Assembly: GCA_039803745.1 (NCBI GenBank) | Contig: JBDRZD010000038.1 | Location: forward strand, 1-17,843 | Reading direction: 5' to 3' | DNA from: a candidate division WOR-3 bacterium | GTDB taxonomy: Bacteria; Hydrothermota; Hydrothermia; Hydrothermales; Hydrothermaceae | DNA length: 17,843 nucleotides | Shown: positions 1 through 17,843 of the stretch, one piece after another | How the letters are laid out: each line of letters begins with the position of its first letter | How positions within the stretch are numbered: position 1 is the first letter of the stretch | The notes under the pieces: generated by a model | Database searches by the model: none | What the model was told of the DNA's origin: nothing | What the model saw: the letters and a program-made list of their open reading frames with translations, nothing else | Program-made: the position numbers and the translations under genes

Positions 1-600
1 GGAAAAACGGTTACAGCAATAAGACTTGCACAAAAACTTGGTTATAAACCAGTAGAGACAGGTGCTATTTTCAGAGCAATTGTTTTTTATATTTTAAGAG
101 AAAAAATAAATTTTGAAGATAAGGAGAATTTGAAAAAGGTCTTAGAAAAGATATATATTAAACAGGAATTTAAAAATGGTCAAATTAAAACTTTTTTAAA
201 TGGTGAGGATATAACAGATAAATTAAGGGAAAAAGAAGTTGAAGAGAAAGTTTCTCTTATTTCAAAAATAAAAGAAGTAAGGGAAAAAGTTTATGAGATT
301 GAGAAAGAACTTGCAAAAGATGGTGGAATCGTTATGGAGGGAAGAGATATAGGAACCGTTGTTTTGCCTGATGCAGAAGTTAAAATATTTCTTGATGCTG
401 ATAAAAGTGTAAGGGCAAAAAGAAGAGGGAAAGGTATTGAAGAAATTGAAGCAAGGGATAAAGAAGATAAGGAAAGGGAGATTGCTCCTTTAAAGATTGC
501 TGATGATGCAATATATATTGATACTACAAATTTAACAATTGAAGAGCAGGTTAATAAAATTTACGAGATTGTGTTAAATAAGATAAAAAATGAGACCTAA
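1..600 (+). CDS. cmk: Cytidylate kinase, 5'-truncated by the window edge
   Basis: Frame 1 is open from base 1 (GKTVTAIRLAQKLGYKPVETGAIFRAI), giving the end of the P-loop and a D/E-TGA-x-Y/F-R motif. Also MEGRDIGTVVLPDAEVKIFLDA, REIAPL and IDTTNLTIEE. The ORF-track start at 130 is internal. Synteny with plsC-rpsA is typical. Confidence 0.96.
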   Translation, partial: GKTVTAIRLAQKLGYKPVETGAIFRAIVFYILREKINFEDKENLKKVLEKIYIKQEFKNGQIKTFLNGEDITDKLREKEVEEKVSLISKIKEVREKVYEIEKELAKDGGIVMEGRDIGTVVLPDAEVKIFLDADKSVRAKRRGKGIEEIEARDKEDKEREIAPLKIADDAIYIDTTNLTIEEQVNKIYEIVLNKIKNET

Positions 601-1198
601 ATGGTTTATACCCTGGGTAATTCTTAATTTCCTTGCAAAAATAATTATAAATGTTAAAATATATGGAAGAGAAAAAATTCCGAAAAAAGGCAAATTAATA
701 ATAGCACCAAATCATACTTCTTCCTGGGACCCCCCTCTAATAGGACTTGCTGCAAATAGAGAAGTATTTTATCTTGCAAAAGAGGGACTTTTTAAAGTAA
801 ATAAATTTTTTTCATGGCTTATAAGAACTTATAATGCTATACCCCTTAAAAGGGAAATCGGAGGAATAGGTGCTATTAAAAAGGCAAAAGAACTTTTAGA
901 AAAAAATCTATGTGTTTGTATTTTCCCTGAAGGAACAAGAAGCAAAACTGGTGAACTTTTGCCATTTAAAAATGGGGTTGCCCTTCTTTCTATGAAAACA
1001 AATTCTCCTGTGGTTCCTGCTTACATAATGGGTGCAAGGGACGGTTTTTTAAAATGGCTTTTAAGAAAAAAGAAACTTATAATTGCTTTTGGCGAACCTC
1101 TATACCCAGATAAATTAAATAAAAAAAATTTAAATGAATTTACAGAAATTTTAAAAAAAAATATTTTAAAAATAAAAGAATTTGTTGAAAAAAAATGA
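590..1198 (+). CDS. plsC: 1-acyl-sn-glycerol-3-phosphate acyltransferase
   Basis: NHTSSWD (HX4D), YLAKEGLF, FPEGTRS and PVVP motifs; lies between cmk and rpsA. Confidence 0.93.
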   Translation: MRPKWFIPWVILNFLAKIIINVKIYGREKIPKKGKLIIAPNHTSSWDPPLIGLAANREVFYLAKEGLFKVNKFFSWLIRTYNAIPLKREIGGIGAIKKAKELLEKNLCVCIFPEGTRSKTGELLPFKNGVALLSMKTNSPVVPAYIMGARDGFLKWLLRKKKLIIAFGEPLYPDKLNKKNLNEFTEILKKNILKIKEFVEKK

Positions 1199-1213
1199 GG
1201 GAGGTTTTTGAAA

Positions 1214-2905
1214 ATGGAAGGAATGAAAGGGATGGATGAATATTTTGATGTTTCTCTAAGGCAGATAAAGGAGGGTGACATAATTGAAGGCAGGATTTTA
1301 AAAATAACCGAGAGAGAAGTTTTTATAGATATCGGGGCTAAATCAGAGGGCATATGCCCATTGAGTGAATTTAAAAATCCGGAAGAAATAAAAAAGGGGT
1401 CTTCTGTTTATGTATATGTTGAAGAAGTTGAAGGAGAAGATGGTTTCATAATCCTCTCAAAACACAAGGCAGAATTCATTCTTGCATGGGATAAAATCAA
1501 AGCCATTTACGATGAGAATAGAACTATAAATGTTAAGGTTATAAAAAAAGTTAAAGGTGGGCTTGTAGTGGATGTCTTTGGAGTCGATGCTTTTCTTCCC
1601 GGTTCACAGATAGATTTAAAACTTGTGAAGAATTTCTCCCAGTGGGTTGGGAAAGAGATTCCTGTTAAAATAATTAAAATAAATAAACTGAGGAAAAATA
1701 TAGTGGTTTCAAGGAAAGCAGCAATTGAGGAAGAAATAGCAAAGAAAAGGGAGAGGATTGAAAGAGAGTTCAAGATTGGTGATATAGTGGAAGCTGAGAT
1801 AAGAAATCTAACAAATTCGGCAGTTTTTGTTGATGTGAACGGGATAGACGGGATAGTATCAGTTCAGGAACTCTCAAGCAGAAAAATAAAACATCCAAAG
1901 GAAGTTGTAAGCATTGGCGAAAAAATGAAATTTAAGATTATAGGTATTGATTTAGAAAATCTCACTCTTCATCTTTCCTTAAAAGCCCTTTTACCATCTA
2001 TATGGGAAGAACTTGAAAAGAAATATCCTCTTGGTGAAAGGGTTAGAGGTAAAGTTAAAAAAATTCTTGATTATGGGATTCTTGTTGAACTTGAACCTGA
2101 AATAGTAGGCTTTGTTCACCTTTCAGAAATGTCATGGAAGAAAAGTATAAAACATCCTTCTGAAATTGTGAAGGAAGGAATGTATGTGGATGCAATAGTT
2201 CTTGATATTGATAAAGAAAAGGGAAAAATTTCACTTGGTATGAAACAGACCCAGCCTGATCCATGGAGTGCAGTAGAAGAGAATTTCCCTGTTGGTAGTG
2301 TTGTAAGAGGGATTGTAAAAGGTTTTGATAATTTTGGAGCCTTTGTGGAATTAGAAGAAGGTATTGAAGGTTATCTTCATATTGCTGATATTTCGTGGAC
2401 AAGGAGATTTCATAAACCCGAAGAGGCTTTAAAAATAGGGCAAAAGCTAAAATTAAAAGTTATAGAGGTTGATAGAAAAAATAGGATACTTTACCTTTCA
2501 TTAAAACATTTAAGACCTGATCCATGGGAAGAGATTAAGAAAAGGCTTTCTCTTGTTGGCTCTATCAAAGCTCCCATAACAGAAATAACATCAAGGGGGA
2601 TTGTTGTGGAAGTTGATAAAGGGCTTGAAGGTTTTGTTCCTGCAAACCATCTTTCAAGAAAAGGTAATTTAAACGAAATATATAAGATAGGGGAAGAGAT
2701 AAATCTTAAAGTAATGAAGGTAGAGCCACAGAAGAAGAGGATTTTGCTTTCGGAAAAGGAATATGAAAAACTCATGGAGAAAAAGGAGATTGAGAAATTC
2801 ATTAAGAAAACTGAAGAACCCGTAAGGATTCAGCTCGGAGAAATTTTGAGGGGTGAGTTAGAAAAACTATTTAATATAGAAGAAGAAAGTGAAAAAGAAT
2901 CTTAA
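1214..2905 (+). CDS. rpsA: 30S ribosomal protein S1 (six S1 domains)
   Basis: IDIGAKSEG, AFLPGSQID, NIVVSRK, GFVHLSEMSW, ISLGMKQ..PDPW and GYLHIADISW repeats. SD GGAGG at 1200-1204 fits ATG 1214 better than TTG 1208. Confidence 0.97.
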   Translation: MEGMKGMDEYFDVSLRQIKEGDIIEGRILKITEREVFIDIGAKSEGICPLSEFKNPEEIKKGSSVYVYVEEVEGEDGFIILSKHKAEFILAWDKIKAIYDENRTINVKVIKKVKGGLVVDVFGVDAFLPGSQIDLKLVKNFSQWVGKEIPVKIIKINKLRKNIVVSRKAAIEEEIAKKRERIEREFKIGDIVEAEIRNLTNSAVFVDVNGIDGIVSVQELSSRKIKHPKEVVSIGEKMKFKIIGIDLENLTLHLSLKALLPSIWEELEKKYPLGERVRGKVKKILDYGILVELEPEIVGFVHLSEMSWKKSIKHPSEIVKEGMYVDAIVLDIDKEKGKISLGMKQTQPDPWSAVEENFPVGSVVRGIVKGFDNFGAFVELEEGIEGYLHIADISWTRRFHKPEEALKIGQKLKLKVIEVDRKNRILYLSLKHLRPDPWEEIKKRLSLVGSIKAPITEITSRGIVVEVDKGLEGFVPANHLSRKGNLNEIYKIGEEINLKVMKVEPQKKRILLSEKEYEKLMEKKEIEKFIKKTEEPVRIQLGEILRGELEKLFNIEEESEKES

Positions 2906-2960
2906 ATCTAAGTAATGAGTCTGGCTTACAGTAAAATCAGGTTTATCAAATCCAAAAGGG

Positions 2961-4190
2961 GTGAATGTGAAAAATAATTTAAAATTTAAAATAATAACAC
3001 AGGGTTGCAGAACAAATATATACGAATCAGAGATTTTAAGAAGTATTTTCTTAGAAAATGGATTAGTTGAATGTTTTGATGAGAATGAAGCAGACATTTT
3101 GATTCTTCATTCCTGCTGTGTTACCCATAAGGCTGAAAGGGATGCAAGGAAAATAATTTCAAGATTTTTTAAGAATGAAAGAGCATTAAAAATTTTAACG
3201 GGATGTTATTCAAAAATAATTAAAGAAAACGGTTTTAATGGAAAATTAAAATTGATTCATAATTATGAGGATATTCCTCCTTTTATTGGAATTCAAAATA
3301 GTAAAATAGAAAGACTTCATTTAAAGCATAAAAGATTCTTTTTAAAGATTCAAGAGGGTTGCGATTTTAAATGTTCCTATTGTATAATTCCCTATGTAAG
3401 GGGAAGATCAAGGTCAAGAAATCCTGATGATATATTTTGTGAATTTGAAAAATCTTTAAATCTCGGTGTAAAAGAATTTGTAATTTCAGGAACTCAGATT
3501 GGTGAATATGGTAAGGAATTTAAAAAGGATATTGTATGGCTTATTGAAAACTTAACTAAATGGAATTTTAATTATAGAATAAGACTTTCCTCAATTGAAA
3601 TAGTTTATGTAAATGAAGGGTTAATTTCTCTTTTAAAAAATCCAAAAATTTGCAAACATTTACATATTCCGCTTCAATCTGGCTCTGATAAGATCCTTAG
3701 AGAAATGAAAAGACCCTATAATACTTCTTTATTTAGAAGGAAAATAAACATGATAAGGGAAGAAATAAAAGATCTGTGTCTTGGAACAGATATAATAGCA
3801 GGTTTCCCCGGTGAGGAGGATGATGATTTTTTAAAGACATTAGAATTTATTGAGGAAATAAATTTCTCATATCTTCATGTTTTTAGTTTTTCAAAAAGAC
3901 CATTTACAGATTTAGAAGATAAAAAAGAAATTAAAAGTGATATAAAAAAAGAAAGGGTAAAAAGGCTCATTCTTCTTGGTGATAGATTAAGGGATAATTT
4001 CTTAAAAAATTTAATAGGGAAAAAGCTAAGGGTGTTACCAGAGAAAATTGAAAATGGATTTATAAAAGGGCTTTCTGATGAATATGCAAGAGTTTATTAT
4101 AAGGGTGATTTAATGAATGAATTTGTTTATTTAAAGGCAAAGGAAATTTTTAAGAATGGAATAAAAGGAGAAATTTTATGTCCCTCTTAG
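2961..4190 (+). CDS. mtaB: Radical SAM methylthiotransferase, MtaB-like (tRNA t6A37 C2-methylthiotransferase)
   Basis: N-terminal cysteines TQGCRTNIYES, HSCCVT and TGCYS; KIQEGCDFKCSYCIIPYVRG (CxxxCxxC); RIRLSSIE, HLHIPLQSGSD, TDIIAGFPGE, LHVFSFSKR. The start may instead be GTG 2967. Confidence 0.88.
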   Translation: MNVKNNLKFKIITQGCRTNIYESEILRSIFLENGLVECFDENEADILILHSCCVTHKAERDARKIISRFFKNERALKILTGCYSKIIKENGFNGKLKLIHNYEDIPPFIGIQNSKIERLHLKHKRFFLKIQEGCDFKCSYCIIPYVRGRSRSRNPDDIFCEFEKSLNLGVKEFVISGTQIGEYGKEFKKDIVWLIENLTKWNFNYRIRLSSIEIVYVNEGLISLLKNPKICKHLHIPLQSGSDKILREMKRPYNTSLFRRKINMIREEIKDLCLGTDIIAGFPGEEDDDFLKTLEFIEEINFSYLHVFSFSKRPFTDLEDKKEIKSDIKKERVKRLILLGDRLRDNFLKNLIGKKLRVLPEKIENGFIKGLSDEYARVYYKGDLMNEFVYLKAKEIFKNGIKGEILCPS

Positions 4191-4444
4191 AAAAAATAAA
4201 AAGGGAGAATGAAAAGAAAAAAAGTGTTCTTGCAAAATGGCTTTTACCACAAGAAGTAAAGAAAAAAGAGGACATTCTTATATTTGAAGAGGGGAGAGGC
4301 TCTTTTGAAATGGAATTTGAAAAAAGGGAAACAGAGGAGGATGAAAAGGAAAAATATAAGAAGCTTATCTTATCATTTCTCAATCTAAAAGCATATGATG
4401 AAGCGATAAAAATAATAGAGGAAATGAAAGAAAAGGGGATTTGA
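4178..4444 (+). CDS. Small highly charged hypothetical protein (88 aa)
   Basis: Good SD (AAAGGAG, 7 nt before the ATG); overlaps the mtaB end and the xerD start (TTGA); host-like codon usage; no family recognised. Confidence 0.75.
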   Translation: MSLLEKIKRENEKKKSVLAKWLLPQEVKKKEDILIFEEGRGSFEMEFEKRETEEDEKEKYKKLILSFLNLKAYDEAIKIIEEMKEKGI

Positions 4445-5322
4445 ATAAAAAGGTAAAAGATTTTCTCAATTACTTACTTTTAGAAAGGGGTTTTTCAATA
4501 AATACAATTGAAAATTATGAAAGGGATTTAAAAAAATTTTTTGAGTTTCTTGAAGAAAATAATATAAATTTTGAAAATATAAGTGTTCAAGATATTACAA
4601 ATTTCCTTGAGTATTTAAGGTCAAAAAAATATGATTCTTCCACAATAGAAAGGGTTTCTTCCTGTTTAAGGAGTTTCTTCAAATATCTTGTATGGGCATT
4701 GGAATGGGAAAAAAATCCAGCCGATTTTATCGAATTGCCAAAAAAGAAAAAAAGATTACCTGAATTTTTAACAAAAGAAGAAGTTTTTAATCTTCTTGGA
4801 ATTATAAAACCAGAAACACCCCTTAAAATAAGGGATAGAGCCCTTCTTGAATTTGCCTATGCAACAGGTGCAAGAGTCTCGGAGATTATTAATTTAAAAA
4901 TAAAAGATATACTTTTTGATGAAGGATTTGTAAGAATAGTAGGTAAGGGAAATAAGGAGAGAATAGTTCCTTTAACAAAAATTTCTCTTGATTATTTAAA
5001 ACTTTATCTTTTAAAAGCAAGACAAAAACTTAAAAAAAGTGAAAATGGTTTTGTTTTTTTAAACAAAAATGGAGCTCCTCTTTCAAGGGTTGGATTCTGG
5101 AAAATTTTAAAGAATTATGGAAAAATTGCGGGAATCAAAAAAATATATCCCCATATTCTGAGGCATTCCTTTGCTACTCACATGCTCGAGGGCGGATGCG
5201 ATTTAAGAACATTACAGATAATTTTAGGACATGCTTCTCTTACAACAACCCAGATTTATACCCATATTGAAATCTCTCATTTAAAAGAAACAGTTAAAAA
5301 ATGTCATCCGAGATCCTTCTGA
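4441..5322 (+). CDS. xerD: Tyrosine recombinase, XerD/XerC family
   Basis: ERGFSINTIENYERDL, RDRALLEFAYATGARVSE, GKGNKERIVP, PHILRHSFATHMLEGGCDLR, LGHASLTTTQIYTH and terminal HPR; catalytic R-K-H-R-H-Y set intact. Confidence 0.9.
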   Translation: MNKKVKDFLNYLLLERGFSINTIENYERDLKKFFEFLEENNINFENISVQDITNFLEYLRSKKYDSSTIERVSSCLRSFFKYLVWALEWEKNPADFIELPKKKKRLPEFLTKEEVFNLLGIIKPETPLKIRDRALLEFAYATGARVSEIINLKIKDILFDEGFVRIVGKGNKERIVPLTKISLDYLKLYLLKARQKLKKSENGFVFLNKNGAPLSRVGFWKILKNYGKIAGIKKIYPHILRHSFATHMLEGGCDLRTLQIILGHASLTTTQIYTHIEISHLKETVKKCHPRSF

Positions 5323-6479
5323 ATGATCCTGTAATTTCTTTTTTTAGAGAAAAGGCAAAAGAGTTAAATATAAAATTATTTATTGTGGGTGGAATTCCAA
5401 GAGATATTATAATGGGAAACTTTTATTTTAAGGATTACGATTTTGTTATTTTTTCTGATCCTTTAAAGATTGCAAAGGAATTTAAAAAAGATTTCAATTC
5501 AAAGATAGCCTATTATTCCTCTTTCAAAACTGTAGAGATATTATTTGAAGATAAAAGTATTGATATAAGCATGGCAAGAAAGGAATTTTATCCATATCCT
5601 GCCTCTTTACCAGAGGTATTCCCTGTATATGACATTAATGAGGATCTTTCAAGAAGGGATTTTACAATTAATTCAATTGCAATAGAGATATTTCCTGAAT
5701 TTGGGAAAACTTATGACCCCTTTAAAGGGATAGAAGATATTAAAAATAAAAAGATAAGGATTTTGAAAGAGGGGAGTTTTTATGAAGATCCGACAAGGGC
5801 TTTCAGGGCAATAAGATATAAAAACAGGTTTGATTTTAATTATACAGAAGAAACTATTTTTGAATTTGAAAATTATAAAAATTCAGTAAAAAATTTAAAA
5901 TTTCCGAGGATTAAAAAGGAATTAGAAATTATTTCAGAGGAGAAAGAAAGAGAGAAAATGTGGAAAGAAATCGCGCAAAGGGATTTACTTTATTTTTTTG
6001 ATGAAAATTTGAAATTAAGGGAAGATAAGATAAAAGAGCTTTCCAAGATTTTGTCCTTTGATAAAAGTTCATGGATTTGCTTCTTTTATTTATTTTTTAA
6101 AGAGACCCCCTCAATAAAGAGTTTTCTATCTTTTTATGAGAGAAGAGTTATTGATGAGATTGAAAAAGGTAAAAAACTCCTTGAAAAAGAGAAAGATGTT
6201 TTTAAACTTCATCATTTTTTCAAAAAATTTGATATTTTATCTTTGAAATTTTTGAGTTTGATAAGGGAGGATATAAATATTTATATTGAAAGAAGGGGGA
6301 AAATTAAAAAAATTTTGAGTGGCGAGGATATTATTTCTCTTGGTATTAAAAGAGAACTTGTTGAAAAAGTTAAAGAGATTATAGAGACAAAACAGATGGA
6401 AGGTGTTATAAACACAAAGGAAGATGCAATAAAATATATTAAGGAGAATAAAGATGAGATACAGGGTGCCGCTTTTTGA
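5301..6479 (+). CDS. cca: Class II tRNA nucleotidyltransferase (CCA- or A-adding type)
   Basis: VGGIPRD..DYD (motif A), EDLSRRDFTINSIA (motif B), DPFKGIEDI and SFYEDPTRAFRAIRY (EDxxR), C-terminal LSGEDIISLG. Confidence 0.9.
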   Translation: MSSEILLNDPVISFFREKAKELNIKLFIVGGIPRDIIMGNFYFKDYDFVIFSDPLKIAKEFKKDFNSKIAYYSSFKTVEILFEDKSIDISMARKEFYPYPASLPEVFPVYDINEDLSRRDFTINSIAIEIFPEFGKTYDPFKGIEDIKNKKIRILKEGSFYEDPTRAFRAIRYKNRFDFNYTEETIFEFENYKNSVKNLKFPRIKKELEIISEEKEREKMWKEIAQRDLLYFFDENLKLREDKIKELSKILSFDKSSWICFFYLFFKETPSIKSFLSFYERRVIDEIEKGKKLLEKEKDVFKLHHFFKKFDILSLKFLSLIREDINIYIERRGKIKKILSGEDIISLGIKRELVEKVKEIIETKQMEGVINTKEDAIKYIKENKDEIQGAAF

Positions 6480-7566
6480 CCTTTATATAAAAGAAAAAGA
6501 GGTAAAAAAAATTGTGAAGGTTTTAAAAAGGGGATGGCTTACTTTTGGAGAAGAATGTATAAAATTTGAAGAGGAATTTAAAAGAATTTTAGGTTCAAAA
6601 TATTCATTATTTGTTTCTTCAGCAACAGCAGGTCTTCACCTTGTTTATAAAGTTTTATTTAATAAAGATGATGAAGTTCTTGTTCCTTCCTTTACTTTTA
6701 TTTCAACAGTTACTCCACTTTTACATATAGGGGCACACCCTGTTTTTGTTGATATTGAATCAATAGATTTTCCTTTATTATCTATAAAGGATGCAGAGAA
6801 GAAAATTACTAAAAAAACAAGAGGTCTTGTCTATATGCATTATGCAGGCTATTTGAGAAATATGAAAGAAGTTGTTGAATTTTGTAAAGAAAACAATTTA
6901 ATTCTTATTGAAGATTCTGCTCATTCCCTTTTTGTTAAAAATGAAAAATATGCAGGAACATTTGGAAAAGCAGGGGTTTTCTCGTTTTTTTCAAATAAAA
7001 ATTTACCAATCGGAGAAGGTGGGATGGTGGTTACAGATTATAAAAAAATCTATGAAAAATTGAAACTTTTAAGATCCCATGGAATGACAAAAGATACAAT
7101 TGAGAGGTTTAAAAAAGGGTTTTTGTATGATGTTGTGGAAATTGGTTTTAATTATAGACCAACAGAGATACAAGGAGCACTTGCAAGAGAAATTTTAAAA
7201 AGAGTTTTTAAGGATAATAGAAAAAGGGAAAGGATAGTGAAAAAATACAGGAAGGAATTATCAAAATTTCTGAGAATACCCTTTGATGAAAAAACCCCTT
7301 CTTCCCACTATATATTTCCTGTTTTTTGTAAAGATAAAAAAGAAAGGGATGAATTAAAAGAGTTTTTATTTAAAAATAAAATTCAAACTTCCATTCATTA
7401 TATACCGGTTCACAAATTTAAGGTATTTAGAGAAATTAAACCAAAAATTGATTTGCCTGTTACAGAAGAAGCAGGTGACAGGGAATTAACCTTACCTTTG
7501 TATCCGTCAATGAAAAAAGAAGATGTTGATTATGTTATTGAAAAAGTAAAGAAATTTTTTACTTAA
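6454..7566 (+). CDS. DegT/DnrJ/EryC1/StrS-family PLP-dependent NDP-sugar aminotransferase
   Basis: SSATAGLHL, EVLVPSFTFIST, IEDSAH (PLP Asp), FSFFSNKNL (PLP Lys), GEGGM, GFNYR, LTLPLYP; SD AAGGAG at 6441-6446. Confidence 0.93.
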   Translation: MRYRVPLFDLYIKEKEVKKIVKVLKRGWLTFGEECIKFEEEFKRILGSKYSLFVSSATAGLHLVYKVLFNKDDEVLVPSFTFISTVTPLLHIGAHPVFVDIESIDFPLLSIKDAEKKITKKTRGLVYMHYAGYLRNMKEVVEFCKENNLILIEDSAHSLFVKNEKYAGTFGKAGVFSFFSNKNLPIGEGGMVVTDYKKIYEKLKLLRSHGMTKDTIERFKKGFLYDVVEIGFNYRPTEIQGALAREILKRVFKDNRKRERIVKKYRKELSKFLRIPFDEKTPSSHYIFPVFCKDKKERDELKEFLFKNKIQTSIHYIPVHKFKVFREIKPKIDLPVTEEAGDRELTLPLYPSMKKEDVDYVIEKVKKFFT

Positions 7567-7568
7567 AT

Positions 7569-8369
7569 TTAATAGATATGCCTTTCATCAGGATATTTCC
7601 CTTCAATTACCTCTTTTTTATACTCTGATAATGCCTTTTCTATTATTTCTCTTAAATTTAGATAATTTTTTACAAATTTTGGATAAGGAGAAGGTGTAAG
7701 GCCAAGAATATCATAAACAACAAGTATCTGTCCATCACAGTATCTTCCTGCGCCTATTCCAATTGTTGGAATTTTAACATTTTCTGTAATTTCCTTTGCT
7801 AAATCTTCATATATTCCCTCAAGAACAATTGCAAAAACTCCGATTTCTTCAAGACATTTTGCATCCTCTAAAAGTTTTTTTCTTTCCTCTTCCTTTTTAC
7901 CCTTTACTTTAAATCCTCCAAAAGATAAATAAAATTGGGGTGTTAGTCCTATATGACCTAAAACAGGTATTCCAGATTTTATTATAAATTCAATTGTTTC
8001 TTTAAATTCTTTCCCTCCTTCAATTTTAACTGCATCCATATACCCTTCTCTTATAAATCTTGAAGCATTTTCTAAAGCCTTTTCCTTTGAAATCTGATAA
8101 CTCATAAATGGCATATCACCAACAAGGAGTGCTCTTTTTGCCTTTTTTGAAACTGCTTTTGCAAAGATTATCATTTCATCCATTGAAACCCTTAAAGTAT
8201 CTTCATTACCAAGAAGTGTGTTTGAAACAGAATCTCCAACAAGTATTATATCAAAACCTATTTTATCTTCTATTTCTGCAATTAATGCATCATAGGCAGT
8301 AATTGCCACAATTTTTTCTTTACCCTTTTTCTTTATTATATCATTTACAGTTATTTTATTTTCTTTCAA
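7569..8369 (-). CDS. panB: 3-methyl-2-oxobutanoate hydroxymethyltransferase
   Basis: ITAYD, ILVGDS, GDMPFMSY, VKIEGG, GHIGLTPQ, PTIGIGAG..CDGQILV..DILG, PKFVK. TTG start overlaps the ruvB stop (TTGA). Confidence 0.97.
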   Translation of the reverse strand: MKENKITVNDIIKKKGKEKIVAITAYDALIAEIEDKIGFDIILVGDSVSNTLLGNEDTLRVSMDEMIIFAKAVSKKAKRALLVGDMPFMSYQISKEKALENASRFIREGYMDAVKIEGGKEFKETIEFIIKSGIPVLGHIGLTPQFYLSFGGFKVKGKKEEERKKLLEDAKCLEEIGVFAIVLEGIYEDLAKEITENVKIPTIGIGAGRYCDGQILVVYDILGLTPSPYPKFVKNYLNLREIIEKALSEYKKEVIEGKYPDERHIY

Positions 8370-9361
8370 AATAACTTCTTCTCTTTAAAAAATAATTCAA
8401 TTGATTTTTTTGTTAAAACTCTTCCTCTTGCTGTTTTTTCAATAAATCCTTCCCTTATTAAATATGGTTCATATACTTCTTCTATTGTTCCTTCATCCTC
8501 ATCAAGAGCAGAGGCAAGCGTCTTAAGTCCTACTGGTCTATTGTGAAACTTGTAATATATTGTTTCAACTATTTTTTTGTCCATTTCATCAAGTCCATAT
8601 TCATCAACTTCCATTTTTGAAAGAGCATACTTTGCAATTTCCTCGTCAATTATCCCTCTGCCTTTAACAATTGCAAAATCCCTTACCCTTTTTAAAAGTC
8701 TGTTTGCTATTCTTGGTGTTCCTCTTGATCTCTTTGCTATTTCATTTATCCCTTCCTTACTTGTTTCTATTTTTAAAATTTTTGCAGACCTTTCAATTAT
8801 TTTATTTATTTCTGATACACTGTAATAATCTATCCTTATTTGAATTCCAAATCTTGATCTTAAAGGGCCTGTTAAAAGTCCTGTTCTTGTAGTTGCTCCT
8901 ATCAATGTGAATGGTGATAGTTTAAATTTTATTGATTTTGCTCCTGGTCCTTTATCCACCATTAAATCAATTTCATAATTTTCCATTGCAGAATAAAGAT
9001 ATTCTTCTACATTTTTTGGGAGTCTATGTATTTCATCTATGAATAAAATACTCATTGGTTTTAATTTTGTCAGTATTCCTGCTAAATCAAAGGGTTTTTC
9101 AATAACGGGTCCTGATGTTGCAATTATTTCTGTTTCCATTTCATTTGAGATACAATGGGCAAGTGTAGTTTTACCAAGACCCGGTGGACCTGAAAGGAGA
9201 ATATGGTCAAGGAGCCCTTTTCTTTTCTTTGCCGATTTTATGAATACTTCAATATTTTCTTTAATTCTATCCTGCCCGATGAATTCTTTTAATCTTTTTG
9301 GTCTTAATTCTATCTCTAATATTTTATCTTCTTCAAGCGGATATGGAGAAGTTATTTTCAT
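8366..9361 (-). CDS. ruvB: Holliday junction branch-migration AAA+ ATPase
   Basis: LRPKRLKEFIGQ, Walker A GPPGLGKTTLA, Walker B FIDEIHRL, EEYLYSAME, GATTR.GLLTGPLRSRFG, SRGTPRIANRLLKRVRD, EPYL..GFI.KTARGR. Confidence 0.98.
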   Translation of the reverse strand: MKITSPYPLEEDKILEIELRPKRLKEFIGQDRIKENIEVFIKSAKKRKGLLDHILLSGPPGLGKTTLAHCISNEMETEIIATSGPVIEKPFDLAGILTKLKPMSILFIDEIHRLPKNVEEYLYSAMENYEIDLMVDKGPGAKSIKFKLSPFTLIGATTRTGLLTGPLRSRFGIQIRIDYYSVSEINKIIERSAKILKIETSKEGINEIAKRSRGTPRIANRLLKRVRDFAIVKGRGIIDEEIAKYALSKMEVDEYGLDEMDKKIVETIYYKFHNRPVGLKTLASALDEDEGTIEEVYEPYLIREGFIEKTARGRVLTKKSIELFFKEKKLF

Positions 9362-9951
9362 TGAAGAAGTTTCAACAATTTGTTCCCCATTTCTTTTGCT
9401 TTCGCCTGTCCTATTATTATTGCCGAAGCACTCTGTAAATTTATAATAAATTTTTTTGTTTTCTTTAAACTTGCATCATTTACATCTATTCTTGCATCCT
9501 TTAATTGGTTTTCAAAAATTGGATATGCAAAAGCCCCTAAATATTCCTCCAAAATTTTTTTAATCTCTTCAAATATTCTGGGTTCCACTTTTATTTCCTC
9601 TTCAGGTGGTGGAGCAGGTTTTTCTTTTGGTGGTGCAGGTGTTACCTTTGGTGGAGTAACAGTTTCTTTTTTTAGACTTAGAATTTTTTCATTGGCAATT
9701 TTTATAACTTCTTCAATTTCTATTTCCTCATTACTCAAAATACCATAAAATATTCCCTCTTTTTCAAATATGCTGAAAAAGTTTTTATCATATTTTAAAT
9801 TTATTCCTTCAATTGGAAGACCCGAAAAACCTAATGCTTCTTTTAATATTGTAAATATTTTCTTATAAGGAACTATTCTTGGGTCATTTTCAGGGAAAAA
9901 GATAATCTCATCTTTTCTTTGAATTAAAATAAGTTCAATTTTTTCTTTCAT
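9358..9951 (-). CDS. Hypothetical protein: divergent Roadblock-like N-terminal domain, Pro-rich linker, C-terminal helical domain
   Basis: ATGA overlaps with both neighbours. The N-terminal ~90 aa resembles the adjacent Roadblock-like protein (FSIFEKEGIFYGILSNEEIEIEEVI vs IYIFEEKGMYVGIKGEEIDIDKII). Fold assigned by eye. Confidence 0.7.
   Translation of the reverse strand: MKEKIELILIQRKDEIIFFPENDPRIVPYKKIFTILKEALGFSGLPIEGINLKYDKNFFSIFEKEGIFYGILSNEEIEIEEVIKIANEKILSLKKETVTPPKVTPAPPKEKPAPPPEEEIKVEPRIFEEIKKILEEYLGAFAYPIFENQLKDARIDVNDASLKKTKKFIINLQSASAIIIGQAKAKEMGNKLLKLLQ
9608..9660. repeat. Imperfect intragenic repeat encoding a Pro-rich linker
   Basis: GGTGGAGCAGGT (9608-9619) and GGTGGTGCAGGT (9629-9640), 21-nt period; encodes VTPPKVTPAPPKEKPAPP. 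Confidence 0.7.
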
Positions 9952-10631
9952 ATAATCTTTAACCTTTCACTAACCCTTTTAACTTTTTTCCTTGCTTCTT
10001 CAACACCATATTTTGAAACCCCCATTTTCCATATTATATCAATCGCTGATCTGAAACATCTATTAATTTCCTCCTCATTTATTTCAGCATATAAAGGATA
10101 TTTTACTTTTATATCCTTTCCTTCATGTTCTAAATGCTGGGCAAATAATGGTGAAGTATCTTTTATCTTTGCAATTACTACTTTACCCCATCTGATTTCG
10201 TCTCCCTCTGAAAACTCTTTTATTAATTCATTTATTTGTCTCATTTTTGCTTCAACAAATTTCTCAAGAGGCGTAAGAGCTTCTGAGACAGCTTCTTCCC
10301 TTTTCACAGGAGCCTCGACAGCTTCTTCTCTGTAATTTCTAACAAATTCAATTATTTTATCAATATCAATTTCCTCTCCTTTTATTCCCACATACATTCC
10401 CTTTTCTTCAAATATGTATATATTTGAACCATCTCTTAAATATCCCTTTATATAAGAAAAATTTTCAATTCCAATATTTTTTAAAGATGCTTCCCCTGCA
10501 GAGCCAAGAACTCCGATACCCTCTGCAAAGAACTCCCCTTCATTTCCCTTAAAAATTATCTTTCCCTCTTTATTTATAACTGCTACACCTTTAATTCCTT
10601 CCATTTTTAAAATTTCTTCAAATACCTTCAT
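9948..10631 (-). CDS. Roadblock/LC7 (MglB-like) domain protein with C-terminal helical domain (227 aa)
   Basis: From ATG 10631, MKVFEEILKMEGIKGVAVINKEGKII matches the Roadblock helix-'GI.G..VI..EG.II' opening, followed by a helix (..SLKNIGI), three strands and a helix. The ORF-track TTG at 10715 lies deep in the upstream gene; AGGAG lies 14 nt before 10631. Confidence 0.72.
   Translation of the reverse strand: MKVFEEILKMEGIKGVAVINKEGKIIFKGNEGEFFAEGIGVLGSAGEASLKNIGIENFSYIKGYLRDGSNIYIFEEKGMYVGIKGEEIDIDKIIEFVRNYREEAVEAPVKREEAVSEALTPLEKFVEAKMRQINELIKEFSEGDEIRWGKVVIAKIKDTSPLFAQHLEHEGKDIKVKYPLYAEINEEEINRCFRSAIDIIWKMGVSKYGVEEARKKVKRVSERLKII
10287..10328. repeat. Intragenic 12-nt direct repeat with 30-nt period in an interdomain linker
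   Basis: GACAGCTTCTTC at 10287-10298 and 10317-10328; encodes REEAV twice (REEAVEAPVKREEAVSEA). Confidence 0.75.
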
Positions 10632-11496
10632 GTAGGGTTTCGATTCTCCTTTTAAAATTTTCAAATTTTTTCTTACCAAGTATTGTTCCAAAATCAAGTA
10701 TAAACTTTTTTTCAAATAAAGGCAATATTACTTCTTTTATATTTTTAAATGATTCTTTACCTATTATTGATTCTTTTTTTAAAAAAATTTCTCCATTTTT
10801 TTCATCAAAATCTATATTTTCTTCTAATTCTTTAAATCCCGAACTTTTTAAAGCTGTCTTTATAAAACTTGTACAGGATTTTTTAAGTTCAACCGAATCC
10901 TTTGAGTATTCATTAATAAATTCATTGAAAATTTGAATTATTTTTTTGGTTCTTCTTTTTTCTTCTTCAGGATCGAAAATTAACCCCTTTTCAATCAAAA
11001 ATGATACTGATTTATAAGCTTCAAAAAGTCCTATTTGTGATTCAAAAATCACATCTCTTAATTTTTTCTTGCCATCTATAAGACTTAAAATTTTCCAATC
11101 ACTTTTTCTGAGTTTAAGTTTTTCAAAAGAAGCATTTTCAGATTTTAAAAGAACTGCGTCAAGCGGGGGGAGCTTATTTTCAATCTCCCTTATTTCCTTT
11201 GACCTCCTGTCAAATTCTTCAAAAAGTTTTACCGGTTCTCCACCCATTGTTTTTTTAGGAGGTAAAACATTTGGCTCAAATGTTAAATATCCTTCTTTTA
11301 AAAGGGAGAGCTCAAAAAGAGCATCAATCCCTTCTAAATCATTAAAGATCGCATGTGTAAATTTACCTTCCTCTACATATATTTCACCTTCATATCTTGA
11401 CTTTATTTTTATTTTACCCGTTTTTTTATTTATGCTTAAAAAATGAAGCACTTCTACAACACTTATATAAGAAATTTCAGCTCTCAATGCCTCCAT
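10618..11496 (-). CDS. DUF4388 (PatA-N/PATAN-like) domain protein with winged-helix-like middle and C-terminal helical domain
   Basis: LRAEISYISVVEVLHFLSINKKTGKIKI..GEIYVEEGKFTHA..EGIDALFEL..EGYLTF is the DUF4388 pattern. DWKILSLIDGKKKLRDV..FEAYKSVSFLIEKGLI is the wHTH-like segment commonly found after it. Confidence 0.85.
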   Translation of the reverse strand: MEALRAEISYISVVEVLHFLSINKKTGKIKIKSRYEGEIYVEEGKFTHAIFNDLEGIDALFELSLLKEGYLTFEPNVLPPKKTMGGEPVKLFEEFDRRSKEIREIENKLPPLDAVLLKSENASFEKLKLRKSDWKILSLIDGKKKLRDVIFESQIGLFEAYKSVSFLIEKGLIFDPEEEKRRTKKIIQIFNEFINEYSKDSVELKKSCTSFIKTALKSSGFKELEENIDFDEKNGEIFLKKESIIGKESFKNIKEVILPLFEKKFILDFGTILGKKKFENFKRRIETLHEGI

Positions 11497-11537
11497 ATTT
11501 TGAATACTAAAATGTAATACTTTATTATAAGTATATT
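11497..11537. promoter_or_regulatory. 41-bp divergent promoter region
   Basis: + strand: TTGAAT(11500-11505)-17-TATTAT(11523-11528), 9 nt before ATG 11538. - strand: TAGTAT (11509-11504), 7 nt before ATG 11496. Inverted repeat ATACTT-N6-AAGTAT at 11517-11534. The region is AT-rich, so chance matches are possible. Confidence 0.55.
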
Positions 11538-12470
11538 ATGAAAAAAATTTCAATCTTGTTCATATTTTTTTTAACATGCACTTCTCCCTATTTTCCAAAA
11601 GGAAAACCCGAAGAACTTGTTATTTTTTCAGAAGGTCTTTTGAAGATGAAGGATTTTATTGAAACGGAGATTCAGGATACATTTTATACACCGAGACCTG
11701 AGCCAATTTATGATATAATCTTTGCAAAGGTTTCTGAATTTGAAAAATATAAAGGGTATTATACAATATTAATTCTGGCAACACCGAGCTCGGCTTCCTA
11801 TGAGATTTTTAAAGATATTTTCCCTGAAGCACAGAAAAGGGGGGTTTATGAAAAAAGAAAGATTTTTCAAAAAGAGGATTATATAGTTGGAATTCTTGGT
11901 CCTGATGAAGATTATATTCTCTCAGAACTTAAAGAAGTTTTAAACAGGTTAACTTTACGTATTAAAGAACTTTATAAAAAACATGTTTATAATATAATTG
12001 ATGTAAATAATAGTATAAAGAGGGAGATAAAAAAAGAGTATGGTTTTGAGATTGATATACCTACTGGCTTTTTATATATAAAAAAGTCAAAGGATTTCAT
12101 TTCGCTTGGTGCTCATTACCCCGATAGATTTATATTTTTTTATATCAGTGAAAAAGTTCTTGAGCTTGATCCGGAAAAATTGATGGATTTAAGGGACTCG
12201 TTAACAGAGATTTATTATGATGGTGATAAGATTGATAGGGAACTTACGAAGTGGAAAAGGATAAAGATTTTTGATGAAGAAGGTATGGAGATTTATGGGC
12301 ACTGGGAGAATGAAAAGATGAAGATCGGAGGCGCATTTAAAAGTTTGATTTTCAAGAAGAAAGACAGATATTATTTTATTGATATGGGTGTTTTTGAACC
12401 TGAAAAACCAAAACTAAAATATATAAGATGGCTTGAAGCAATAGTATCTACAATGAAATGGAGTTATTAG
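11538..12470 (+). CDS. DUF4837-like lipoprotein
   Basis: Signal peptide MKKISILFIFFLTC with a lipobox-like Cys; PRPEPIY, YGFEIDIP, LRDSL, GHWE..IGGAFKS, VFEPEKPK..IRWLEAI resemble DUF4837 proteins (from memory of the family). Confidence 0.75.
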   Translation: MKKISILFIFFLTCTSPYFPKGKPEELVIFSEGLLKMKDFIETEIQDTFYTPRPEPIYDIIFAKVSEFEKYKGYYTILILATPSSASYEIFKDIFPEAQKRGVYEKRKIFQKEDYIVGILGPDEDYILSELKEVLNRLTLRIKELYKKHVYNIIDVNNSIKREIKKEYGFEIDIPTGFLYIKKSKDFISLGAHYPDRFIFFYISEKVLELDPEKLMDLRDSLTEIYYDGDKIDRELTKWKRIKIFDEEGMEIYGHWENEKMKIGGAFKSLIFKKKDRYYFIDMGVFEPEKPKLKYIRWLEAIVSTMKWSY

Positions 12471-13462
12471 AATTTCTTTCAGATCCAGAAAATTATCCTG
12501 AAAAATCAAAAAGTTTGAAAATTGTTCAAACCCATATATCCTTCATTTTTATCCTTGATAATTATGTTTATAAGATTAAAAAGCCTGTAAATTTTGGATT
12601 TTTAGATTTTAGAGCCCTTGAAAAAAGAAAATATTATTCTTTAAAAGAGGTTGAAATAAATAGAAGACTTGCAAAAGATATTTATATAGGTGTTATTCCC
12701 ATTTCAAAAGTTAAAGATAAATTTGAGTTTTCTGATAAAAATCCTGTTGAATATGCTGTTAAGATGAAAAGGTTACCTGAAGAATTTTTGTTGTCAAATT
12801 TAATAAAGAAAGGGATAAAAGAAAAAGATTTAATAAGGATAGCAGATAAGATAGCAAAATTTCATAATGAAGCAGAAACAAATGAATATATACTATCAAT
12901 GGGCAAAAGGGAAAGGATTAAAATAAACACTGATGAGAATTTTGAGCAAACTGAAAAATATAAAAATATTACAATAAAAGATAAGGATCACGAATTTATA
13001 AAAAAGAGAGTTAATAAATTTTACGAAAATTTTGAGAGTTTATTTGAAAAAAGGATTAAAGAGAAGAAAATAAAGGATTGTCATGGAGATTTGAGGATGG
13101 AGCATATATGTGTTTTAAAAAAGGATATAATAATATTTGATGCAATTGAATTCAATGAAAGATTCAGATACCATGATATTTTAAATGATATTGCCTTTTT
13201 GACAATGGAGATGGATTATGAAGGATTTAGAAAAGAGAAAAAAATAGTTGAGGATAGATGGTTTGAAATATGTGAAAAGGAAAAAAATGAAGAAACATTA
13301 AAGCTATATTATTTTTATTTATCCTATAGAAGTTTTGTAAGGGGGAAAGTCACAAGTTTTTTATTGGATGACCCGTATATAAGTTTTGAAGAGAAAGAGA
13401 AGATTAAAGAAAAGGCAAAAAAATTCTTTGAACTTTCAAAAATTTATATAGAGGAAGTTTGA
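12458..13462 (+). CDS. Aminoglycoside-phosphotransferase-like kinase (COG2187-type), stand-alone domain
   Basis: QTHIS, YVYKIKKPVNFGFLDF, EVEINRRLA..IY, CHGDLRMEHI, IFDAIEFNERFR..D..NDIAFL.MEMD, SYRSFVRGKV. Confidence 0.85.
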   Translation: MELLEFLSDPENYPEKSKSLKIVQTHISFIFILDNYVYKIKKPVNFGFLDFRALEKRKYYSLKEVEINRRLAKDIYIGVIPISKVKDKFEFSDKNPVEYAVKMKRLPEEFLLSNLIKKGIKEKDLIRIADKIAKFHNEAETNEYILSMGKRERIKINTDENFEQTEKYKNITIKDKDHEFIKKRVNKFYENFESLFEKRIKEKKIKDCHGDLRMEHICVLKKDIIIFDAIEFNERFRYHDILNDIAFLTMEMDYEGFRKEKKIVEDRWFEICEKEKNEETLKLYYFYLSYRSFVRGKVTSFLLDDPYISFEEKEKIKEKAKKFFELSKIYIEEV

Positions 13463-13494
13463 CTTAACTTATTTAACTCTAGTATAATTTTTGT
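13459..13494 (+). promoter_or_regulatory. Sigma70-type promoter, probably giving a leaderless mRNA
   Basis: TTGACT(13459-13464)-18 nt-TATAAT(13483-13488)-6 nt-ATG 13495; no SD. Confidence 0.75.
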
Positions 13495-14043
13495 ATGATT
13501 TTTTTTATTTTGATATCATTTTATTTGGGTTTTGATTTCAAAGAAAATCTACTTCCCTATCAATATTTTATTGAATTCCAGAAAAAAACTTTTATTTATG
13601 GCATAGGTGGAAATTTTAATTGGCATAGAAGTAGTGATATAGTAAGAGAATTTTTATTTAATCTTAAAATTGGATTTGAGAAAGGTTCACCTTTAAAAGA
13701 CTTTAATAACCACTGGGTATTTTTATTAATTCCCGGTCATACCTATAAATTTTCTTGGTCAAGATATTATAGTTATGCTGATCAAAAATATTATGATAGT
13801 AAAAAATATGTTCACACTCTTTATATAAATTTTGTGAGCGGAATAAGTGCATCTTTTTTAATAAAAAATTTAGATTTAAAAATAAGGATAGCCAGCCCGT
13901 TTCTTGAATTTTATTATTACAATGAGTTATCTTTAAAAATATCAGATAAAGAAATAAAAGAAAAGGAAAGGTGGGAGAGTTTTTTCTTATATTCTCGACT
14001 TTTAAGAGGTCCATTAATTATTTCTCTTTTAATTAAAATTTAG
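13495..14043 (+). CDS. Hypothetical exported/outer-membrane protein (182 aa)
   Basis: Has its own promoter; short hydrophobic N-terminus MIFFILISF; aromatic-rich alternating segments (YGIGGNFNW, FNLKIGFE, FVSGISASF, LDLKIRI). No family recognised. Confidence 0.65.
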   Translation: MIFFILISFYLGFDFKENLLPYQYFIEFQKKTFIYGIGGNFNWHRSSDIVREFLFNLKIGFEKGSPLKDFNNHWVFLLIPGHTYKFSWSRYYSYADQKYYDSKKYVHTLYINFVSGISASFLIKNLDLKIRIASPFLEFYYYNELSLKISDKEIKEKERWESFFLYSRLLRGPLIISLLIKI

Positions 14044-14197
14044 TAAAAATACAAAAGATTTGGGAATAGTTTGGGAGAATTTTCAAAGAAGAAAAAGAAT
14101 TTGAATATGAGAAATTAAGAAGAAATGGAAAAGTGGTAAAGGGGAAAAAATAAAAGAGTGCTTTAAAAGGTTTGAAATTATTAAATTGAATTTAAAA

Positions 14198-16921
14198 TTA
14201 AAGACTAAAATCTTTTGCTTTATAAAATTTTTTGTCAAGCAAAATCCCTTTTTCTAAAATTATCATTTTTTCAAATTCTTTCAAATTCTTTAAATAAAAA
14301 AATAAAAATATTTTCTTCAAATTTTCTGGCATCTTGCCAAATCTATCTTTTATTTCCTCATAAATTTCTTTTATTTCACTAATATTTTTTGCTTCTGAAA
14401 GCCTTTTATATATTGAAATTATGACTTCTTCATCTTCAATATAATCCCTTGGAATATAAATATCTGATTCAACCTGAATTTTCCCTTTTTTCTCTTCAAT
14501 TCTTTCGCCTTTTACCCTTTTTATCTCCTCATCAAGTATTTTAAAAAATAAATTGTATCCAAGTCCTTTTATAAATCCGTGCTGTTTTTTATCAAAAATT
14601 TTTCCTGCCCCCCTTAACTTCATATCGTATAATGCAATTTTAAATCCCGAACCTAAATGCCTGTAAGTTGCAATTGCTTTTAATCTTTTTTTAGCATTTT
14701 CACCTATATTTTTTGGAATTAAAAAGTATGCATATGCCTTTTTATCCCTTCTTCCAATCCTTCCCCTTATTTGATGGAGTTCTGCAAGACCAAAAAGGTG
14801 TGGATTTTCAACTATCAATGTATTTGCCCTTGGAAAATCAACTCCTGCCTCAAGAATTGATGTTGATACTAAAATGTCTATCTTACCAAGCATAAAATCT
14901 ATAAAAATATTTTCTATTTTCTCTTTATCCATTTTTGCATGAACAATTTCAACAATTGCTTCAGGAAAAAGTCTTTCCAATTTTTCCTTTATTTCTTTTA
15001 GCCTGCTGATTCTATTATGAATATAAATAACCTGTCCATCTCTTTCAAGTTCAAAATTTATTGCCCTTTCTATTGTTTCAATGTTATAAGGAACTACAAT
15101 TGTTTCAATCTCTTTTTTTGAAGGTGGTGGTGTCTCTATTAAAGATAAATCCATTATCTTACCAAGGGAAAGAAAGAGTGTTCTTGGAATAGGTGTTGCT
15201 GATAAATAAATTGTGTCAATATCTTTTTTTAAAAATTTTATTTTTTCTTTTTGTTCAACCCCGAATCTGTGTTCTTCATCAACTATTAAAAGTCCAAGGT
15301 CTTTAAATTTAACATCTTCCTGTAAAATTCTATGTGTTCCTATAACTATATCAATTTCGCCTTCCCTAATTCTTTCAATTATCTCTTTCTGGGTTTTTTC
15401 AGGCTTTAATCTTGTAAGACTCTCTACCTTTATATTAAAATTTTTCAGTCTTTCCTTAAAATTCATCTCATGTTGTATTGCTAAAATTGTTGTTGGAACT
15501 AAAATTGCCACTTGTTTTTTATTCAATGCAAAAAGAGCACTTGCTCTTAAAGCAATTTCTGTTTTTCCAAAGCCTACATCACCACATACAAGTCTTTCAC
15601 ATATTTTTTCACTCAATATTTCATTCTTTATTTCCTTCCATGTTCTTTCCTGATCCTCGGTTTCTTTATATGGGAATGATAATATTATTTCATCCATTTC
15701 CTTTTTATATTCATAAACAAAATTTTTTATTTTTGCTTTTCTCTCAGCCATCATTTCAAGTAATTTCCTCGCAAATTCATTCGCGTATATTTTTGCTTTT
15801 AATTTTTTTGTAAACCATGCCCTTGAAGAAATTTTTGTTTCTTTTATTTTTTCTCCTGAATATCTTTCAAGTTTATCTATTTCATAAAAAGGAACATAAA
15901 TTTTTTGTTTTTCATTAAAAATTATTACAAAGGTATCTATTTTTTTATTATCAATTTCAAAAATTTTTACCTCTTTTAAATAACCTATTCCGTAATCTTC
16001 ATGGATAACAGGGTCACCGCATTCAAGAAGGGCTGTATTCTCTATTCTTTCTGAAAATAAAGGAAATTCTTCTTCATCTTTAAACCCATATATTTCTCCT
16101 TCTCCAAAAACACCTATTTTTTCATCTTCTAAAATAAATCCGTGATAAAGATTACCTTTTTTATATTCTAAAAATGGAAAAATATTCTTAAGATAACTGT
16201 ATCTTATTGTATTTGGAGCAAAATAAAATATTTTAAATCCCCTTTTATTTAGTTTTTCTAATTCCATTTTGAATACTTCAAATAAAAGTGGTGGATTTGG
16301 TATTATTTTAAATGGAAATATTTCCTCTTTTTCATAAATTATTTTGAAATCTTCTATTTTATTTCTCTCACCATAAAAATTTCTTGTTGAAAGATAATAT
16401 TCCTCTATCTTTTTAACTCTTCTCTGATTTAATGGATCAAAAATCCTTATTTCAAAAATTTTGTTTCCTGAAAACTCAATCCTCACTGGCAGGTCTTCAT
16501 ATTCAGGGAAAAAATCAACAATTCCTCCCCTTACAGCATATTCTTTTTTCCCCTCAACATAAAGAACCCTTTCAAATCCCTCTTTTTCAAGTATTTCCAG
16601 AAGTTTTTCTCTTTCAATTTCTTCACCCCTTTTAATTTTTAAAAAATTGAGTTCTTTTATTTCTTCAACAAATTCTTCATCTTTCAAAAGAATAATTTCG
16701 CTTTTTAAATTTATAGTATTTTGTTCATATACTGAAATTTTTATTTCCGGATTAATACTTTTAATCTCTTCATAAATCTTTTCTATTTCCTCTCCTACAA
16801 ATAAAATTTTTTTATACTTTTTTAAAAAAGATAAAAGGAGAAAAGTTTTTGCACCACTTGGAATATTTTTATCAATATAATCTATTTTTTGAACTAATCT
16901 ATCAAAAATCTCTTCTACCAT
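14198..16921 (-). CDS. mfd: Transcription-repair coupling factor (compact, 907 aa)
   Basis: UvrB-like D2 YAVRGGIVDFFP..PVRIEF..IRIFDP..QR; RID GDPVIHEDYGIG; FPYKETEDQ; CGDVGFGKTEIA; DEEHRFGV.QKE; SATPIPRTL; FGLAELHQIRGRIGR; TRG-like LGSGFKIA..D..LRGAG; TRCF domain YKRL..EEIKDRFG. Confidence 0.96.
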   Translation of the reverse strand: MVEEIFDRLVQKIDYIDKNIPSGAKTFLLLSFLKKYKKILFVGEEIEKIYEEIKSINPEIKISVYEQNTINLKSEIILLKDEEFVEEIKELNFLKIKRGEEIEREKLLEILEKEGFERVLYVEGKKEYAVRGGIVDFFPEYEDLPVRIEFSGNKIFEIRIFDPLNQRRVKKIEEYYLSTRNFYGERNKIEDFKIIYEKEEIFPFKIIPNPPLLFEVFKMELEKLNKRGFKIFYFAPNTIRYSYLKNIFPFLEYKKGNLYHGFILEDEKIGVFGEGEIYGFKDEEEFPLFSERIENTALLECGDPVIHEDYGIGYLKEVKIFEIDNKKIDTFVIIFNEKQKIYVPFYEIDKLERYSGEKIKETKISSRAWFTKKLKAKIYANEFARKLLEMMAERKAKIKNFVYEYKKEMDEIILSFPYKETEDQERTWKEIKNEILSEKICERLVCGDVGFGKTEIALRASALFALNKKQVAILVPTTILAIQHEMNFKERLKNFNIKVESLTRLKPEKTQKEIIERIREGEIDIVIGTHRILQEDVKFKDLGLLIVDEEHRFGVEQKEKIKFLKKDIDTIYLSATPIPRTLFLSLGKIMDLSLIETPPPSKKEIETIVVPYNIETIERAINFELERDGQVIYIHNRISRLKEIKEKLERLFPEAIVEIVHAKMDKEKIENIFIDFMLGKIDILVSTSILEAGVDFPRANTLIVENPHLFGLAELHQIRGRIGRRDKKAYAYFLIPKNIGENAKKRLKAIATYRHLGSGFKIALYDMKLRGAGKIFDKKQHGFIKGLGYNLFFKILDEEIKRVKGERIEEKKGKIQVESDIYIPRDYIEDEEVIISIYKRLSEAKNISEIKEIYEEIKDRFGKMPENLKKIFLFFYLKNLKEFEKMIILEKGILLDKKFYKAKDFSL

Positions 16922-17703
16922 TTTTCTTCTTTATACACTATTTCCTCATTTCCATCCTCATACTCCACTTTAAAATAACCTTTTATAACATTTATTTCTT
17001 TTACCTTTCCTATCCCCTTGGGAGTTTTTATTTCCTCCCCGATCCTTGGAAAATCTTTTGAAGCTTCTTCATAAAAGGGGAATTCATATCTTAAACAGCA
17101 TAGAAGTCTTCCACATATTCCTGTAATGTTTTCAGGAACAGCAAAGATATATTGGTTTCTTGCCATTTCAAGAGTTATGGATGGAATCTGTTTTAAAAAT
17201 TTTTTACAGCATATCTCCCTTCCACATTTTCCCATCCCCCCTATTTCTCTTGCATAATCCCTTGCACCTATCTGCTCAAATTCTATATGGACATGTAATA
17301 TTTTTGCAAGTTTTGGTGCAAATATTTGAAAATTGTGTCTCTTTTCAGCAGTAAAATAGAACTTAAATATCCCATTTTTCAAATCAGGGAATACTTTTAC
17401 AATCTTTACATCGTCCCTCTCTTTTTCATATATAAACCCTTTCACCATATTTTTTATAATTCTTATAACTTCATCTTCTTCTGCAATTCTCAAAGATAAA
17501 ATTTTATGCTCTGTTTTTTTATTTGACTTTATGCGAAATTTTGCAAGTACCTCTTTTTCAGGCTCCTTTGTTGTTTTTATAAAAATAAACTCGTTTTTTT
17601 CTAAACTTATTTCCCCTTCATAAATGTATCTTTCAAATCCACCCCCCACTATAGAAACCTCAAGGGTATTTTTAACTTCTTCTTTTTCTTTTTTGAAAAA
17701 CAT
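16915..17703 (-). CDS. ricT: PSP1-domain protein (RicT/YaaT family Fe-S protein), 262 aa
   Basis: FYFTAEKR, IEFEQIGARDYA..IGGMGKCGREICC..FL, MARNQ, ITGICGRLLCCLRYE. ATG 17703 is preferred because the ORF-track TTG at 17739 is the -35 box itself. Confidence 0.88.
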   Translation of the reverse strand: MFFKKEKEEVKNTLEVSIVGGGFERYIYEGEISLEKNEFIFIKTTKEPEKEVLAKFRIKSNKKTEHKILSLRIAEEDEVIRIIKNMVKGFIYEKERDDVKIVKVFPDLKNGIFKFYFTAEKRHNFQIFAPKLAKILHVHIEFEQIGARDYAREIGGMGKCGREICCKKFLKQIPSITLEMARNQYIFAVPENITGICGRLLCCLRYEFPFYEEASKDFPRIGEEIKTPKGIGKVKEINVIKGYFKVEYEDGNEEIVYKEEKW

Positions 17704-17739
17704 CTTTAAATTATAATGTAATTTAAATTTAATTGACAA
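17704..17739 (-). promoter_or_regulatory. Sigma70-type promoter for ricT-mfd, probably leaderless
   Basis: Minus strand: TTGTCA(17739-17734)-18 nt-TATAAT(17715-17710)-6 nt-ATG 17703; no SD. Confidence 0.75.
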
Positions 17740-17758
17740 ATTATATTTTTTATATTGA

Positions 17759-17842
17759 TTAATTTTTTAAATTTTCAGTTTTTGATTTCAAGAAATAGTT
17801 CCAACTGCTGCTACTTTTTATCTCCTCTACACCATAAATTAT
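17759..17842 (-). CDS. C-terminal end of an unidentified gene entering from the right edge
   Basis: The minus-strand frame is open from the edge: ..IIYGVEEIKSSSSWNYFLKSKTENLKN*, with host-like codons. Too short to identify. Confidence 0.5.
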   Translation of the reverse strand: MIYGVEEIKSSSSWNYFLKSKTENLKN

Positions 17843-17843
17843 C

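Follow-up and report, generated by a model that had tools for sequence, protein, structure and literature searches.

Three overlapping genes of this WOR-3 bacterium, encoding a PATAN protein (g1) and two Roadblock proteins (g2 and g3), are part of a five-gene set that is kept across much of the WOR-3 phylum and that also includes two small membrane proteins, T4 and T3. This module is likely an undescribed form of a known type of switch, relaying a signal from T4/T3 to MglA, the cell-polarity GTPase encoded elsewhere, and not a GTPase-free system. On the more specific reading that we favour, whose chances we regard as evenly balanced, the trio would be a cytoplasmic layer that T4 and T3 anchor to the membrane, the whole forming an accessory complex, similar to a conservon, for an MglA encoded in trans; we infer both a hetero-oligomer of the trio and a role in polarity. 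In the literature searched, no description of the five-gene cassette was found.

Gene order and domains of the trio

Within the window (the whole stretch of 17,843 nt analysed), g1 (11496-10618, 292 aa), g2 (10631-9948, 227 aa) and g3 (9951-9358, 197 aa) lie on the reverse strand, as do all features given below, and the 14-nt (g1/g2) and 4-nt ATGA (g2/g3) overlaps previously annotated were both found. The ORF finder started g2 at a TTG (10715); aligned homologues start at an ATG instead. The trio had also been thought to head a transcription unit of its own, but 4-nt overlaps carry the gene run past g3 into ruvB (8366..9361) and then panB (7569..8369), the final gene of the run, both above NCBIfam cut-offs and outside the module, and the unit is therefore not exclusive to the trio. 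A promoter-like site at 11524..11553, a consensus match only, heads g1-g2-g3-ruvB-panB and scored 11/12, the best among 32 such sites in 7300-11800, versus a mean of 19 in shuffled sequence.

The N-terminal domain of g1 (11194..11478) is DUF4388, or PATAN (PF14332; E 4.6e-11, 43.3 bits against a cut-off of 25), and was matched in all 39 g1 orthologues. Its C-domain (aa ~180-290; 10627..10959), which has no family name, is homologous to the C-domain of g2 (hhalign probability 98, E 6.8e-14, 102 columns; HMM match E 5.6e-6). The annotated architecture was borne out at both ends, and its winged-helix-like middle part (aa ~108-178; 10963..11175) is suggested by weak matches at E<=0.01 to TrmB (4/39 orthologues) and HTH_47 (2/39). 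A PDB sequence search with g1 gave no meaningful match, and assignments to RGS or TPR_Edg1 were rejected (E 0.006 and 0.001, below cut-off, in one of 39 orthologues). None of these orthologues matched a receiver family, the hallmark of PatA-type proteins; consistently with the annotation, no receiver was matched in Pfam and no Walker A motif was found in g1, g2 or g3.

Residues 1-102 of g2 (10326..10631) were modelled as a Roadblock (AF2 pLDDT 91.5; Z 12.1, rmsd 2.3, 101 aligned) with 83 Foldseek matches at E<=1e-3, and 17 of 19 PDB sequence matches, all weak, were Roadblocks. The corresponding model of g3 (aa 1-94; 9670..9951) was weaker (pLDDT 85.9; Z 8.7, rmsd 2.5, 75 aligned; best Foldseek E 1.5e-3); its top nine structural rows were all Roadblock-type, with longin matches close behind, the copy in the window has no helix 1, and PDB sequence searches with g3 or its C-domain returned no meaningful match. 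Pfam Robl_LC7 (PF03259) matched neither protein of the window, and neither family passed its cut-off (one of 50 g2 rows at E 0.0025, none of 41 g3 rows). The Roadblock folds and the DUF4388 domain of the annotation were upheld. The description of g2 and g3 as paralogs with a linker and a C-domain holds for the folds and for the low-complexity linkers (acidic in g2, Pro/Lys in g3), but the common C-domain is that of g1 and g2: g2 and g3 are homologous in the Roadblock part only (probability 65, E 6e-5), no homology was detected between their C-domains (hhalign probability 3), and a likeness of the g1/g2 C-domain to that of g3 was unsupported (probability 2-5). The g2 C-domain (aa 118-227; 9951..10280), predicted to form a beta-hairpin flanked by two helical hairpins, has invariant E139, F140, W148, G209 and V220.

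According to PMC3199381, MglB contacts MglA through alanines of helix 2. In g2, helix-2 positions 40 and 43-46 are A, G or S in 84-98% of 50 rows, an equivalence with MglB that is approximate, the g2-MglB alignment reaching a probability of only 49; this MglB-like small-residue patch is absent from g3.

The C-domain of g3 (aa 123-195; 9367..9585) appears from profile alignments to be related to DUF8082 (PF26309), a family on which our literature search found nothing. P0148, a Roadblock-DUF8082 protein carrying PF26309, aligned with g3 over both domains (probability 94, E 1.4e-7), and four sister C-domains aligned with that of g3 (hhalign probability 82, E 1e-5); weaker signals came from a plain HMM (8.9 bits) and two Atlas leads (0.85 and 0.80). 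As a model, the domain weakly resembles STAC, a membrane-docking coupler: it superposed on all of Af1502 (Z 7.1, rmsd 2.7, 68/68 residues), a score typical of common helical arrangements and below the level deemed meaningful for helical bundles, and we take the likeness as a lead only. It also counts against the likeness that DSSP assigned residues 124-152 to a single helix; the linker spans 153-161 (in STAC, nine residues lie between the two hairpins that make up a four-helix bundle). STAC proteins are described as coupled to HAMP-only receptors, with LGPx(x)A as the motif that separates helix 1 from helix 2 (PMC4834066). The first hairpin of g3 has Gly-Asp-Phe, not Gly-Pro; among 41 g3 C-domains, 31 have [LV]-G-x-F there, with no Pro, and 28 have [ILV]-G-P-x-x-[AG] in the second hairpin, and the four sister C-domains have I-G-P in the first. 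Neither a HAMP-only receptor nor an SLC5 transporter was seen beside the trio at trio loci; a HAMP-only receptor is present at the f3 and f42 sister loci.

Conservation of the five genes and their neighbours

Full-length g2 and full-length g3 each occur in 109 of the phylum's 272 genomes, an identical set, of which 106 members also have T4. The profiles used came from these very loci, so that common sensitivity limits could inflate the co-occurrence. One further genome with T4 has a shortened trio. The trio is conserved in other genomes, in identical order at 41/41 loci examined. Of the 43 loci that a scan for T4 yielded, 41 had the trio upstream, and the other two were truncated by contig ends. 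The g2 profile search found 24 representatives, named g2/g3 homologues were WOR-3 or Stahlbacteria, and a limited search outside the phylum gave Atlas matches with scores <0.9 or in mixed clusters.

T4 and T3 are paralogous proteins of ~115-130 aa with three TM segments each and no match to a known family; T3 has invariant Glu8, His59 and Glu92 inside or near its membrane helices. Usually the trio is followed directly by T4 and then by exbB-exbD-exbD-tonB. T4 lies <=600 nt downstream of g3 in 95 of 107 T4 genomes and away from the trio, in trans, in 11 further genomes, this one included. The trio and T4/T3 are unlinked in this genome's order, which counts against the favoured reading. At L222, a PATAN-Roadblock pair has a 242-aa membrane protein as its neighbour; T3/T4 are unrelated to this protein, and a split 7-TM receptor is therefore unsupported.

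The same domains recur at sister WOR-3 loci. The f42 locus (L137) reads mglA, mglB, binding protein-TonB_C, Roadblock-DUF8082, binding protein, HAMP-only membrane protein, PATAN-Roadblock and Roadblock; the f3 loci (L212/L213) comprise a HAMP protein, a binding protein, a PATAN-wHTH-DUF8082-like protein and an MglA-like GTPase. The g2 Roadblock matches the PATAN-fused Roadblock (E 1e-11), and the nearest relatives of the g2 Roadblock and of g3 adjoin mglBA.

MglA as partner and alternative explanations

The annotation had placed the NTPase partner of the trio either elsewhere in the genome or outside the canonical families, and the former fits what we observed. MglA is encoded elsewhere in 103 of the 109 module genomes and beside none of the 41 trio loci; the single hit among 103 loci scanned was the f42 sister locus, and no trio locus lies within the four genes of mglA that define a coupled MglB. 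The six exceptions are this assembly and five assemblies that are 62-76% complete. Since MglA is common in the phylum (167/272 genomes, 64 of them without the module), this nesting is weak evidence, the more so as kin genomes are not independent; the census used an MglA protein query from a relative, the Arf-family threshold having detected 0/14 control genomes. In this assembly, MglA was not found by Arf, ATP_bind_1, motif or MglA-protein searches. However, the mglB-mglA pair of a congener is flanked by genes that correspond to those at the ends of contigs C32 and C89 of this assembly, and all four runs containing the window have a single contig spanning mglB-mglA (~86% identity to the congener), with a depth close to that of the tgt-bearing contig in three of them (71.5 vs 70.8, 50.9 vs 48, 53 vs 49.5). 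This contig was provisionally assigned to the organism by gene order and by that equality of depth. Three of the four runs may be those from which this DNA came. The absence of MglA thus fits an assembly gap, and a non-canonical NTPase is not needed. The annotation did not recognise that the module has five genes, two of them for membrane proteins, or that PATAN genes beside MglB-like genes are already in print (PMC4316618).

On the favoured reading, a T4-T3 heterodimer would provide the membrane input, under which the STAC-like domain of g3 would dock, by analogy with STAC beneath the CbrA membrane domain, as described in PMC13022988. The g2 and g3 Roadblocks would heterodimerise, with the MglB-like helix 2 kept by g2 only, into an asymmetric GTPase platform that may not be simply another GAP. 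It counts against the reading that a canonical mglB already adjoins mglA in the congener, so that g2 is not required as a GAP. g1 would join g2 through the homologous C-domains, and PATAN and MglA would transmit the signal to the motor of the type IV pili. PATAN is reported to bind PilB1 and PilC (bioRxiv 2021.06.11.447907). PilB and PilT are above cut-off in this genome, whose assembly (93% complete) yielded no flagellin. That the sole cultured WOR-3 strain has pili but showed no motility (PMC12285271) may count against the favoured reading.

The output could instead bypass MglA, the membrane pair and the Roadblock dimer serving only to localise g1, with PATAN acting directly on PilB/PilC or another ATPase. 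The separation of every trio locus from mglA and the patch missing from g3 favour such a scaffold, as do the many orphan MglB homologues of uncharacterised function (PMC4316618) and a report that isolated PATAN binds PilB1/PilC and suffices for output in Synechocystis (bioRxiv 2021.06.11.447907); we hold it rather improbable given the patch conserved in g2, the mglBA neighbourhoods of the closest relatives, and the presence of the module in only 6 of 105 genomes lacking an MglA match. Control of the neighbouring ExbB-ExbD-ExbD-TonB proton motor by the five genes, in the manner of MglA/MglB and the Myxococcus Agl-Glt motor, is also unlikely. T4-T3-exbB are consecutive at 78 of 103 loci scanned and stay together when the locus splits (this genome's order and f20), the invariant T3 residues lie in or near the membrane, TonB_C is fused at the f42 locus, and GltJ is reported to recruit MglB to the gliding machinery (PMC11135422). 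The motor nevertheless persists without the module: an exbB orthologue is present in 48 of 53 genomes (ten families) having neither trio nor T4, none of 18 control exbB loci had T4/T3 or the trio upstream, and at L221 g1 and a g2 fragment directly precede a retained exbB, with g3, T4 and T3 missing, a pattern that also favours the five-gene reading. Moreover, two genes separate T3 from exbB at f18, T4/T3 do not adjoin exbB at L140 and L180, and the TonB-dependent receptor-like gene downstream of the motor suggests ordinary uptake.

Very unlikely, in our view, is a transcriptional output, in which g1 would bind DNA through its wHTH-like domain and be sequestered by the membrane pair together with the Roadblocks, along the lines of the published Group 3 MglA proposal (PMC4316618); the weak HTH matches that would suggest it, four and two among 39 orthologues, are below any cut-off, and DNA binding is held unlikely for PatA-type regulators in bioRxiv 2021.06.11.447907. 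That RuvB is a non-canonical NTPase partner is hardly credible: ruvB does overlap g3, and contig C28 has another Roadblock gene after ruvA, but ruvB follows the trio at only 7 of 41 loci, all with this genome's order.

Within the MglA reading, a kinase-free relay from receptor to G protein is tentative and rather doubtful. In it, a 3+3-TM heterodimer would dock the STAC-like domain, and the Roadblock heterodimer to which this domain is fused would serve MglA as a Ragulator-like platform. The inputs would be swappable, either T4/T3 or a HAMP-only receptor with a binding protein, ahead of one common PATAN/Roadblock/DUF8082 layer. If so, DUF8082 would be a STAC-type coupler, the relay would supply the missing output of Af1503-like receptors, and the position beside ExbBD-TonB may link the relay to the envelope energy state.

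Significance and comparison with known systems

In a 2014 survey (PMC4316618), every orphan MglB-like protein was still uncharacterised, and HAMP-only receptors and stand-alone STAC proteins still await a partner. The cassette, kept by 109 of the 272 genomes in this single phylum, offers small, soluble, defined parts for asking if a pair of Roadblocks can connect membrane proteins with a small GTPase of bacteria in a kinase-free way, as eukaryotic Ragulator does. Should it make no contact with MglA, it would be merely another lineage-specific PATAN/Roadblock cluster.

Compared with the Group 3 MglA system (a REC-like/wHTH protein, mglA and one or two mglB), g1 has a PATAN N-domain and mglA lies outside the locus. 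Cyanobacterial PatA-type regulators (PATAN-REC) share the PATAN domain and the presence of a pilus motor, whereas g1 has, in place of a receiver, the wHTH-like domain and the C-domain common to g2. Like the Myxococcus Agl-Glt motor under MglA/MglB, the WOR-3 locus sets Roadblock genes beside a TolQ/TolR/TonB-family motor; unlike it, this motor does not depend on the module and has a TonB-dependent receptor-like gene after it. Ragulator (LAMTOR2/3, LAMTOR4/5) and MglB/MglC are divergent Roadblock pairs among the top fold matches, a likeness of fold only (9-21% identity), and a g2/g3 heterodimer is what we infer. With Af1503/Af1502 (HAMP-only receptor and STAC) and the CbrA STAC, the module shares the superposition of the g3 C-domain on Af1502, and WOR-3 relatives of this domain with the Gly-Pro hairpin motif lie beside HAMP-only receptors; in contrast, the trio is without a HAMP receptor, its domain is fused to a Roadblock, and the structural score is weak.

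The MglA/MglB switch of Myxococcus and Thermus (PMC4316618) has in common with the module the Roadblock folds, a PATAN neighbour and, in the same genomes, a Group 1-type MglA and type IV pilus ATPases. It differs in that the trio is unlinked to mglA and has two divergent Roadblocks with extra C-domains and a dedicated membrane-protein pair, canonical mglB being separate. In the actinobacterial conservon CvnABCD, CvnC is of wHTH type and a small GTPase is at the core. Both are conserved cassettes with a membrane component, a Roadblock and a wHTH-type protein, whereas the WOR-3 cassette includes neither the histidine-kinase-like CvnA nor the GTPase and has two 3-TM paralogues as its membrane input.

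Gene order and domains of the trio

We recovered g1, the PATAN/DUF4388 gene (11496-10618), and the Roadblock-like genes g2 (10631-9948) and g3 (9951-9358) on the minus strand, overlapping by 14 nt (g1/g2) and 4 nt (g2/g3), consistently with the first-pass annotation. Overlaps of 4 nt also join g3 to ruvB and ruvB to panB. Since the best-scoring promoter-like site lies immediately 5' of g1 and the overlaps run on into ruvB and panB, the trio is most likely the front of a five-gene transcript that also takes in two housekeeping genes; it heads a transcription unit, as proposed, but not one of its own. Close homologues with names belong to candidate division WOR-3. Two further products of the window, both within 11538-13462, are a DUF4837 protein of divergent sequence and one of 334 aa that has no Pfam match but presumably resembles a phosphotransferase. 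The window also has an 88-aa ORF with weak PPR-like matches (4178-4444) and a PSP1-domain protein (16915-17739).

The N-terminal part of g1 is DUF4388/PATAN, found in 39/39 orthologues, followed by a wHTH-like domain (weak support) and a C-domain. Of the two families expected, DUF4388 was thus recovered directly, but Pfam Robl_LC7 matched neither g2 nor g3; it was their structure models (from 50 and 41 sequences, respectively) that superposed on Roadblock (g2: Z 12.1, rmsd 2.3, 101 residues; g3: Z 8.7, rmsd 2.5, 75 residues). Profile comparison of 21 domain pairs among the trio gave two standout pairs, the C-domains of g1 and g2 (prob 98) and the Roadblock domains of g2 and g3 (prob 65), with no relation detected between the C-domains of g2 and g3 (prob 3). 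Therefore, g1 and g2 have in common a domain without a family name, and the paralogy claimed for g2 and g3 holds for their Roadblock domains only. MglB binds MglA through the face of helix 2 (PMC3199381); five helix 2 positions of g2 are A/G/S in 84-98% of rows, with small residues also at the approximately corresponding positions of canonical WOR-3 MglB; g3 lacks them.

The g3 profile matched P0148, a Roadblock protein annotated DUF8082, over both domains (prob 94), and its C-domain by itself matched four sister C-domains (prob 82). The score from a plain HMM was only 8.9 bits. In a fold search, g3 residues 123-195 covered 68/68 residues of Af1502 (Z 7.1, weak for a helical bundle), the type STAC protein, which has two helical hairpins, a nine-residue linker and an LGPx(x)A motif and is coupled to HAMP-only receptors (PMC4834066); the STAC domain of CbrA packs beneath the membrane domain (PMC13022988). 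Because of this weak score and because the proline of the motif is absent from the first hairpin of g3, we treat a possible STAC-like C-domain as a lead, supported by the sister C-domains, which carry a Gly-Pro motif and adjoin HAMP-only proteins.

Conservation with a membrane pair

The module, namely the trio with the small membrane proteins T4 and T3, is real and conserved. Gene order was g1-g2-g3 in 41/41 loci (the window and 40 picked via g2 matches across matched families), bearing out the expected conservation in related genomes, and deeper profiles placed full-length g2 and g3 in the same 109/272 phylum genomes (4 and 3 partial, weak matches left out, respectively). Outside the window genome's order, the trio is almost always followed by T4 and T3, paralogues (prob 82) with three membrane helices each, and usually then by exbB-exbD-exbD-tonB. 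A census of T4 placed it in 107/272 genomes, 106 of them module genomes and one with a shortened trio, plain counts among non-independent kin with profiles drawn from shared source loci. It lies <=600 nt from g3 in 95/107, is split by a contig end in 1 and lies elsewhere in 11. In the window genome, one of these 11, T4 (C19:6484-5793) is unlinked to the trio; its locus (C19:391-6484), the second half of the module, reads T4-T3-exbB-exbD-exbD-tonB, then a TonB-dependent receptor-like gene.

The shortened trio (L138:6225-7526, family f20) comprises g1 without PATAN, an 83-aa g2 and a 175-aa g3, with T4/T3 retained on a separate contig. Genomes G125 and G138 have two copies each of g3 and T4, and G133 has a second T4-T3-exbB operon lacking the trio. 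Glu8, His59 and Glu92 are invariant in the alignment (A5) of T3, a 116-aa three-helix membrane protein, and may form an ion- or cofactor-binding site. A four-gene DUF6754 membrane block lies immediately 5' of the trio in 17/41 loci (e.g. L060:8405-11790); the window genome has two copies, away from the trio.

Probable MglA in the genome

No mglA lies beside the trio in any locus scanned, so such trios are not routine neighbours of mglA, and no MglA match was found in the contigs of the window's assembly (93% complete, 100 contigs), which has six DUF4388 genes and two canonical Roadblock genes. Using an MglA-type protein of a relative as query (labelled by sequence and Ras-family matches), we found orthologues in 167/272 phylum genomes and 103/109 module genomes. 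In congener G043, two genes flank mglB-mglA, and their counterparts in the window's assembly lie at the ends of contigs C32 and C89; one contig in 4/4 runs containing the window covers mglB-mglA (~86% identity to the congener). The organism very probably has mglBA. The system is not GTPase-free at genome level, consistently with the suggested NTPase partner encoded elsewhere.

Loci elsewhere in this genome include a run of Roadblock, DnaA-like ATPase, DUF4388-TPR and CheR genes (C23:17092-21571), the slot before the DnaA-like gene being filled in several other families by mglA, not Roadblock; a PATAN-wHTH paralogue of g1 (C11:15140-15760; 206 aa) without the C-domain; and, at C28:22762-25004, a 119-aa Roadblock protein downstream of three genes that we take to be yebC-ruvC-ruvA, ruvB instead following the trio.

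Proposed mechanism and relation to known systems

Weak matches led to three sister arrangements with periplasmic binding proteins in two. Family f42 (L136; L137:3477-10040) has mglA, mglB, a binding protein-TonB_C fusion, Roadblock-DUF8082, a binding protein, a HAMP-only membrane protein, PATAN-Roadblock and Roadblock; f3 (L212:5857-9217; L213:4406-7698) has a HAMP protein, a binding protein, a PATAN-wHTH protein whose end is DUF8082-like, and a GTPase resembling MglA. In f19 (L222:5623-7925), PATAN-Roadblock and Roadblock are joined by a 242-aa multi-TM protein that matches no Pfam family. The same cytoplasmic domains thus recur in varied fusions, with a membrane gene in 3/3 and mglA beside 2/3, our main ground for reading T4/T3 as input and MglA as target.

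We hold with evenly balanced confidence that the module is a T4/T3-anchored complex: T4/T3 would sit in the membrane, g3 would dock via its STAC-like domain, the g2/g3 Roadblock heterodimer would offer MglA an asymmetric platform, g1 would attach through the domain common to g1 and g2, and output would go to type IV pili. PilB and PilT are present in the window genome, and Synechocystis PATAN domains bind type IV pilus components (bioRxiv 2021.06.11.447907). A PATAN scaffold independent of MglA appears unlikely. Slightly more doubtful is that the trio and T4/T3 might control the ExbBD-TonB motor, with Agl-Glt as the analogue (PMC11135422): an exbB orthologue occurs in 48/53 genomes without trio or T4 (ten families, same class), and 18 exbB loci of module-free genomes (17 orthologous, 1 paralogous) have unrelated genes upstream, so T4/T3 follow the trio, not the motor. 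One locus (L221:6378-9968) has intact g1 and an 87-aa g2 fragment directly before exbB, with intact motor genes and g3, T4 and T3 absent. Transcriptional output is improbable, and RuvB as partner highly so, ruvB following the trio in just 7/41 loci.

Published work (PMC4316618) already covers orphan MglBs, conservons and the occurrence of PATAN genes close to mglA/mglB. In the openly readable literature searched, we found no account of the five-gene cassette, DUF8082 or a STAC-Roadblock link, and the module is apparently undescribed so far. Our additions are the phylum census with its motor control, the proposed assembly gap behind the mglA absence, the g1/g2 common domain, the helix 2 asymmetry of g2 versus g3 and the DUF8082/STAC lead; the loci combining a HAMP-only receptor, a binding protein, PATAN/Roadblock/DUF8082-like domains and mglA (L137, L212, L213) merit their own study. 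Compared with these known systems, the module is a variant of the PATAN/Roadblock/MglA kind.
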